Origin: a virus
Direction: 5' to 3' (one strand)
DNA: 64,000 nucleotides
Virus record (IMG/VR): IMGVR_UViG_3300045044_000056
Span: 11,262 to 75,261 of that record
This document shows, one piece after another, positions 1 through 64,000 of the stretch (positions within the stretch are counted from its first letter, which is position 1; each line of letters starts with the position of its first letter). The notes beneath the pieces were generated by a model. It did not search any database. It saw only the letters and a list, made by a program, of their open reading frames with translations, and had not been told where the DNA came from. The translations under genes and the position numbers were made by a program.

Positions 1-310
1 TCACCTGGTTCTGCGTGAACCCCTGGATGGTGATGTGGTCAAGATTAGTATGGAAGTTGGTCCAGGTATCATGCCCGTCGTTGGCTGCCAGCACCAAGTT
101 GATCGAGCCCGCGCCGTTGTTGACGATGGTGTCATTGGCGGGGCCGGAGTTGATCTGGCCGTTAGTGGTGACGCCAGCCTTGACCAGTACGTTGTGATCA
201 AAGTTGGCGGTTTCGTCTACCAGGTAGTCGCGCCCATTGAGCGCATGCGCCATGATCGTAATGCTGGACTGCGGATGCTTGCCGATGTCGGACCATACTG
301 CCGTTGACAT
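1..310 (-). CDS. RTX/serralysin-type Ca-binding-repeat-like protein, 5' part only (runs off window start)
   Basis: Not in the ORF track; read by hand from ATG at 310 with AAGGGA upstream: MSTAVWSDIGKHPQSS...GPANDTIVNNGAGS...DGHDTWTNFHTNLDHITIQG. The last segment resembles the GxDTIxDFxxGxDxIDL motif. Confidence 0.5.
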   Translation of the reverse strand, partial: MSTAVWSDIGKHPQSSITIMAHALNGRDYLVDETANFDHNVLVKAGVTTNGQINSGPANDTIVNNGAGSINLVLAANDGHDTWTNFHTNLDHITIQGFTQNQV

Positions 311-354
311 GGTAGTCTTCCCTTGTGCCCCAAGGGTTACCCCATCATTGCTGT

Positions 355-795
355 TTAGCCGTGGAAAACGCTGTCGTTCTTGTGCGGCTGCGCCTTGCTG
401 GCCCAATCCTGCACGGCAGGCTGCAGTTTCTTGATCCAGGCATAGGCCTGCGTCAGCGGGATGTTCTGCCGGTCCTTGAGCCACAGCGCCAAGGCCAGTG
501 GACTGGGACCGAGCCCGGTCAGGTCGTGCAGCAGCACCTGCGCGCTGCCGCTCCACACCCCCATGATCAGGCGCTCGATCTGCGTCAGGTTGGTCTGATT
601 GACGAAGCCGTCGGCGTTGAGCAGCGGCAGCCAATGGCAGCGCTTGTCGTCGGTGTGCGACCGGGCATCGCAGTTGATGCATAGAAACTGAATGCTGTTG
701 CGCGCGCTGTTGCAGCTCGCATTGGTGCCCAGCCATAACCGTGGCACGATCTGCTCCGCGCCGATCAGAGATCCGGGAACCGGAACGGCCATCAA
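355..795 (-). CDS. Dual-specificity phosphatase-fold protein with degenerate active site
   Basis: QIVPRLWLG N-terminal motif; VLLHDLTGLGPSPLALALWL aligns to VLVHCxxGxxRS; C-terminal AYAWIKKLQP helix. Confidence 0.65.
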   Translation of the reverse strand: MMAVPVPGSLIGAEQIVPRLWLGTNASCNSARNSIQFLCINCDARSHTDDKRCHWLPLLNADGFVNQTNLTQIERLIMGVWSGSAQVLLHDLTGLGPSPLALALWLKDRQNIPLTQAYAWIKKLQPAVQDWASKAQPHKNDSVFHG

Positions 796-807
796 GTCAC
801 CCTTGTT

Positions 808-1901
808 TTACGAGCCACGATAGTCGAGAGTTCCAAAAACCCGGAGCGAGCCACGCCGGATGAGAGCACCATGCTTAAGGAGCGAGCCATAATCGCTGAG
901 AGCACCAAGCCTTAGGAGCGAGCCAATCCTGCGGAGAGCACCAAGAACGATGAGCGAGCCACTCGGCCTGAGAGCGCCACAAGAACGGAGCGAGCCACAG
1001 CCTGCGAGGGCACCATAAAGTGAGAGCGAGCCATGAGCTGTGAGAGCACCAAAGTACGGGAGCGAGCCAACCCGGGAGAGAGCACCAAGAACTGCGAGCG
1101 AGCCATTGTCTTGGAGAGTACCAAAAGTCAGGAGCGAGCCATAAGCCTGGAGAGCACCATCGGCGAGGAGCGAGCCATCGCGGAATGAGAGCACCATGCA
1201 GAGCGAGCGAGCCCATAAATCGGTGAGAGCACCAAACCCGACGAGCGAGCCAGTCCGCGCGAGAGCACCAATGCGGAAGAGCGAGCCATTGATTTGAGAG
1301 AGCACCATATCCGGTGAGCGAGCCACCGCGCATGAGAGCACCAGAAGCGTGGAGCGAGCCAGCTCGGAGGAGAGCACCAAAAACCGGGAGCGAGCCCAAT
1401 GTAATGAGAGCGCCACAAGTGAGGAGCGAGCCATTGTTTGAGAGAGCACCACGTGAAGAGAGCGAGCCAATCGTGCGGAGAGCACCAAAAAGGACGAGCG
1501 AGCCAATGCCTGAGAGAGCACCATAAGGGGCGAGCGAGCCATTGTGTTGGAGAGCACCAAGCGTGTGGAGCGAGCCATTGATGCAGAGAGCACCACGATC
1601 CCAGAGCGAGCCCTTAGGTCGGAGAGCACCAGAGAGCATGAGCGAGCCATCAGCCGAGAGAGCACCATAAGTGATGAGCGAGCCATACTACTAGAGAGCA
1701 CCAGAACCACGGAGCGAGCCAACTTCGGAGAGAGCACCAGATCAGCTGAGCGAGCCAAGGTGAACGAGAGCACCAAAGAAGCTGAGCGAGCCAATTTGAC
1801 AGAGAGCACCAAACCGTCAGAGCGAGCCAAAAGGCTTGAGAGCACCAGCATTGGAGAGCGAGCCAAAAGCAGCGAGAGCACCAAAACTCAAGAGCGCCCT
1901 G
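808..1901 (+). ncRNA. TIGR-like dual-repeat guide array 1 (29 full 36-nt units plus a degenerate leader unit)
   Basis: GAGCGAGCCA and GAGAGCACCA alternate, separated by 8-nt variable spacers, from 844 to 1891 (29x36+4 nt; three small indels near 1180, 1215 and 1295). Degenerate unit at 808-843; terminal partial repeat at 1892. Confidence 0.88.
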
Positions 1902-1905
1902 AACA

Positions 1906-2688
1906 ATGATCTCCTACTCGCATAACTTCGAAGACGTCATCCTGGCCCGCGCGCTCGGCTCGATCACCCACGGCTTCTACATCGACGTCGGCGCCGCAAC
2001 CCCCATCCACTCCTCAAACACCTACGCCTTCTATGAGCACGGCTGGTGGGGCCTCGTCGTCGACCCGCTGTTCCGCCTGTGGCCGCAGTACCGCGCCGAG
2101 TGGGAACGTACCCGCCCGCGCGACCTCCTCGCCGCCGTCGCCGCCGGTAAAGAAACTGGCCACACCGAGTTCTGGGTCGCCGGCCATATGCAGTGCTCTA
2201 CCGCCTCGCCCGAAACCCTCGCCTACTTCCGCAAGCTCGGCTCCCAGATCCCCGACCACGGAACCATCGTCAACGTCTACAGCCTCACCACCATCCTCGA
2301 CGCCACCGCAACCTCAGTCGCAGCCGCAGGCGGCCCCATCCACCTCCTCACCGTCGATGTCGAAGGCATGGAGCTCGACGTCGTCCAAGGCCTCGATCTC
2401 TCCCGCTACCGCCCCTGGATCATCCTCGCCGAAGTCACCAAGCCCGGCACCATCGAGCTGGCACCCCACGCCGCCCCGCTCTACCAGTACCTCTGCGACA
2501 AGGATTACGTCCGCGTCCTGTTCGACGGCACCAACGAGTTCTACCTCGATATCGAGCACATCGAGCTGGCGAAACACTTCAAGCTCCCACTCAACTGCCA
2601 CGACAACTTCAAGCTCTACCGCGAAGTGCTGCTCGAAAACCGCATCAAAGAACTGGAAGAAATCACCAACCCAGCCTTCGGACGATGA
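1906..2688 (+). CDS. FkbM-family SAM-dependent methyltransferase
   Basis: YSHNFED, FYIDVGA, SNTYAFYEHGWWGLVVDP and LLTVDVEGMELDVVQG motifs. Confidence 0.9.
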   Translation: MISYSHNFEDVILARALGSITHGFYIDVGAATPIHSSNTYAFYEHGWWGLVVDPLFRLWPQYRAEWERTRPRDLLAAVAAGKETGHTEFWVAGHMQCSTASPETLAYFRKLGSQIPDHGTIVNVYSLTTILDATATSVAAAGGPIHLLTVDVEGMELDVVQGLDLSRYRPWIILAEVTKPGTIELAPHAAPLYQYLCDKDYVRVLFDGTNEFYLDIEHIELAKHFKLPLNCHDNFKLYREVLLENRIKELEEITNPAFGR

Positions 2689-2909
2689 ACATGGACCGCG
2701 AAACAATCCAGACGTTGCTTGATCTGCTCAACCCGTTGCATGATGAGCTTGATCGGCAAACATATGATGAGAAGGTGCACGAGAACTTCGATGCTCCCCG
2801 CGACCGTGAGTACGAGGTCACGATCACGGAAGCGCATGAGCGCGATCTAACTCAAGCTGTCCTGATCCTAGAAGATCGTCTGCGACAGGCGAGGGCTACG
2901 AGTTCATAG
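2685..2909 (+). CDS. Hypothetical protein (74 aa)
   Basis: ATGA overlap with the FkbM stop; MNMDRETIQTLLDLL... is the plausible part of track ORF 2193-2909. Confidence 0.6.
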   Translation: MNMDRETIQTLLDLLNPLHDELDRQTYDEKVHENFDAPRDREYEVTITEAHERDLTQAVLILEDRLRQARATSS

Positions 2910-3198
2910 AGGCATAAAGGCCCGTGGACATTGATAGAACAGGAGTGGGCGATCCATGGGTGGGCTCCTTTAATTTTGAGCGAGCCGGTTGACTACTAGA
3001 ATAGCCACGATCAGCGCGACCATAACCGCCGCCTTCCATGCGCTGTCCCACGCCACCCGACGCGGCACACCCTGATAGCCGTAGGCAACGGCGTAGCGTT
3101 GCAGACCGGCAAGCGCGGCGATTGCTGCGATCCAGAACATTCAGGCCCTCTTTTATGCCGCGCGGCTACTTCTCCTTTGGGCTGAGCGTCCCCCCCCT

Positions 3199-3795
3199 TC
3201 ACGCCGCCAGCGCCCGCCGCACCGACGCAACACTCACCCCAAACCGCTCCGCTACCCCGCGCAACCCAACACCCCCAGCCCCATACGCCGCCCTGATCTC
3301 TAACGCCTTCGCCGCCCCAATCTCAACAGGCCGACCAATCGCCTTCCCAGATCGCGTCCCCTTCTCCCGCGCCCGCGCCATCCCCGCATTCACTCGCTCC
3401 CGGATGATCTCCCGCTCAAACTCCGCAAATACACCCAACATCTGAAACATCGCTCGCCCTGCCGGCGTCGTCGTGTCCAACCCCTGCTGGTGTAAATACA
3501 GCCCAGTCCTCGTCGCCCGTAAGTGCAACAAAAACGTCGTCAGATCCTGCAAACTCCGACCCAGCCGGTCCACCGACCACGCCATCACCAAATCAAACTT
3601 CCCCCGGCTCGCATCCTTGTGCAGCCGGTCAAACCCAGGCCGCCGCTCGCGACCCTTCGCCCCACTGATCCCAAGATCCTCATAAACCCCAACCACCTCG
3701 TGCCCCAGCCGCGCCGCAACCGCCCGCAGCTCCCGCTCCTGGTTCTCCGTCGTCTGATCCTTCGTGCTCACCCGCAAATACAGTACCGCGCGCAT
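3199..3795 (-). CDS. Serine recombinase (resolvase/invertase family) with C-terminal HTH
   Basis: YLRVST (catalytic Ser), ISGAKGRERRPGF, SVDRLGRS, FAEFEREIIRER. Confidence 0.95.
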   Translation of the reverse strand: MRAVLYLRVSTKDQTTENQERELRAVAARLGHEVVGVYEDLGISGAKGRERRPGFDRLHKDASRGKFDLVMAWSVDRLGRSLQDLTTFLLHLRATRTGLYLHQQGLDTTTPAGRAMFQMLGVFAEFEREIIRERVNAGMARAREKGTRSGKAIGRPVEIGAAKALEIRAAYGAGGVGLRGVAERFGVSVASVRRALAA

Positions 3796-3966
3796 ACCCT
3801 ACCTCCTCCAAATATGGGACCCATTGGCGTATTAGGGTACCGTTTCGCCAGAAGGTCCAACCATGGTTCCAGGAGGGCCCCGAGCGCGCGGCCGACTGGG
3901 GCCCCTGGAAACCTACCGTTTTGGGAATGAACATTGCTCCGCGCACCCTCCAATATGGGCGCGCGC

Positions 3967-4102
3967 TGTGCCAAATGGAAGTCCTTTTGTCACAGGTTAT
4001 TAGAGGCCGATAACTTGTTTATTTTCAAGGGGCTTATAACCGAATTTCAGGGAGGGTTTTGGCACACTTATAATATACCAGAATACCGATAACTAGTTAT
4101 CC
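3967..4102. promoter_or_regulatory. Candidate res site upstream of the resolvase
   Basis: AT-rich. Inverted TGTGCCAAA (3967-3975) and TTTGGCACA (4058-4066); TTATAA at 4034 and 4068; perfect palindrome GATAACTAGTTATC near 4088-4101. Confidence 0.45.
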
Positions 4103-4545
4103 TGACCATCCTCAGATACGACAGCATCTATGACTAATGCAGCTTCGCTATCTGGTAGGCGCGTACCTTTGAAGTCGAGGCGGAATATCTCGGCGCTCGG
4201 CGGCAGCCCGTGCTTGATCAGGTCCTGGTCCAGCTCGGCGACAGACGTGTAGTTGATCTCGGCCCGCGTGATATGCGCATCGATCGCCTTGGGCGTGATC
4301 ATGCCAAGCATGGTGACGCCGTTCCTGATGTCCTTGCGGATAGCGGCCAGCACGAAGCCGACCATTCCATTTTTGCCCTTGCCGTTTTCGCCATATGCGC
4401 AGAGGCCTTCGATGATGGCCTCGCGTGACATGCGGGTTGCGTAGTTTGGTTTGTCCTTGGGGCGACCTGGTCCGCCTTTGCCGCCTTTGACGAAGCCGTG
4501 GCGCTGTTTTCGATATTCTTTTCCGGCGAGCGCGCTGTTGGACAT
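4093..4545 (-). CDS. Probable terminase small subunit
   Basis: N-terminal HGFVKGGKGGPGRPKDKPN motif typical of phage TerS-like proteins; size and strand fit the late operon. Confidence 0.6.
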   Translation of the reverse strand: MSNSALAGKEYRKQRHGFVKGGKGGPGRPKDKPNYATRMSREAIIEGLCAYGENGKGKNGMVGFVLAAIRKDIRNGVTMLGMITPKAIDAHITRAEINYTSVAELDQDLIKHGLPPSAEIFRLDFKGTRLPDSEAALVIDAVVSEDGQDN

Positions 4546-4730
4546 TTTGTTACATTATACGATTTTACCGCTCTTGATGTGTGGTGCTCTCAAAGGCAGT
4601 GGCTCAAAACGAAAAAACGCCCGGGCTGAATTCCAGGCGTTCTTAACCTTCCGGCCGCTTTTTGATGTGCGTGTGAGGCTAGCCAAAATTTTTTGGCGCG
4701 CAAGAGCTTTTCGCACAACCTGGGAAGTTT

Positions 4731-4948
4731 TGCCCCCAGCTGGGCCTCGGGCGCGGCGTCCAGTTAACGGACTGCGCAGCGCCCCCAGTTGCGCGTCAGC
4801 AGGCAATCTGGGGGCGCGTTGCCCCCAGTAATATTGCCCCCAGTTTTTCTTGGGCTACGCCCAAAAAACTGAGGGCAACTGGGGCCGCGCCCTCGCGAGG
4901 TGGGGGCAGCTTCCCCCAGTTTCCCCCAGTTCGCAAATTACTGGGGGC
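4731..4948. repeat. Cluster of CCCC(C)AG(T) iterons in both orientations (origin or packaging-site candidate)
   Basis: At least nine copies (direct at about 4733, 4782, 4822, 4837, 4913, 4923; inverted at about 4808, 4878, 4940), followed by ACACATTATTATATAG. Confidence 0.7.
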
Positions 4949-5065
4949 GACACATTATTATATAGAGCCGGGCTCATTTCGGCTGTTGGTTGGCACAACT
5001 TTTTCGCAGTGCATGCAAACTTTTTACGTGCACTTGACAGAAATTGTGGTCAAAGCGGTTTGCGC

Positions 5066-5368
5066 ATGACCTGGAAGATGCGATTGCCCGAGGAGGAGAT
5101 CGGCGAGATCGTGGGGTGGCACGGTCAGTGGTGTTTACGAGATCGAGGGTTCAAGCCGGAGGGGCAGCCGTGGCGGCGACTGTATTTGCTTGCGCCGGAG
5201 GAGAAGCACTTGCCTAAAGAGAAGCGTAGCAAGCGGCGGAAGCTGGCCTATCATTTTGCGTGGAATGGCGAGCGGCTAAGTCGCAACAGTGATGCTGTGC
5301 AGCTTTTGAAGAATTATCCGGCGGTCCATGCCGCGGTGTTTGAGATGTGTAAGAAGGCATTTAACTGA
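5066..5368 (+). CDS. Hypothetical protein (100 aa)
   Basis: C-terminal part of track ORF 4850-5368 from MTWKMRLPEEE; the stop codon overlaps the first repeat of array 2. Confidence 0.6.
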   Translation: MTWKMRLPEEEIGEIVGWHGQWCLRDRGFKPEGQPWRRLYLLAPEEKHLPKEKRSKRRKLAYHFAWNGERLSRNSDAVQLLKNYPAVHAAVFEMCKKAFN

Positions 5369-5592
5369 GCCAGGAGCGCCGAGAGCACCAGAAGGTCATG
5401 AGCGAGCCACCCCAGTTGAGAGCACCAGGCAATGGGAGCGAGCCACGCCCTACGAGAGCACCAAAGTATATGAGCGAGCCACGCCGGATGAGAGCACCAT
5501 GCTTAAGGAGCGAGCCAGAAACCGGGAGAGCACCAAGCCTTAGGAGCGAGCCACGTCAGTTGAGAGCACCATAAATCGGGAGCGGAGCGAGC
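5363..5592 (+). ncRNA. TIGR-like dual-repeat guide array 2 (about 6 units)
   Basis: Same two repeats: GAGAGCACCA at 5381, 5418, 5454, 5490, 5526, 5562; GAGCGAGCCA at 5400, 5436, 5472, 5508, 5544. Confidence 0.88.
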
Positions 5593-5651
5593 TTAGGCCC
5601 TCTTGCAATTCTCAAGTAATTATTGATAGGCTATTCAAGTAAGCCTTTAAT

Positions 5652-6668
5652 TTGCACGGCTGGGGACTTGGCGTCGCGGTTTTGCGCATGGCCAGGGCAA
5701 GGCGCCAACTGGTTAGCATTGCTGACCCGATTGCATTGGGCCGTGGGTTTGCGGCTGCCGGCGGGCGCTTGGCCACGGAAGGTTTTGAGATCGCCGCACG
5801 GCTGCATGCGGATCTGCGCGAGCAATGGACGACGAAGCCAGTTGGGTTGGGGGTTGCAGAGGCCTTGGCTGGCATGGTTCGGCCGAAGCCGATCCGGGAG
5901 AACTTGGTTAGCTTAGCGATCGAGGCCGAGCGTGTGGGCCGGCTGGCGGTTGCCGGGCTGATGCTGGCGGAGCTGCGGATCTCGTTTGGGCGGGATGCCG
6001 ACTGGAGAGCGTTTGCAGGCCAGCATCTTCCATTTGGGTTGGAGCGTGCTGAGCATCTGATTGGCGCGGTGGTGCACCGCAATTCGATGGCGTACTGTGC
6101 CAAGTGCAAGGCCGGCGTCCGCTGTGAGTGCTCCTGTGGCGTGCCCTATATCCCCGAGGTGCCGTGGGAGCGTGAGCCTGCAGCTCTGCCGGAGCCGGTG
6201 CATTCAAGTTCGGCTTTAGAGCGGGCGCTGGCGGCGATTAAAGCTGAGCCCGGCAAGTCTAACCGGCTGATCGCGAAGGAAATTGGGGTAGCTGACGATA
6301 CCGTTAGGCGTGCTCGCAAAAAATATGAGGCCGATCGCGCACCTGATCGCGCACCTGTACGCGTTGGTGCTGACGGCAAGTCCTATCATCTACCCACGCA
6401 CAGCCAAAGGCACCGAAAGGCACCGCCGCCTGATGATGGCAGCCTAGCGAATGAATTGGTGATTGCGCCGCTGGTGAAGTTCGCGACCGCCTACGTCAAC
6501 ACCATCAATGAATTTGATGACCGCAAGCTGCGCACCGACTTCACGCGCGAGGATCGGGATGCGATCGCGGATACATTTTACTCGATCATGAATGACCTGG
6601 GTTTGCTCGCCCAGCGTTTCAACGACGTCACCCTTGAGCAACATCAGAATGGAGGAATACACCAATGA
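5652..6668 (+). CDS. DNA-binding protein (DUF3102-like segment, Cys cluster, HTH); start uncertain, may be 6087
   Basis: AGLMLAELR...DWRAFAGQHLPFGLERAEHLI; CAKC...CECSC; SNRLIAKEIGVADDTVRRARK HTH; GADGKSY. Confidence 0.6.
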   Translation: MHGWGLGVAVLRMARARRQLVSIADPIALGRGFAAAGGRLATEGFEIAARLHADLREQWTTKPVGLGVAEALAGMVRPKPIRENLVSLAIEAERVGRLAVAGLMLAELRISFGRDADWRAFAGQHLPFGLERAEHLIGAVVHRNSMAYCAKCKAGVRCECSCGVPYIPEVPWEREPAALPEPVHSSSALERALAAIKAEPGKSNRLIAKEIGVADDTVRRARKKYEADRAPDRAPVRVGADGKSYHLPTHSQRHRKAPPPDDGSLANELVIAPLVKFATAYVNTINEFDDRKLRTDFTREDRDAIADTFYSIMNDLGLLAQRFNDVTLEQHQNGGIHQ

Positions 6669-7183
6669 CGCGTTATTACACGGCCCCCGATGGGGTGAAA
6701 TATCCGCTGACTGAAGCGCCCTACTCGATGAGTTTCACAATCTATCGCTCAGACCGCCACAAAGCGCACGCTGGCGATCCGCACAGCTGCCTCATCGCGA
6801 TGGGCATCAAGCGCAACCGCGATGTGAAAGACGTCTTCATTGGAACGGGTCGCGACGCTTACGTGGTGTTCCACGCGCGTGATGATCAACCGGCCCATGC
6901 GGTCCACTTTGTACTGGGGATGACCACGCGTCGGGTCATTGATGCCTTCGATCTCAATAAGCGCGCGACGACCATGAAGATCGAGCTGAAGCGTCCGACC
7001 AAGGGCAGAACCCTGGAGGTGCGACGCACGATGGACAAGAGCCGCCGCCAGAAGATCAAAGACGGTGCGCACACAGTCAAAAAACGCGCCACGCCACAGA
7101 CGAGCCGTATGCGGCGGCTCGGCATCGCCCATCGGCCACGCCCGCAGATCTCCAATGCCGGCAACGTCAGCGCGGCGGAATAG
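6665..7183 (+). CDS. Hypothetical basic protein
   Basis: ATGA overlap with the previous gene; normal codon pattern. Confidence 0.7.
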   Translation: MTRYYTAPDGVKYPLTEAPYSMSFTIYRSDRHKAHAGDPHSCLIAMGIKRNRDVKDVFIGTGRDAYVVFHARDDQPAHAVHFVLGMTTRRVIDAFDLNKRATTMKIELKRPTKGRTLEVRRTMDKSRRQKIKDGAHTVKKRATPQTSRMRRLGIAHRPRPQISNAGNVSAAE

Positions 7184-7195
7184 CCGCACCGTCCA

Positions 7196-8818
7196 TCAAA
7201 GCTGCGCCTCATCGAGCACCCGCCCGGGCCGCATGCTTTCATTGACGCGAAGGCAGGGGCTCGGCACGTTCGGGCCCTTTTTCTTTCCGGTCTTGACCGG
7301 TTGCTGGACAATTTCGACGACGCGCTCCTTGACCCAAGCGGCCAGAATATCGCGCGCCTCCTGCTCGCTGCATTGCAATTCAGCCTGGATCACGTAGCCG
7401 CCCCAGCGACTTGTAATGCGACTGCCGCGGCCTTCGGGGTTGGGCGCAAATGGATCACCAGTGCGATCACCAGCATCGGTCACGAAGCCGATGTTGAACT
7501 TGTCGAGAATCGCGTTGGCCTGCAGCTCGCTCATATTGTCGAAGGCACTGGGTGATCGCCATGGCAGCAGAATGCCAACCTCATCTGCCGGCTCCCCATC
7601 ATCGCCGGCATTCGGCAGACCAACCGATATTTTCTCAAACCACCTGGCGCGCTTGGTGACCAACGTGACATTGGCCTTGGCATCGTCAAAGCGCAGATAG
7701 CGCGCGCGCTTTTCGTCATCGATGTTCAACCTGGTGGCCTCTTCGACCGTCATGCCGAACAGCGTGCAGACAATACGGGCAACCCCAACCAACGAGCCGC
7801 CACCACGCGCAGCATCCATGTCGCCGGCCATCTGCTGAGCGTATTTCTTGGCGTGATGCACCAGCAGCACCGCCGTGTTGGTGCGACGCGCCACCTCGCG
7901 CCACAGCACGGCCGCCCATTTGAGCTCCGAGTTATCGTTCTCATCCCCGACAAAGGTCTCGGCAAACGGGTCAACGATCAAAATATCAAAGTGGTGCGTC
8001 ATGATGGTCGCCACGATCGCATCCATCACCGGCGTGCGCGTGACGGCCTTGGTGCGATGATCGGCCCGCGCAATCACAATGCTCTCAGGCTGCGCTGCAA
8101 ACGCGAGATTGGGCAGCTGTTCGAACTTCATCACCTTGGCAGCGCCATAAAGCCGGCGCTTCATCTCATCCTCGTCTTCCTCGGAATTGATCACCAATAC
8201 CCGGAACACACCGCGCGGCCGCCAGCCGCCCCATTCCGGCGTGCCGCTCGCACACACCATGCCGAGCTGCAACGTGAACAGCGACTTGCCAGAGCCCGGC
8301 GGCGCCACCAGCAAGGTGATGTTGCGCCGGAGCAAGAGGCCAGGCACCGCCCATGGCCGGCGCGGAATCGCTTTGCCATCGAGCGGAAATGGAAAGATGA
8401 CCGGCACCTCGGCCGGCTGCTGATCCTTGCCATTGATCTTCTGCGCACCATCGTCTGGCACCTCGTCGAGTATTTTCTCGAGCCCCGACGGCGGCGGAAC
8501 AGGCGGCGGTGCCTTGGCGACCTCCTCCGCTAAAATTTTCTGGATCTCATCGACGCCAAAATGCGCAGTCAGGTCTCGGCTCTCAGCCAGCGCATACAGC
8601 TCATCAAGTGCATCGTTGCGCGCAATGCCGTGCCAGCTGCTGAAACATTCATGCACACCGTTTTTCCAAACGGTGAACACCGCATCGCGCGCCTGCATCG
8701 GATGCAAGGCGGTCGACGCCGCAATCGACATGCTGCGCCCGATCGACGCGAAGCCCTCTGCATAGGTTCGCCCGATCGTCGCACGCTGATCATCGGACTC
8801 GTGGATCTCATCGACCAC
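7196..8818 (-). CDS. AAA_25/RepA-like replicative helicase-type ATPase
   Basis: Walker A APPGSGKS, Walker B ILIVDP, LLVHHAKK, RGGGSLVGVAR, DDAKAN. Confidence 0.85.
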   Translation of the reverse strand: MVDEIHESDDQRATIGRTYAEGFASIGRSMSIAASTALHPMQARDAVFTVWKNGVHECFSSWHGIARNDALDELYALAESRDLTAHFGVDEIQKILAEEVAKAPPPVPPPSGLEKILDEVPDDGAQKINGKDQQPAEVPVIFPFPLDGKAIPRRPWAVPGLLLRRNITLLVAPPGSGKSLFTLQLGMVCASGTPEWGGWRPRGVFRVLVINSEEDEDEMKRRLYGAAKVMKFEQLPNLAFAAQPESIVIARADHRTKAVTRTPVMDAIVATIMTHHFDILIVDPFAETFVGDENDNSELKWAAVLWREVARRTNTAVLLVHHAKKYAQQMAGDMDAARGGGSLVGVARIVCTLFGMTVEEATRLNIDDEKRARYLRFDDAKANVTLVTKRARWFEKISVGLPNAGDDGEPADEVGILLPWRSPSAFDNMSELQANAILDKFNIGFVTDAGDRTGDPFAPNPEGRGSRITSRWGGYVIQAELQCSEQEARDILAAWVKERVVEIVQQPVKTGKKKGPNVPSPCLRVNESMRPGRVLDEAQL

Positions 8819-8832
8819 GACCGGCTCCTGAC

Positions 8833-9504
8833 CTAGCTCTGGACGGTTTTGTGATTCCGTGTGTTAGCGAGCCACGGGAACTCTTGGCGCAACCGGTCGG
8901 CAGCCTGCTTGACGGTCGCATCGTTCGCCAGCGCCCTGCTCAAACAAAGCCACAGCTGATCTTCAATCAGGCGGTAGTCGACGAACTTGCGGCCCTCCGC
9001 TTCCTCCGCCAACCGCTTCGCCCGATAAGCATCATTGAAGTCGCGTAGCACACCGCTGCCCTTGAGCACGTCCATCACGGCGCGCGCGCGCCGAGAGAGA
9101 TCGCGCGTCTTGTCCATCACTTGATCGTGCCGAGATACCCGCTTGATCACCTCGGCGGCCTCAGCAACGCGCTCGACTATCTTGACGACGGTATCGAGTT
9201 CAGCCGAAACGATGATCGGCTCTTCAATGTTGGGAAACATCGCGAGCGGCGCGCCCGCAAGCCACACCGCGACCTCAAGCTGATCACACCATACCACCCA
9301 TTCCAGCTGGAAATTCTGCCCGCGCAGCCAGTTGTTTGTCTCTCGCAGATTGGTGCTTGGCCCAATCCGCAGCATGCCGCCCGGCCCGCGCGCAATGTAA
9401 AGCGCCGCCGTCTTGCTCGCGCGCAAATAGCTGTTGGTCGCCGGATCTGGTAATTCAACGGCCACTTGCTGCTGCCTCCAGTGTCGCCAGCATTTCTGCC
9501 TCAC
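8833..9504 (-). CDS. Hypothetical protein, weak GIY-YIG/T5orf172-like N-terminus
   Basis: LYIARGPGGMLRIGPSTNLRE; start uncertain. Confidence 0.45.
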   Translation of the reverse strand: MRQKCWRHWRQQQVAVELPDPATNSYLRASKTAALYIARGPGGMLRIGPSTNLRETNNWLRGQNFQLEWVVWCDQLEVAVWLAGAPLAMFPNIEEPIIVSAELDTVVKIVERVAEAAEVIKRVSRHDQVMDKTRDLSRRARAVMDVLKGSGVLRDFNDAYRAKRLAEEAEGRKFVDYRLIEDQLWLCLSRALANDATVKQAADRLRQEFPWLANTRNHKTVQS

Positions 9505-9640
9505 AGCGCGGGCAATAAACCCACAGCTTGCCGTCAGCGCGCAGAATCAGACGCAGCGCATCCATGGCGATCTCCCGATTGCACAATGAACACAGGCCAT
9601 CGGTGCGTAACCGTGGCGTGCCGAGCGAATGTAGGTCCAT
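9455..9640 (-). CDS. Small Zn-finger protein
   Basis: CSLC...CPRC. Confidence 0.55.
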   Translation of the reverse strand: MDLHSLGTPRLRTDGLCSLCNREIAMDALRLILRADGKLWVYCPRCEAEMLATLEAAASGR

Positions 9641-9643
9641 GAC

Positions 9644-10231
9644 TCAGAACACGACCTCCTCATCGGCAATCAGACCATCGGCGATGATCTCCGCCGCCTC
9701 AAAGCTCTGACGCAGAACTTGCTGAACCGAGTAGCGCCCACCAAACCAACGCTTCGCCATTAGTCGCTGCAGATCCAGCTCAAAGGCATTGGCATAGGTG
9801 TCGAGCTGAAACGCTAACAGCTGGGGAAAGCTCGCGCGCCGAAACAGATAGCGGCCTGGCCACACGATCGCCCGCCACATCAGGCTGATCTCTTTGGCCG
9901 ACGGCTGCTCGCGCCGCCGATTGCGTGTTGAGGTCCAGTCCTGGTAGGCCGCCAAAAACTCCTGAGATAGCGTGCCCTCAACCGCCATTTCCTGCATGTC
10001 GACCGACATGCGACCCATGAACCGATCCCAGTCGCATGAGAACGCCGGCCACAACGAGCCGACGTGCGCAGTGCGCTCGCCTGGCAGCTGCTCGATCGTG
10101 CGCCGCGCCTGCGCAAAGCGCGCAAGCACATGCGGCGCATTCCAGGCCTCCGGCTGATACTCAGGTGGAGGCAGCCCATCGAGCGGATGCCAATCATCAA
10201 TGACCTCGCTGCCGACAAACAAGCGTGCCAT
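9644..10231 (-). CDS. DUF6362-like phage protein
   Basis: WNAPHVLARFAQARRTIEQLP...WP...PSAKEISLMWRAIVW pattern. Confidence 0.5.
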   Translation of the reverse strand: MARLFVGSEVIDDWHPLDGLPPPEYQPEAWNAPHVLARFAQARRTIEQLPGERTAHVGSLWPAFSCDWDRFMGRMSVDMQEMAVEGTLSQEFLAAYQDWTSTRNRRREQPSAKEISLMWRAIVWPGRYLFRRASFPQLLAFQLDTYANAFELDLQRLMAKRWFGGRYSVQQVLRQSFEAAEIIADGLIADEEVVF

Positions 10232-10801
10232 CTAGCCTCCGCGAATGATGTGGATGATTGCTGCGAGCTGGTCGGCGAGCTTGCTATCGCCAAGCGCCAA
10301 CCGTTTCGCAACCGTACGAACCGCATGAAGGATTGATGTGTGATCACGCTGCATCGCTTTGCCGATCATGGTCGTGCTCATCCGGTGTTGCGGGAGGATC
10401 GAGAGCAAGTACGCACAGATGTGCCGTGGACCAACATCTTTGGCCATCCGGGACGGACCAACGAGATCGGCCTTGTGCAGGCCGAAGTGATTGCAAACCG
10501 CCTTCATGATCGAGTTGATGTCAGTTACTTCCGGCGCGCTGGCGACGTGCAGCACGTCGCGCCCAATCGGCGCTGCTGCGCTTGGCACTGCTGGCGGCGC
10601 TGCTACTGCTGGCGGCGCTGCTACTGCTGCCGGCTCGGGTGCCGGCGCCGGTGTTGCTGCAGGTGGCGGCCTGTGCTTGGCTTCCGCCGCTGCCGCTGCC
10701 CGCTCAAACCGTTTCAGCCGCTCCTGACGCTCCCGCCATAGCCGCTTGCGCAAGCTCTCGGTGGCCCGTCTCTCGTCATCGCTCAGCACCTCGATATTCA
10801 T
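10232..10801 (-). CDS. Standalone DnaA C-terminal (domain IV) DNA-binding protein with Pro/Ala linker
   Basis: IMKAVCNHFGLHKADLVGPSR...IGKAMQRDHTSILHAVR; start at 10801 after a GGAGGAG-like SD. Confidence 0.85.
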   Translation of the reverse strand: MNIEVLSDDERRATESLRKRLWRERQERLKRFERAAAAAEAKHRPPPAATPAPAPEPAAVAAPPAVAAPPAVPSAAAPIGRDVLHVASAPEVTDINSIMKAVCNHFGLHKADLVGPSRMAKDVGPRHICAYLLSILPQHRMSTTMIGKAMQRDHTSILHAVRTVAKRLALGDSKLADQLAAIIHIIRGG

Positions 10802-11243
10802 TGTTGTCTCCTCCCTTATTCCTTGGTCGTGGTAAAATCTCGTGCTGCTGCAGCAGCTCAACAGCGCTATCAATGTCGCTGCGGATCTCGTAGCGGACGT
10901 TGATGACGCCGCAATCTGTTTGGAATTGTTTTTGCGCTGGCGTTTGGCGGCCGCGGCGCGCCTTTAGCTCTAAGAACAGAAGATCGAGAGCCGCGGCCTT
11001 GTCTCGCCAGATGAACATGAGATCAGCCACACCCGGCCGTACGCCCATGGCCTTGAGCTTGGCCCCCAGCGCATCCTCGCGCAGTTCACCGTTTGGAATG
11101 TGCATCCAAATCACGCCTGGCCGAACCTGCCACCGCAGCCGCTCGGCCAATGCGATGTGCAGCTGCAGCTCCTTGGGTTCGGGCGCCCGGATCTTGCGCC
11201 AACGGCCTGAGAACAGCTCTTTCTGTTGCCCAGAAAACGTCAT
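10776..11243 (-). CDS. VRR-NUC domain nuclease
   Basis: HIPNG, GVRPGVADL, FLELKARRGRQTPAQKQF. Confidence 0.9.
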   Translation of the reverse strand: MTFSGQQKELFSGRWRKIRAPEPKELQLHIALAERLRWQVRPGVIWMHIPNGELREDALGAKLKAMGVRPGVADLMFIWRDKAAALDLLFLELKARRGRQTPAQKQFQTDCGVINVRYEIRSDIDSAVELLQQHEILPRPRNKGGDNNEYRGAER

Positions 11244-11483
11244 CTACCTGACACCCTGATTTTGGGAAAAATTTTTTTGTTGCTCGACGTCCTCATCCTT
11301 GCCTGGGAATTTCAAAGCTGTCCGCACCGCCCCCACCGCCTCGGCAACGCGCGCTGAGTTGACATCAAACATGTCGGCAAGCACCTGCAGGGCAACGCCG
11401 CGGATCAAATAGAAGTATGCGACCTTGAGTTTTTCCTCGGGTGTCAGCGAGGTTTTGCGTTCATAGCCGCGCGCTTCAGTCAT
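11244..11483 (-). CDS. Small HTH protein
   Basis: VALQVLADMFDVNSARVAEAV. Confidence 0.6.
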   Translation of the reverse strand: MTEARGYERKTSLTPEEKLKVAYFYLIRGVALQVLADMFDVNSARVAEAVGAVRTALKFPGKDEDVEQQKNFSQNQGVR

Positions 11484-12352
11484 GCAGCCGCCTCCGACAC
11501 TTCATTGCCCCAGGCATCCCAACCTGGCCGAGGTGGTCCACGCCGATTGAGTTCGATTTTTCGAAGATTTGGAAAGTAGCTCTCGATCAGTTCAAGAAAC
11601 TGCTCGGGCTTGGCTGAATGTTCCTTGCGCGCGATGGCGAATACCGATGGAAATTGATCGCCCATCGCAGGTGCAGGTATGTCACCCCTGGTGCCGACGA
11701 GCAGGAGTTCATGCCGATTGCGGAACCAATATCCGGTGCCAATGTGGACCTTGTCCCATATCGCGTGGCTTCGATATTCGAATCCCCAAGCCTCCATGAC
11801 GCGCATTGCATCACGCAGCATGGGCACGGTCGCCCACAAGAACAGAACGCAATCATCAGCGGCAATCGATGCAACATCTCGGCTGGCAATTTCATCGGTG
11901 ACGCTTGTCGGATAGTGATTGTCAGCTGCACGATCCATGCCCGTCTCACGACTGTATGGCTCAAAGCGCCATTCGGGGTCGGCAACGATGACGCCGTAGC
12001 GCTTGGCCGGGAGTGCCGCCTGCTTGGCGGACAGCTCGTGCTCGCGCTGGGCACGACGCTCGGCTTTGGTTGTCCCCTTTTCGGACACTTTTGTCCGCTT
12101 TCCGGACACGTCGTCATGGAGCGTCGATTTGCTTATCCCCAATGCCTTCGCCGCCTGCCGCTGGCTCACCCCGGCTTCGATCAGCTTGCTCGCCATCTCG
12201 CGCCGAGCCGCGACAGTCAGGCGCAATTTCTCCGGTGACGTATGGCCTTCCTCGATGCCCCAATCGACGAGATCGCGAATGTGAGTCAGCAAGCCGCCAG
12301 CGATTTTGGTGAAGCGTTCGTCGCTGCTCATGGTTTCAAAATCTCCGGTCAA
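11480..12352 (-). CDS. MT-A70 family adenine methyltransferase with N-terminal HTH
   Basis: YGVIVADPEW (DPPW variant), NHYPT, VLFLWAT, AWGFEY, RNRHELLLVGTRG, HSAKPE, ELNRR, GWDAWGNE. Confidence 0.9.
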   Translation of the reverse strand: MTGDFETMSSDERFTKIAGGLLTHIRDLVDWGIEEGHTSPEKLRLTVAARREMASKLIEAGVSQRQAAKALGISKSTLHDDVSGKRTKVSEKGTTKAERRAQREHELSAKQAALPAKRYGVIVADPEWRFEPYSRETGMDRAADNHYPTSVTDEIASRDVASIAADDCVLFLWATVPMLRDAMRVMEAWGFEYRSHAIWDKVHIGTGYWFRNRHELLLVGTRGDIPAPAMGDQFPSVFAIARKEHSAKPEQFLELIESYFPNLRKIELNRRGPPRPGWDAWGNEVSEAAA

Positions 12353-12714
12353 AATGGGAGAGTAACCGTGGCGTAATCGTCAGGATGAACACGAAGTTCG
12401 TAGAGATGTAGATAACGTGCCGGCACATTTTCATCGCCATCATCAAACATCAGATTTTCTACAGCCTCGTCATCGAGGTCATCAGCATCTAACTTCCAAT
12501 GTTCTTTTAATATGGCGCGAACAAAATCTAAGGCAGCGTGTTTGCTTGCAAACAGAATGAGTTCAATCACGTAAGGGCTATCTGTCCAGATTGGATCACC
12601 GGAATTGTACACGGCCCAGACATACTGTTCTGGAACGGCCAGCAAACGGCGCTTCATCTCATTTAGTTCACGGCTCGCACTCGATTGCCGCGGGGGCTGC
12701 GTATGACCTGTCAT
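12349..12714 (-). CDS. Hypothetical acidic protein
   Basis: Overlapping start/stop junctions on both sides; AT-richer than its neighbours. Confidence 0.65.
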   Translation of the reverse strand: MTGHTQPPRQSSASRELNEMKRRLLAVPEQYVWAVYNSGDPIWTDSPYVIELILFASKHAALDFVRAILKEHWKLDADDLDDEAVENLMFDDGDENVPARYLHLYELRVHPDDYATVTLPF

Positions 12715-13208
12715 TTCAAAATCTCCGACAATGGAATGAGAATGTTGCAGAAGCGGCCGCCGTCACCGCCACCTTCGTGATAGCGGCCTTGCCGATAAGC
12801 CTCGCGCGCCAGCTCTTTTAGCCGCTCGATTGGAAACATCAGATAGACAAGCGTGCGGCCATCGCGCCGCAGTTCATGTACCCAGCAGTCAGCTTCGGTG
12901 TTCGCAATGCCCGACGGGCGCCCGTTCTGCCGGTATTCGATGCAGATGTTGCCAGTCTGCTCCCACTGCCACGTCTCGCTTTTCAGCTCGATGCGCTCGA
13001 TGCGCATATGCTCAAAAATGTCGGCCAGGCGACGCTCGTTAATCAGCGCCTGATCGAGCTGCAGATCGAATTTACCGTCACGGTTAAAAGTGATCTTAGG
13101 CTGCACCGGCGCCGCCTCCCTTTCTATCCGTTCATAACCGGCACCGTTCTTTTTCTTTATGTCTGATAACTGACCTTCAGCTGATGACTGCGCATTTTTC
13201 AATTTCAA
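12711..13208 (-). CDS. Conserved phage hypothetical protein (possible PD-(D/E)XK fold)
   Basis: IELKSE...TGNICIEY...PSGIANTEADCWVH. Confidence 0.6.
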   Translation of the reverse strand: MKLKNAQSSAEGQLSDIKKKNGAGYERIEREAAPVQPKITFNRDGKFDLQLDQALINERRLADIFEHMRIERIELKSETWQWEQTGNICIEYRQNGRPSGIANTEADCWVHELRRDGRTLVYLMFPIERLKELAREAYRQGRYHEGGGDGGRFCNILIPLSEILK

Positions 13209-13579
13209 GTCGCACTTGACATTTGGTGTTTGTTGTTGCTTTGCTTGCCCGTTGGCGTTTTGCGTTTTGTGTTGTTGGTACTTCGTTGTCGCTTAGCCCG
13301 TCGTTGCAATGCGTTGGTTCGTAGATACTCATAAGTGGCAAGCGGCAGCGCTGAATCGGGCCGAAGTTCATGCCGTGGAATGCCAGTCAGCCGTTCAAGG
13401 TCGAGAACCCACTCCAACGGGCACATGGTCCACTGATGCACCGCCTGCGGCGCCATCCCCAGCTCGCGCGCAATGCGCGTGGTCTCACCACGCCGCGCAG
13501 TCACCCGCGCCCAGGTATCGCGAGCGCGCGCCAGCGCGGTTTTATGCTTCATTTGTCGAGGCTTAGCGGCCATTTTCAC
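13205..13579 (-). CDS. cro: Cro/YdaS-like repressor
   Basis: RIARELGMAPQAVHQW...LERLTGIPRHELRPD; divergent from the CI-like gene. Confidence 0.8.
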   Translation of the reverse strand: MKMAAKPRQMKHKTALARARDTWARVTARRGETTRIARELGMAPQAVHQWTMCPLEWVLDLERLTGIPRHELRPDSALPLATYEYLRTNALQRRAKRQRSTNNTKRKTPTGKQSNNKHQMSSAT

Positions 13580-13631
13580 GTCCGCCTCTGGTGTCGGCTG
13601 AGAGAATTCAAGCTATGGCTGAATTGGGGCG

Positions 13632-14426
13632 ATGGTCAAGAGGCGATTGAAAATGGCAGCTGACAAAGATCGCGGGCGGCGCAGCAGCCCCGGGAGCTTC
13701 GGCAGCCGGCTGTTGATCGCCCGCCGCAGCAAAAACCTCACCCAAACTGAACTGGGCGCCAAGCTTAGCGTTACTCCCCAAAGCGTCAGCCAATGGGAGA
13801 AGAACCAAGCCCGTCCGACCTATGACAAGCTCAAAGCCCTCGCCGGCATTCTCAACCTGCACGTCGCCGAACTGCTGGCAGACCCGCCCGCTGATCCGGC
13901 CGAACTGGCAGTCCGAACAACCCAGCTCACGCGCAAGATCGTCGACGTCACCCGAACGAGTGACGTCGCGGTCAAGACGAAATCCGTTAAATCACTTATG
14001 CCCAGAACGCTCGTCCAGATCGGCGAAATCCACGAGTTTGATCTCAAACCGAATATGACCAGTTTGAGCGAGGTGCCGGAATTTCGCAGCTGGCCATTGC
14101 CGCCGCACCTATTCGCCCACACGCGTTCGCCGCCCGATGTGCGCATCATGCGCTGCACCCAGGATACGCTGGCGCCGCAGTTTGCGATCGGCGATCACGT
14201 GTTCATCGACGGCAGCGCCAATAGCATTGTCGGCACGCGCGGCTTTTATATTATGAGCGACGGCTTTGCCGTCCTCATCCGTCAGGTCGAGCCGGTCGCA
14301 CAAAAGGACGGCGACGAGCTGTCTTATCGGCTCTCCAGCCCCAACCCGGAAGTCCCCGCGCGTGAGGTCAAAGCCACGAACCTGCGCATCCTCGGCCGCA
14401 TCATCGGTAAGGTGACGATGTATTGA
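13632..14426 (+). CDS. cI: CI-like repressor (XRE HTH plus S24 domain)
   Basis: LTQTELGAKLSVTPQSVSQWEKN; C-terminal DTLAPQFAIGDHVFID...ILGRIIG. Confidence 0.85.
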   Translation: MVKRRLKMAADKDRGRRSSPGSFGSRLLIARRSKNLTQTELGAKLSVTPQSVSQWEKNQARPTYDKLKALAGILNLHVAELLADPPADPAELAVRTTQLTRKIVDVTRTSDVAVKTKSVKSLMPRTLVQIGEIHEFDLKPNMTSLSEVPEFRSWPLPPHLFAHTRSPPDVRIMRCTQDTLAPQFAIGDHVFIDGSANSIVGTRGFYIMSDGFAVLIRQVEPVAQKDGDELSYRLSSPNPEVPAREVKATNLRILGRIIGKVTMY

Positions 14427-14430
14427 GCCT

Positions 14431-14471
14431 GATACGCGTATGTGTTATTGACATGATACGCATATGTGTTA
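14431..14471 (+). promoter_or_regulatory. Tandem operator-like repeats flanking a TTGACA -35 box
   Basis: GATACGCGTATGTGTTA (14431-14447), TTGACA (14448-14453), GATACGCATATGTGTTA (14455-14471). Confidence 0.6.
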
Positions 14472-14507
14472 AAGACGGGCTTGGTCCTCTCTGTGGGAAG
14501 CTTGGCA

Positions 14508-14813
14508 ATGACGCCAGCCCGGTTTGATTACTTGCTTGAGCATTTCCGCAAGCGCTGCAAGCCGACATTGAGTAAATCCGAACACCGCGAAGCCGTTGCA
14601 CGTTTTCTTGGCGTGGACGCGCGCACCTTACAACGCTATCGTCGCGGCCCCGGGCCGGTCCCGCGTACCGTAGCCATCATCGCCACGATCATGCACCGCA
14701 ATCCCAAGATCACCATCGCGGTGATCGAGGTCTGGTTGCGCGATACGCTGTTCGATTTTCCGCTGTACGATCAGACATTTTGTCCGATATTTCAATTCGC
14801 ACTTCAAATTTAA
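14508..14813 (+). CDS. Hypothetical HTH-like protein
   Basis: VARFLGVDARTLQRYRRG. Confidence 0.6.
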   Translation: MTPARFDYLLEHFRKRCKPTLSKSEHREAVARFLGVDARTLQRYRRGPGPVPRTVAIIATIMHRNPKITIAVIEVWLRDTLFDFPLYDQTFCPIFQFALQI

Positions 14814-14879
14814 CGAAAAAATAATTCAACCGTCACAACAGTTTCGCACATTCCTCAAGTCGAACTTGTTCTACGGCAT

Positions 14880-14907
14880 TTGACATAGCCAAAAGCGCGA
14901 ATATCCT
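14880..14907 (+). promoter_or_regulatory. Sigma70-like promoter for the recombination/integration operon
   Basis: TTGACA-16 nt-TATCCT. Confidence 0.45.
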
Positions 14908-15005
14908 TGTTGTTACAGCGCATCGGCTATTTCTCCAACGAAGGAAACCCGAGCACCAGTCCCTGCCGTCAACGTCGATCCAGCAGGGCCATGGAGAGAC
15001 GATCC

Positions 15006-15215
15006 ATGAATTCAGAACAACAGAAGAAGGTGGTCTTCTTGTCTGAAGAAGAGACGCCACCCGCGGCTGAATTGGTGCAGATGACGAACCAGTTTGGCGC
15101 TGGCCTGTTCCACACCGCCGACTACCTTTATGAATTCTATGGCGATGACGGATTCAAGTATTTCGTGAACCGCATGCGGCGCGTACTTGACAACCTCGCG
15201 GCTTCGCGCTCTTGA
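15006..15215 (+). CDS. Hypothetical protein
   Basis: MNSEQQKK... preceded by GGAGA. Confidence 0.6.
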   Translation: MNSEQQKKVVFLSEEETPPAAELVQMTNQFGAGLFHTADYLYEFYGDDGFKYFVNRMRRVLDNLAASRS

Positions 15216-15286
15216 TTAGGCGAAATTAAAGCCAAAATTGAAAAACTCAAGCCGTCGATGTAATGGCGGTCGACGGACTGTCGGCC

Positions 15287-16216
15287 ATGATCGAACGCAT
15301 CGCAATCGAGAGCCGCGAACAGTGGCTTGCCGCCCGCAAGAACGACGTCACGGCGAGCGTAGCCGCTGGCTTGTTCGCCGAAGTCCACCCCTATGTGACC
15401 CCGCTCAAGCTCTACTGGCAGCACAACGGCGTCGACTTCCCCGACGAAGAAAACGCCGTCATGCGCCGCGGCCGCCTGATGGAGTCCGCCGTCGCCACCA
15501 CCGTGCAAGACGAACGGCCGGACTGGCGGCTCGAAAAGTGCAACGCCTATTACCGTGACCCCGAGCTGCGCCTGGGCGCCACCCCCGACTACCTGATCCT
15601 CAACGATCCGCGCGGGCTCGGCGTGCTGCAGATCAAAACCGTGGAGTGGTCGGTGTTCGACCGCTACTGGCACGACGGCAACGTCACCCCGCTCTATATC
15701 GAGATCCAGACCCTGATCGAATGCATGCTGGTCGGCGCCACCTTCGGCGTGGTCGGCGCCATGCCGATGCCGCCATCGATCAATCTCTATTGCTGCATTC
15801 GCGATGTGCCGCGCACACCTGGCGCCGAAGGCCGTATCGTGCGCGCCGTCAAACAGTTCTGGGAAGATGTCGCCAATGGTCGTGAACCGCCGCCGGACTA
15901 CGGACGCGACGCCGACCTGATCAAGCTCATCGCCCCGCGCGAGTCGAGCGGAAAGATCATCGATCTCAAAGGCGACAATGAGCTGCCCGCGCTGCTGGAA
16001 CAACGCGAGCAGGTGATGGAAATGATCACCAACTACGAGAAGCGCAAGGAAACAATCGACAGCGAGATCAAATACAAGATGCGCGATGCCGAGCGCATCA
16101 TCGGGGTCGAGGATTGGTCGATCACCTGGAAGACCCATATCCAGCCCGAGCGCATCATTCCCGAGCAACCCATCCGTCGTTTCAGCGTTCGTCGCAAGAG
16201 GACAGCACATGGCTGA
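15287..16216 (+). CDS. YqaJ-like viral recombinase/exonuclease
   Basis: EQWLAARKNDVTAS, MRRGRLME, LGATPD, LQIKT, YIEIQT. Confidence 0.9.
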   Translation: MIERIAIESREQWLAARKNDVTASVAAGLFAEVHPYVTPLKLYWQHNGVDFPDEENAVMRRGRLMESAVATTVQDERPDWRLEKCNAYYRDPELRLGATPDYLILNDPRGLGVLQIKTVEWSVFDRYWHDGNVTPLYIEIQTLIECMLVGATFGVVGAMPMPPSINLYCCIRDVPRTPGAEGRIVRAVKQFWEDVANGREPPPDYGRDADLIKLIAPRESSGKIIDLKGDNELPALLEQREQVMEMITNYEKRKETIDSEIKYKMRDAERIIGVEDWSITWKTHIQPERIIPEQPIRRFSVRRKRTAHG

Positions 16217-17249
16217 ACAACAAGTCATCACCGCCCCGGCAAAACCAAACGCCTGGATGCAGCTGCGCGGCTTTCTCGACGCGCGCGCCAATGAAATCAA
16301 GATGGCGCTGCCGGCCCACATCTCGCCAGATCGGTTTATCCGCGTCGTGATCACGGCGGTGCAGCTCAATCCAGATCTACTGACCTGTGATCGCGGCACA
16401 CTGTGGAATGCCTGCATGCGCTGCGCCAACGATGGCTTGCTGCCGGATGGCACTGAGGCGGCGCTCGTGCCGTACAAGAGCAAGGTGCAATACATCCCGA
16501 TGTACCAGGGGCTGCTGAAGAAATTCCGCAACAGCGGTGAATTCAAATGGATCACCGCTGGCCTGGTCTACGAAAACGACGAATACGATCACTGGATCGA
16601 TGAGACTGGCGAGCATTTCCGCCACAAGCCCGCCGACGATCACGACAACAAGAAACTGCGCCGGGTTTATGCGCTCGCCACCACCAAGGACGGTGGCTCA
16701 TTCATTGCCGACATGTCGCTCTCCGAGGTCAACAAGCGCAAGGCCATGAGCCGGACGACGCGCGAGGACGCGCCGTGGAAGGCGTGGCCCGACGAGATGA
16801 TGAAGAAGACCGCGCTGCGCGTGCTGTCAAAGCTGTTGCCAAAGTCCTCCGACCTCGACGCGCTGATGCAACGTGATGAAGGCGCCCTGCTCGGCGTTGA
16901 GAGCGTCGATGATCGGCGCCAGGCGGTTGCCGATGCCGACGCCGGATCTGCGCTGCAGCAGTTCGCCCAGCAAGAGGCCGAGCAGGAAGCGCCAGCGCCG
17001 GAGCCACAACCCGCGGCAGCTTCGCCGACCCCGGAGCAGCCAGCACAGGCTGAACCAGAGCTTGATCTCGATCCAGCCAAGCTCAAGGCCGCCTTCGATC
17101 GCGGCCGCGAGGAACGTCGCCAAGGCGTGCGCCGCAACAAGCCGCCGGGTGAACTGCGCGATCCAGCTCGTGCGCAAGAGCTAGCGAGCTGGCACGACGG
17201 ATGGGACAGCGTAGGTCCCGAGGAAGAAAGCAAAGATGGAGGAAGGTGA
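16209..17249 (+). CDS. recT: RecT single-strand annealing protein
   Basis: ALPAHISPDRFIRV, CANDGLLPD...ALVPY, YIPMYQGL, WPDEMMKKTALR; follows YqaJ. Confidence 0.9.
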   Translation: MAEQQVITAPAKPNAWMQLRGFLDARANEIKMALPAHISPDRFIRVVITAVQLNPDLLTCDRGTLWNACMRCANDGLLPDGTEAALVPYKSKVQYIPMYQGLLKKFRNSGEFKWITAGLVYENDEYDHWIDETGEHFRHKPADDHDNKKLRRVYALATTKDGGSFIADMSLSEVNKRKAMSRTTREDAPWKAWPDEMMKKTALRVLSKLLPKSSDLDALMQRDEGALLGVESVDDRRQAVADADAGSALQQFAQQEAEQEAPAPEPQPAAASPTPEQPAQAEPELDLDPAKLKAAFDRGREERRQGVRRNKPPGELRDPARAQELASWHDGWDSVGPEEESKDGGR

Positions 17250-25279: not shown

Positions 25280-25501
25280 TTAGAACTCGACCTCGATCTT
25301 CTTGGCCCCCGCCTTCGTCAAGATCGTTTTGGCAAAGTCGATTGCCTGCCCTTTCGGCAGTGCGAACCAGCTCACGTCTTTCCCAAAGTTGAAGTGAATG
25401 TTGCCGTGGCGATCAACCGCAATGGCCATCTTGAGTTCGCCTTCATCGTGCGGCCCCAACGATCCATCTGGAAATTTCCCTGTCCCTCCAAGTTTGACCA
25501 C
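25280..25501 (-). CDS. Hypothetical protein
   Basis: GKFPDGSLGPHDEGELKMAI...; in operon order. Confidence 0.65.
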   Translation of the reverse strand: MVKLGGTGKFPDGSLGPHDEGELKMAIAVDRHGNIHFNFGKDVSWFALPKGQAIDFAKTILTKAGAKKIEVEF

Positions 25502-25601
25502 GGGATCACCTCGAGAAAAGAATGATGGCCATGAACGCGATGACCGGCGCCAAGGCGATCAACATGCCAAAGATCAGGGAGGCTTCAGGGTCAGTCATTT
25601 C

Positions 25602-26204
25602 TCATCCATGTCGATTAGCGAGACGCAAGAATGCATCTTCGTCAGCTTCCAGCATCAGCTTCTGCGCCAGCATGTGATCGGCGATCGGAATGCCGCCGTC
25701 GTCAAGATGACCACAAAGCCGATGCAAGACGCGATCCTGGCCAAGCAAGTCGCGTTCCACAACGTCGATGTTTGCCACTGCGTGCCCTTGGTCGCGTATG
25801 CGATAGAGGCGGCCGGATCGTCCCTCGACCAGGAACCATTTATGCCGCTCGATCGACGCGCGCTGCTCTGGTGTCAGCGAGCGCAGCAATAGCTCGCGCG
25901 CCTTCAGTTCCGCATCAGTGCGCTGCAGGTCGCGTTGAAGCGCGGCTGGCCGCACATGCGGGCGATGAATGCGCGGTTGCACGGGTACTGTCCATAGCTG
26001 GTTGTGCTGCGGGTAGATGTAGAGCGTGCTGCCCGTACCTTGTTGCACAAAGCACGGGATGGTCGCGGTGCTGGTTGCCGTACCGTTGCTCCACAGATAG
26101 GTGGTCGGCACCGTGGACGAGCCGCCGGTTGAGTCGGTCGTCCACATCTGATTGGCCGAGTCGTAGTTGACCCAGCCGGTGTTGTTGATCCAGACGAGCG
26201 GCAC
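25602..26204 (-). CDS. Conserved phage protein with a single conserved-looking Cys; possible E2-like partner of the adjacent Ubl
   Basis: AELKARELLLRSL...WFLVEGRSGRLYRI...ANI...LCGH...IPIADHMLAQKLMLEADEDAFLRLAN; low-complexity Thr/Ser N-terminus. Confidence 0.6.
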   Translation of the reverse strand: MPLVWINNTGWVNYDSANQMWTTDSTGGSSTVPTTYLWSNGTATSTATIPCFVQQGTGSTLYIYPQHNQLWTVPVQPRIHRPHVRPAALQRDLQRTDAELKARELLLRSLTPEQRASIERHKWFLVEGRSGRLYRIRDQGHAVANIDVVERDLLGQDRVLHRLCGHLDDGGIPIADHMLAQKLMLEADEDAFLRLANRHG

Positions 26205-26205
26205 G

Positions 26206-26433
26206 TCAGCCGCCCCTGAGCTGCGGCACCAGCATCATCTCGCGGGCGTGCGGGTCGAACACTTCCATTCGCGTTGCTTTCTCGCCATCGCGGACGCGAA
26301 ACGCGTGGAAACCCGCGTCGGTCTTTTCCTCGAAAACCTCGCGCGCGAAAGCAACCTCGTCGGCGTTGTTCGGGTCCCAGCCGATCTTGGTGTGCCCGCT
26401 ACGGTCGAGAATATTCATTTCATGTAGTCCCAT
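26206..26433 (-). CDS. Ubiquitin-like (beta-grasp) protein, 75 aa, ending LVPQLRGG
   Basis: Start at 26433 after GGGAGA; apparent beta-beta-alpha-beta-beta-beta pattern; di-Gly C-terminus. Confidence 0.6.
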   Translation of the reverse strand: MGLHEMNILDRSGHTKIGWDPNNADEVAFAREVFEEKTDAGFHAFRVRDGEKATRMEVFDPHAREMMLVPQLRGG

Positions 26434-26453
26434 TGTCTTCTCCCTTGTTAAAT

Positions 26454-26543
26454 TCAGTCCCTCACGATCAACCAAACCCCGGTGATGACCAGTGAGATCA
26501 CGAGCGCTACGACGATCATCACGGTCACGAGCTGGGCGCTCAT
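26454..26543 (-). CDS. 29-aa single-TM peptide
   Basis: Read by hand: MSAQLVTVMIVVALVISLVITGVWLIVRD; ATGA overlap. Confidence 0.45.
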   Translation of the reverse strand: MSAQLVTVMIVVALVISLVITGVWLIVRD

Positions 26544-26899
26544 AGCGCCTCCATGAATTCATCGTCACCGATCACGATGGCAATTTGCCCGACCAGGTAG
26601 TCCGCAAGCCTACCCATTGGCATAAGCAATCCGGGATGACCGGTACGCTGCAGCGCCTGATGCCAAAGGATGGTTGCCCGCTCGTTGACCGGTAAGTCCT
26701 TCATCTTGCCGTCCTCATCGCAGAACGCGACGCAATTACATAGCTCACCCTGATGCTCAATCGAGGTGAAGCGGGGTATCAGCTCCAAATACCCGCCGCC
26801 GATCGCGGCCTTGAGCACAGGCAATGTCGGCTTGTCTTCGACCGGCGTCGCGAGCTGCCCACCGCTGCCGGGCTTGATGGTGATGATGGTGCCTTTCAT
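26540..26899 (-). CDS. DUF3846-like protein
   Basis: LKAAIGGGYLE...CDEDGKMKDLPVNERAT...LVGQIAIVIG. Confidence 0.7.
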   Translation of the reverse strand: MKGTIITIKPGSGGQLATPVEDKPTLPVLKAAIGGGYLELIPRFTSIEHQGELCNCVAFCDEDGKMKDLPVNERATILWHQALQRTGHPGLLMPMGRLADYLVGQIAIVIGDDEFMEAL

Positions 26900-27099
26900 T
26901 TCTCGCGCTCGAAAATTTTGGTGAACGTCAGCTTGGGCTCGACCTGCAGGCGCGCCACCATCTCGGAGAGCAACATGTCGGGCGCGTCCATGCACACCTC
27001 GAAATGGCACCCGGGATGCGCAATGTCGAAGTCGCGCAGGTGCTGCAGCCAGGCCTGCTGCAGCTCGGGCGGCACGTGCGCAACGGTGAAGATTTTCAT
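26896..27099 (-). CDS. Hypothetical protein
   Basis: Overlapping junctions. Confidence 0.6.
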   Translation of the reverse strand: MKIFTVAHVPPELQQAWLQHLRDFDIAHPGCHFEVCMDAPDMLLSEMVARLQVEPKLTFTKIFEREK

Positions 27100-27374
27100 G
27101 AATTGGCTCTCTGTTTACGGCGGTGCTCCAATTCTTCTACTGCAACCGGGATCATGTCGCGAACCTGGCTGACGTGCATGCGCAACAGTTCCTCGCGCAG
27201 CATCACTGTCCCGGTCTCATTGTCTTTGACGAAGTGGGAAGCGAGCAGCATGGCGAGCGAATACGCCAGCGCGGCGCCGATGACATCCGGGTCCTTGCCT
27301 TCAAGCAGAGGCCAGATCAATTCCGTAAGCTTGAAAGCTTGCGTTCCTAGCCGCTTAATTCGCCGACTTGTCAT
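27096..27374 (-). CDS. Hypothetical protein
   Basis: ATGA overlaps at both ends. Confidence 0.6.
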   Translation of the reverse strand: MTSRRIKRLGTQAFKLTELIWPLLEGKDPDVIGAALAYSLAMLLASHFVKDNETGTVMLREELLRMHVSQVRDMIPVAVEELEHRRKQRANS

Positions 27375-27715
27375 TCTTCGATCCAGTGCGGTCTTTTCTG
27401 CGCCTCGATGGCCCGGGCATGCTCTAGGATATTCTCCACTGATAATCGCCAGTACATGTCTTGCCGCAACTTCGCGATCACCCGCCACTTGAATTGCTGA
27501 TGCAGTCGGACGGCGCGCTGACCGTCACCGAGCGCATCGGCCAATAATGCAAGCGCAAGCTGCGCCGGGCCTGAGCCGCCATAACCCCATTCGAAGCCAT
27601 CGGGGCTATGGTTGTCGAGATCGAGGCGTTTGCGCAAGCCGCGCGGCTTGCCATCGACCACCTTGCGGACGTGCGCCTCGCCTTTGATATCGCGCCAGCC
27701 TTCGTAATATGACAT
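27371..27715 (-). CDS. DUF6166-like protein
   Basis: NHSPDGFEWGYGGSGPAQLALALL. Confidence 0.75.
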   Translation of the reverse strand: MSYYEGWRDIKGEAHVRKVVDGKPRGLRKRLDLDNHSPDGFEWGYGGSGPAQLALALLADALGDGQRAVRLHQQFKWRVIAKLRQDMYWRLSVENILEHARAIEAQKRPHWIEE

Positions 27716-27774
27716 GATGGCCCCGGTTCAAGTCACCCTTGAAATTGGGGAATTGGTGATCAAGTATGCCTTGA

Positions 27775-27805
27775 AATGCGCAACAAAAAAAGCCCCGTTC
27801 CCGAA
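27775..27805 (-). terminator. Intrinsic terminator separating late genes from the TasA operon
   Basis: GCCCCGTTCC-CGAA-GGAACGGGGC with an A7 tract on the + strand left side. Confidence 0.8.
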
Positions 27806-27830
27806 GGAACGGGGCGAGGACGGAGGGGCC

Positions 27831-28229
27831 GTGAAAATTCAAAGCGTTATCGCTGCGGTACTACTCGCAGCACTACTAGCCACCAGCGCGCAAGCACAAG
27901 GTCGCCGCTACCGGTGCCCAGGTGTGAGCTGGGACCCACACTGTCAGATGCTGCCGCCGCAGGGCTATCCGCTGCCGCCGCTGCCATCCAACCGGCTGTC
28001 GGACGAGCCGCCTGAGCCGCGATTCACCGTGCCGATCGATCGACCGCCGGTGCCTAACCGTTCGATGAGCGAACCGCCAGCGGCGCAGCTCACCGCGCCG
28101 ATCGGCCCGGTGACGCCGCCCAACCGCATGATGGACATGGAGCGCGAGCGCATCATCCAGCTGGGCGAGGAGCATTGCCGGCGTTGGCCCGAAGACAAGA
28201 TCTGTCACTTCAAGGATGCGCCACGCTAA
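27831..28229 (+). CDS. Secreted Pro-rich protein with Cys pairs
   Basis: GTG start after GGAGGGG; signal peptide ending SAQA; C..W.PHC and C..WP.DKIC motifs. Confidence 0.65.
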   Translation: MKIQSVIAAVLLAALLATSAQAQGRRYRCPGVSWDPHCQMLPPQGYPLPPLPSNRLSDEPPEPRFTVPIDRPPVPNRSMSEPPAAQLTAPIGPVTPPNRMMDMERERIIQLGEEHCRRWPEDKICHFKDAPR

Positions 28230-28729
28230 ACTAGTTTCTTCGCCTCCTGCAGCGCCCAGGTCCTGACGCTGTCGTCGAGATCCATGAGGAGGTGCGGCTT
28301 GTTGATGGTCCGCACCTCATCAAACCCAGCAACGATGACGTCCGACATGATGCCCGGACCCTTTACCAGGCAGGCGCGCTTGACGTGCTGCTTGTTAATC
28401 GGCCGGTTGTTGCGCCCGGCCAGCTCCGACATCGCGATGCAGAATACGAGATCGAAGTGCATCAGCGTCTGCAGATAAGTCAGCGACGTATTGCCGAGAC
28501 TGTAGCTGTAGCCGAGCGTCGGGTGCCCCGCCTTGCGGCAGACGGCCAGCCAAGACATGGCAGGTTCGATCTTGTTGAAGTTGAAGCAGGCGGACTGGAT
28601 GCCCATCGCCAACAGCGCGTTGGCAAGCCGCTTCATGCCGTAACTGGTCAGTATGCCGCCCACGCCGAGGTTCCAGATCGGACCCTGACCATAGAACACC
28701 GCAGCGACTGGACGCGGTTGGGCGGTCAT
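28226..28729 (-). CDS. Hypothetical protein, weak alpha/beta-hydrolase-like
   Basis: LGYSYSLGNTS elbow-like segment; late His (KPHLLMD). Confidence 0.45.
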   Translation of the reverse strand: MTAQPRPVAAVFYGQGPIWNLGVGGILTSYGMKRLANALLAMGIQSACFNFNKIEPAMSWLAVCRKAGHPTLGYSYSLGNTSLTYLQTLMHFDLVFCIAMSELAGRNNRPINKQHVKRACLVKGPGIMSDVIVAGFDEVRTINKPHLLMDLDDSVRTWALQEAKKLV

Positions 28730-28995
28730 GGCGGCGGCGGTCCTTGCGGTTTCGGCAGCAGTTGGCGCAGGTCTTCGGTGTTCAGGCAGTGCACCAGTAG
28801 CTTGGCCATGTTTTCCTGCTGCGCAACGATGGCCTGGAAGGCGATGCGCCGGCCATCGGAGTAGCGCGCTTCGGTGTAGAACAGGAAGATCAGTAGGCAG
28901 CCGTTCATCACTACCAGCGCCAGCGACAGCGGCTGCTTCTTGAGCGCGTCGAAGAACGTCCGCGCAGTCCTGCCGATCTCGCCATGCAGGCTCAT
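28726..28995 (-). CDS. Single-TM lysis-region protein (paralogue B)
   Basis: RTFFDALKKQPLSLALVVMN...; resembles 28992-29231. Confidence 0.65.
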   Translation of the reverse strand: MSLHGEIGRTARTFFDALKKQPLSLALVVMNGCLLIFLFYTEARYSDGRRIAFQAIVAQQENMAKLLVHCLNTEDLRQLLPKPQGPPPP

Positions 28996-29231
28996 TTCTG
29001 CTGGTCTGGCATCACGCAACGCGCCAGCATTTCGGAAGTCGAGCGCTGGAACGCAAAGCTCTGCTTGATCAATTCGGTGCGGAACTCGGCTGCCTTTGAC
29101 AGTGCATAATACATGAATAGGACCATCATCAGGTTGGCGAAGGACAGCACCAACATCGCTGGCTGCGTCTTCACCGCCTCGATGAATGTCCGCAGCGTGT
29201 TGCCCGCCTCCTCGGCAATCCCTGGGTTCAT
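28992..29231 (-). CDS. Single-TM lysis-region protein (paralogue A)
   Basis: RTFIEAVKTQPAMLVLSFAN... Confidence 0.65.
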   Translation of the reverse strand: MNPGIAEEAGNTLRTFIEAVKTQPAMLVLSFANLMMVLFMYYALSKAAEFRTELIKQSFAFQRSTSEMLARCVMPDQQK

Positions 29232-29527
29232 TTGATGGCTCGCACGTTCTCGTACTTCTTGCTGCTGACCACGTTGGAGATGCCGGGATCTTCCATGATC
29301 AGGTGCTGCGGCACGCCGACTTCAATCTCCGGGTCGATCTTAGCTGCGACCTTGAGCTTGTTCTTGTTGGTATGCGTCCAGATCGCCCAACCGAGTGAAA
29401 CGATGGCCATGGCGGCACCGAGGATCGACGGCGTCAGGTCATCGAGCTGGTAGCCCTGGTTCACCAGCCAGCCGCTGACGATGACGATGATCCAGCGTAC
29501 GAAGCTCTTTATTTGTTCCTCGTTCAT
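29228..29527 (-). CDS. Putative holin (two TM segments, basic C-terminus)
   Basis: EQIKSFVRWIIVIVSGWLVNQG...ILGAAMAIVSLGWAIW...KNK. Confidence 0.7.
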   Translation of the reverse strand: MNEEQIKSFVRWIIVIVSGWLVNQGYQLDDLTPSILGAAMAIVSLGWAIWTHTNKNKLKVAAKIDPEIEVGVPQHLIMEDPGISNVVSSKKYENVRAIK

Positions 29528-29916
29528 CCGCCGGTCGCCTCGTGGTGGATGCGGCCGAACAGGTCATCGAGCGTTTCGGTCGCGGCCCAGCCGTCGACGG
29601 TCAGGCCGCGAATGCGCTGATAGTGTTCGACCGCTGCGTGGGTGGCGTCGCCGTACCTGCCGTCGACATTGAGGGCGGCACCGTAGTGGTTGAGCATCTC
29701 CTGCAGCTGCCTGACGTTGATGCCCTTGCCCTTCTTGGGCACCGACGGCGCCGATGGCATGATGGCATCCTTGAGCCGCTGCGCTTCCGGGGCGAGCGCC
29801 AGCAGCGCATCGATGTGCGGCATCGCGCGCTGTTGCAGGTTCTGGATCTCGCCCAGGTGCTGATACGCCCGCCAGGCGGCGGGGATGTAGTCAGCTAGTG
29901 CGCTGACGTTGCTCAC
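29524..29916 (-). CDS. Peptidoglycan-binding domain protein
   Basis: VRQLQEMLN...LNVDGRYGDATHAAVEHYQRIRGLTVDGWA...T. Confidence 0.85.
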   Translation of the reverse strand: MSNVSALADYIPAAWRAYQHLGEIQNLQQRAMPHIDALLALAPEAQRLKDAIMPSAPSVPKKGKGINVRQLQEMLNHYGAALNVDGRYGDATHAAVEHYQRIRGLTVDGWAATETLDDLFGRIHHEATGG

Positions 29917-30236
29917 GGCTGACTCGGCGGAGCCGTCGTGTTCGTGGTGGGGCAGCCCTGGTCATAAATCTCCTGCCCGATGACCATCAGACCGCGCAGG
30001 ACCAGTGCGGCGACGGAGCCGTAGTTTGGTATCCAAGAGATCATGCCGGGCACCATGTTGAGTAGGCTCTGCGCCTTCGGCCATGCGCCGCAGAAGTCCT
30101 CCTTGATGCCGCCGTGCTCAGCTGCAGCTCCGTGCGTCGCCAGCGGCGGCGGATGACCAGGCGGCAATCCGCTCTGCAAAGTCTGGTCAAGGATGTCCTT
30201 GAACCGATTTATCTGTTCATCAGTAAGCTGTGGCAT
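29913..30236 (-). CDS. Hypothetical protein
   Basis: In the lysis operon. Confidence 0.6.
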   Translation of the reverse strand: MPQLTDEQINRFKDILDQTLQSGLPPGHPPPLATHGAAAEHGGIKEDFCGAWPKAQSLLNMVPGMISWIPNYGSVAALVLRGLMVIGQEIYDQGCPTTNTTAPPSQP

Positions 30237-30245
30237 GTTGTGCTC

Positions 30246-31010
30246 CTATGCACTCTTGAGTGTTGCTAAATCGGCATCCAGCCGTGCCTCATCAACAAGT
30301 TCTGGCGTCTTCCCAGTGGCCGTCAGATATTCACGCGAGAAGTAGCAAATTGCTTCGTCCATATACTGCTCAATAAATCCAGCACTGACCGCCTGCAGGC
30401 GCCCCCAAGTGACGACCATGGGAAAGCCGCGCGAGTTGCGGCCGCACAGCATGACGTAATGGCCGCCGAGATTTCTCGACCCTTGCACCGGAACCCAAGG
30501 CTGCCTGGCATCGAACTGATCAATTGCGGATTGCGGAATTTGCACCCCGAGGCCGACCGCACCGAACAGATACGTTGCCTTTATGAGGAGATCGACATTG
30601 CCGATCGGGATCTCCGCATAGGCCTTGATCTTGTGCACATCGCCGGCTGCATCGAGCAGGCCAACCTTGCGGCGGTAGCTCGCCGCCTTTGACATGTCGG
30701 TGCCCTGATCGGTCGCCGGCACGCCAGGAATATATCCGGTGACCTTGGAGTATTCGGCGACGACAGAATCCGCGGTGAAGCGTGGCAGTCTGCGCTTGGT
30801 CGCGAGCGCATAGAGCATGTGCTCGTGCGCCGCGCCGGCCCACACGCAATCGCCGCACGCATCGTTGCCCAGCTCCTGCCAGAACACGTTGCCAGTCACG
30901 TGACCGAACGTCGACGGAACATGCACGCGATCGAGATCAACGTAGGTGCCGAGAGCAAACCGCACTGCGCCGGCGCGCGCCGGCTGCTTGCCGAGATAAT
31001 GGATGGCCAT
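30246..31010 (-). CDS. Papain-like (C1-type) cysteine peptidase-fold protein
   Basis: GNDACGDCVWAG (Cys), GGHYVML (His), VVTWG. Confidence 0.65.
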   Translation of the reverse strand: MAIHYLGKQPARAGAVRFALGTYVDLDRVHVPSTFGHVTGNVFWQELGNDACGDCVWAGAAHEHMLYALATKRRLPRFTADSVVAEYSKVTGYIPGVPATDQGTDMSKAASYRRKVGLLDAAGDVHKIKAYAEIPIGNVDLLIKATYLFGAVGLGVQIPQSAIDQFDARQPWVPVQGSRNLGGHYVMLCGRNSRGFPMVVTWGRLQAVSAGFIEQYMDEAICYFSREYLTATGKTPELVDEARLDADLATLKSA

Positions 31011-31871
31011 CTATGCTCCCAGCTTGGCCAGTTCCGCCTTGATGCTGGCGAACGTCTGCGGTCCGCACGCACCATCGACGACTAATGGCGGGTGTTGCTG
31101 TTGATAGATCGCGGTCTTGGACTTGGTCTTAGGACCTAACGCGCCGTCGACGGTTAACGGCCCGGACACCTCATCGCCCACGACCAGCTTGTTCAAGCTT
31201 TGCTGCAACCAGAACACGTCGAGCTGGTCAGGCGGAATGACATCGGCCGGCGACGGAGTGGTGCCCTCGGTCGGGATCACAAACCCGTCGAGATGCGCGA
31301 TGTACCAGAGCTGCGGCGCGCACCCGACCTGAGAGTCGCGCACATGCGCTTCGAAATGACCATCCGAGGTGTACTTGCCGCCAGGGCCATGGGGCGGATC
31401 GTATTGGTTCGTGCACGACCACAAGTATGGACTCGGAATGCCGTGAAAGAAGTATCCCAGCCCGTTATAGGGTTGGAGTTCAAACAGCATCCGCTCGATG
31501 GTCCAGTTTTGAATTTTTTGCAGGCTCTTCATGCGCAACGCATCGCACGCCGATTCGTAGAATGTGAACGGCGGACCATGCCCGACATGCGGCCGCCCGG
31601 CGGGAACATGCCGCGTGTACCAACCGAGCGAGTCGCCGCAATGCAGATGCGTGCGGCCAAGATGGGCAACGCCGCCCTCGCGCGAGTCGATGACGCCGAT
31701 CATGTACCAAGGCACGCCCACGGTGTGCTCGACTTGCTGATAGGTTGCTTTGAGTTGGATGATCTTGCGCGCGTCGAACTCCATTTCACGCGATTGCCGC
31801 AGGATCTTCATCGCCGCCCATTGCCGGGAAATGATCGGCTCTTGCTGCGCATAAAGGTACGGTCTGGGCAT
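31011..31871 (-). CDS. Endolysin: lysozyme-family (COG5526-like) domain plus PG-binding domain
   Basis: VPWYMIGVIDSRE, HVPAGRP, YNGLGY, SPYLWS.TNQY, GKY.SDG; C-terminal LQQSLN...VDGALGPKT. Confidence 0.8.
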   Translation of the reverse strand: MPRPYLYAQQEPIISRQWAAMKILRQSREMEFDARKIIQLKATYQQVEHTVGVPWYMIGVIDSREGGVAHLGRTHLHCGDSLGWYTRHVPAGRPHVGHGPPFTFYESACDALRMKSLQKIQNWTIERMLFELQPYNGLGYFFHGIPSPYLWSCTNQYDPPHGPGGKYTSDGHFEAHVRDSQVGCAPQLWYIAHLDGFVIPTEGTTPSPADVIPPDQLDVFWLQQSLNKLVVGDEVSGPLTVDGALGPKTKSKTAIYQQQHPPLVVDGACGPQTFASIKAELAKLGA

Positions 31872-32314
31872 CAGAAACCTCTCCAAGCCCACCACGGTGG
31901 GAACACAAAGAAGATGTCGTCGTCGGCGGTCGGTTGAGCTGGCGGTGCTGGCAGCTCGGTGATGTTGTTTGCAATGTTGAACGGATTGGCAGCGACCAGG
32001 ATCTGGCCGATCCAGAAGATGTCCCGGCTTGCACCTTCGGTGACCTGCAGAGCGTCGGTGTAGCGCCCAGGAACGAGCGTGGTGTACTGACTGGGGATCT
32101 CGATCTGGATCGCGCCTTGCGTGGCGTTGGTCTTGCTGACGCTGGCGTTGGCGTTGATCCCGTCAACCGGCTCCCCATTCATATCGAGCAGCGTGAACGC
32201 CAGCGTGGCGTTGGTCACATCCAGCAATGCACCGCTGGCATCGTACAACGTGCCAGCAATGGTCCAGTCAGCGCCGGACACGACGTCGATGTCTGGATGA
32301 TAGACAACCGCCAC
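31871..32314 (-). CDS. Ig-like/BppU-N-like virion protein
   Basis: GADWTIAGTL.DASGALLDVTNAT...GRYTDALQV. Confidence 0.55.
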   Translation of the reverse strand: MAVVYHPDIDVVSGADWTIAGTLYDASGALLDVTNATLAFTLLDMNGEPVDGINANASVSKTNATQGAIQIEIPSQYTTLVPGRYTDALQVTEGASRDIFWIGQILVAANPFNIANNITELPAPPAQPTADDDIFFVFPPWWAWRGF

Positions 32315-32324
32315 ACATGCCTCC

Positions 32325-35300
32325 TCAATGCATTGTCACGAAGTCGCCCTTGCCGGTGATTTTCTCGAGCCGGTTCTGCTGACCGCCGACCGCCGCCGCA
32401 CTCGGGCGGCCGATGATGCCGATCTGTTCGTCGGTGTCGCGGCCGGCCAGCGCTGCTGCAGCCGAGCGGCGACCAGCGACGCCGAGGCTGCTACGGCTTG
32501 CACGCCCGATGATGGTTGCCGTCAGCACGCGAATGCTGGTCTGCAGCAGGCTGGCATTGAGGGCGCCGGTGCCAGCGAGCTGTGTCTGATCGATATGCTG
32601 CAGCAGCCGCAGGCGGGTATCGATGTATCCGGCCGCCGCCAGCAACGTGGTAACGCGTTGGAAGTGGCTAACCCCGACATTCAGACTGCACGTGCCATTG
32701 AGCAGCGTTTGCAGCCCCAGGAGGGCGCGCGCCTGTGCGCTGAATGTGCCGGCGCCCGAGAGCGCGAGCTGCGCGCTGAGCTGCAGCTGCATCGCCGCGG
32801 TCATCGTGGCATTACCGTTGAGCGCAGCCTGCGCCACACGGGCGGCAATTGCGTTCACCGTCAACGCAGCAACGCCGCTCAGACTGGTGGTCGCCAGCAG
32901 CAGCCTGGCACTGGCGGAAGCAGTTACTGCACCGGCGCCTGCCAGCAATGCACCTGCGCTCATCCGCTGTAAGGTCGCAGCCGCCAGCGTGCTATCACCG
33001 ATCAGCAGCGCCGAGCCTTGCCAAATGCCGGGGGTGTACTTGACAACGTCAGCCGCGATCGCACCGGCACCCGCGAGGGTCGCCCGCGCCGTCATCCATT
33101 GGGTGGAACCGCTGGTCAGCGCACCGACGCCGGCAAACGCAGCGGGCATGGACATCCGCTGCGTCGCCGACGCGGTCATCGCGCCCTGACCGGCAACGGC
33201 GACGGCCAGCGCCTCGATAACCGATGCCGCGGGAGAGGTGAGCGCGCCCGCGCCAGCGAACGCTACAGCGGCCTGATTCTGTTGCGCGACCTGCGCCGTC
33301 AGCGCGCTCGACCCGTTGAGTGCGGCCGAGGCGACCAGCGTCGCCTGCAAGGCTGCCGAAAGATTGCCAATGCCGGTGAACGTGGCGCTGCCCTGCCACA
33401 GTTGCCCGGCTAGCTTGACGATATCGGCGACCAGCGTGCTGGCGCCAGTGAGCGCGGTGCTCGCCGCCATCCATTGGGTGGTGGCGATGCTGAGCGCGCC
33501 GTTGGCGGTCAGGCTGCTGCTGGCCAGCATCCATTGCGTGCTGGCAATACTGGCAGTGCTGGCACCAACAAAGTTGGCGACCAACGGCATTTGAACTTGC
33601 GGGGTGACGGCGAGTTGACCGGCGCCGATCAGAACTGAGGAGACGCCCATCCAGTGGGTGACACTGGGCGGAAGGGCGAACTGACCAGCGCCGGCCATGG
33701 CGAGGGCCATCGCCATTCGATCTTGTAGGTTGGCAGTCAGTGCGCTGACGCCAGGGAAGTTGCCTTCGACCGACCACAAATTGTGGCCTGGGATGTACAG
33801 GTCGGTGAGCAGGCTGGCGGCGCCTGCCAATGTGCTCGCGATTTGTTGCCGCTGGATTGCGGCAGCCGTCAGCGCGCCGATGCCGCTGTAGTTGGTGGCG
33901 ATGACCATCCATTGCGTCGAGCCGGATGTCAGCGCACCGGCGCCAGCGAAGGTCGCGGTTGGCAGTAGCGCGCGGAACGCATCAGCGCTCATCGCGCCGA
34001 TACCGGCGAGCCCAGCAGTGACCGCGTGCCATTGCGTACTAGCGCTGGTCAGATTGCCAGCACCGGCGAACGCGCTGGCCGCCTGCATCAATTGCCGTGC
34101 ATTGACGGCCAATATGTTGCCGACGCCTGCGTAAGTCGGCCCGTACAGAACCTTTTGTAGCGTCGCGATGCTGAGCCCACCGGCGCCCGGCATGCTGGCA
34201 TTGGCGACCAACAACTGATCGATTACATCGACCGCGGTCCAGTTGACGGAGGCCGCGCCAGCGAATGTCGCGGTCGACAACAGTTTCTGCAGGTCAGTGA
34301 TCGCTAGGCTGCCGGCGCCTGCCAGTGCGGTGGCGATGGCATGCCACTGCGTCGAACCGGAAGTCAGGTTGCCAACGCCCGCGAACGTGGTCGTAGGCAG
34401 CAGTTTATTGAGGCTGACGGTCTGACTGCTGGCGCCCGTGAACGTGGCAGCGATAACCTGCCACTGCGCTATTGGCACCGATAGCGCCCCGGCGCCGGCC
34501 AACGTGGTAACAGGCAGCAGCTTCTGCAGATCCGTGACCGCCAGCGAGCCGAGGCCAGCGAAGGTCGCCGAGCCCTGCCACAACTGCGCCGCTAGTTTCG
34601 TTACATCGGCAGCGAGCGCACCGACGCCAGCCAGCGCAGTGCCGACGGTCATCCACTGGGTACTGTTCCAGGTAGCGCCGCCAGCACCGGCGAAGGTCGG
34701 TCCGTACAACAGCTTCTGTGGTTGAATGCTAAGGCTGAGGCTACCAGCACCAGACAATGTAGAAGCAATGGTTTCCCATTGTGTGGCTGCTGCCGTCAGC
34801 GCGCCAGCGCCAGCATAAGCCGGACCGTATAGAATTTTCTGCAAGGCTATCGGCGTGGTGAGCGCACCGACGCCTGCCAATGTCGTACCGAACGCCAGCA
34901 GCTGGTCAGTGATGTCGGTCGTAGTCCAATTGGCAAAACCCGCGCCAGCGAATGCGCCACTAGCCTGCATCAGCTGGTCGATAGGATCGACGCTGGTCCA
35001 GTTGGCGCCTCCGACACCGGCCAGCGTAGCTTTGGCCTGCATCAGCTGGTCGATGACATCGACCACGGTCCAATTGGCGCCGCCAGCACCGACGAGCGTC
35101 GCCGAGCCCTGCAGCAACTGCGCGAGATGCTGCACCGTCATGTCGGCGGTCAGCCGTCCACCGCCGTGCATGCCAAGCAGTTCGTAGCCGACGTCGACTG
35201 TCAGTACGCCGCTGGCCGACCAGTTCAATGTCTCCAGCGGTTGCTTGCCGAGGTCGGCGGTCAGTGCACCGACGGCGGTGAAGTTCAATTGCTCCAGCGG

Positions 35301-36068
35301 CAGCTTATCGAGGAAGGCAGTTAATGCACCGACGCCGGTGTAGATCGGCGTGTCGGTGTCGAGATATTGATCAATCCGGTCCGACGCTGGCCAGTTGGCG
35401 CTACCAGCACCCGCGAAGTTGGCGGCGATAAACTCGGTAAAGACCGTCGTGGTGATCAGCGCGGTGCCGACACGGAACAGCACGTTGTCGCCGTTGGAAC
35501 CGCCGGTCGAAGTTTCCTGCCACTCAAGCTGGAAGAACAAGTATTCGTTGTTGAGCGTGATGGCGCCGGGCGACCAAGTCGTAGTGCCCATGCCGTTGAC
35601 ATCAGCGGTCGTTGACAAGGTGACGGCAGTGCCGACCAGCGAGCCCGATGTCAGTTCGCGCGCCGAGGTGCCGTCCTGGTTAGCGCTCGCCCACACCCGC
35701 ATGTTCAAATGGCCGACGCAGCCCGCCGTGCTGGCGCGCAGCATCAGCGACAATGTCCAGGCACCGGATGCGAATTGACCGGTGTAGGCTACCGGCGTGG
35801 TGAAGAAATCGCCCGCCGTGGTCGCGCCGGAGCCGGTTCCTTTGTTTGGTCCGCTCGCTCCAGATATGAAGGATGTTGCTTGGCCGGTGGCCGTTGACGC
35901 TGCGGTCGCACCTAAGAATGCTTTGTAGAAGTTGATCGGCAGTTTGTTGATCGACCAGCCGAAGGCACTGTTAGCTGCAGTCGGTGCCGTGCCACCGTCC
36001 TGTAGGTTGCCGCCCCAGCCTGGCGAGGTGGCGGCAGTGCCGAGGATGTAAAAGGTTTTTGCTGGCAC
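32325..36068 (-). CDS. 1247-aa Ala/Gly-rich repeat virion/fibre protein
   Basis: Dozens of approximately 20-aa (L/F)AG(A/V)G(A/S/N)L(T/S) repeats between distinct N- and C-terminal domains. Confidence 0.8.
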   Translation of the reverse strand: MPAKTFYILGTAATSPGWGGNLQDGGTAPTAANSAFGWSINKLPINFYKAFLGATAASTATGQATSFISGASGPNKGTGSGATTAGDFFTTPVAYTGQFASGAWTLSLMLRASTAGCVGHLNMRVWASANQDGTSARELTSGSLVGTAVTLSTTADVNGMGTTTWSPGAITLNNEYLFFQLEWQETSTGGSNGDNVLFRVGTALITTTVFTEFIAANFAGAGSANWPASDRIDQYLDTDTPIYTGVGALTAFLDKLPLEQLNFTAVGALTADLGKQPLETLNWSASGVLTVDVGYELLGMHGGGRLTADMTVQHLAQLLQGSATLVGAGGANWTVVDVIDQLMQAKATLAGVGGANWTSVDPIDQLMQASGAFAGAGFANWTTTDITDQLLAFGTTLAGVGALTTPIALQKILYGPAYAGAGALTAAATQWETIASTLSGAGSLSLSIQPQKLLYGPTFAGAGGATWNSTQWMTVGTALAGVGALAADVTKLAAQLWQGSATFAGLGSLAVTDLQKLLPVTTLAGAGALSVPIAQWQVIAATFTGASSQTVSLNKLLPTTTFAGVGNLTSGSTQWHAIATALAGAGSLAITDLQKLLSTATFAGAASVNWTAVDVIDQLLVANASMPGAGGLSIATLQKVLYGPTYAGVGNILAVNARQLMQAASAFAGAGNLTSASTQWHAVTAGLAGIGAMSADAFRALLPTATFAGAGALTSGSTQWMVIATNYSGIGALTAAAIQRQQIASTLAGAASLLTDLYIPGHNLWSVEGNFPGVSALTANLQDRMAMALAMAGAGQFALPPSVTHWMGVSSVLIGAGQLAVTPQVQMPLVANFVGASTASIASTQWMLASSSLTANGALSIATTQWMAASTALTGASTLVADIVKLAGQLWQGSATFTGIGNLSAALQATLVASAALNGSSALTAQVAQQNQAAVAFAGAGALTSPAASVIEALAVAVAGQGAMTASATQRMSMPAAFAGVGALTSGSTQWMTARATLAGAGAIAADVVKYTPGIWQGSALLIGDSTLAAATLQRMSAGALLAGAGAVTASASARLLLATTSLSGVAALTVNAIAARVAQAALNGNATMTAAMQLQLSAQLALSGAGTFSAQARALLGLQTLLNGTCSLNVGVSHFQRVTTLLAAAGYIDTRLRLLQHIDQTQLAGTGALNASLLQTSIRVLTATIIGRASRSSLGVAGRRSAAAALAGRDTDEQIGIIGRPSAAAVGGQQNRLEKITGKGDFVTMH

Positions 36069-36367
36069 TAGTCGTCAACCCACTGGAACGTATAGGTGCA
36101 GTTGGGATAGTTCTTGATGGCGTCTGGATCGCCGGGCCACAGCACGCAGCCCATCATGTAATAGCTATCCTCCTGTCCCGACGGCACCGCACCGATATGG
36201 CCGATGCAGAAGCCGCGCCCTTCGGGACTGTCGCGCCATTCAAACAGCGGGCAATAACCCGCCACGGCCGGTGGATGAGTATCCACCAGCGCCGAGATGC
36301 CGGACGGCGGGCTACCCTTGCAGCAATCGCCGCATCGGCAGCAATAGCCGCCGCGCACCCAGCCCAT
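36068..36367 (-). CDS. Small Cys-rich (YkgJ-like) protein
   Basis: GYCCRCGDCC...CP...C...GC..WP...PNCTY; TGATG overlap. Confidence 0.65.
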   Translation of the reverse strand: MGWVRGGYCCRCGDCCKGSPPSGISALVDTHPPAVAGYCPLFEWRDSPEGRGFCIGHIGAVPSGQEDSYYMMGCVLWPGDPDAIKNYPNCTYTFQWVDD

Positions 36368-36768
36368 CAGCTCAGCGTGATGATTAGCGCCGAGGTGGCC
36401 AACACCAGCGAGTCGCCCGCGAGCGGTGTGCGTGGCGTGGCCAAGTTGCCGTACCACAGCATATTGCCAGCGGCCGACGAGATCGTGTCAGCAATGAACA
36501 GTCCGCTGATCACCGCCGAGGTCGAGAACGGCCCGAAGGTGGCGGCCGCCGAGTTATAGGTCGAGCCAGAGCCGGCCGGCGTGGATGCTGGCGCGAACCC
36601 AGGCGACTGCCGGGTGTAGCCAGAACCGCCAGCCACTTCGGACGACGCGTTGGAAGCTGGAGGGCCCAGACTGAGCCCGATGTATGCAGCAGGAGGAGAC
36701 GCGGGGGCGGCGCCTTTCAGCACCCAGTCCAGCATGTTCTTCTGCGCCCACAAACCGATATTTGCCAT
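36367..36768 (-). CDS. Small phage tail-fibre-associated protein (Gp80-like)
   Basis: LDWVL...P.AAYIGL...EV.GGSGYTRQ...GNMLWYGNL...GDSL. Confidence 0.7.
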   Translation of the reverse strand: MANIGLWAQKNMLDWVLKGAAPASPPAAYIGLSLGPPASNASSEVAGGSGYTRQSPGFAPASTPAGSGSTYNSAAATFGPFSTSAVISGLFIADTISSAAGNMLWYGNLATPRTPLAGDSLVLATSALIITLS

Positions 36769-36771
36769 AGA

Positions 36772-37464
36772 TCAGTCTCCTTCTGCTTCAGATTGATAAA
36801 AGGCCACGCGGCCTCTTGCGAACTCAAACGGTTCAGGCTCACCGATGAGCCGGAACTGTCGTTGTAATTCAGCCCAGACATCTTGATGGTCATCCAACCA
36901 ATCAAACTGTCGAGCGTACAGCACCGGCACGAAACGACCTGGATCGTTCACCACCAGCAATAGACCGCCGGGTAACAGATTGCGGTGCAAGAACGCGATG
37001 TCCTCAGCCGGCGCCCGACAGTGTTGCAGTGTCCACACCGTTATCGCCGCATTGAACTCAGGTGCCAGCTCGTCGCACATCTCGGCCGACATCGGAACGA
37101 ATCGGTTGCTGTTGACATACACCTCGGCCATGCTGCGCATAGTTTGAGAGATGTCGATGCCGACCACGCGACAGCCGTAACGTGTGATGGCGACCTTGGC
37201 TAATCGACCGATGCCACAGCCGTAATCGAGCAACCAACTGTCCTTGTTCAGCCCGAGCCGATCAAGGTACGGCAGCATAGCGTTGCTGTCCTGCTCCCAA
37301 CGATGCTCGGTATCTATATGTCTGTCGGGATATAGAATTACCTGTTTAGCCTGCTTGATCGATTGCGCATTGAAGATCAGCGGATTGTAGTCGGCATCGA
37401 CGACCGGGCCGATGCTGGCGCCAGAACCGTCAACGGCAATGGAACGAACGAGCGTGCCGCGCAT
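36772..37464 (-). CDS. Class I SAM-dependent methyltransferase (start uncertain)
   Basis: LLDYGCGIGRLA, VVGIDISQTM, VWTLQH, LLPGGLL. Confidence 0.85.
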   Translation of the reverse strand: MRGTLVRSIAVDGSGASIGPVVDADYNPLIFNAQSIKQAKQVILYPDRHIDTEHRWEQDSNAMLPYLDRLGLNKDSWLLDYGCGIGRLAKVAITRYGCRVVGIDISQTMRSMAEVYVNSNRFVPMSAEMCDELAPEFNAAITVWTLQHCRAPAEDIAFLHRNLLPGGLLLVVNDPGRFVPVLYARQFDWLDDHQDVWAELQRQFRLIGEPEPFEFARGRVAFYQSEAEGD

Positions 37465-37465
37465 G

Positions 37466-37705
37466 TCAGTGCCGCTGTACGATCTTGCCATCCTTATCGA
37501 CGACATGAACTTTGCTGTCATCGATACCGAGCTGGCCGAACCCTTTGTGCTCCGACAGTGAATTGGCCTGCACCGGGCGGCAGATTTGATAGAGCGCGCG
37601 CGGCTGCGTGCCAGGCACCAACATCCAGCCCTCCTTAGTTTTGGCTTCCAGCGCCTGTTGAATGCTGGGGTCGAGCGGAAGGATCAGAATGTCGAACTCA
37701 AGCAT
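37466..37705 (-). CDS. Hypothetical protein
   Basis: GGAGGA SD; 79 aa. Confidence 0.6.
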   Translation of the reverse strand: MLEFDILILPLDPSIQQALEAKTKEGWMLVPGTQPRALYQICRPVQANSLSEHKGFGQLGIDDSKVHVVDKDGKIVQRH

Positions 37706-37723
37706 GTTTCTCCTCCAGACACG

Positions 37724-37746
37724 AAAAGCCCGCCGGAACGGCGGGC
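37724..37746 (-). terminator. Intrinsic terminator
   Basis: GCCCGCCG stem, 3-nt loop, U4 tract on the minus strand. Confidence 0.6.
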
Positions 37747-37775
37747 CATCAGTTCTGTTTGTTCCTTGGTTTTGG

Positions 37776-39617
37776 CTAAGGACTTAATAGTTTCACTGCG
37801 GTCTTCAGAACGAGATCTGCGCTGATATCGCTAATACAAGCCGCGCCGTTGCCCCATTGGTTGACGCGGCAAGTCTCTAGATCGGTATGCAACCGGTGAC
37901 ATGGCCAACATGGAACGCGCTCTGGGTCGGCGTGCAGCGACGTGGTGTTGAGCCAATGCTTGGTGATGTTCTCGACCGAGGCATGACTGTGCAGCATGAT
38001 CTTGGGCATTGGCTCAAATGCGACGCCCCACATCAGCCCAGTATCGGGGCCGATCATCAGGTCGAGCGACTGCGTGAACGACAACGAGCGCCGCAGCGGC
38101 CAGCCCTCGCCGCCAGCGTGGTGCAGGCCGTCGTGGTTGCCGTTCTGCGCCGTGACCATTTCCAAGCACTGCTTGGCCAGCGGGAAGTCGGCGCGATCAC
38201 CTTCGCCGCCGCCGATCAATACCACCTGCGCACCGATCTCTTTGATCAGGCGGCTGATGGTCTGCGGCGTCTGTGGGTAGACCTTGTCAACGCGGGTGCC
38301 GTTCAGGCACCAGCCAATGATCGGACCCTTGCCAATTTTATCCTTGGTCTGTTGCGCCAGCTCAATTTCCTGGTCGGTCGGCCAGAACAGCTTGTCGAAC
38401 ACATATGGCATGCCGAACAGATCGTGCGTGCTCTCCAAATAGCTGCCGCCGAGCAACTTGCGGCGATACTCTTGCGGCCACCAGAATGCGCTCTGGATGG
38501 GAAAGGCCGCATGCAACACTTCGACCGAATGCCCGAGATTGACGAATTTGGCATATTCCTTACCGCGTAAGACGAACACTTTCTGCCATGCCAATGGGTC
38601 CTGCGGCCAGTCTTTATGCTCGTATACGCTGAGCTTGTCGATGTAGGGGTTGTTCTCGAAGATCACCGAGTTTGGCGTCTGCGTAATCACCTCGACCATG
38701 AAGCCGGCATCCTTCAACGGCTTGCATACCGAAGCTGCAATCAGATTATCGCCGATGCCGCCGAACCGCACCACGCCAGCCCAGCTCTTAGCACCGACAT
38801 CACGGCGCGCACGTGGGCGCCCAGGCAAGGCCGGCTGTAACGGTGCGATGATCGAAGCGTAGGGGACTACTTGCTCAGTCGGAATTGCTAGAATGTTTAG
38901 ACTGCGATAGTTGAACTGCGGCAGCAACTCAGCCTTATTGTAATTGCGCGGATTGAAGATGTGCGGACTGTGCGTGAATACTTTATAGTCGTAGCGCTCA
39001 ATTAGACCGATCAATTCTGCGCTGCGGTCCACCCGTCCAGCGTGGTCGTTCTCGACATACAGAATGGGACGGCAGCGCTCGATCAGTTGCTTGGCGCCGC
39101 GCAGCACTTCACATTCCATGCCCTCGACATCGACCTTGATAAAACTGACTGGACTGTCGAGCATGACGGCGTCCAGCGTATCCATGTCGACCTTGCCGCC
39201 GAAATCAATCTGTTTGTTAAGTTCGACGCCGCCGTAATTCTTGTGCGGCACCGCCGCCAATGGCGGCACAATCATCTCGCCGTAGCGATCGCTGACCACG
39301 AGCTGATGCAACTGCACGCGATCAGACAGTTGTTGGGTGTTACGCTCCAGCAGATTGAAGTTCTCTGGCTGTGGTTCGAACGCGTGCACCTTGCCGTCGC
39401 TGCCGACCATATCGGCGAACGGCAAGGTCAGCACCCCAATGTTGGCGCCGACATCGAGCACGGTCCAGCCCGGCTTGATGATCTGGCGCAGAAACTCGAC
39501 CTCTAGTTCGCTGTATTCCCCATAGAGCGCAAGGCTGGCGCCAATGAACAGGTCATCGGCGTAGTAGCTCATCTCGCCATAGCGCGTGGCAACGGTCTTG
39601 ATATTGCTCGCCAGCAT
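37776..39617 (-). CDS. FkbM methyltransferase fused to a GT9 (heptosyltransferase-like) glycosyltransferase
   Basis: N-terminal: YGEYSELE, VLDVGANIG, FEPQP, IKVDVEGME. C-terminal: RFGGIGDNL, ENNPYIDK, DLMIGPDTGLMW. Confidence 0.85.
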   Translation of the reverse strand: MLASNIKTVATRYGEMSYYADDLFIGASLALYGEYSELEVEFLRQIIKPGWTVLDVGANIGVLTLPFADMVGSDGKVHAFEPQPENFNLLERNTQQLSDRVQLHQLVVSDRYGEMIVPPLAAVPHKNYGGVELNKQIDFGGKVDMDTLDAVMLDSPVSFIKVDVEGMECEVLRGAKQLIERCRPILYVENDHAGRVDRSAELIGLIERYDYKVFTHSPHIFNPRNYNKAELLPQFNYRSLNILAIPTEQVVPYASIIAPLQPALPGRPRARRDVGAKSWAGVVRFGGIGDNLIAASVCKPLKDAGFMVEVITQTPNSVIFENNPYIDKLSVYEHKDWPQDPLAWQKVFVLRGKEYAKFVNLGHSVEVLHAAFPIQSAFWWPQEYRRKLLGGSYLESTHDLFGMPYVFDKLFWPTDQEIELAQQTKDKIGKGPIIGWCLNGTRVDKVYPQTPQTISRLIKEIGAQVVLIGGGEGDRADFPLAKQCLEMVTAQNGNHDGLHHAGGEGWPLRRSLSFTQSLDLMIGPDTGLMWGVAFEPMPKIMLHSHASVENITKHWLNTTSLHADPERVPCWPCHRLHTDLETCRVNQWGNGAACISDISADLVLKTAVKLLSP

Positions 39618-39637
39618 CAGTCCTCCCTCAGCTTTGA

Positions 39638-40087
39638 TTAGCTGATCGTTGCGATGAAATTGTTGAACGCGGTCTGCAGTCCGGCGGTTTGTGTTGGTGT
39701 AAATTGGCGCGATGTCCGGCTACCGTCTGCATTCAATGTGTTGCCCAGCAGATAGCCGCCGGTGCCGGTCGGGAAATTGGTCACAACCCAGTTGATGCAA
39801 GCCTGCGCGGCGTTGGTCGCAGTGGTGCAATCAGCACTCATGCTGCCGACGTAGCCTTGTCCGGTCGCGTAACTGTCGAGTCCTGTCGTTGCTTTCCACT
39901 GATTGATCTGGGTGATGAAATTGTTGAGGTAATCCAACAGTCGATACACATAGTTGGTATCGATGTTGTTGGCTTGCATGTTGCTCAGCGCATTCTGCGC
40001 TTCCATTTTGAGGCCACCGGCGAGATTGCGGATGTTGTTGTACGCATCGCTGGGCGACATGGCACCTTGCTGGGTTTGTAACGGCAC
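39638..40087 (-). CDS. Hypothetical virion-region protein
   Basis: GTG start after AAGGAG; Thr/Asn-rich. Confidence 0.65.
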   Translation of the reverse strand: MPLQTQQGAMSPSDAYNNIRNLAGGLKMEAQNALSNMQANNIDTNYVYRLLDYLNNFITQINQWKATTGLDSYATGQGYVGSMSADCTTATNAAQACINWVVTNFPTGTGGYLLGNTLNADGSRTSRQFTPTQTAGLQTAFNNFIATIS

Positions 40088-40102
40088 GTGTTCACTCCTT
40101 CG

Positions 40103-42124
40103 CTAAGCAAGACCAGGCTGGAAAGAACACCCAGCGGTGTGAAGAAAACTGCTATAGCCAGTTTGAATATCGTTCCAAGTAGCGGTAAAACTGCCGGACG
40201 CCGCCGCTGTTGTTACAGTTGCATGCGCCCAGGATTTTGACGCCCAATTCAAATCAACGATGTTTGCATAAGCATATTCCTGGTCTTTGGTAGGCGTTGG
40301 AGCGCCGCCAGAGCCAGACCAAGTGCAGTGCGTGCTACCGCTTAGTGTTGTATAGGGGACGCCAGACACCATGACGGCGCCGCCTTTAGCCGCCAAATCC
40401 AAAGAGCCGGTGCTCGTCGTGCTGCCACTAGGAGCGCTGCCACGGATCGGATTACCAGCATAATCGGTGCCAAAAACCGACCACAAATAAGCATCAATCT
40501 CTAGATCGACGCCGCCGCTATCGATTGACAGAGTAAGAGTGGCGCTGCTGCCCGTTGGATAAGAAACCCAGAAAAGAATGTGACCCTCATAGGAACCTGA
40601 ACTGCTCATAATCTGCGTGCACGAAGTGCCGCCAAATGTGCAAGTTGCACCAAACAGATTTGCGGAACTAAGATTATTGTTTGCTGTTATTGAAAATGCG
40701 AAGACCACAATGCGATCAGCCGAAGCAGCAGCGCTTACTGCTGTGTTGTTGCTTGGCGTGTACGTGCCGCCGCCCGTAAACTTGCCGAAGTTTACAAGGT
40801 TTTCTGGCGTGATAGTGACGGTCTGCGGCTTCTTCAAAACCCCCGTAAGCGAACCAGCGCCAGCGAACGATGACGAAGCGGCCCAAGCGGTCACCGCCTT
40901 GACGATGTCCGCCGTCAATGCGCCGACGCCAGCGAGCGTCGGCCCCGGTAATGCTTTCTGCAGCGTCGCAATCGTCAGTGCGCCAGCGCCCGCATAGGTG
41001 CGCGTATTGAACAGCATTTTCTGCAAGTCGGGTGATGCCAGGCTGCCAGCACCGGGAAGCGTAGCCTGCCCGCGCATCAACTGGTCGATCGGGTCGGTGG
41101 TCGGCCAGCTGGCCAAGCCGCCGCCCGCGAAGGCAGTCACCGTCGCCGCCATCAGATCGCGCAGGTTTGCAACTGCCATATTGCCCACACCGTTGAAGAA
41201 CACGAAGAAAGCTGCAGCCAGCACATTGGCAGTAAGCGAGCCAGCACCGGTCATCGTCGTGCCGCGTATTGCCAACAGATTGATGGTGTCAGCAGTCAGC
41301 GAACCGACGCCGGTGTACACCGGGAACGTCGGCACCAGCCGCATGCGCGGGTTGACCGTCAGCGTCGTAGCGCCCTGCAGTGCGGCCGGATAGAAGAACT
41401 TGGTCACCACCGGATTGGTGTACAGCGTGCCGACGCCATTGAATGGCAGCGGGATGCCAGGCTGCGGGCCCGACATGTTGGCGCGCATCTGACCGAAGCC
41501 GTCCCACTCGATCGGATCGATGGGATACGGGATGCCCAGGAACGGCGGGATCAGACCGCCGACCGCCGACCATGGCGCGGTCTCAAACAGCCAGTTGATG
41601 ACCACCGTCCCGGTCAGGCTGCCTGCACCCAGTAACTGCGCCTCGCCGTACGGCTGCAGCTTGGCGATGTCCATCACCTGCTGGAACTTGTGCACGACGT
41701 CGGTCAAGCGCGCGTCGAGCGCTGCGAGGGCGGCCTCGTCGGCCGTCACCCGCGCGGTCAACGCCGCAATCGTCGCTTCGTCGGCGAGCTGCTGCGCCTG
41801 TAGCGCCGCCAGCTGGCCTTCCAGACTTGATGGGTCGAAGGTAAGATTGCCGTTGGCGTCGAAGTAGAGTGCGCCGCCTATTCCTATCCGCTGCGCCGGG
41901 CCGATGTCGTTCCGGTAGCGTCCGACGAGCGACGGTCCATTGACGTCGATCTGGATGCCGTCGTTGCCCCAGTTGGTGACGATGGTTTCCATGATGCCAT
42001 CGTCAAGGTGGGCTGTATGGTAGGCGCGGGGATAGAATTGTTGGAGGTTGCAATAGAAGCCGCTGTCGCCCGCGAACTCTGCCTTGAGGTAATGAACCTG
42101 AGGCCGAAGACGACGGTTGGACAC
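40103..42124 (-). CDS. Tail-fibre-like protein (coiled coil, AGxG repeats, distinct C-terminal tip)
   Basis: LEGQLAALQAQQL...LDARL coil; AGAGSL repeats; Ser/Thr-rich AT-richer tip. Confidence 0.7.
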   Translation of the reverse strand: MSNRRLRPQVHYLKAEFAGDSGFYCNLQQFYPRAYHTAHLDDGIMETIVTNWGNDGIQIDVNGPSLVGRYRNDIGPAQRIGIGGALYFDANGNLTFDPSSLEGQLAALQAQQLADEATIAALTARVTADEAALAALDARLTDVVHKFQQVMDIAKLQPYGEAQLLGAGSLTGTVVINWLFETAPWSAVGGLIPPFLGIPYPIDPIEWDGFGQMRANMSGPQPGIPLPFNGVGTLYTNPVVTKFFYPAALQGATTLTVNPRMRLVPTFPVYTGVGSLTADTINLLAIRGTTMTGAGSLTANVLAAAFFVFFNGVGNMAVANLRDLMAATVTAFAGGGLASWPTTDPIDQLMRGQATLPGAGSLASPDLQKMLFNTRTYAGAGALTIATLQKALPGPTLAGVGALTADIVKAVTAWAASSSFAGAGSLTGVLKKPQTVTITPENLVNFGKFTGGGTYTPSNNTAVSAAASADRIVVFAFSITANNNLSSANLFGATCTFGGTSCTQIMSSSGSYEGHILFWVSYPTGSSATLTLSIDSGGVDLEIDAYLWSVFGTDYAGNPIRGSAPSGSTTSTGSLDLAAKGGAVMVSGVPYTTLSGSTHCTWSGSGGAPTPTKDQEYAYANIVDLNWASKSWAHATVTTAAASGSFTATWNDIQTGYSSFLHTAGCSFQPGLA

Positions 42125-42133
42125 ATCATTGCT

Positions 42134-43543
42134 CTACTGGAAGAAGACCCCGCCTTCCGGCATCGACGGCAGCGGGATCGGCGCCTCCGGCGGCGGCGGT
42201 TCCGAGAACTGCGGCAACATCGTAGCCGCTACTCCCGAGTCAATCGGTTCGCCAAGCGTCGCGGCCTGCTCTGCGAGTGACGCCGCTATCGCCCCTACAT
42301 TAAGCCCCGCAGCTGCTTCGGCCATCGCCTTACCGGCCGCTACCGAGTCCTGATAAGCGGTGCCGACATTCTTGCTGGCCGCGGCAGTGACCTTAACGAC
42401 GACGTCAAGGTTGGTGATGTAGCCGGCGCGCGAATAGACGTGCTCGACCGCGTCCCACATGATGTAGGTGCCATCGACGCCTGGCCGTACCCCGATGAGC
42501 TGGCACAGGCTGCCGTACTTGGCCTTGGGCTCGCCGTTGATGACGATGCGACCGTGGCCCATCGCCGAGTTGGAGGTGCGCTCGCCGGTGCCTTCATTGT
42601 CGGCGCCGGCCTGCGCGGCATTGGGTGCGGTGGCTGGCAGGATGTAGTTGGCTAACGTCTGCGACCACGGGTCCTGGAAGTTGAACATCTTGCCGATGCG
42701 TTTCCAGTTGGCCGAGAGCATCGAGTAATGGCGCTGCTGCGAACCGGTCCAGCTGCCGCGGGCGGCTAGCGGCCGCACCCGTAGGCTGATGAGGTTGTGG
42801 CCCCATTCGGCGACCACATCGCCGCCGCCTTCGCCCGGCATGAAGATGTCGACCTGATTGCCGTCGTGCCAGCGGTGCAGCGCGCCGTACTTCTCCATCA
42901 GCGTCGACACCAAGTGCATCGGGCTTTCGTTATTCTGCTCCCAGAAGTCGTGCATGATGCTGCCGAAGAGGCCGGACGCCCCACCCGACAAGTTGGCCTG
43001 TGCGCCACCCTTGCTGGTGAAGTGCTGTATCCAGTCCGACGCCGATTTGGTCTCGCCCTGGTCCTGGCCGTCGGGCGCGCCCTCGCCCATGTTGTCCGAG
43101 TCCGGTTCCTTGATCTTGCTATACATGTCGGCGCCGTAGGCGTGCACCCACATGCGGCGACCGCCGCCCTGGCGCGCAAATCCGTACTCCAGATCCTGCT
43201 GGCGACCGCGGAACACGGTGGCGCCGCCTTCATTCTCCCATCCCAACTGCACCACCACCGGCGCATTGAACGGCGGGATCGGCAGGCGGCCATCGCGGTC
43301 GTCTACTTCGATTTCGCAAGTCGGAAGGGAACGATCAACGATGCGCACCGCGATCAGGTGCGGGTCGAGCCGATGCGTGATGTCGACGCCGCCGAACTCG
43401 ACCTTGCACCAGGCTTTCAGCCGATTGGTCTGGATCGGGTCGCCCAGGAACGGGTCGAACCCATCGCCGGGATCGACATACATGCCGCCCGCGGCGTTGA
43501 CTAACTTCGCTTTCAGCGGCAGCAGATCGAGCTTGTTCATCAT
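42134..43543 (-). CDS. Late control D / baseplate hub protein (P2 gpD-like)
   Basis: VEFGGVDIT.RL...CEIEVDDRDG...VQLGWE...F.G; GDG-type indirect features; position after gpX. Confidence 0.75.
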   Translation of the reverse strand: MMNKLDLLPLKAKLVNAAGGMYVDPGDGFDPFLGDPIQTNRLKAWCKVEFGGVDITHRLDPHLIAVRIVDRSLPTCEIEVDDRDGRLPIPPFNAPVVVQLGWENEGGATVFRGRQQDLEYGFARQGGGRRMWVHAYGADMYSKIKEPDSDNMGEGAPDGQDQGETKSASDWIQHFTSKGGAQANLSGGASGLFGSIMHDFWEQNNESPMHLVSTLMEKYGALHRWHDGNQVDIFMPGEGGGDVVAEWGHNLISLRVRPLAARGSWTGSQQRHYSMLSANWKRIGKMFNFQDPWSQTLANYILPATAPNAAQAGADNEGTGERTSNSAMGHGRIVINGEPKAKYGSLCQLIGVRPGVDGTYIMWDAVEHVYSRAGYITNLDVVVKVTAAASKNVGTAYQDSVAAGKAMAEAAAGLNVGAIAASLAEQAATLGEPIDSGVAATMLPQFSEPPPPEAPIPLPSMPEGGVFFQ

Positions 43544-43809
43544 AATGTGTAAGCCCTATCGGTCCACAGAGTGTCAGTCGGCAGCAGTTCGATCTTGCCC
43601 AGGATGAGGGTGGGATCGATCGGCACACGCAGGAAAGTGCCGACCGGAATGAACGGGGTAGTGCGATGCGCAAACGCCAGCTGCGGGTTGGCGTCGAGCA
43701 TGATCTCGACCATGCCCGGCGCCTTTCGGCGATAGCGTTTCCAGATGATCAGGTCTGCGGTCACGTAGTCGGTCGTGACTTGCCAGAGCTCAAACCCGGT
43801 GATGGCCAT
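43540..43809 (-). CDS. Tail protein X (P2 gpX-like)
   Basis: D.IIWKRY...VEIMLDANPQLA...IPVGTFLRVP. Confidence 0.8.
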   Translation of the reverse strand: MAITGFELWQVTTDYVTADLIIWKRYRRKAPGMVEIMLDANPQLAFAHRTTPFIPVGTFLRVPIDPTLILGKIELLPTDTLWTDRAYTL

Positions 43810-44390
43810 CAGCCAAGACCTTGGGGGTTTACAACTGTTCCCCACAGGCTCGATATGCGCTGGTCGTTGGCCGGCACCGGAACGCGCACCATCACGCACT
43901 CGAATGCGACCTGCTGGCCCATGCCTTCGGCCGACAGATGAGTATGCGCGCGCACCAGCTTGTGCAGCGCGAACCAGCCCATCACCTTGCCATCGCCGCG
44001 GATCAGGATGTTGACGATGCCGTCGCGCCGCTGCAGTTCCATCGCCTCTAGCTGGAACATGCCCTGGATGCGATACGGAAACACCCGGCCGCGGAAGAAG
44101 ACCTGCTCGTCATTCTCACCCACCCACTCGCGATAGATCGCAGCGCCGGCAATCTCCTTGATGGCCCAGTCCGTCTCTGTGTCGTGATCCAGCTCGTGCG
44201 TATTGAGCCCGACCACCACGAATTGGATCGGTCCCCATTGATACAGGATATTGTTGACGCCGCTGTTATAGACCGGCGCATGCAGGGCAGGTGGGTTCTT
44301 CTGCCATGACGCGATCGGCAGCGGGCTGACTTCGCCCGCTGTCTGCAGCGACAGATAGTCGTCGAGCGTATAGGCTGAAACGTCGGGCAT
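43809..44390 (-). CDS. Tail protein U (P2 gpU-like)
   Basis: LYQWGPIQF...WA...EWVGENDEQVFFRG..FP...GDG..MGWF. Confidence 0.8.
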   Translation of the reverse strand: MPDVSAYTLDDYLSLQTAGEVSPLPIASWQKNPPALHAPVYNSGVNNILYQWGPIQFVVVGLNTHELDHDTETDWAIKEIAGAAIYREWVGENDEQVFFRGRVFPYRIQGMFQLEAMELQRRDGIVNILIRGDGKVMGWFALHKLVRAHTHLSAEGMGQQVAFECVMVRVPVPANDQRISSLWGTVVNPQGLG

Positions 44391-44391
44391 T

Positions 44392-47300
44392 TTACATCGG
44401 TCCCGTGTCCGCTAGGGTTTCGTGCGCCTCGCGCCGCGACGCCTGCTTATGCTGGTTCCACTGGCGGGCGCGCGCGAAGGTGTGGCGCGCGGGCGCCACC
44501 TTCGGCATCTCCGCTTCCACGCTCATCTTGACCGGCTTCTCCAACGCCGAGCGCAGCTGCTGGTGCTGGTCATGAATGTGATCAAAAGTGCCCTCGATGC
44601 GCTCCTGCGGCGAACCGGCTGCCGCGCCCGGGAACCGTCGTCGAACGGCGGCTGCTGGCGTATCGCCTTCGCCACCAACCCGACTGATGCCGCGCGCAGC
44701 ACCTAATCCTGGTCCAGCAACCCGTCCGCCTTCCGGCCAAGCCTGGGTCGGAGCGCGCGCGGTTTGTGTCGCGCCGCCACCGCCCCCGCGTTGTTCTTCA
44801 ACTAATTTAGCCCATTCACCTGATTGCCGCATTTCCCGAATGCGGTTAACAACGCGCGATCCTTCGGTTGCTTCCCGATGGCCTGGATTAACTTCGCCGT
44901 GACCATAAATTGGGATGTCAGGGTAATTTTTAGCTATGAACCTGGCAGCACTATCAACCTGCGCGTCAGTAAGGTCACGATCATCTTTTGCTATGATCTC
45001 CATGCCAAGAATGTTTGGATTAGTAATTCCCTGCCGCTGAAATTCCCGCGGCGTGTGGGCTTGGCTGATATGGCTTGTGCCGCCATAACCAAACTCGCTC
45101 CTTACATCGTGGATATTGCCTTCGCGATCCATAATGTACTGCGTACCAACGCCAGGACGACTGCGTTGCCAATCAGCCACGACACCACCCGGAGTGCCAC
45201 GACCGGCGGTATGGTGCATGATGAAAGCCAGCGGATCGCGACCTGATGGCGCTGACATCGCACCGGGCGACGTTCCGCTGGGCGCACCGGTGACTTGACT
45301 CGGCGTGATGCTAGGCGTGAGTGGGCCACCGGCACTTGGCGGCGCACCTCCTGCGGCGCCGGCTACCCCTCCAGCCCAATCCATCCATTTCGCGATGTCT
45401 GGCGCGCGGCCATGCCAACCGGGACCATAGCGCATCGAACCGAAATAAGCGCCTGCACCACCCCAACCGCTGTAGGTCCCCGGCCCGCGCCCAGGTTCTG
45501 AGATCGCACCGAACTGTGGAATGTACTTGGCCCATTGGTTATAAGCCGCCTGCATCTGCGCAGCGGGGTCAGTTACTGCACCACGCACACCATAGTTGGC
45601 CAAATCGCGTGGCCCCATCTGGAACAGGCCACCACCAGCAGCACCGGGCTGCAGCGAACTTTCCTGCTGCGCCGTCGCCAGGAACAACCGCGCCCACTCT
45701 TCGGGTGCGCCAGTAGTAATGCCCCAACGCGCCGCGTCGCGCGGGATGAACCCGTGCAGCGGACCACCGCGAAACATCTCGGTGGCACGTTGGAAAAATG
45801 CCGTAGGATCGAGCCCACCCCGGCCGCCCTGGCGTTGAGCAACTCCCGCTCCAACTCGACCGCCAGTCGGGAATGGCCAGGCCGCTCCTGGCGCGCCAGC
45901 CTGACTTTCGAGTCCGCCCGCTCTCCAATCTCCAGTCTCGCCACCGGTCTTGGCCCACGCTGGGGCCATTTCGGGGAACGGCACGGGCGGCGCACCGACG
46001 GGACCGCCGCCACCGGTTGTCTGCTGGCCACCAGCGCCGGTGCCGCGCGGCCCGGCGCGGCCCATACCCGCGGCATAGGCTTGCATGCCGCCGCCCGGGC
46101 CGGGTGCGCCGAACGTGCCACGGCCGCCCTGCGCCTCGATGTATTTCTGCAGCTCCTCGTCCGACATCTGTCCGAAGTCGGTCGGCATGCGCTTTTGCTC
46201 GCCCATAGCCAGCGCGTGGATGCGGGTCCACATCTGCGCGGCTTCGGTCTCCTGCCGCTCCTGCGCGGTGCGCGCCTTGCCCAGTGGCACGACAGCCTCG
46301 GGGCCGCCTTCGCCGACCATTGCCAGTGTCGGCTGATCGACGACGCCGCCTTCCTGCATGAACGGGATATTTAAGGGTACGGGCTTGGTGCCTTGCGGCG
46401 TTGGCTTCATCGCCTCCCCGATAGCCCTATTTAGCGCACCGGCAGCTTGACCCATCAAATCAGGGTGCTCAGGCGTGCCATGTCCGCCGAACAGAAGCTC
46501 AGGAAGTTTTGAGTAGTCGGCCTCGGTGATGGCCTTGATTGCCTTGGCGATCCGTTCCAGTTCGTTGGCGAGATTGGTCAGCGCTTCGCTGGCTCCCAGC
46601 CGTTCCAACAACAGGCCGACGCTGTTCTGCAGGATATCCCACGCCGCCGACAGTTTGCGCAATGCTCCGCCACCTTCCAGCTCCAATGCCAAATGTCTAT
46701 CCTTCAAATCGTTGGCGTCATGCACAGCCTGCTGATAGTACCTGCGACTCTCTTGGCTGACTTTAGATTGTATATCAACGAACCGGCGCGCCGACTCGCT
46801 GGGCAGCATGTCACGCCAAGCCGCTTCGAACCCCACTCGGTCATTGCCGAACTCGCGCAGCAGGTCTTTGCGCTTGTTATTAAGCGAGTCCATCAAATCG
46901 AGGAAATCGCCGTGCCCGGCCCGCATGGCCTCGATGTCGCCCTGCATCAGGAACCCGATCTTGGACCGCGGGTCGCTGATGTCCCTCAGTATTTCCTGCA
47001 GGCCACGCGCCGCCTGCATCGGCGATCCCAACGCGGTTGCCGTCTCCTTGAACACCGCACTGAGTTGGCCGGCGGCTTCGACGCCGTGCAATCCGATGCG
47101 GTCCATATCCGCCATCATGCGCGGCGCCACGGTCGCAAACTCGTTGCCGATGCCGTCGAGGGTTGTAGACCATACCCCCATCAATTTCGGTATCTCTTCG
47201 AGCTTGACGCCCAGGTCTTTCATCGCTGCGGTAGTTAGACGAGTGGCACTGTTGACTGACGTCTCGGTCAGGTCAGCGAACTGCTGCATCGGCTCGAATA

Positions 47301-47826
47301 TCTTGCGCACCTCGTCTGGACTAAGCCCCGAACGGGTCTGAAAATCACGGAAGGCACGGATCATTTTTTCGGCGGATACCCCAGTCGCCGCCGCCAACTC
47401 TTCAACCTGTTCCTGCACATGTTTAAGCTCATCGGTCGTCGCGCCAGTCGACAACCGCAGCCGCGTCATCTGTTCCTGCATATTGGCGAAATTTATATAG
47501 GAGCGTCGCGTAAATTCTTCGACAGCTACAATCGAGAATGCTTCTTTAATCTGCGATCCGAGTTTGGCGTAGGCTTCGGTCGCATAATTCGCATGTTCAA
47601 CCGCCTTCTGGCCCGCATCCCGGTGTTTGTGAGCGGTCTCATCAACAGCCTGACCTAATTTCTTCGCCTCTTCAGTAGTAAGCTGAAACCCTCCCCTCGC
47701 TACCCGGTTGGCTTGCTCTGCACTGTAGCCATAGCTCTTCAGGCGCTCCACCATTGCCCGAATAGTCGGGTCGGTGGAGTCAGTCGCCGTTATATTTAGA
47801 TTGGCTCTGTATTCGACGTCACTCAC
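44392..47826 (-). CDS. Tape measure protein with SLT-like and Amidase_2-like domains
   Basis: Helical N-terminal region; AQQESSLQP...GGLFQM; FIMHHTAG...QYIMDREG...HI...GMEI...IYGHGEV. Confidence 0.85.
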   Translation of the reverse strand: MSDVEYRANLNITATDSTDPTIRAMVERLKSYGYSAEQANRVARGGFQLTTEEAKKLGQAVDETAHKHRDAGQKAVEHANYATEAYAKLGSQIKEAFSIVAVEEFTRRSYINFANMQEQMTRLRLSTGATTDELKHVQEQVEELAAATGVSAEKMIRAFRDFQTRSGLSPDEVRKIFEPMQQFADLTETSVNSATRLTTAAMKDLGVKLEEIPKLMGVWSTTLDGIGNEFATVAPRMMADMDRIGLHGVEAAGQLSAVFKETATALGSPMQAARGLQEILRDISDPRSKIGFLMQGDIEAMRAGHGDFLDLMDSLNNKRKDLLREFGNDRVGFEAAWRDMLPSESARRFVDIQSKVSQESRRYYQQAVHDANDLKDRHLALELEGGGALRKLSAAWDILQNSVGLLLERLGASEALTNLANELERIAKAIKAITEADYSKLPELLFGGHGTPEHPDLMGQAAGALNRAIGEAMKPTPQGTKPVPLNIPFMQEGGVVDQPTLAMVGEGGPEAVVPLGKARTAQERQETEAAQMWTRIHALAMGEQKRMPTDFGQMSDEELQKYIEAQGGRGTFGAPGPGGGMQAYAAGMGRAGPRGTGAGGQQTTGGGGPVGAPPVPFPEMAPAWAKTGGETGDWRAGGLESQAGAPGAAWPFPTGGRVGAGVAQRQGGRGGLDPTAFFQRATEMFRGGPLHGFIPRDAARWGITTGAPEEWARLFLATAQQESSLQPGAAGGGLFQMGPRDLANYGVRGAVTDPAAQMQAAYNQWAKYIPQFGAISEPGRGPGTYSGWGGAGAYFGSMRYGPGWHGRAPDIAKWMDWAGGVAGAAGGAPPSAGGPLTPSITPSQVTGAPSGTSPGAMSAPSGRDPLAFIMHHTAGRGTPGGVVADWQRSRPGVGTQYIMDREGNIHDVRSEFGYGGTSHISQAHTPREFQRQGITNPNILGMEIIAKDDRDLTDAQVDSAARFIAKNYPDIPIYGHGEVNPGHREATEGSRVVNRIREMRQSGEWAKLVEEQRGGGGGATQTARAPTQAWPEGGRVAGPGLGAARGISRVGGEGDTPAAAVRRRFPGAAAGSPQERIEGTFDHIHDQHQQLRSALEKPVKMSVEAEMPKVAPARHTFARARQWNQHKQASRREAHETLADTGPM

Positions 47827-48314
47827 GACACGGCCTTCATCGCTTCAGGCGGCGCGAAGTTGAGATTGACATCCTTCTCCTCGGGCGGGATCACCACCTT
47901 GGGCGGCGTCGGATAGCGTTTGACCGGTCCCTCCACGTGCGGGAATCGCGGGTCTTGCTGGTCGCTGACTTTGCTTTCGGTGATGCTGGGCAGCTCCTCG
48001 TCGGGCGTCGCAAACGGCCGCCGGCCCTCGTTGATGTCCTTTTGCGCCCAGGTGGCCTGCGCGAACAGTAAGGCGAATGTAACCCGGTCCACGTCCGGCG
48101 CCGTGATCTGCCGCAGCAGCCGCTCCGGCAGATCGGTCAGCTCTGCCAGCAGCGCGAGGCCAGACGGGATCTGCTGGCGGCCCCAGCGGATCGAATGCTC
48201 GTAAGTAGGCGCGCGAATGATGATCGCCTCAACATCGCGCCCTTCATGCTTAAGCGGCGTAAACAGCTCGACCACGAACGAGCCGTCCCGCCGCATTGCC
48301 CAGGCTGCTCCCAC
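47823..48314 (-). CDS. Tail assembly chaperone
   Basis: VELFTPLKHEGRDVEAIIIRAP...LLAELTDLP...DVDR; lies between tube and TMP; start may be 48296. Confidence 0.7.
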   Translation of the reverse strand: MGAAWAMRRDGSFVVELFTPLKHEGRDVEAIIIRAPTYEHSIRWGRQQIPSGLALLAELTDLPERLLRQITAPDVDRVTFALLFAQATWAQKDINEGRRPFATPDEELPSITESKVSDQQDPRFPHVEGPVKRYPTPPKVVIPPEEKDVNLNFAPPEAMKAVS

Positions 48315-48317
48315 TGG

Positions 48318-48908
48318 TTACACGCCCGGCACGAAGCCGCCAGTGGTCTGGATCAGCGCCGCGACGTTGGTGGCGCCGGTCGAGAGGTAGTTGTTGATGA
48401 CGGCATTCTGGTCGACGCCACCGATCACCCGGGTATTGGTCGGGAAGTCCCACAGGTAGACTTGCTCGCCCGCGATGTTCAGCTCGTAGTGCATGATGCA
48501 CCGTATCGAGTAGTTGGTATGCATCACGTCGCCGCGCCGATAGTTCTGCGGATCGGAGCGGCCCAGCATGCCTTTGAGCACCGCCATGGCTTGCGCCGCC
48601 TCGCCGGTCGATTGATCGCGGATCACGCCGTAGGCGGTGAAGTAGTTCATCGTGCTGGCCCACGACCCGATCAATTCCATGACCTGCGGCGTCAGGCCGA
48701 GCAACACAAACGTGCATTCCAACCGCGCGATGACCGTGGAAATTTCCACGGCGACCGGCGCGCCGCCGGCACGGTGGTCGACGTACTGCATGTCCAATCC
48801 CGGCAGCTTCAGTTCTGTCAAGATCAGGTGGTTGCTGTCGGCAGCATTATCGGCCGCCGACCCGCAGAACAGGTTGGCGTCCTCCATAGTCCAGACGGGA
48901 TTCGGCAT
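48318..48908 (-). CDS. Major tail tube protein (P2 FII-like)
   Basis: LKLPGL...HRAGG...LECTF...G.L...D...GD...Y.L...GE.VY.WD..N.RVIGGVD. Confidence 0.85.
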   Translation of the reverse strand: MPNPVWTMEDANLFCGSAADNAADSNHLILTELKLPGLDMQYVDHRAGGAPVAVEISTVIARLECTFVLLGLTPQVMELIGSWASTMNYFTAYGVIRDQSTGEAAQAMAVLKGMLGRSDPQNYRRGDVMHTNYSIRCIMHYELNIAGEQVYLWDFPTNTRVIGGVDQNAVINNYLSTGATNVAALIQTTGGFVPGV

Positions 48909-48931
48909 TGCTGACTCCTATTGCGAGCAAC

Positions 48932-48954
48932 AAAAAACCCGGCGCGAGGCCGGG
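48932..48954 (-). terminator. Intrinsic terminator between sheath and tube genes
   Basis: CCCGGC stem / GCCGGG with an A6 tract on the + strand. Confidence 0.55.
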
Positions 48955-48982
48955 CCGATCAGGTTGACTTGTTGGGGTTGGA

Positions 48983-50872
48983 TTAAGCGGCGACGTTGAG
49001 CTGCTGCTCGAGCTGGGCCACCATCTGGTCAATGGCGGGCTTGTAGCGCGCGCTCATGGTGGTGATCAGTTTGAGCACCGGCGGCTCTTCGGCGACGAAC
49101 CCGACGGTCAGGTGACCGAGCCGGATCTCGTTGGCGGAGTTGAGCGCACCGCGGAACGTGGCGTGACCATCGATGATCTGCTCACGTGCTTTCAGCACGC
49201 CGAGGAAGTCGTTGATGGTGGTGATGACATTGTGCACCGTCTGCCGATCGATGTTGGCTCGACCGAGGTAGGTGCGCAGCGCCGGCATCAAGCTCAGGTG
49301 GATGTAGTCACGCCCGCGCTTGACGTTGATCATTTGCCACAAGGGATCGTCGCCGACGTTGTCGAGGGTGATCGAGATGAAGCCGCCCGAGGAGATGGCG
49401 GACTCGATACCGATCAGACCACGGGCGATGATGCCGATGTTGGCCGCCAGCAGCTGCTGCCCTTCGGTGGCTGGGTCAGTCAGGTTGAAGTTGACGGTGC
49501 GGGCCGGGCCGACAATGCCCTGAATGGGCTGGTTGGCCCACGAGTGGAACGGCGCCCCAGTAGCGAAGTCGCGCGCCACCGCCAGCCCGATCTCACGCGG
49601 CGCCCGCGGCACCACGATGATGTTGCTGGAGACCGGGTCCATGATCTTGACGCCGCCCGAGACCGCGATCAGCCGCTGGTGGTTCATGGTGGTGCGCCAG
49701 TTCTCGTCAGCGATCTGGCTAATACCGGCCGACTCCACGACGGCGACGCCGATCAGGTTGTCGAGCACTGCCGGCAACGCTGCGCACACCGGGTTGGCGC
49801 CGAGCGCCATGGTGGCAGTCATCGTGCACTGGGTCGCCGCGATGGCGTCGCGACCGCCGGTCAGGGTCGGGCCAGACAGCGACAGGCCGGTCACGGTGGT
49901 GCCGAGGGTGAACGAGTTGCCGGAGGCGCCCGCGGTGTCGTCTACGATGTTGATGGTGCCCGTTACCAGCGTGTAGGTGCACTTGCTGATCTGGGTGTCG
50001 GCGGTCGAGTTCAGGAACGTCACTAGGCTGTTGAGGGTGGCTGACAGATTGGCGCCGATCTGGACTTGGTTACCCACCGGGGTGCCCGATACGAAGGTGA
50101 CGGTGCTGCCATTGAGGTTGATGGTGGCCCCGATGCCCGGCTGCTGATTGAAAATCATCGAGCCGGACGCGGCCAGCGCCGTGATGGGCGGACCATCGGG
50201 CGGCGGCACGGTCACCAACGGCGCCACCGTCATCCAGGCGCCCCAACTGTCGATGGTGATATCCTGGTTGTGGATCGAGCCGTCGGCCTCGGCCACCACA
50301 TGCGCTACCGGCTGGATCAGATTGGCGCCGTTAGTCTCGCCACCGCCCGGGGCGAACGTCAACTGATACATGGCGCCCGGCTTATAACCCTGCCCGACCG
50401 TGTTGACGTTGAGCGTGTTGAGGCTGTTGGCCTGCTGCCCGGTATAACCAGGTGCACAGATTAGCCGCGGCGTGCAGTACAGCATGTTTGGCGCCTTGGT
50501 GAACGCCCACACTCCGGTCTGCAGGATCGAGTTGCCCATCACCTTCGAGATGGTCTGCTGCAGTTTCAGGTTGGCATTGGCGTCGGTGCCGTAGTCGGTG
50601 CGAACGATCACAATCTGCGCTGCGACCTGGAAGTCGGCGAGCTGCGCGTTGATGCCGTTGATGGCGTCGGGGATGTAGCCGTCGGTCCCCAGCGCGGTCA
50701 GCTTATCAACGTCGTTGCTGTAGACCAGCACCGGCGTGTTGAGCGGATAGATCGTGGCATCAGCCGTCGAGCACGGCCCGATGATGCCGATCACATCCAT
50801 GTTGGCGCCCAGGACGGGTTTGGCCTGGTCATCAACCTGGATAAACTGTAAGCCGAAATATGGCTGAGACAT
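48983..50872 (-). CDS. Tail sheath protein (P2 FI-like)
   Basis: VIGIIG.C..AD...PLNTPV; PRLICAPGYT; HSWANQPIQGI; INVKRGRD; EEPPVL..IT. Confidence 0.9.
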   Translation of the reverse strand: MSQPYFGLQFIQVDDQAKPVLGANMDVIGIIGPCSTADATIYPLNTPVLVYSNDVDKLTALGTDGYIPDAINGINAQLADFQVAAQIVIVRTDYGTDANANLKLQQTISKVMGNSILQTGVWAFTKAPNMLYCTPRLICAPGYTGQQANSLNTLNVNTVGQGYKPGAMYQLTFAPGGGETNGANLIQPVAHVVAEADGSIHNQDITIDSWGAWMTVAPLVTVPPPDGPPITALAASGSMIFNQQPGIGATINLNGSTVTFVSGTPVGNQVQIGANLSATLNSLVTFLNSTADTQISKCTYTLVTGTINIVDDTAGASGNSFTLGTTVTGLSLSGPTLTGGRDAIAATQCTMTATMALGANPVCAALPAVLDNLIGVAVVESAGISQIADENWRTTMNHQRLIAVSGGVKIMDPVSSNIIVVPRAPREIGLAVARDFATGAPFHSWANQPIQGIVGPARTVNFNLTDPATEGQQLLAANIGIIARGLIGIESAISSGGFISITLDNVGDDPLWQMINVKRGRDYIHLSLMPALRTYLGRANIDRQTVHNVITTINDFLGVLKAREQIIDGHATFRGALNSANEIRLGHLTVGFVAEEPPVLKLITTMSARYKPAIDQMVAQLEQQLNVAA

Positions 50873-50974
50873 GAGCCATCCTTTCTTTGGGTATGGAGGA
50901 GGAATAGAGGACCGGCGGCTGCCGTCAGGCCGCCGGCAAGTTATCCGCTAGCCAGGGAGGAACGTGCTAGGGGA

Positions 50975-51211
50975 TCAGAACTCTAGGCTGGGCGTCATGA
51001 TTTCCAGCTCGGTCTTCTCGTTGCCCGACTGGCTGCCACCAAACAGTTTGATGGTGATGATCGGCGCACGGTTCGGTGTGTCGGGCGGATCGGTGAAGAA
51101 CGTCAGAAGCCGGACGTAATAGTCGCTGTTAGGATCTGGCTGGATATCGCTGACCAGAATTGTCTGCACGCCATCGAGTTCGAGCGTGACATTGTTGAAG
51201 TTGATGGCCAT
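50975..51211 (-). CDS. Hypothetical protein
   Basis: GAGG SD; 78 aa. Confidence 0.6.
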   Translation of the reverse strand: MAINFNNVTLELDGVQTILVSDIQPDPNSDYYVRLLTFFTDPPDTPNRAPIITIKLFGGSQSGNEKTELEIMTPSLEF

Positions 51212-51218
51212 TGGTTCC

Positions 51219-52457
51219 TCATGCAGTCCAGATCATCCAATCCTGCAGTTTCACGTCTGGCAAACCACCGCCAGGAGATGCGTACCAAGCGTGGTAAAAA
51301 TTCTGCACACCCGGCGCCCACGGTGACTGGGCAGAATAAGTAAGCGTTGCGCCAGGAACCGTATATACCCCTGATGCAGCATATGCGCCGCCTGCCGACA
51401 TCGAACAAGTCGAAGTATCGCCGTTGATATAACAAGTGCTAGGATAGTTGCAGTTGATGATCGGACCCGATGAATAAACGTAAGTCTGCTGCGGTAGATT
51501 AGACAAATTGGGGACACTTGCAGATGGCTGCAATGGCGTGCTTAAGGTCCAGGTCTGTGACGTACCTTCAAAAGTGACCGTGCAACTCACCGATGCGCCA
51601 TAAGCAACCGTCGATGGCGCGTTCATTCGCAGATAAATCGTGTCGCCCGGATTGGCCGTGCCACCTGTACCCCAAGGACCGCCGGACGAATTAGAAATCT
51701 GCGCACCGCCGCCACTGACCGAGATGGAACCCGCTAGATTGCAGTTGGTGATCGGCGCCGACACCATATAGGTGCCGCTGTTGGGCAGCACGACATTGGC
51801 GGCATAGCCGCCAGGATTGACCGAAGAGAAGTTGAATGACGGTTGCGTGCAAGCCGTAACTGAGAAGGTCTGACTGACGCCCTCGATACTAACCGTAGCC
51901 GTATTTGTTTGATTGTAATTCGGCACAGTCAACCGCACGTAGATAGTGCCGCCCGGATTGATGGTAGTGCTCGTGCCCCAAGTCGAGCCGTTATTGGAAA
52001 TCTGCGCAGTGCTGCCGGTCACCGTGACAGGTGTTGTTGCCACGATATTATCGACAACCGAGCTAGAAGTGACGATCGAACCGGGCGCCGAGATCGGCGC
52101 ATTAGTAAAACTGAACGACGGCGGCTGGCCAACGGCCACCGTATAGTTCTGCGACACCGTTCCGATGGTCACGGTGCAAACATTCTGCGAGCCAAATACG
52201 TTGGGCGCGTCCTGCCGAACATAAACGATGCCGCCAACCGGGATGGACGCGCTCGCGGCCCAGGTCGATCCGTCGGCCGACACCTGGGCGTTGAGCCCAC
52301 CGCTGACAGTCGCGGTCGTCGTTCCCGGCAGATTGGCAACTGGCGACGACGCTTGAACCTGCGTGGCGCCCTTCACCGCGTAGGTGAACGGGAACGAGAA
52401 ACTGATTGGCAGCGCCACCGCGCCGAGGAAGCCGCGCGTCGCGGGCAGGATCAGCAT
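51219..52457 (-). CDS. Fibre-associated protein with three Ser/Thr-rich Ig-like repeats
   Basis: Repeated AQ(V/I)SxxGSTWxxxxxIxxGGxxYVR...VTI; start at 52457 from the TGATG overlap. Confidence 0.7.
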   Translation of the reverse strand: MLILPATRGFLGAVALPISFSFPFTYAVKGATQVQASSPVANLPGTTTATVSGGLNAQVSADGSTWAASASIPVGGIVYVRQDAPNVFGSQNVCTVTIGTVSQNYTVAVGQPPSFSFTNAPISAPGSIVTSSSVVDNIVATTPVTVTGSTAQISNNGSTWGTSTTINPGGTIYVRLTVPNYNQTNTATVSIEGVSQTFSVTACTQPSFNFSSVNPGGYAANVVLPNSGTYMVSAPITNCNLAGSISVSGGGAQISNSSGGPWGTGGTANPGDTIYLRMNAPSTVAYGASVSCTVTFEGTSQTWTLSTPLQPSASVPNLSNLPQQTYVYSSGPIINCNYPSTCYINGDTSTCSMSAGGAYAASGVYTVPGATLTYSAQSPWAPGVQNFYHAWYASPGGGLPDVKLQDWMIWTA

Positions 52458-53770
52458 CAGGCCGCCGTATCGCCGCCCAGCACAAACACCGCATTGGTGC
52501 CGCTGGTGTTGGACATGCACATCAGCGACACCACCGCGTACTGGCCGGCGGTCTTGTACTGACTCTGACGGTTGCGCAGCGTAGCACCAGCTGCCGCCGT
52601 CAACGTGACTTGGCCCGCACCGCCCTGCCACACCAACGCGTTCCAGCCCTTCGGCAGGCTGTTGGGCAGCGTCGCGGTGATAGGCGAGGCATTGGTGAAC
52701 GTGGTCTGGCGACCGTTGTCGCTGGCGGTGAAGGTGTAGGTCGTGCCAGTCTGGTCATCAAACACCGCAGCAATCTGCGTCGAGTTGATGGTCGACGCAG
52801 CGATCTGCGCCAGCACGAACGCTGTAGTGGCCAGCTTGGTGGTGTTGTCGTTGGCTGCCGGCGTCGGCGCGGCGGGCGCGCCAGTGAAGGTCGGTGACGC
52901 CAACGGCGCGGCGCCGAGTGTGGACATCGCCGCCGTTGCGTTGGCCGCGCCCAGAAATGAGATAATGAACGCCGACAGCACCATGCCGGCCAGCGTGTCG
53001 AGGTTGGCGCTGTGCGGCTGCAGCCCCGAAGTCGCGCTGTTGACGTAGGCTTGCGTGGCCTTGCCCGCCAGATCGCTGGTCAGGTTGGCGATGTCGCTCT
53101 CAACCAGCGACACCGCGCCAGTCTTGCCGGCGACCGACACCACCGGCCCGGCGGCAATCGAACTCTGCACGCCGGCCACATAGGCGGCGGCAGCCTGTGC
53201 ATTAGTGTTGGCGGTCTGCGCGTTAGTGGCAGCGGTCTGTGCCGCGTTAAGGTCATCGACCATTGCCTGCAGCACGCCTGAGCCACAGGTCACTTGCCAC
53301 TGGGTCGAGACCTTGGTCTTGCTGGCATAGATGCAAGTGGTGGCCAGGCCGAGACTGGGCGAACCGGTCCAGCTCACCAACTGGCAGACGCCCCAGTTGG
53401 TGCTGTCGGTCACGTCCATCACCATCAGCCATTTGGTGGGTGTGAACAGCTCCGCACCGGTACTGGTCAGCTGCATGTCGAAGCGTTGGCCAACGACCAG
53501 CGACAGGTTGACGCCATCGGCCTCCGCGACCAGGAACCCGAGCTGCGCCGCCTGCTGCAACGTGGTGAGGAATGGCCCTAACGTTGAATTGATGTTGGCC
53601 AACCCCAACTCGACCAGCGTGTTCTCGGCGGCGTCGTAGCCGTCCATGCGCACGCCGATGCCGTTGATGGAGAAGCACAGCTGACTGATCAAGTTGTTGA
53701 GCCACGCCCGCGTGATTGGCGTCAAATCGGTCTTGACCAGCAGCGAGTTGGGGTCGATGACTTGGGCCAT
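52457..53770 (-). CDS. Tail fibre protein
   Basis: VVSVAGKTGAVSL, APLASPTFTGAPAAPT, TKLATTAFV; C-terminal fibre domain. Confidence 0.8.
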   Translation of the reverse strand: MAQVIDPNSLLVKTDLTPITRAWLNNLISQLCFSINGIGVRMDGYDAAENTLVELGLANINSTLGPFLTTLQQAAQLGFLVAEADGVNLSLVVGQRFDMQLTSTGAELFTPTKWLMVMDVTDSTNWGVCQLVSWTGSPSLGLATTCIYASKTKVSTQWQVTCGSGVLQAMVDDLNAAQTAATNAQTANTNAQAAAAYVAGVQSSIAAGPVVSVAGKTGAVSLVESDIANLTSDLAGKATQAYVNSATSGLQPHSANLDTLAGMVLSAFIISFLGAANATAAMSTLGAAPLASPTFTGAPAAPTPAANDNTTKLATTAFVLAQIAASTINSTQIAAVFDDQTGTTYTFTASDNGRQTTFTNASPITATLPNSLPKGWNALVWQGGAGQVTLTAAAGATLRNRQSQYKTAGQYAVVSLMCMSNTSGTNAVFVLGGDTAA

Positions 53771-53777
53771 CGCGCAC

Positions 53778-53960
53778 TCAGTCCGGCACAGTCAGTGTGA
53801 ATTGCGCTGCCGAATCGCACAGGTCAGCGAAGTTCTGACCATTCGGTAACTGACTGTGGTAGATCGCATCCGTCACCTCGTACTCGAAGCCCGGCATGAA
53901 CTCCACGTTGAAGGCGGTGAAGATTGCCTTGACCTTCACCCGGTAGTAGGGAACATCCAT
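53778..53960 (-). CDS. Hypothetical protein (60 aa)
   Basis: MDVPYYRVKV... after GGAGG. Confidence 0.55.
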   Translation of the reverse strand: MDVPYYRVKVKAIFTAFNVEFMPGFEYEVTDAIYHSQLPNGQNFADLCDSAAQFTLTVPD

Positions 53961-53971
53961 ACCGTCCTCCA

Positions 53972-56527
53972 TTAAGCGCCGAATGCGATGCGCTGGGTGA
54001 CTACGAAGTTGTCGCCGGTGCCGTCGGTGGTGCCGTCCAGTTCGACCTGATAAGACGACTGGCCGACGACGTTGAAGGTCCAACTGAACAGATATGTGAC
54101 GCCATCCGGCTGTAGCACTGGAGCCGCAGTGACATCCGCGGTCTTATGGGTCGCGCCGTAGTGCAACGTGCACACCAGCGTATGATGCGAGGCGTTCCAG
54201 CTGTGCACCAGCGCGATCACCTTCATGCCTACGGTGGTAGCGCCGCCGCGTGCGATGACGGTCGAGATATGATGGTAGCTGTTGGACGTCGGGCCGGTCA
54301 GCTTGACCTGGCTGTTGGTTAGGCTGACGCCCGGCATCACGTCGGTAGTGCCGGTAAAGATCACTTCAAACGGCAACACCGCCGGATTGCTGGCCAGCGT
54401 CGGATTGTCCGGGTCACAGGCAAACGGCATCCAGGCGCCGGCAACCTGTACTGCATAACTCAAGTCGGTGGCAGGCGGGATGATGTGTTCGGCCAGAACG
54501 TCGATAGCGGTAATGCCACCAGCGAGCTGCAGCGGTGCCAATGCGATGGGGAACCGCAACTGCCCGCCAGACGTGCCTGTCGGCGCATCACCGCGGACGC
54601 CACTTGGGAGCATTGGGCTGCCCCACTGGCCCCACACCAAATAGTGCAGCATAAACCGCAGCGTCTTCGGGCTGGCCGCCACCCGGAACCAGCGCGAGCC
54701 GTCGTAATCCCAGCAATCACCCTGGTGCACGCTGTAGCAAGTGTAATCCACCGAGCACGCAAACTGGTGGTCATAAGTCGAGATCAGATGGAACGAATAA
54801 CGCTTGCCAGCCTCCAAGAACACGGGCGTAAACGTGAGCCGCACCGGGTAGGCATAGACCGGAATGTTCGTGTAGACCGTCTCGAATTCCGTGTGCGTTC
54901 CGGTGATGACGGCTTGATACACGCCCTGCACGTAAGTGTTAGTCCAAGTAGGCGATTGCTGAAGAATCGTCTGCGAACTAACAATGTCACCGACCAGGAT
55001 CGGGGCCGAATAACAAGTCTGGATCGAACTGGCGTCGAGGTCGAGCCGCGCGATGCACTGTTGGTGGTCCGGCACGCCTTGCTGGTCGCAGCGAAAGATC
55101 AGCAGCGTCAGCGGCTGAAAGTAGTTCGGCACCATGCTGAACACTGTGAGGCCGCCGAGCCATCCGTCTTGTGCGTTCAAGAATGACTGGCCGAAGTGGT
55201 TAGCGCTATAGCTCAGGTTGACGATGACTTTGCTCCAATAATAGACATCGACATCGTCGAACCAGAAATACTTCTCGCGCACCGATACGTAGCGTGGCCA
55301 GTCCCAGTTATCATCTGGATAGTTGACAACTGTCGTGTTGACCACTGCGACCCAGGTGTCGCCGACGTCGAACCGCAGGTTGATGTAGATCGGATCAGTG
55401 GTGCCGGTCACCTTCAACACTGTGGTCAGCGGCCCTGGTAGATACTGAATGCCACACCGATGGCGCGTGCGTGCCCAGTTCAATTTGCGCGGACTGAACA
55501 CCCAATAAGGATGCGACAAGACGCGCTCGGCCACCCAGTCGAGCGTCGGGAACGAACAATCCATGCGGACACGCATGCCCGACGGCTTCGGCAGCACGAA
55601 TGTATCCCACGCCTGGATCAGCGGCTCGGTCAGGTTCAGTAACGCTAGCTTGCCAGTCCAACCGGCGCTCGATGCTTGAAACCGCAAGCCCTCGTGGACA
55701 AACCCGCTATAGAGACCATCGACGTTAGTGCCCACCGCCGAATAGGTCGTGTCCAGGAAGTTGTCAGTGTTGTCCATCACGTACGAGGCTGGGCGGTTGA
55801 TTAGCTGCCAAATCTGATTGACCAGATCGACCAGTTTCTGAAACTTGTCCCAAGTCACGAAGTTCGCCAGCATAGCGGCCAATGCCGCCAGCGATGACTG
55901 CAACGTAGCAATTTGCCCGTTGACAATTGACTGCCACGCGAGGAGCGCTTGGATTTGGGCTTCAACGGAAGTTAAGTTAGCCAGTTGCGTAGCAGTGACT
56001 TGCTGGATCGACACCACGCCTGATGGGTTCAACAGCACATAGGCGACCAGCAAGTTGGTCGCGGACACTGGCGGAAACGACGGACTGGGCGCTTCGACAC
56101 CGTTGACCGAGCCGACGTTGCAGACGCGGATCTCGGTCATTGCCACGCTCTCGGGCTGCGCCTGCCCGGTGTCGGCATCGACCACAAAATTACGTGGCTG
56201 CACATCGGTCTGGACCGTAGTGCCCCAGGCCACGATGGCGATCTGCCGTTGCTGCGTCACCGGCATGGCACCCGCGATGGTCTGGAAGTCAATGGTGACC
56301 GGGTCTTCCAGAATATAGACCGCCCCACCCCAGTACAGGCGGCCGGGCGCGATAGTCACTTGCGTCGCCGCTGCCTTGCTGACAGTAAGGCCAGTGTAAG
56401 CGTTGCCGGCGTCGATGGCATCTACAACAATGTCGTCAATGGATTTTCCAATCCAATCCTGCATGTTGTTGAAGTCGCCAGCTTGGGTTTCCATATTGTC
56501 CTCAAAGAGGACATCTTTTTCAGCCAT
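53972..56527 (-). CDS. Baseplate/fibre-attachment protein (851 aa)
   Basis: Follows the gpI-like gene; N-terminal E..V.F...ME.QAGDFNNMQ; central coiled coil. Confidence 0.65.
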   Translation of the reverse strand: MAEKDVLFEDNMETQAGDFNNMQDWIGKSIDDIVVDAIDAGNAYTGLTVSKAAATQVTIAPGRLYWGGAVYILEDPVTIDFQTIAGAMPVTQQRQIAIVAWGTTVQTDVQPRNFVVDADTGQAQPESVAMTEIRVCNVGSVNGVEAPSPSFPPVSATNLLVAYVLLNPSGVVSIQQVTATQLANLTSVEAQIQALLAWQSIVNGQIATLQSSLAALAAMLANFVTWDKFQKLVDLVNQIWQLINRPASYVMDNTDNFLDTTYSAVGTNVDGLYSGFVHEGLRFQASSAGWTGKLALLNLTEPLIQAWDTFVLPKPSGMRVRMDCSFPTLDWVAERVLSHPYWVFSPRKLNWARTRHRCGIQYLPGPLTTVLKVTGTTDPIYINLRFDVGDTWVAVVNTTVVNYPDDNWDWPRYVSVREKYFWFDDVDVYYWSKVIVNLSYSANHFGQSFLNAQDGWLGGLTVFSMVPNYFQPLTLLIFRCDQQGVPDHQQCIARLDLDASSIQTCYSAPILVGDIVSSQTILQQSPTWTNTYVQGVYQAVITGTHTEFETVYTNIPVYAYPVRLTFTPVFLEAGKRYSFHLISTYDHQFACSVDYTCYSVHQGDCWDYDGSRWFRVAASPKTLRFMLHYLVWGQWGSPMLPSGVRGDAPTGTSGGQLRFPIALAPLQLAGGITAIDVLAEHIIPPATDLSYAVQVAGAWMPFACDPDNPTLASNPAVLPFEVIFTGTTDVMPGVSLTNSQVKLTGPTSNSYHHISTVIARGGATTVGMKVIALVHSWNASHHTLVCTLHYGATHKTADVTAAPVLQPDGVTYLFSWTFNVVGQSSYQVELDGTTDGTGDNFVVTQRIAFGA

Positions 56528-56536
56528 CGCTAGCTC

Positions 56537-58468
56537 CTAACTGATGTCGGTGAGGTACTGGCCGATCTTGAACCGACCATCTAAGACGGTGATGTCGCGC
56601 AGCTGGATGATGCGCTTGACCCGCGTGTTGATCAGCACGGTGTCGCGCGCTGCCATTGAAGCGGTCACCGCACGCCGCAGCTTGTCGATCAATTTTGTAT
56701 TGCGCGGCGGAAAGTAACGGCCCGAACCGAAGTAGTAATTGGCGCGCGCATAAAATCGCGGCCAGACGAAGGTGGCCTGAATTTTGGCCTCGGCGGTGTA
56801 CTTGGGAATGCCGAACCGCGACCGCCCCATGTAGACGTAGGCCTTGCGATAATCGGGCAGCCGGGTCGCATCAAACAGGTACCAACGCTCATACAGATAC
56901 ATCCAGGCGTTTGACTTGGTCAGGTAGGCGTAGTGCATCGGGGTATTGCAGTAGAACTCGAAAATACGGCGCGGATGCTTGACGTAGACATGTTCCGGCC
57001 GCACCTGGAGCGGCTCCAGCCCCGGCTTGATGGTTTGGAAGATCGCCTGAAACTGCGTGATGTCGAGCGAGCCGTCGCGCGGAATGCGCACCAGCCGCTC
57101 ATTGGTATAGGGTATCCGGCCCAGGATCACCGCATGCTTGCGCGTTTTGTTGAGCGCATAACCCTGCGGCAGCAGATATTGCTTATTGCCAGCGCCCGGA
57201 TAGTAGATGTTGCCGCTGATTGCGGGCAGCATCACCTCGTCATAGTAGGTCGGTTTTTGGCGTCCGGCCAGAACGCCGTATACCCGCCGCACCGTACACT
57301 CGGTCTCGACCCCGGTGCGCGGTTCATACACCGTGCAGCGGCGCAGGTACTTGCCGCCAGCGTTGTAGTTGGTCGGATAGAACTTCCACAGCGGCCCGAA
57401 GAAGTGTCCATTGTGCACGAACTTCTTTCGACCGGCGCCGCCGCGCACCAACTGGAACCCGCCCAGGTAATTCAGCCACGGCAGCTGCGGGCGTGGCGCG
57501 TACGGATAGATGCGCAGCTGCGGAAACCGCGCGACGTACGCCTTGCGCTCGGCGTCAGTCAATGCTGGCCCCGGCATGAACTGCGCTGGTGGTGAGGTGA
57601 CCTTGACGGTCTTAGCGGTAAAGCCGGGCGACGCGTTGATGGTGTTGACGAAGTCGATCAGTCCGAGACGGCTGCCGCGCTCGTATTTGAACCGCCACTG
57701 ATTAGCAGTGAACCAGCGGCGGAACTCGGTCGGCCAGTCGTCCTCCCACAGATTGACTCCCATCGCCCACGCCAAGAAGGGCAGGTTCTCTGTGTAGATG
57801 CGCCATGGGTCCCACTGGTCTTTGACCAGCTCGGCGTAAGTCTGCGTCAGCCGGAAAGCATCAACATCGGCCAGCGCCTTTTCCAACCCGGCGGCGTTGC
57901 GGTACAACACCGCCGAACCGGCATCCTCGATGATGCCTGGCCACATGAAGTCGGCCTGCAGCCAGGTCGTGCCGACCGTCAGTGACGTCTCGCCGGTCCA
58001 ACTCGCTGCCAACTCCATGAAGTTGATCAGGTTGGGCCGGACCATATGGCCGCGACCGTCCCAGGCGCCGTAGGGCGAACCGGTGTCGGGGTTGATGAAC
58101 CCGCCTGGGAACACCGCGCTGATCATGTTGCGGTCGAGCCACAACATGGCAGCCTGCGCCGCGACCCCGCTCAAGCTGGCGGCGATCTGCCAGCTCTTGC
58201 CTGCGATGGCGGTAAGGCCACCGGTACCGCTCAACCTGGTGTTGGCGAACGCCGAGCGCTGGATCTGGCTGATGGTCGTGACAAAGATGCCGCCGCCCGC
58301 GCCGGCAAACACCGTCCCGGCAAACGCCGAGCGCTGGATTTGGCGCAGCGGCACGGCGACCACGCCATTGCCTGCGAACGCCGCCGCGATCACCGCCTTA
58401 GTTCCAGGCAACGTTGCCTGTAGCGCACCGCTGCCGTCAAACTCCGCGCCGATGATGAAGGTCGTCAC
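56537..58468 (-). CDS. Phage tail protein I (P2 gpI-like) with N-terminal AGxG repeats and long C-terminal extension
   Basis: WDPW...ENLPFLAWAMGVNLWEDDWP...YERGSRLGL. Confidence 0.8.
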   Translation of the reverse strand: MTTFIIGAEFDGSGALQATLPGTKAVIAAAFAGNGVVAVPLRQIQRSAFAGTVFAGAGGGIFVTTISQIQRSAFANTRLSGTGGLTAIAGKSWQIAASLSGVAAQAAMLWLDRNMISAVFPGGFINPDTGSPYGAWDGRGHMVRPNLINFMELAASWTGETSLTVGTTWLQADFMWPGIIEDAGSAVLYRNAAGLEKALADVDAFRLTQTYAELVKDQWDPWRIYTENLPFLAWAMGVNLWEDDWPTEFRRWFTANQWRFKYERGSRLGLIDFVNTINASPGFTAKTVKVTSPPAQFMPGPALTDAERKAYVARFPQLRIYPYAPRPQLPWLNYLGGFQLVRGGAGRKKFVHNGHFFGPLWKFYPTNYNAGGKYLRRCTVYEPRTGVETECTVRRVYGVLAGRQKPTYYDEVMLPAISGNIYYPGAGNKQYLLPQGYALNKTRKHAVILGRIPYTNERLVRIPRDGSLDITQFQAIFQTIKPGLEPLQVRPEHVYVKHPRRIFEFYCNTPMHYAYLTKSNAWMYLYERWYLFDATRLPDYRKAYVYMGRSRFGIPKYTAEAKIQATFVWPRFYARANYYFGSGRYFPPRNTKLIDKLRRAVTASMAARDTVLINTRVKRIIQLRDITVLDGRFKIGQYLTDIS

Positions 58469-59535
58469 TCAGCGACGCCCATGTAGGTTATCTTGGACGA
58501 CATCACGTTGACGCAACCGCTATTGTCGACCGTGATGTCAGTAGTGGGCGAGATGATCTGCGTGTTGTAGACGCCGGTCTGTTCCGCGAACGCCCCCTCC
58601 AGACTCATCATGGTGAGATCAGAACCCAGCCAGCGCAGCGCCGCCACCAACACGTTGACCGTCTGCATCACCGCCAGCATGGTGCTGTCCTTATCAACAC
58701 CAGGGAACAGCCACACCTTGGCTTCGATTTTGGTGTTGATCACCTTGGGTGCGATGACATTGATGACATCGGTCAGGCCTTTGCGCGCAGTATTAGGCTC
58801 GTTGATGTACTGCCACACCGCCGCGATCTGTTCCTTGGAAGGCTGCGGATTGCCGTTGAAGATGGTCGTGTAAACTGTCCTGGTGACTGGATCGAGCGTA
58901 CTAACTGGGTTGAACACATCCGACATGATCGGAATGTAAACGTTGCCGGTGCCTGCTTTGGTGAAGCAGCTGGCATCGCGCAGCGACGGCTGGCCAGCGA
59001 ACTGCGGCGCCGACATCGCCCAGAATTTGTAGCTCTCGTAAGTGCCCTGGCCAGGCCCAGCCAGCGACAGGATGCTGGGACTAAGCCAAATGCGCTGCCG
59101 ATAGGCAGCATCGGTCTCCGGCACCGTAACCGTGGTCTGCGCCCCCGTTGCCGGGTCAGTCGTCACCACGGTGGTCTGCAGTCGCGGTACGCCATATGGA
59201 TAACGGCTGGCAATGGCGTCGAGATCACTGCCGACCGCAAACGCCAAGGTGATGGCGCGCGCTGCCTGGTTGACGCGATCGCGCACCAGCATTTCAAAGA
59301 ACGTGTTGAGTTCCTGGTTGATCTTGATCGGATCAAATTCCAGGTTCTGAACATCGTACTGCGCGGCGTTCGGCGGGTCGTACTTGTTCCAGATGATCAG
59401 CAGCTGCTGCATCCGCCGCGTCAGGATATCCTCGGTGCCGATCGGCTCCAGCACCCGCATGGTCGGCAGTAGGTCCGGCCGGATGACCGAGAACCGGCTG
59501 GGCGTCGTGGTGACGAGATTGAGCGGCAGCGCCAT
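58465..59535 (-). CDS. Baseplate J-like protein
   Basis: RDRVNQAARA..LAFAVGSDLDAIA, ETDAAYRQRI, AGP..Y..Y.FWA. Confidence 0.9.
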   Translation of the reverse strand: MALPLNLVTTTPSRFSVIRPDLLPTMRVLEPIGTEDILTRRMQQLLIIWNKYDPPNAAQYDVQNLEFDPIKINQELNTFFEMLVRDRVNQAARAITLAFAVGSDLDAIASRYPYGVPRLQTTVVTTDPATGAQTTVTVPETDAAYRQRIWLSPSILSLAGPGQGTYESYKFWAMSAPQFAGQPSLRDASCFTKAGTGNVYIPIMSDVFNPVSTLDPVTRTVYTTIFNGNPQPSKEQIAAVWQYINEPNTARKGLTDVINVIAPKVINTKIEAKVWLFPGVDKDSTMLAVMQTVNVLVAALRWLGSDLTMMSLEGAFAEQTGVYNTQIISPTTDITVDNSGCVNVMSSKITYMGVAE

Positions 59536-60098
59536 CAGATGTTACCCACCGGAATGATGTCCCACAGACCACTGCCCTGGCCGACGGCACCGAAGTAGCG
59601 CAGCTCCAGCGGGGTGAAGTCGCCCAGATGGGCACGCGGCCGATAGACACCTTCGTTGCGGAAGATCACCTGGCCCTGGCGGACCAGCGTATTGACCGGG
59701 TCATCCACCTTGGGCACCCAGGTGTTGTTGAGCGCCGCACCCATGAAGTAGATCTGTTTGATGCGGTAGTTGGGCTCCCACAGTTCCAGCGCCTCGGCGA
59801 TTGCCCACCAGAACCGAGTGATGATGCGCGGCACGATGCTCTCGCCAAGCATGCGCGGGATGAACGAACCGACCCAACGCCGCAGCACGCGCTCGTGATA
59901 GGAAGTCTCGAAAATGATCTCCATCGACTGTTCAACGTGCGCCCAGCCCTGCAGCAGCTTGCCGGTGCGACGGTCCATGCCGTTGCGCGGCGGCGACACG
60001 AACGCGCGCTGTCGCCACAGGTCTGGCCAGACTGCATTGACCTGGTTGAAGAACTGGTTCTGGGCGTAGATGTCATCCAGAACCTTGATGGTGGTCAC
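59535..60098 (-). CDS. Baseplate wedge GPW/gp25-like protein
   Basis: GMDRRTGK...AHVEQS...T...ERVLRR.VGS.IP...ALELWEPNYRI; GTG start overlapping the upstream stop. Confidence 0.85.
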   Translation of the reverse strand: MTTIKVLDDIYAQNQFFNQVNAVWPDLWRQRAFVSPPRNGMDRRTGKLLQGWAHVEQSMEIIFETSYHERVLRRWVGSFIPRMLGESIVPRIITRFWWAIAEALELWEPNYRIKQIYFMGAALNNTWVPKVDDPVNTLVRQGQVIFRNEGVYRPRAHLGDFTPLELRYFGAVGQGSGLWDIIPVGNI

Positions 60099-60340
60099 GG
60101 CGTCGGCGCCTCTTCCGGCGTCTCCAGCTCGATCACGCCCTGGTCGAGCCAATACTTGGCCTGCGCGTCGAGCAGCCGGATGCAGTGCTTGCCGCCCTGG
60201 AAGAAGGTCTTGACGCCGCCGATGCCGCCCTGCCCGTCAGGCGTGAATGCGGTATCGTTGATGACGTAAACCTTCGGCACCTCCGGCGTAGGCGTCGCCT
60301 CCTTGGCCTGCCGTTTGGCTTCCCACGGGGATACTGGCAT
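60095..60340 (-). CDS. Hypothetical protein
   Basis: GGAG SD; in operon order. Confidence 0.6.
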   Translation of the reverse strand: MPVSPWEAKRQAKEATPTPEVPKVYVINDTAFTPDGQGGIGGVKTFFQGGKHCIRLLDAQAKYWLDQGVIELETPEEAPTP

Positions 60341-60349
60341 GGTGGTCTC

Positions 60350-61174
60350 CTACTTGTTGTCCAACGGAATGCTGCACTTCTTGATCTGGATCGGCTTGGT
60401 CGACCAACAGCCGCTCTTATCGACGAAGATGGTGTTCTGGCCCTCCTTGCCGTGCATGATCAGCGCACCCTCCTTATGGGTGGCGCTACGAACGTCCTCG
60501 CCGACGCGATGGGTGATGTAGCCCTTCTCGCTGACCCGGCTCTTCATCGCGGCTTTCGCCTGCTTCTGCTGTTGTTGGCCGCCCTGCTGCTGCTTGCCCA
60601 TCGAGCTGAGGCCGCTGAAGCCGCCAGCGCCAAAGCCACCCGATTGCTGTTCCAGCGCACCGGACTGATCCTTGTGCTGCTGTTGCTGCTGCGCCTCCTC
60701 AAGGATGAAGATCTCGCCGTAGTCGCCGCCTGACTGGCCACCACCACCGCCGCCGCCTCCACCGCCTCCACCGCCTTGACCACCACCGCCCTGCTGACCG
60801 CCGTCCTTGTGCATCGCCGACGCGGCTTTGCCGGTCTGGGTGCTGTGACCATTCACCTGGTTCGCGTGATCGGGCGCTGGATGCGACTGGCTCTCAGCCC
60901 AGTGGCTGACAGTAGCGTTGCGGAACGAGCCGCCGATGCTGGAGATGACGACGTTTTGACCTTTCTCGTACAAGTGACGCTCGCGGTTGCCGCCGCGCTG
61001 ATCGCCGGTGGCGAGCCACGGACTCAGCAGCTCGCTGCCGTCGTTCTTGATGCCCATCACGCAGCGGATGCGGTCGCCCTTCACCTCTTTGACGTAGCCG
61101 AACCGCTGACCGTTGCCCGCCTGCCGCTTGGTTTCGGCGAGCTGGTAGAACATCAGATCCCATCGATTGAACAT
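60350..61174 (-). CDS. Baseplate assembly protein V / spike-like with a Gly/Gln low-complexity insert
   Basis: RFGYVKEV...LSPWLA...RH.YEKGQNVVI OB-like N-terminus; start at 61174 from the TGATG overlap. Confidence 0.75.
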   Translation of the reverse strand: MFNRWDLMFYQLAETKRQAGNGQRFGYVKEVKGDRIRCVMGIKNDGSELLSPWLATGDQRGGNRERHLYEKGQNVVISSIGGSFRNATVSHWAESQSHPAPDHANQVNGHSTQTGKAASAMHKDGGQQGGGGQGGGGGGGGGGGGGQSGGDYGEIFILEEAQQQQQHKDQSGALEQQSGGFGAGGFSGLSSMGKQQQGGQQQQKQAKAAMKSRVSEKGYITHRVGEDVRSATHKEGALIMHGKEGQNTIFVDKSGCWSTKPIQIKKCSIPLDNK

Positions 61175-61815
61175 CAGGGCACCGCCTTTAGGACTGCGCC
61201 CAGCTCCTCGGCGACGGCTTCGCCGAGTTGGCGCATGGTGAGTACAGTTGGTGGATGCGCCGGCCGATCCGGGAACTCGACCCGCAGCCGACGGGTCGCA
61301 TTCCAAGGCTGCGTCACGCACCGGCAGTTGGGGTGGATCAGATTGGTCCGCTCGCCCACTACCGGATGCGGCGGCGTATAGTTGGCCCACTTGGCCGCCA
61401 GCGCATTGATGTCAGCCACGGTGTAAGGACTGTTCTCCGCCGCCTGTTCGCAGATTGGACAGACCGTGTCGTCCCCGCTGGTGACGATGTTGAGCAGCTG
61501 ATTGGTGTTGAAGGTATTGTCACCCGGGCTTTCCCATGGCCGCTGCCAGTTGGGCGACGGGTTCAAGGTGATGGCGCTGGCGTCCATCGACCATTCCAGG
61601 TTGGACGGCGTCGCCCGATGCACCGTGATCATCGGCTCGATGTCATTGGTCGCCAGCCCGGTACTGTCCGACAGATACTCGACCGAGGTGCGCAACACAT
61701 TGTCGCCGACGGTGTTGAGCGCGCGCGCGAGAGCAGCCGGCGTCTTCCGCGGCACCGTCTCCATAAACCGCCCCCACTTCAGCAGGTCTTCGAAATCGAT
61801 ATTAACGTTGATCAC
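61174..61815 (-). CDS. Minor tail protein Z-like N-terminus plus MuF-like CxxC...HPNCRC motif
   Basis: ALARALNTVG; DDTVCPICE...HPNCRC. Confidence 0.55.
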   Translation of the reverse strand: MINVNIDFEDLLKWGRFMETVPRKTPAALARALNTVGDNVLRTSVEYLSDSTGLATNDIEPMITVHRATPSNLEWSMDASAITLNPSPNWQRPWESPGDNTFNTNQLLNIVTSGDDTVCPICEQAAENSPYTVADINALAAKWANYTPPHPVVGERTNLIHPNCRCVTQPWNATRRLRVEFPDRPAHPPTVLTMRQLGEAVAEELGAVLKAVP

Positions 61816-62666
61816 GGCGGCTCAGTCAGCGGCAGCCATGGTTGCTCTTCGTTGTCGTCGTCCGGCGTCTCGAGTTCGGTCAGCGGCGGCACGTATTCGT
61901 TGAGGTCGGTGTAGTCGAGCGGCGCCTCTTCCTGCTCCGGCCACGGCAGCGGCGTGCCATCCGGCACCAGATGCTTCACCGCCTCGGTATCCAGACCGAG
62001 ATACGCTTGCGCCTGTCGCCAGGTCGGCGCGTTGATGTTGGTCAGCAGGGGCTGAATGATATCGGCGGTGTCTTTCACGTGCATGTATGGATTGGAGTTG
62101 GCCAGGGCGATGAACTGCATGATCGGATGCTTCGGCTCCAGCACGGTGCCGGGTATGGCGTCGAAGATGGTTGACATCACGATGATGATGCGGCGCGCCG
62201 CGAACTTGACACCGGCGCCTGACTGGCCGCCGCGCACCGTCAGGATGCGATGCACCTTGCGTGCCATTTGCTTGAACAGGTTGCCCCATGGGCTGCGCGG
62301 GTCACCGACGAGCGCCGCCAATGCCTGCGCCGAAATGATGTCGCAGGAAAGTTCCATGCCTTCGTCGGTGGCGGCGATTTGCAGCGTCAGCTTGCCAGTC
62401 GGGTCGCGCACCGCGCTCGCCACGCCGATCTCCAGCACGAGCTGCAGCAGCCGGGTCTGCCCGTTGTACAGCTCAGCCTTACCGGTGACCGGCGTGATGT
62501 CGTCGCGGTCGGTGTAGACCAGGATGTACGGTCGGGCCCGGCCTCCGCCGTAGACCGCGGTGGCGATCGGCGTCATGTCGCTGTCCGACACGCGGTCCTG
62601 CGCCCAGGTCTGGTCGCGCAGCGCGCCGACCGCAGTCGCCCTAATGACCGTTCTTAGGAGGCTCAT
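61812..62666 (-). CDS. Tail completion/terminator-region protein
   Basis: Position after the head closure gene; PYILVYTDRD...L.L.LEIGVA. Confidence 0.55.
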   Translation of the reverse strand: MSLLRTVIRATAVGALRDQTWAQDRVSDSDMTPIATAVYGGGRARPYILVYTDRDDITPVTGKAELYNGQTRLLQLVLEIGVASAVRDPTGKLTLQIAATDEGMELSCDIISAQALAALVGDPRSPWGNLFKQMARKVHRILTVRGGQSGAGVKFAARRIIIVMSTIFDAIPGTVLEPKHPIMQFIALANSNPYMHVKDTADIIQPLLTNINAPTWRQAQAYLGLDTEAVKHLVPDGTPLPWPEQEEAPLDYTDLNEYVPPLTELETPDDDNEEQPWLPLTEPP

Positions 62667-62820
62667 ACTCGCCCAGGCGCTCTAGGGCGCGCAGTAGCTG
62701 CCGCGCGAGCACTGCCATGTCTTCGTCAGGATCGAGATTGTCCAACGCATGGTTGGCCAGCTCGATCGCGTATTCCTTTTCCGGCGCGTCGTTGCGTAAC
62801 GGCTCGATGGCAATGGTCAT
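62641..62820 (-). CDS. Hypothetical protein (59 aa)
   Basis: ATGA overlap at 62817-62820. Confidence 0.5.
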   Translation of the reverse strand: MTIAIEPLRNDAPEKEYAIELANHALDNLDPDEDMAVLARQLLRALERLGEYEPPKNGH

Positions 62821-63230
62821 TCTTCCTGCACCCGCGTCAGGTTGACGTTGAAACGGCCAGTCGCCGACGGCGTGATCGAGTTGATGTTGTGCCAGGTGCC
62901 GCGTTCCGGCAGATAAACCCGATCGTTGGGCTGCCAGTTTGCTGGGTTGCCGAGCTGGTCCTCGGTGATGCTCACCCACTCGGCCGCAGTGAGCACCGGG
63001 CCGCCGACGTTGCTGCGCCCGATGGCGATGGTGCCCGCTTCACCAGTGGCCGCAGCGCCAGGCATCACATAGACGCCGATGCAATAGAGCACAGCGCGGC
63101 TCGGATCGACTTGCGGCCCGCCGACCGATGTATCCTCAGCGCCCATCATCGGGTGCAGTTCGATCGGTTCGGCAAAGTAGGCGTCAACGGCAGCATCAAC
63201 CTGGCGCTCGAAATTGCGCCAGATACTCAT
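62817..63230 (-). CDS. Head-tail joining (head closure) protein
   Basis: VDAAVDAYFAEPI...D.SR...G.Y...DRV...W.I..I.P...GR..V.L. Confidence 0.65.
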   Translation of the reverse strand: MSIWRNFERQVDAAVDAYFAEPIELHPMMGAEDTSVGGPQVDPSRAVLYCIGVYVMPGAAATGEAGTIAIGRSNVGGPVLTAAEWVSITEDQLGNPANWQPNDRVYLPERGTWHNINSITPSATGRFNVNLTRVQEE

Positions 63231-63652
63231 ACGACGGCCACCGCCGGGAACGTCCGGTCGCGCAGCAGCTGATACTGTAGGCCAAAATAGGTCAGGCTCA
63301 GTGCAGCGTTGCCCGCGCTCGTGCCGGCCGCGATTTGCTCAAACAGTCGTCGCTGTTCGAATGATACGGTGCGCTCGCCAAATCGGATTTCACGCATGAA
63401 TAAATCTCCGGTCGGTGTCACCATCGTTGACAATCCACCGGGTAATGATGGCGCCCCTCCCGTCATGCGCCGAACAATCAATTCATTGGCGACCCAGAGG
63501 AAGCGGGCCTTGGCGTAGACGGTCGCGTCCCAGCCGCTTGGATCAGTAAACACATCAGCCAATGCAAAGACGCCTGCAATATCCGCATCAGGAAAGCCGG
63601 CGAACACAGGGAACTGCGCCTTGAAGGCAACGATGTCTTGTGAGGTCGCCAT
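63227..63652 (-). CDS. DUF4054-like head-tail adaptor
   Basis: FKAQFPVF...DADI...LWVANEL...LSLTYFGLQYQLLR. Confidence 0.75.
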   Translation of the reverse strand: MATSQDIVAFKAQFPVFAGFPDADIAGVFALADVFTDPSGWDATVYAKARFLWVANELIVRRMTGGAPSLPGGLSTMVTPTGDLFMREIRFGERTVSFEQRRLFEQIAAGTSAGNAALSLTYFGLQYQLLRDRTFPAVAVV

Positions 63653-63655
63653 GGC

Positions 63656-64000
63656 TTATTTGATCGGCTGGCGCGCTTCCTCTGCCGCGGCTGCATTGGC
63701 CGGCGGCAGCGGCGCGATGTCCTCGATCACAACCGGATGCAGCGGACAGGTGAACAGCTCACCGCGGTCATTGTATTTGATGCGCCCGGGCCGGCGTTGC
63801 TCCCGGAACCAGGCGATGTCCTCGTCCAGCATCGGAAACTCGCGCTTCTCGCCAGCATGCAAGGTCTGTTGCATGCCGTCCTTGTCGGGCACGAGATGTG
63901 TTTGTACCGGATGCGTGTTGTGCACGGTGACGGTTGACCATTTCTTCTGTTGCCGTTGTGCGAGGATTTCGCCCCAAGAAATGGTGACTTTATCATTCAT
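63656..64000 (-). CDS. Hypothetical protein (start at window edge, may extend)
   Basis: ORF track 114 aa. Confidence 0.55.
   Translation of the reverse strand: MNDKVTISWGEILAQRQQKKWSTVTVHNTHPVQTHLVPDKDGMQQTLHAGEKREFPMLDEDIAWFREQRRPGRIKYNDRGELFTCPLHPVVIEDIAPLPPANAAAAEEARQPIK

Follow-up and report, generated by a model that had tools for sequence, protein, structure and literature searches.

The region between positions 808 and 1896 of the window, i.e. the whole 64,000-nt stretch of viral DNA analysed here, is probably a working TIGR guide-RNA array that is set apart from its effector gene and serves the TasA protein of this soil phage in trans; on sequence grounds, a probability of about 0.7 can be assigned to this reading. 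Trans loading is considered the best explanation because the same repeats are found in three arrays of the phage, the repeats of this array are conserved at about 98.5%, related phages with a single tas gene carry arrays 7-59 kb away from it, and the repeats of their distal and tas-adjacent arrays co-vary. The window corresponds to bases 11262-75261 of an 85,183-base IMG/VR virus record, which is 92% complete according to CheckV. The system itself is of a known kind, TIGR-Tas, described only in 2025. The dispersed layout was not found described in the TIGR papers examined, where the terms "orphan" and "multiple arrays" are absent and "in trans" occurs once, in Faure et al.

The array (array 1, Table 1) is of the dual-repeat type. 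Each unit consists, in this order, of the edge repeat GAGCGAGCCA, an 8-nt spacer A, the loop repeat GAGAGCACCA and an 8-nt spacer B. TRF analysis of the window revealed a 36-nt period over 843-1896. A composite pattern, made of the edge repeat, eight unspecified nucleotides and the loop repeat and allowing one mismatch at most, was found 36 times in the window, compared to 0.00 occurrences expected from 100 shuffles; throughout the window its matches are confined to 844-1883 (+), 5400-5571 (+) and 23322-23577 (-). The array can be parsed into one degenerate first unit followed by 29 regular ones; 27 of the 30 units are exactly 36 nt long and the three irregular ones, which lie between 1168 and 1316, measure 37, 38 and 37 nt. 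Period, composite pattern and parse thus agree with what had been proposed previously by a sequence-only reading of this DNA, namely a real array with 29 regular units and about 30 in total; every detail of that observation which was checked proved right. Nine mismatches were counted in about 590 repeat positions (about 1.5%, over 59 repeat copies), while the 60 spacers are all different from one another.

Truncated edge repeats are present at both ends of the array, as is usual for TIGR arrays; according to a published rule of these systems (PMC12045711), the edge repeat that opens an array is 5'-truncated. The variant loop repeat of the first unit, GAGAGTTCCA, is found also in array 3. Both the edge and the loop repeats start with G and end in CCA (box C); with respect to the "UG" start of box D, only the G is fixed, the preceding base being variable. 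The three sense frames of the + strand contain 17, 9 and 13 stops, which indicates that the sense strand is non-coding; the several stops and the three indels noticed by the sequence-only reading correspond to these stops and to the units of 37, 38 and 37 nt. No Rfam family was matched. Array 1 therefore displays the alternating 10-nt edge and 10-nt loop repeats, the units of about 36 nt and the truncated ends that characterize dual-repeat TIGR arrays, and departs from them in lacking a terminator after 1896 and an adjoining tas gene. The absence of an adjoining tas is a matter of layout and not of array identity. One irregular junction in the interior of the array (Table 1) resembles the end of an array joined to the start of another; this likeness, which regards the end of array 3 on one side and array starts on the other, suggests that array 1 could derive from the fusion of two arrays, of 11 and 19 units.

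Table 1. Position of the TIGR arrays, of their structural elements and of the relevant genes in the window.
Feature	Position	Strand	Description
Divergent neighbour	355-795	-	dual-specificity-phosphatase-like fold; opens a leftward gene block of about 8 kb
Array 1	808-1896	+	tas-distal dual-repeat TIGR array; 30 units of 36 nt
Array 1, first unit	808-843	+	degenerate; 5'-truncated edge repeat CGAGCCA at 811-817; variant loop repeat GAGAGTTCCA
Array 1, irregular junction	1197-1224	+	4 nt, then GAGC, then GAGCG, joined to AGCCCA
Array 1, terminal edge repeat	1892-1896	+	3'-truncated (GAGCG); ATG of the next gene 10 nt downstream
FkbM-family methyltransferase gene	1906-2688	+	PF05050, E = 2e-15; starts directly after array 1
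Array 2	5363-5594	+	6 units; begins with a truncated repeat that overlaps the TGA of the preceding open reading frame
Array 3	23317-23622	-	8 units; first truncated repeat overlaps the TAG of tasA
tasA	23607-24464	-	285 aa; coiled coil and Nop domain; no nuclease domain

The whole 85-kb record contains only three arrays, with 30, 6 and 8 units, respectively. The earlier estimate of about 44 units over three loci is thus matched by a count of exactly 44, and the view of array 1 as a much larger guide set is borne out by its 30 guides out of 44. When a threshold of 70% per position was adopted for the repeat consensus, arrays 1 and 2 were found to be identical and array 3 differed only in one loop position, which falls below the threshold (GAGAGnACCA); the claim that the repeats of arrays 1 and 3 are the same holds with this single exception. 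In its repeats, array 1 is preserved no less well than the array beside tas. Each of the three arrays has a transcription context of its own, and to this extent the earlier reading is supported. One whole unit and one spacer B are common to arrays 1 and 2, and one spacer A is common to arrays 1 and 3; these shared units and half-units confirm a separate earlier proposal of half-spacer shuffling. A compositional bias was also observed in spacer B, which is A-rich at positions 1-3 in all three arrays, with A at position 2 in 27/43 cases; the bias is weaker, and in the same direction, in 1,085 units from related phages.

The distance between the end of array 1 (1896) and the stop of tasA (23607) is 21.7 kb, and the genes flanking the array are not Tas-like; this confirms that the only Tas-like gene lies about 22 kb away and that no Nop gene is close to the array. 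A second tas gene just outside the window had been considered as a possible objection to trans loading; none was found in the whole 85,183-base record by protein search, by Pfam PF02371 and PF01798 or by a Tas profile built on 16 Tas homologues (cut-off E <= 10). TasA scores above the Pfam PF02371 cut-off, and phmmer matches it to a solved TasR (9mty, E = 2e-9) and to TasH (E = 5e-8). Its AlphaFold model (pLDDT 87, pTM 0.83) is all-helical except for a short C-terminal hairpin and, in a Foldseek comparison with the PDB, the best 11 matches are all TasH or TasR, followed by IS110-family recombinases. The N-terminus consists only of a helical coiled coil, with no counterpart in the alignment for the HNH part of SpTasH, and neither a RuvC nor an HNH domain is present. 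Y253 and H260 align with Y289 and H296 of SpTasH, the residues that cut pre-tigRNA in that protein (PMC13421893), and H260 is invariant in the 16 homologues. Thus, the sequence and structural matches, the absence of a nuclease part and the conservation of the Tyr/His pair identify the protein as a TasA, which is probably able to process its own guides. The Tas clade includes thousands of members; a Tas profile search of genome contigs identified 17 loci and a single-protein query none. Relatives are found in Alphaproteobacteria, Acidobacteriota, Halomonas and other genomes and, among cultured phages, only in Salicola phage CGphi29.

Array 1 and its effector have several features in common with the dual-repeat TIGR-TasA system of Flavonifractor plautii (FpTIGR; Faure et al. 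2025, PMC12045711): units of 36 nt, alternating repeats ending in CCA, a pair of short spacers in each unit, truncated edge repeats at the ends, a nuclease-less Nop-domain effector and a phage location. However, FpTIGR-type arrays are adjacent to tas and usually contain 5-15 units with 9-nt spacers, whereas array 1 is 21.7 kb away, has 30 units with 8-nt spacers, lacks a terminator and is one of three arrays depending on one effector. The best structural match to this TasA is the SpTasH system of Salicola phage CGphi29 (PMC13421893; PDB 9W03 and others), which shares the 8 + 8 nt spacers and the Tyr/His pair; differently from the TasA described here, SpTasH has an HNH nuclease, cuts DNA and is encoded beside its array. 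A further comparison is offered by the TasA and dead-TasR repressors and by the TIGRFinder survey (bioRxiv 10.64898/2026.09.09.750476): the likely activity of the TasA described here, DNA binding directed by a guide and with no nuclease, is of the same type, and the position of arrays around tas is flexible. This survey took up to 10 kb on each side of tas, with a median of 5.4 kb recovered, and arrays at 18-59 kb are beyond its reach. Indeed, since most of the guides of a phage can lie tens of kb from tas, surveys of tas neighbourhoods underestimate the number of guides and overlook entire arrays. Orphan CRISPR arrays and phage mini-arrays also represent guide arrays located apart from an effector that serves them in trans, with repeats matching those of the distant effector's own array, although a different family of RNA and protein is involved. 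We know of no adaptation genes for TIGR.

The transcription, processing and loading of the array 1 guides, as well as the kind of their targets, can be inferred from these features as follows. Array 1 would be transcribed on the + strand, probably as one unit with the FkbM methyltransferase gene, and the Tyr/His pair of TasA would cut the precursor within the edge repeats, generating 36-nt tigRNAs. With each pair of 8-nt spacers, a TasA dimer would bind 16 bp of double-stranded DNA, corresponding to spacer A followed by the reverse complement of spacer B; having no nuclease domain, it would block transcription or replication instead of cutting. A guided nuclease-less TasA represses transcription (bioRxiv 10.64898/2026.09.09.750476). 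The targets of the array 1 guides would probably be other mobile elements.

The array occupies the entire 1.1-kb gap between the divergent leftward block and the methyltransferase gene. The 12 bp previously reported between the array and the divergent gene are found if the latter starts at the TTG at 795, and become 15 nt with the ATG at 792. This gene had no match in Pfam or PHROG, and it is probably not a Cys-phosphatase, because its HCxxGxxR loop reads HDLTGLGPS, with other residues in place of the catalytic Cys and Arg. A scan of both strands of 300-3100 revealed no sigma-70-like promoter, and no rho-independent terminator was found after 1896; as no room for a promoter is available outside the array, transcription of both flanking units must begin in array 1 or cross it. 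Three options can be considered for the array promoter: it may lie in the neighbouring gene, it may lie in the first degenerate units, or initiation may occur within the array. The sequence-only reading had stated that the promoter would have to lie in the neighbouring gene; this stands as one option, and the other two remove its necessity. Most arrays of the clade are preceded by a gene in the same orientation, from which read-through would be possible; array 1 has no such gene. On the other side, a gene start directly 3' of the array is also found at the distal array of the related phage G003 and at the array of G010 (see below), suggesting that co-transcription of an array with its downstream gene is a recurrent layout, and the methyltransferase gene is probably co-transcribed with array 1. 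None of the RNA runs searched was listed as containing the array 1 sequence; standard RNA-seq loses 36-nt RNAs. In one soil metatranscriptome, a 227-nt contig is identical to 2122-2348, in the methyltransferase gene; its strand is not known and it could be due to DNA carry-over.

The same pair of repeats was found in 98 IMG/VR stretches. A check suggested by the sequence-only reading, i.e. a search of related contigs for arrays that do not adjoin tas, gave positive results in five complete or near-complete phages with a single tas. In G003 (96 kb, 100% complete), 24 units are found on the strand opposite to tas, at a distance of 18 kb; G005 (116 kb) has a 21-unit array at 50 kb and G006 (104 kb, 100% complete) a 31-unit array at 59 kb. 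In G007 (65 kb, with terminal repeats) 31 units are found 6.7 kb from tas, again on the other strand, and in G001 (82.5 kb) arrays lie 5-17 kb from tas, in addition to about 65 units flanking it. The repeat variants are specific for each genome and are common to its distal and tas-adjacent arrays: in G005 (L033 4676-5422, L051 1529-2212) units of 37 nt with an 11-nt loop repeat, GAGTnGAACCA, are present in both the adjacent array and the one 50 kb away, and in G006 the same repeat positions are variable in the distal and adjacent arrays. This co-variation is what is predicted if the resident Tas uses the distal arrays; the same pattern could also arise from frequent gene conversion among the arrays. 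Arrays can also exist without a resident effector, as indicated by G010 (57,402 bp, terminal repeats, 100% complete), where a clean 5-unit array with the same repeats (L078 2192-2386, -) is bordered by a terminator-like hairpin on one side and by the ATG of the following gene on the other; protein and profile searches detected no tas in this phage.

At the beginning of most arrays of the clade, the truncated edge repeat is fused to the stop codon of an upstream gene in the same orientation (TAGCCA, TGAGCCA, TAAGCCA); about 40 such loci were found among L007-L099, both after tas and after unrelated genes, suggesting that these arrays ride on the 3' ends of genes. Arrays 2 (5363-5372) and 3 (23613-23622) obey this rule, to which array 1 is an exception. 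Other soil metagenome contigs contain the same flanks and parts of array 1 without differences; in variants, position 853 is joined through a different spacer to 1693 or 1729, thus leaving the last 5-6 units, or other units are present upstream of 1694 or 1855. The content of array 1 therefore turns over among co-occurring strains, since units differ while the ends and the flanks are kept.

These data bear on the alternative explanations. Array 1 could be a silent relic, or a copy parked by duplication or recombination between arrays, neither expressed nor used. The absence of a detected promoter and terminator, the lack of RNA runs listed with array 1 and the divergent orientation of the upstream gene would agree with such a fate; moreover, recombination between arrays is evident from the internal junction and from the units that array 1 has in common with arrays 2 and 3, and the identity of repeats between arrays could stem from recent duplication or gene conversion, without any use. 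Nevertheless, a relic is unlikely, as it is at odds with repeats that are about 98.5% intact over 59 copies next to spacers that all differ, with the recurrence of large distal arrays in at least five related single-tas phages, with the co-variation between repeat variants and the resident tas-adjacent arrays, and with a unit content that differs between soil populations having the same flanks. Quite improbable is also the possibility that array 1 acts as a decoy or sponge for the Tas of competing phages, or at the DNA level as a series of protein-binding sites in a divergent control region: it would explain why the array fills the whole 1.1-kb region between two operons and why the complete phage G010 has an array and no tas, but array 1 is built like the tas-adjacent array, down to the truncated repeats at its ends and the uniqueness of its spacers, and 60 different spacers are not needed in a sponge or in an array of binding sites.

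The position of the methyltransferase ATG, 10 nt after the last repeat, would fit a further model by analogy with box C/D snoRNPs, in which array 1 serves the downstream FkbM enzyme and the TasA-tigRNA complex recruits it for RNA-guided methylation, as in the case of Nop5 and fibrillarin; indeed, Tas proteins are related to Nop5, which recruits a methyltransferase (PMC12045711). However, FkbM enzymes are unrelated to fibrillarin and the pairing is not conserved: a synteny search in IMG/VR revealed no close relative of the FkbM gene and 7 distant matches, none in an array-bearing locus, and neither FkbM nor other methyltransferases are present among the genes flanking the distal arrays of the relatives, which makes this model very unlikely. 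Finally, a 358-aa antisense frame is open from 1884 to 808 (-), spanning the whole of array 1 and ending 12 nt before the start of the next gene, and a repeat protein might be encoded on the minus strand. The product would switch its repeat register midway, from LVLSxxLARSxx to GSLxxxGALxxx, has a GC3 of 0.60 against 0.66-0.92 in the called genes of the phage and has no Pfam match; in addition, the antisense strands of the clade arrays are stop-poor by composition (695 vs 1804 stops in 46.7 kb) and open antisense frames also occur in several further arrays of the clade, so that a protein of this kind is hardly credible.

Returning to trans-loaded guides, their targets were searched using a rule based on the finding that published Tas cuts leave 3' overhangs, and therefore consisting of spacer A and the reverse complement of spacer B separated by a gap of 0-2 nt. 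When the 44 guides were compared with the 85-kb genome of the phage itself, considering either geometry, gaps of 0-2 and at most 2 mismatches, the matches were no more than those of controls. No excess of perfect matches was observed between the phage guides and 0.85-0.92 Mb of loci from related phages, nor between 1,085 foreign guides and the genome of this phage. With up to 2 mismatches, an apparent excess was obtained (70 matches against about 44 with letter-shuffled guides, locus L023 having 6); it was lost when real spacers were re-paired, since the mean became 59 and 5 out of 40 controls reached 70. In a scan of IMG/VR with the guide common to arrays 1 and 2, 21 matches were found, evenly distributed over gaps 0, 1 and 2 as by chance, and no clustering of other guides was seen at these matches. 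Among host genomes, none of three guides of an Alphaproteobacteria MAG had a target; in Halomonas NO4 one of three guides was matched, and this GC-rich match, which has a 1-nt gap and falls in a membrane-protein-like ORF, is probably due to chance.

A candidate target was identified in the cultured Acidobacteriaceae bacterium KBS 96 (G011), which has one TasA, 53% identical to that of the phage, and one array of 6 units with the same edge repeat (L116 10776-10990). For one of the six guides, a perfect ungapped match of 16 nt is present at another site of the 6.7-Mb genome (L127 9963-9978); the other five guides and the reversed control patterns have no perfect match in the genome. The site is located near the 5' end of an 86-aa HTH_17 (AlpA/Xis-like) gene, which lies at 6.33 Mb of its scaffold, beside a tyrosine integrase gene and upstream of genes for small terminase, capsid and prohead protease; judging from these genes, the element is small and of a satellite-like or cryptic-prophage type. 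Matches of two other guides fall in the same element within 925 bp (L127 9053-9068 and 9238-9253), with 2 and 3 mismatches, respectively. The chance of any perfect match for six guides is about 0.02-0.06; in 12/2000 shuffled sets, matches of three distinct guides fell within 1 kb, and the conditional chance of the two additional matches, calculated from the background rate of real guides, is about 0.04. This single case is suggestive and fits a nuclease-less TasA that silences competing mobile elements; if it holds, the match would be the first natural target of a TIGR guide, in a bacterium that can be cultivated.

The fact that KBS 96 guides converge on an AlpA/Xis-like control region, within an integrated element that encodes a capsid, suggests a role in the silencing of mobile elements. 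By extension, it may tentatively be proposed that the arrays of this clade of soil phages are portable guide cassettes, dispersed in the genome and served in trans by one TasA, which tas-less phages with arrays would need to borrow, and that their natural function is the silencing of other mobile elements, such as satellites and prophages in the same cell. The phage described here, with one TasA, three arrays and three transcription contexts, represents a clean natural test of trans loading, and its relatives, including one without tas, allow the trans-loading rule to be checked.

As regards the phage itself, no tRNA genes and no DNA similarity to cultured phages were found. Bases 1-60 of the record recur at 85048-85107, 136 bases from the record end, so that the record, though classed as linear, may be circularly closed or terminally redundant.

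Follow-up and report, generated by a model that had tools for sequence, protein, structure and literature searches.

The stretch of DNA analysed here (the window; 64,000 nucleotides, positions 11,262 to 75,261 of the IMG/VR virus record IMGVR_UViG_3300045044_000056) carries three TIGR arrays and one tas gene, and on its sequence features this locus is confirmed as a dual-repeat TIGR-Tas system of the TasA subtype: a Nop domain, alternating repeats and truncated array ends were all found, and no nuclease was. The best explanation, which we hold at roughly even confidence, is that a nuclease-free TasA with about 43 tigRNAs is aimed at variable non-self DNA and that its guide repertoire is renewed in place. 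In this model, the three arrays would give rise to about 43 different 36-nt tigRNAs (their expression and processing are predicted), which would be loaded onto the single TasA. Each ribonucleoprotein would then bind a 16-18-bp site composed of spacer A, a gap of 0-2 nt, and the reverse complement of spacer B, and the bound TasA would block transcription or replication without cutting, by analogy with other TasA proteins, which published work describes as RNA-guided repressors. Since the phage's own genome lacks such sites, the repertoire is expected to be aimed at non-self DNA; the likeliest targets would be fast-changing sequences that are missing from searchable collections, for instance rival mobile elements or host regions that vary (e.g., defence islands). 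Renewal would occur within the arrays, not at one end, whereby single 8-nt spacers are swapped between units or arrays, the 10-nt repeats serve as homology, and units duplicate and then diverge.

The TIGR-TasA cassette and its phage

The viral genome is 85,183 bp long, is known from soil metagenomes only, and is 92% complete by CheckV. It has the gene set of a temperate myovirus-like phage, including a sheath, a tape-measure protein, a baseplate, a tyrosine integrase, and RecT. The features on which the analysis rests are as follows (coordinates are those of the window).

812-1896, plus strand: array 1, 30 units (parsed by script)
5367-5584, plus strand: array 2, 6 units with the same repeats, beginning on the TGA stop codon of the open reading frame at 4850-5368
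19182-20297: tyrosine integrase
23608-23309, minus strand: array 3, 8 units with the same repeats, beginning on the TAG stop codon of tasA
23607-24464, minus strand: tasA, 285 aa (268 aa from a later start), Nop/IS110-RBD-like, the only Tas gene in the genome

Array 1 consists of a truncated edge repeat (812-817), one degenerate unit, 29 regular units (844-1891), and a second truncated edge repeat (1892-1896). Within the array, the order of elements is GAGCGAGCCA, spacer A, GAGAGCACCA, and spacer B, with a period of 36 nt; the spacers are 8 nt long, except for three A spacers of 9, 10, and 9 nt. The copy at the start (GAGCCA) is truncated at its 5' side and the one at the end (GAGCG) at its 3' side, and arrays 2 and 3 have the same end layout. 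According to a published rule, TIGR arrays start and finish with truncated edge repeats; because truncated copies of GAGCGAGCCA stand at the array ends, GAGCGAGCCA was assigned as the edge repeat and GAGAGCACCA as the loop repeat. On the plus strand both repeats terminate in CCA (box C), and therefore the plus strand is the RNA-like strand of array 1. At the 5' side, both repeats start with GAG instead of UG (box D), and a matching change in both repeats is permitted by the covariation rule for box C and box D (Faure et al. 2025, PMC12045711). Altogether, the three arrays hold 44 units and 43 distinct A/B pairs, as one unit of array 2 (CGCCGGAT/TGCTTAAG) is an exact copy of unit 1 of array 1. 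No fourth array was found in the 85,183-bp genome.

Several additional features of the arrays were observed. Array 3 contains an internal truncated edge repeat at 23349-23379 on the minus strand (GAGCG, aagcgct, then a full edge repeat) and, judged by this layout, looks like two fused arrays, a one-unit array joined to a seven-unit array; its variant loop repeat GAGAGTTCCA also occurs in the first unit of array 1. Arrays 2 and 3 start on the stop codon of the preceding gene, whereas array 1 does not. A divergent gene lies only 19 nt upstream of array 1, so the promoter of this array must overlap that gene, and at its other end (1892-1909) the array runs directly into a gene for an FkbM-type methyltransferase with its start codon at 1906. 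No terminator-like site was found downstream of array 1, and scans of the array surroundings gave no informative promoter or terminator signal. Among the soil contigs mapped over 300-6000, array 1 was identical in one run (896-3145) and its interior was uncovered in the other runs; two short-sided joints are not trustworthy, and this mapping gives no measure of array variation in the phage. At 3356-3546, within the gene for a small serine recombinase (3199-3795), soil-contig depth spikes about eightfold and loose ends are numerous; this segment is a conserved resolvase piece common to many other organisms in these soils.

TasA matched PF02371 in Pfam (E 1.2e-6) and PHROG 4285 (E 1e-43, profile positions 13-273 of 277), and among solved structures it aligned with TasR (9mty, E 1.9e-9) and TasH (21kl, E 4.9e-8) over the Nop part only. 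About 70 residues precede the Nop alignment in TasA, compared to about 150 in TasR. A search of Pfam and PHROGs revealed no nuclease family in TasA or in the genes beside the arrays. Given that about 70 residues are too few for a RuvC or HNH domain and that no nuclease family was detected, the protein was assigned as the nuclease-free TasA. It has more than 3,900 homologues at E<=1e-20, and the locus belongs to an already known kind, TIGR-TasA.

Metagenome contigs of about 80-90 kb carry many relatives of the tail sheath (48983-50872), at 60-77% identity, which suggests a sizeable family of soil phages of about the same genome size. The nearest named sheath relative is in a Bradyrhizobium paxllaeri prophage or chromosome (52% identity). 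No related sequence was found among GenBank phages by megablast or tblastn, and the tail sheath was absent from 401 sampled genomes of the phylum to which one carrier metagenome-assembled genome (MAG) belongs. For TasA, the nearest named relatives are in a Xanthobacteraceae MAG (68%) and Paraburkholderia sp. BR10936 (62%), and the closest match overall is on an 83-kb contig (69% identity). As hints to the host, these sheath and TasA relatives are too weak for one to be named.

The exact repeat pair GAGCGAGCCA-N8-GAGAGCACCA was found in 98 IMG/VR stretches and 18 MAG contigs (loci L002-L117). Of the 18 MAG contigs, ten carry the label Acidobacteriota, and two are contigs of 256 kb and 284 kb from Alphaproteobacteria MAGs. 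What the related loci have in common with the phage is limited to the arrays and tasA (nucleotide identity about 68-72%); the cassette therefore moves between unrelated soil phages and prophages. A cassette also lies on a contig of the Paraburkholderia sp. BR10936 isolate (L139 9590-9970, JBFRCM010000034.1), the TasA of which is 62% identical to the phage TasA; its small upstream arrays share the edge repeat of the phage and have GAGTGTACCA, a variant, as their loop repeat, and the neighbouring genes encode RecT, an integrase, ParA, and tail proteins.

Searches for guide targets

Two statements on the cut side in Faure et al. 2025 disagree, and the target geometry was taken from the published TaTasR oligonucleotides. 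TaTasR tigRNA1 reads AGCCA-UGCAAGCCC-UGAAACCCA-UUGCCUUAG-UGCG, in which UGCAAGCCC is spacer A and UUGCCUUAG is spacer B, and its target strand reads TGCAAGCCC-CTAAGGCAA (Faure et al. 2025, PMC12045711). Comparison of the two shows that a site is made up of spacer A and, after it on the same strand, the reverse complement of spacer B; gaps of 0-2 nt between the half-sites are tolerated (Faure et al. 2025, PMC12045711). The preliminary description had stated that, with no PAM required, spacers A and B each pair with a different strand of a single short site, which is right and agrees with the published Tas papers. The remaining three A/B arrangements were used as control geometries, and the scrambled control comprised all A_i/B_j pairs, scaled to 43.

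We searched 83.5 kb of the phage's own genome, with the arrays masked, for the 43 pairs at gaps of 0-2 nt. The numbers of sites with 0/1/2/3 mismatches were 0/0/2/90, compared to 0.02/0.33/6.1/83 for the scrambled control, and thus no enrichment was detected. The true geometry did no better than the wrong ones (0/2/4/68, 0/0/6/82, and 0/0/6/82) or than register-shifted pairs of B_i with A_i+1 (0/0/8/73). The best two-mismatch self-sites lie at 46748 of the window and at genome position 9282, which is upstream of the window. Both opposite-strand arrangements lacked an exact self-site when the gap was varied between -3 and +30. Restricting the search to the low-GC, promoter-like quarter gave 0/0/2/23/198 sites with up to four mismatches (expected, 0/0.14/1.3/20/186). 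The preliminary description had also proposed that a nuclease-free TasA could target the phage's own promoters, host genes, or rival phages, and had named a lack of excess over scrambled pairs as grounds for refutation, which is the outcome in the phage's own genome; with no paired matches at 0-1 mismatch, and with 2-3-mismatch counts like those of the scrambled pairs and wrong geometries, self-targeting by matched or near-matched sites is not supported in this 92%-complete genome, of which up to 8% may be missing. Two candidate signals from this search were discarded. Two one-mismatch matches to the reverse complement of A followed by B were dropped once the oligonucleotides had fixed the geometry, as theirs is the wrong one, and an apparent depletion of two-mismatch self-sites (2 versus 6.1 expected) was not upheld when each related locus was searched for its own guides (14 versus 16.8).

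Targets in hosts and rival elements were sought in surrogates only (related phage loci, one carrier MAG, and IMG/VR with five guides), and none of these surrogates showed enrichment. From the cassette family, 1,252 units were parsed, giving 803 unique 8/8 pairs. When these pairs were pooled and searched against 951 kb of related phage DNA, we found 2 exact and 71 one-mismatch sites, five scrambles gave 1-3 exact and 47-63 one-mismatch sites, and the other geometries were similar. The cis test covered 84 loci (991 units, 647 kb), with the guides of each locus compared to the flanks of that locus, and yielded 0/1/14/212 sites versus 0.1/1.3/16.8/201 expected.

The carrier MAG, G001 (5.8 Mb), has a related cassette on a 256-kb contig, and its TasA is 62% identical to the phage TasA. 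In 338 kb of G001, its own 11 parsed guides had 0/0/3/100 sites (0/0.5/7.4/97.5 for the control), and the phage's 43 pairs had 0/0/20/357 (scrambled, 0.1/1.4/29/375). Nine guides of the G001 cassette had no exact site in the whole 5.8-Mb MAG nor in four other carrier MAGs, in a search that passed a variable-gap positive control. The self-guide result is a weak negative from 11 guides and one MAG, and it concerns the guides of G001, not those of the phage.

In IMG/VR, guide 1.1, which is duplicated in arrays 1 and 2, had 21 exact matches, compared to 19 for a control geometry, and both sets lie in unrelated contexts. Four more guides had 52, at least 116, 15, and 28 matches, which fell to 29, about 50, 13, and 25 after homologous contexts were merged; these matches are in unrelated, mostly low-GC phages. 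No contig was matched by two of the five guides. The other 38 guides, searched in 2.23 Mb around the IMG/VR matches, gave 0/2/154 sites (controls, 0/6/144 and 0/4/142). A target for guide 3.5, suggested by its at least 116 matches, was rejected, as the roughly 50 unrelated low-GC contexts point to base composition and family size. After these searches, the statement in the preliminary description that the targets of the guides are unknown is still correct.

Spacer turnover and composition

Spacers change several-fold faster than repeats or flanks in related loci, and none of the phage's own pairs recurs in any other contig. In one pair of loci (L006 and L088), the flanks (5,195 nt) and the repeats (370 nt) are both identical (1.000), and a single B spacer has been replaced (AAGTAGAG to TGGACACG) within about 5.8 kb of otherwise identical sequence. 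The replacing spacer, TGGACACG, matches another B spacer in the same array at 7 of 8 positions, and both stand behind the same variant loop repeat. By its sequence, this pair is a clean example of what appears to be single-spacer conversion. Between L069 and L089, the identity is 0.976 for the flanks, 0.981 for the repeats, and 0.827 for the spacers, plus inserted units; the shared, mutated, replaced, and inserted units are interleaved and not piled at one end. The flank divergence in this pair is about 0.024 at all three codon positions, with the open reading frame calls uncertain in GC-rich DNA. For a more distant pair, L035 and L076, the values are 0.93, 0.927, and 0.53, respectively. Units compared between loci fall into two classes, identical (263 cross-locus pairs) and unrelated, and intermediates are few.

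This fast turnover, including a swap between otherwise identical phages, argues against conserved self or housekeeping targets. Guides directed against the phage's own conserved promoters, or against conserved host genes, would be expected to change no faster than their targets; the spacers change and the repeats are kept, which favours variable non-self DNA.

Four spacers of the phage are present in two copies each, where 0.07 would be expected; the copies are paired differently and can even switch between the A and the B position. Four more spacer pairs are one base apart (1.4 expected). The spacer changes seen here have the appearance of internal recombination and duplication and not of foreign DNA being captured, and no adaptation genes for TIGR-Tas are known in the primary papers (PMC12045711; bioRxiv 10.64898/2026.09.09.750476). 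We tentatively propose, at well under even confidence, that guides diversify without acquisition machinery, whereby short-patch spacer replacement between units, arrays, and perhaps co-infecting phages would combine with unit duplication and mutation, under diversifying selection from rival elements or host defence loci. If this is true, the guides would form a combinatorial, germline-like repertoire, exchanged half-spacer by half-spacer, and not a CRISPR-like memory.

The composition of the spacers also sets them apart from the genomes that carry them. Their GC content is 0.50 (A) and 0.48 (B), with near-equal base use, versus 0.60-0.61 in the carrying phages; the spacers are thus neither a random sample of phage DNA nor the product of free drift at genome composition. 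Across all parsed arrays, the B spacers are purine-rich, most strongly at position 2 (A 0.39, C 0.15), whereas the A spacers are balanced. Such an asymmetry would not be expected from random-orientation sampling of double-stranded DNA.

Alternative explanations, known systems, and significance

Three other accounts of the guides were considered. The phage may regulate itself through imperfect pairing, binding its own promoters or origins with at least three mismatches or with one spacer fully paired, so that match counts would not reveal it. TaTasR has been reported to nick an E. coli site that pairs fully (9/9) with spacer B but at just 6/9 positions with spacer A, and about 90 three-mismatch sites exist in the phage genome; however, the counts at 2-4 mismatches equal those of the scrambled controls both genome-wide and in low-GC DNA, mismatches in the seed abolish activity in vitro (Faure et al. 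2025, PMC12045711), and guides of related phages that change several-fold faster than the genome are not what a regulator co-evolving with its own operators would produce. We consider this account improbable. In a second account, guides that match the host chromosome would silence conserved genes of the host while the phage infects it or is lysogenic; the phage is temperate (tyrosine integrase at 19182-20297), and a reprogrammed TasA can repress the chromosomal gene cysG in published work. This explanation also seems quite unlikely, given that guides are not conserved among phages with the same cassette, that the nine guides from a related cassette lacked an exact site in the 5.8-Mb carrier MAG and in four others, and that the phage's 43 pairs were not enriched in 338 kb of MAG G001.

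A third account, to which we give a modest chance, holds that the guides have no specific natural targets: most units would be products of shuffling and duplication, and the arrays would be retained either as a store of diversity or as by-products, with only an occasional guide of use. Half-spacers are indeed shuffled, both among arrays and from one position (A or B) to the other, the spacer changes trace to paralogous units, targets were found in none of the data sets searched, and the primary papers know of no adaptation machinery. However, the repeats are conserved like the coding flanks and the spacers have about 50% GC in 60% GC genomes, which points to selection on guides as guides, and the cassette is widespread and its arrays are long.

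The closest known systems are the dual-repeat TIGR-TasA systems of FpTasA (Flavonifractor plautii) and MbTasA (PMC12045711; bioRxiv 10.64898/2026.09.09.750476), which have the same phage-carried, nuclease-free Nop protein and the same 36-nt dual-repeat, dual-spacer unit with truncated edge repeats at both ends. The phage differs from them in having three dispersed arrays per tasA, the largest of which is 22 kb away, and spacers of 8 nt instead of 9 nt. SpTIGR-TasH of Salicola phage CGphi29 (PDB 9W04, 21kl) is likewise phage-encoded, with the same 8+8-nt spacers, 10-nt repeats, and 36-nt unit, and its Nop domain can be aligned with that of TasA (E 4.9e-8); however, TasH cuts DNA via an N-terminal HNH nuclease, for which the phage TasA has no room. 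TaTIGR-TasR (9mty) is the best solved relative (E 1.9e-9), and its edge repeat, UGCGAGCCA, is nearly that of the phage, (G)AGCGAGCCA, but TaTasR is archaeal and has a RuvC nuclease domain and 9-nt spacers. [quoted passage not shown] The proteins are unrelated, however, and CRISPR arrays have single long spacers acquired at one end by Cas1-Cas2, whereas TIGR spacers are changed in situ and acquisition genes are not known.

The natural targets of TIGR-Tas are an open question in both primary papers (PMC12045711; bioRxiv 10.64898/2026.09.09.750476). The phage provides a clean case, with a 92%-complete genome, 43 pairs, and a validated geometry, in which self-regulation by matched sites can be set aside. 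The abundance of the cassette in soil phages supplies material for experiments, and the BR10936 isolate is a possible culturable model. For the TIGR-Tas family, the combination of conserved repeats and fast-changing spacers narrows the search to variable, non-self targets, and the pattern of turnover is a first hint of how the arrays renew themselves.

What the first reader, a model, noticed from the sequence alone, without database searches (positions are those of the whole stretch)
25602..26433. Ubiquitin-like protein ending LRGG coupled to a Cys-containing possible E2-like partner, upstream of tasA
Seen: a 75-aa protein ending MMLVPQLRGG (ubiquitin is 76 aa and ends LVLRLRGG), with an apparent beta-beta-alpha-beta-beta-beta layout. 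One base after its stop begins a gene with ...HAVANI...LCGHL...IPIADHMLAQKLML...AN, loosely like the UBC HPN...C...P...LL pattern, though the Asn-Cys spacing is longer than canonical. No E1/ThiF or JAB gene is visible in the window. Established: bacterial Ubl conjugation systems act in antiphage defence. Inference: a minimal phage conjugation module or a decoy of host Ubl defence, in the same operon as TasA.
Basis: inference. Interest (0 to 1): 0.68.

Follow-up and report, generated by a model that had tools for sequence, protein, structure and literature searches.

The report
Phage ubiquitin-like protein with mini-E2 partner
A soil phage carries an undescribed, widespread two-gene unit, a small ubiquitin-shaped protein ending in Gly-Gly plus a cysteine-bearing partner shaped like a stripped-down ubiquitin-conjugating enzyme, but no activating enzyme, so it probably borrows one from the host to tag proteins.

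Summary
Observation confirmed. The 75-aa protein (26433-26206) folds as a beta-grasp, and Gly-Gly is conserved across a large family (1,250 clusters; 129 of the top 150 end GG). The partner (26204-25602) has a Thr/Ser-rich N-terminus and a ~110-aa domain with an invariant Cys164 (1,138 homologues). Its best fold matches are RWD/UBC domains, but weak (Z at most 5.0). It has no HPN motif and no sequence link to any E2 family. The Ubl lies just upstream of the partner in 123 of 124 informative loci (phages, Burkholderiales genomes; also Bradyrhizobium plasmids and a prophage). Co-folding supports a complex (0.85 against best control 0.00), with the Ubl sheet on the helix after the Cys, as in closed E2~Ub. 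No E1 was found next to any pair, and no third gene is conserved; this phage has neither E1 nor JAB. The TasA link is local (5 of 32 phages have Tas). Best reading: a minimal Ubl/E2-like conjugation module charged by an E1 in trans; chemistry and target are untested. I found no paper describing it. The scan noted what looks like the same or a similar pair on other DNA (e1-5365412, e1-5499830, e1-5469646).

The parts
26440..26446 (-). Shine-Dalgarno-like AAGGGAG, 6 nt before the Ubl ATG
   Evidence: sequence
26206..26433 (-). 75-aa beta-grasp ubiquitin-like protein ending QLRGG (alternative start Met6)
   Evidence: AF2 pLDDT 92, five strands and one helix; nearly all fold hits beta-grasp; G13 and G75 invariant, G74 97%; 1,250 clusters at 50% identity
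25602..26204 (-). 200-aa partner gene, GTG start one base after the Ubl stop (probable translational coupling)
   Evidence: a 1-nt gap or 4-nt overlap is the commonest junction in relatives
25965..26204 (-). Variable low-complexity N-terminal region of the partner: Thr/Ser about 30%, Trp/Tyr-rich, almost no Lys, often starting Met-Pro; candidate target-binding or acceptor region (inferred)
25602..25958 (-). Conserved ~110-aa mini-E2/RWD-like domain: long helix, four-strand meander, then a long crossover-type helix
   Evidence: AF2 pLDDT 93; top VIA rows are RWD domains at Z 5.0-4.3, with UBE2S and BubB lower; 1,138 homologues
25713..25715 (-). Codon of the invariant Cys164 (followed by His166 in most phage copies and invariant Pro173)
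27792..27815 (-). Strong terminator-like hairpin between the late/lysis genes and the small-gene cluster that holds the pair (context)
   Evidence: consensus match only
23607..24464 (-). TIGR-Tas protein (TasA), same strand, four small genes downstream; a local neighbour, not a conserved part of the module
   Evidence: NF052498 at 184.8 bits, cut-off 100; linkage not conserved

Best explanation
A two-gene minimal ubiquitin-like conjugation module. Supported by computation: the Ubl is a beta-grasp with a free Gly-Gly tail, and it binds its own partner with the sheet face (L9, F45, M67, V69, L72; roughly ubiquitin's I44 patch) on the helix that follows Cys164, while the tail runs along residues 164-173. 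Inferred: an E1 supplied in trans adenylates the GG carboxylate. The most likely source is the host's MoeB/ThiF-type enzyme, because the tail reads hydrophobic strand-P-x-hydrophobic-x-GG like MoaD's (from my own knowledge); a defence E1 or, in some jumbo phages, an unlinked phage E1 could also serve. Cys164 then takes the Ubl as a thioester and the partner passes it to a target amine or hydroxyl, with the variable Thr/Ser-rich N-terminus choosing the target (no E3, as in Bil). In phages it sits among small non-structural genes and is probably used in host take-over or counter-defence. The target is unknown.
For: Fold of the Ubl. GG or AG tail in 96 of 100 distinct locus copies and GG in 129 of 150 database hits. 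Cys invariant, lying 7-9 residues before an invariant Pro that opens the long helix (UbcH5 Cys85 to Pro95 is 10, from memory). RWD/UBC-fold domains take the top four rows and about half of the top 20 in an exhaustive structure search; BubB, a diverged E2 with nucleophile-x-His and no C-terminal helix pair (PMC11601596), is also listed, at Z 2.9. Ubl upstream in 123 of 124 informative loci and 22 of 22 phage records hold both genes. Co-fold score 0.85 against best control 0.00; that mark was reached by 58 of 80 solved complexes and 2 of 110 mismatched pairs; runs agree in at least 96% of contacts, partner pLDDT at least 90. The crossover helix is the Ub contact in closed E2~Ub (PMC5462532). All 13 cellular genomes with the pair hold ThiF-family genes elsewhere.
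Against: Structural Z-scores for the partner (at most 5.0, rmsd 3-4 A) are below the level the tool calls trustworthy, and Foldseek finds no E2. The best matches are non-catalytic RWD domains; 4y1l_C is the RWD chain, not Ubc9 (length 109; PMC4927773). No HPN; no Pfam, NCBIfam or PADLOC family; HHalign to small Prok-E2_E and Prok-E2_B alignments under 1%. No E1 within about 6 kb of any pair, and 11 of 12 near-complete phages have none at all. The co-fold lists Cys164 and G74-G75 in the interface but not as one of its 25 best pairs, so their contact is not shown; the pass may echo solved E2~Ub structures. No experiment exists.
Confidence: 0.47

Rival explanations
1. Counter-defence decoy or sink. 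The Ubl is accepted by host defence E1s (BilD, BubCD, Cap2) and unloaded onto the partner's Cys, or the partner drains the host Ubl, so that Ubl-based defence is exhausted and no downstream target is modified.
For: Mostly on phages, in small-gene clusters away from structural genes. No E1, JAB or third gene of its own. Bil, Bub and CBASS use E1/E2 chemistry against phage (PMC10557695, PMC11601596).
Against: Cellular copies sit in housekeeping contexts, such as beside a HemC-like gene in Burkholderiales genomes (recognised by eye), and two copies lie on one Bradyrhizobium plasmid. A decoy would not obviously need a private Ubl-partner interface or variable N-terminal extensions. No sequence likeness to any PADLOC model.
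Confidence: 0.17
2. Sulfur-carrier or small-molecule module. The Ubl is thiocarboxylated by host MoeB/ThiF plus IscS like MoaD or ThiS, and the partner acts as a MoaE/CysM-like acceptor or forms an acyl-persulfide at Cys164.
For: MoaD-like tail; nearest named Atlas cluster is ThiS, at a weak 0.76; MoaD, TtuB and SAMP1 appear among fold hits at Z 3.6-4.7.
Against: No sulfur-, cofactor- or tRNA-modification gene recurs beside the pair in 81 sequence groups. The partner's best matches are RWD/UBC domains. The ThiS Pfam model does not appear among the families matched by two or more of 149 members.
Confidence: 0.11
3. The partner is a hydrolase (isopeptidase or thioesterase) with a Cys-x-His-Asn site that strips Ubl-type tags, and the small protein is its substrate, product mimic or inhibitor.
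For: Cys164, His166 and Asn145 are 100%, 97% and 100% conserved in the phage-rich alignment, and a tail lying in a groove is also how DUBs bind Ubls.
Against: His at Cys+2 is in 25 of 30 viral copies but 0 of 23 cellular copies. No protease fold among the hits. Most Ubls already end in GG and need no processing.
Confidence: 0.09
4. Non-covalent heterodimer (adaptor, inhibitor or toxin-antitoxin-like pair). An RWD-like domain binds a beta-grasp partner, and GG and Cys are kept for packing or redox reasons.
For: The best structural matches are non-catalytic RWD domains; the predicted interface is large (93-94 contacts); no activating enzyme is linked.
Against: Invariance of both a terminal Gly and a Cys that lie on the same interface over thousands of sequences is hard to explain without chemistry.
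Confidence: 0.1
5. E1-independent ligation. The pair forms and transfers an acyl-Cys intermediate with no E1 at all, through an unknown activation or by transpeptidation from extended Ubl forms.
For: Strict two-gene architecture; some Ubls carry residues after GG, and two assemblies show an in-frame Ubl-GG-partner fusion.
Against: Most Ubls end in a free carboxylate, which cannot acylate a thiol without ATP-type activation (established chemistry), and the domain shows no nucleotide-binding motif.
Confidence: 0.06

Closest known systems
Bub (6E) operons, BubA/BubB (PMC11601596)
   Same: Beta-grasp Ubl next to, or fused with, a diverged E2 that lacks the C-terminal helix pair and has nucleophile-x-His (Ser333-x-His335); BubA (Z 4.2) and BubB (Z 2.9) both appear among fold hits.
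   Different: Bub has its own E1, JAB and BubE, uses Ser oxyesters, and is a host operon. Here the nucleophile is Cys, there are only two genes, and profile similarity to Prok-E2_E is under 1%.
Bil (BilABCD) antiphage system (PMC10557695; bioRxiv 10.1101/2023.09.04.556158)
   Same: Ubl plus a Cys E2 with a nearby His, and no E3.
   Different: Bil encodes a multidomain E1 and a JAB peptidase and is a host defence system. No PADLOC or NCBIfam match here.
Canonical E2 (UBC, Pfam UQ_con) with ubiquitin; RWD/UEV domains
   Same: Helix, four-strand meander, crossover-type helix; Cys shortly before a Pro that opens the helix; Ubl sheet face predicted on that helix.
   Different: About 110 aa; no HPN, apparently no catalytic flap, no C-terminal helix pair; only Z 5.0 or less; no sequence similarity. 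RWD domains have no catalytic Cys.
MoaD/ThiS sulfur carriers with MoeB/ThiF
   Same: Small beta-grasp with a P-x-hydrophobic-x-GG tail.
   Different: No Pfam ThiS match; paired with a Cys RWD-like protein and not with MoaE, ThiG or an E1.
Phage tail assembly Ubl TAPI (lambda gpI) with JAB-NlpC gpK (PMC1779556)
   Same: A phage-encoded beta-grasp with a conserved C-terminal Gly.
   Different: TAPI lies in the tail operon beside a JAB peptidase and has an extra C-terminal domain. This pair lies among non-structural genes with no JAB.

Membership tests
Beta-grasp / ubiquitin-like fold | Beta-beta-alpha-beta-(beta)-beta grasp topology | tested here: met
   AF2 pLDDT 92; top-50 lists of three searches are almost all beta-grasp domains, best Z 5.8, rmsd 3.2 A over 58 residues; individual scores are only moderate
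Ubl modifier / carrier | Conserved exposed C-terminal Gly-Gly | tested here: met
   129 of 150 end GG, G75 invariant; 80 GG and 16 AG of 100 locus copies
Ubl modifier / carrier | C-terminus adenylated by an E1 and covalently transferred | not testable with these tools
   needs biochemistry
ThiS/MoaD (PF02597) | Match to the family HMM | tested here: not met
   no match for the query; not among families hit by two or more of 149 members at E<=1
E2 / UBC superfamily | UBC/RWD fold (helix, four-strand meander, crossover helix) | tested here: inconclusive
   top four rows are RWD domains, Z 5.0 (rmsd 3.2 A, 85 aligned) to 4.3; UBE2S Z 3.4; below the tool's trust level; Foldseek gave no significant hit
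E2 / UBC superfamily | Invariant Cys placed just before the crossover helix | tested here: inconclusive
   Cys invariant and 7-9 residues before the Pro that opens the helix; residue-level superposition on an E2 Cys was not available
Canonical E2 (UQ_con) | HPN motif eight residues before the Cys | tested here: not met
   no HPN; invariant Asn 11-26 residues upstream, at the start of a strand
UQ_con / Prok-E2_A-E | Match to a Pfam E2 family or profile-profile similarity | tested here: not met
   no E2 family among those listed for 136 members; HHalign probability under 1% to Prok-E2_E (8 sequences) and Prok-E2_B (4 sequences), shallow templates
Bil / Bub / type II CBASS | E1 encoded in the same operon | tested here: not met
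Bil / Bub / type II CBASS | JAB peptidase in the operon | tested here: not met
Bil / Bub / type II CBASS | Antiphage (or counter-defence) phenotype | not testable with these tools
   needs plating assays
Phage TAPI Ubl | Tail-assembly neighbourhood with JAB/NlpC gpK and gpJ | tested here: not met
   neighbours are small non-structural genes; no JAB
TIGR-Tas system component | Conserved linkage to Tas | tested here: not met
   Tas in 5 of 32 phage records; near the pair in three independent lineages only

The most novel reading that the evidence does not exclude
A widespread family of phage and bacterial two-gene tagging modules that have dropped E1, E3 and DUB altogether. They parasitise the host's ordinary sulfur-carrier activating enzyme (MoeB/ThiF) to charge a private ubiquitin-like tag, load it on the smallest catalytic UBC/RWD-fold enzyme yet seen, and pick targets with a swappable low-complexity N-terminus. 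This would be a phage-directed ubiquitination-like modification of host proteins and a possible link between RWD domains and E2 enzymes.
Probability: 0.3. Interest if true: 0.88.

Novelty: new variant of a known kind. Interest (0 to 1): 0.68.

Why it matters
Described bacterial Ubl conjugation systems (Bil, Bub, CBASS Cap2) are host defences that carry their own E1. This family puts a Ubl and an E2-like enzyme on the phage side, in over a thousand sequence clusters, with no E1. If it conjugates, it shows that phages run ubiquitin-like tagging by borrowing a host enzyme, and it defines a minimal catalytic E2 core. If it is a decoy, it would be a broad counter-defence against Ubl-based immunity. 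Both proteins are small, the key mutants are obvious (delta-GG, C164A), and cultured Bradyrhizobium strains carry natural copies, so the question is directly testable.

Tried and rejected
Pfam, PHROGs, NCBIfam, PADLOC and PDB sequence searches gave no family for either protein. Foldseek against PDB and the VIA second look gave no clear match for the partner; MoaE and protease folds were not listed, which does not exclude them. Reading the top VIA hit 4y1l_C as Ubc9 was rejected: it is the RWD chain. The HPN analogy was rejected in its literal form, although one divergent copy has an HN-x8-C spacing. E1 and JAB were sought in the own genome, 31 related phage records, 13 cellular genomes, one plasmid and 4 GenBank phages: ThiF occurs in 4 phage records, 29-190 kb from the Ubl-partner pair, in two cases in a separate JAB-Ubl-E1 cassette with a different Ubl ending PFG. 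A conserved third gene was sought in 81 sequence groups and not found. The link to TasA was tested and rejected as general. Candidate copies in the cultured phages RsoM2USA and Atu_ph07 did not hold up; the structural hit to an Atu_ph07 protein (TM 0.65) is unexplained. Ten literature searches found no description of the pair; the library lacks most subscription papers. The Ubl and partner distances correlate across 103 loci (Spearman 0.62), but shared descent explains this, so it was not used as evidence. Binding of the Ubl to a host E1 could not be modelled (one complex job per session).

Full report
Setting. The window lies in an 85,183-bp virus record, 92% complete, with an integrase, a primase/helicase, a tail sheath and an endolysin: a probably temperate contractile-tailed phage. 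The two genes lie on the minus strand in a cluster of small genes that starts after a strong terminator-like hairpin at 27815-27792 and runs to a TIGR-Tas gene at 24464-23607 (NF052498, 184.8 bits). Gaps in the cluster are small, so co-transcription with tasA is plausible but not shown.

Observation. The 75-aa ORF at 26433-26206 ends QLRGG and has a Shine-Dalgarno sequence; the 200-aa ORF at 26204-25602 starts one base after its stop. Neither matches Pfam, PHROGs, NCBIfam, PADLOC or a PDB sequence.

The small protein. A profile search found 1,250 clusters at 50% identity. Of the best 150, 129 end in GG and 5 in AG, and most others have GG followed by a short extension. G13 and G75 are invariant. 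Only 4 of 330 ORFs in this genome end in GG. AlphaFold2 gives strands 4-10, 13-19, 43-47, 54-56 and 65-69 and helix 24-39 at pLDDT 92. Three structure searches return almost only beta-grasp domains: ubiquitin, RA/RBD, PB1, UBX, protein L, MoaD, TtuB, SAMP1, UFM1, BubA and a bacterial Ubl-DUB complex. Single scores are moderate (Foldseek E 0.005 at best; Z up to 5.8), but the lists agree. It is a compact beta-grasp with a modifier-type tail and belongs to no named family.

The partner. Residues 1 to about 80 are variable and low in complexity: across 136 homologues this region is 20% Thr, 10% Ser, 11% Trp plus Tyr and 0.2% Lys, and 60 begin Met-Pro. The C-terminal ~110 residues are conserved in 1,138 proteins, with invariant Asn145, Cys164, Pro173 and Gln181 (alignment numbers plus 82). 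The model (pLDDT 93) has a long helix, a short helix, four strands and a long helix from 174 to 195. Foldseek finds nothing in PDB. The exhaustive VIA search puts RWD domains in the top four rows (Z 5.0, rmsd 3.2 A, 85 aligned; then 4.9, 4.5, 4.3), followed by VPS37A, FANCL, UBE2S (3.4), kinetochore RWDs and BubB (2.9). These scores are under the tool's trust level; what counts is the enrichment of one superfamily. The top chain is the RWD domain of RWDD3, not Ubc9 (PMC4927773). There is no HPN, the Asn-Cys spacing is 11-26, and HHalign to Prok-E2_E and Prok-E2_B gives under 1%. What does match an E2 is the place of the Cys: 7-9 residues before a Pro that opens the long helix, against 10 in UbcH5 (from memory). 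BubB is a precedent for a diverged E2 with nucleophile-x-His and no C-terminal helix pair (PMC11601596). His166 is kept in 25 of 30 viral copies but in none of 23 cellular copies, so it is not essential to the family. I conclude that it probably works like an E2 but is not a member of any defined E2 family.

The pair. In 139 loci from viral, genome and metagenome collections (partly redundant), 124 had enough upstream DNA, and 123 of them had the Ubl on the same strand within 1.5 kb upstream of the Cys domain. The exception has its Ubl elsewhere in the genome. The commonest junctions are a 1-nt gap or a 4-nt overlap; one prophage has a gene inserted between the two. The pair occurs in phages of 50-595 kb, in 11 of 301 sampled genomes of the order that holds the Burkholderiales MAG hits, on Bradyrhizobium plasmids and in a Bradyrhizobium prophage. 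No third gene recurs in more than a handful of 81 sequence groups. Co-folding scored 0.85 against a best control of 0.00; the mark was reached by 58 of 80 solved complexes and 2 of 110 mismatched pairs; the runs share at least 96% of contacts and the partner pLDDT is at least 90. The model supports binding; it does not show it, and it may echo solved E2~Ub structures. The best-defined contacts join Ubl L9, G13, F45, M67 and L72 to partner I172-E186 and the first helix. By C-terminal register F45, M67, V69 and L72 correspond to ubiquitin I44, H68, V70 and L73 (my mapping), the face that packs on the crossover helix in closed E2~Ub (PMC5462532). Cys164 and G74-G75 are both in the interface list, but their direct contact is not reported.

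The missing E1. This genome has no ThiF or Prok-JAB match. ThiF was found in 2 of 31 related records (1 of 12 near-complete) and in two GenBank phages, always 29 kb or more from the Ubl-partner pair. In two cases it belongs to a separate JAB-Ubl-E1 cassette whose Ubl ends PFG; in one of these a stand-alone copy of the Cys domain lies 1 kb from the E1. No E1 lies within the fetched flanks (up to 6 kb) of any pair, with a profile that did recover divergent E1 controls. All 13 cellular genomes have ThiF-family genes, none on the contig of the pair. A free Gly-Gly carboxylate needs ATP-dependent activation, so if the pair is covalent the E1 acts in trans. The MoaD-like tail points to housekeeping MoeB as a candidate (inference).

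TasA. Tas genes occur in 5 of 32 phage records with the partner gene and near the pair in three independent lineages. The adjacency is a local feature of a variable gene cluster.

Mechanism and odds. Conjugation through a Cys164 thioester with a borrowed E1, 0.47; decoy or sink for defence E1s, 0.17; sulfur carrier, 0.11; non-covalent complex, 0.10; hydrolase, 0.09; E1-independent ligation, 0.06. Folds, conservation, linkage and absence of E1 are computed results; activation, thioester, transfer and target are all inferred.

Novelty. No family model and no paper in the searchable library describes the pair. The only phage Ubl class I found in the 2006 survey is TAPI (PMC1779556). Earlier notes of this scan describe a GG protein with a Cys partner in a huge phage and mini-E2 pairs in Asgard archaea; I could not compare their sequences, and look-ups by sequence found no match. 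I rate it a new variant of a known kind, interest 0.68.

Noticed in passing
L053:216-2094 and 3081-3533 (G022, 436-kb phage); L052:1423-2610 (G025): Separate JAB - Ubl (ending KTPFG) - unknown - ThiF cassette in large phages. In G022 a stand-alone copy of the Cys domain lies 1 kb from the E1, and three more copies lie beside the Ubl pair; their N-termini differ.
   Followed up: partly
L015 and L019, about 5230-6306: In two assemblies of a jumbo phage the Ubl reads in frame through GG-L-M into the partner, giving a Ubl-partner fusion like BubAB. It could be real or a one-base slip at the junction.
   Followed up: partly
L058:1129-2381 and 3563-4300 (Virus Rctr197k): Divergent version: Ubl with a partial duplication ending PG, two Cys-domain genes, and a CRISPR array about 3 kb further on.
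   Followed up: partly
L160:9715-9999 (Bradyrhizobium sp. S3.7.6 prophage): An unrelated 94-aa gene, itself ending IGG, is inserted between the Ubl and the partner.
   Followed up: partly
window 26204-25965: The partner's N-terminal region is nearly lysine-free and starts Met-Pro in 60 of 136 homologues; cellular copies mostly lack the Thr-rich region and the His after the Cys.
   Followed up: partly
window 25038-24451 (-): CxxCxxCC-family gene (PF03692) between the pair and tasA; it recurs near the pair in five related phage groups.
   Followed up: partly
window 21811-22965 (+): 384-aa Gly/Asp/Thr-rich ORF with no Pfam or PHROGs match, on the opposite strand and followed by a strong hairpin; looks like lysogenic cargo.
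   Followed up: no
window 23200-23600: Repeat array directly after tasA (TIGR guide array, covered by another finding).
   Followed up: no
BFVD A0A2L0UZL2 (Agrobacterium phage Atu_ph07): A 397-aa protein of a cultured jumbo phage matches the partner model structurally (TM 0.65) but not by sequence profile; it may be a more distant branch.
   Followed up: partly
window 39617-37776 (-): 613-aa protein with an N-terminal methyltransferase domain among the tail/baseplate genes.
   Followed up: no
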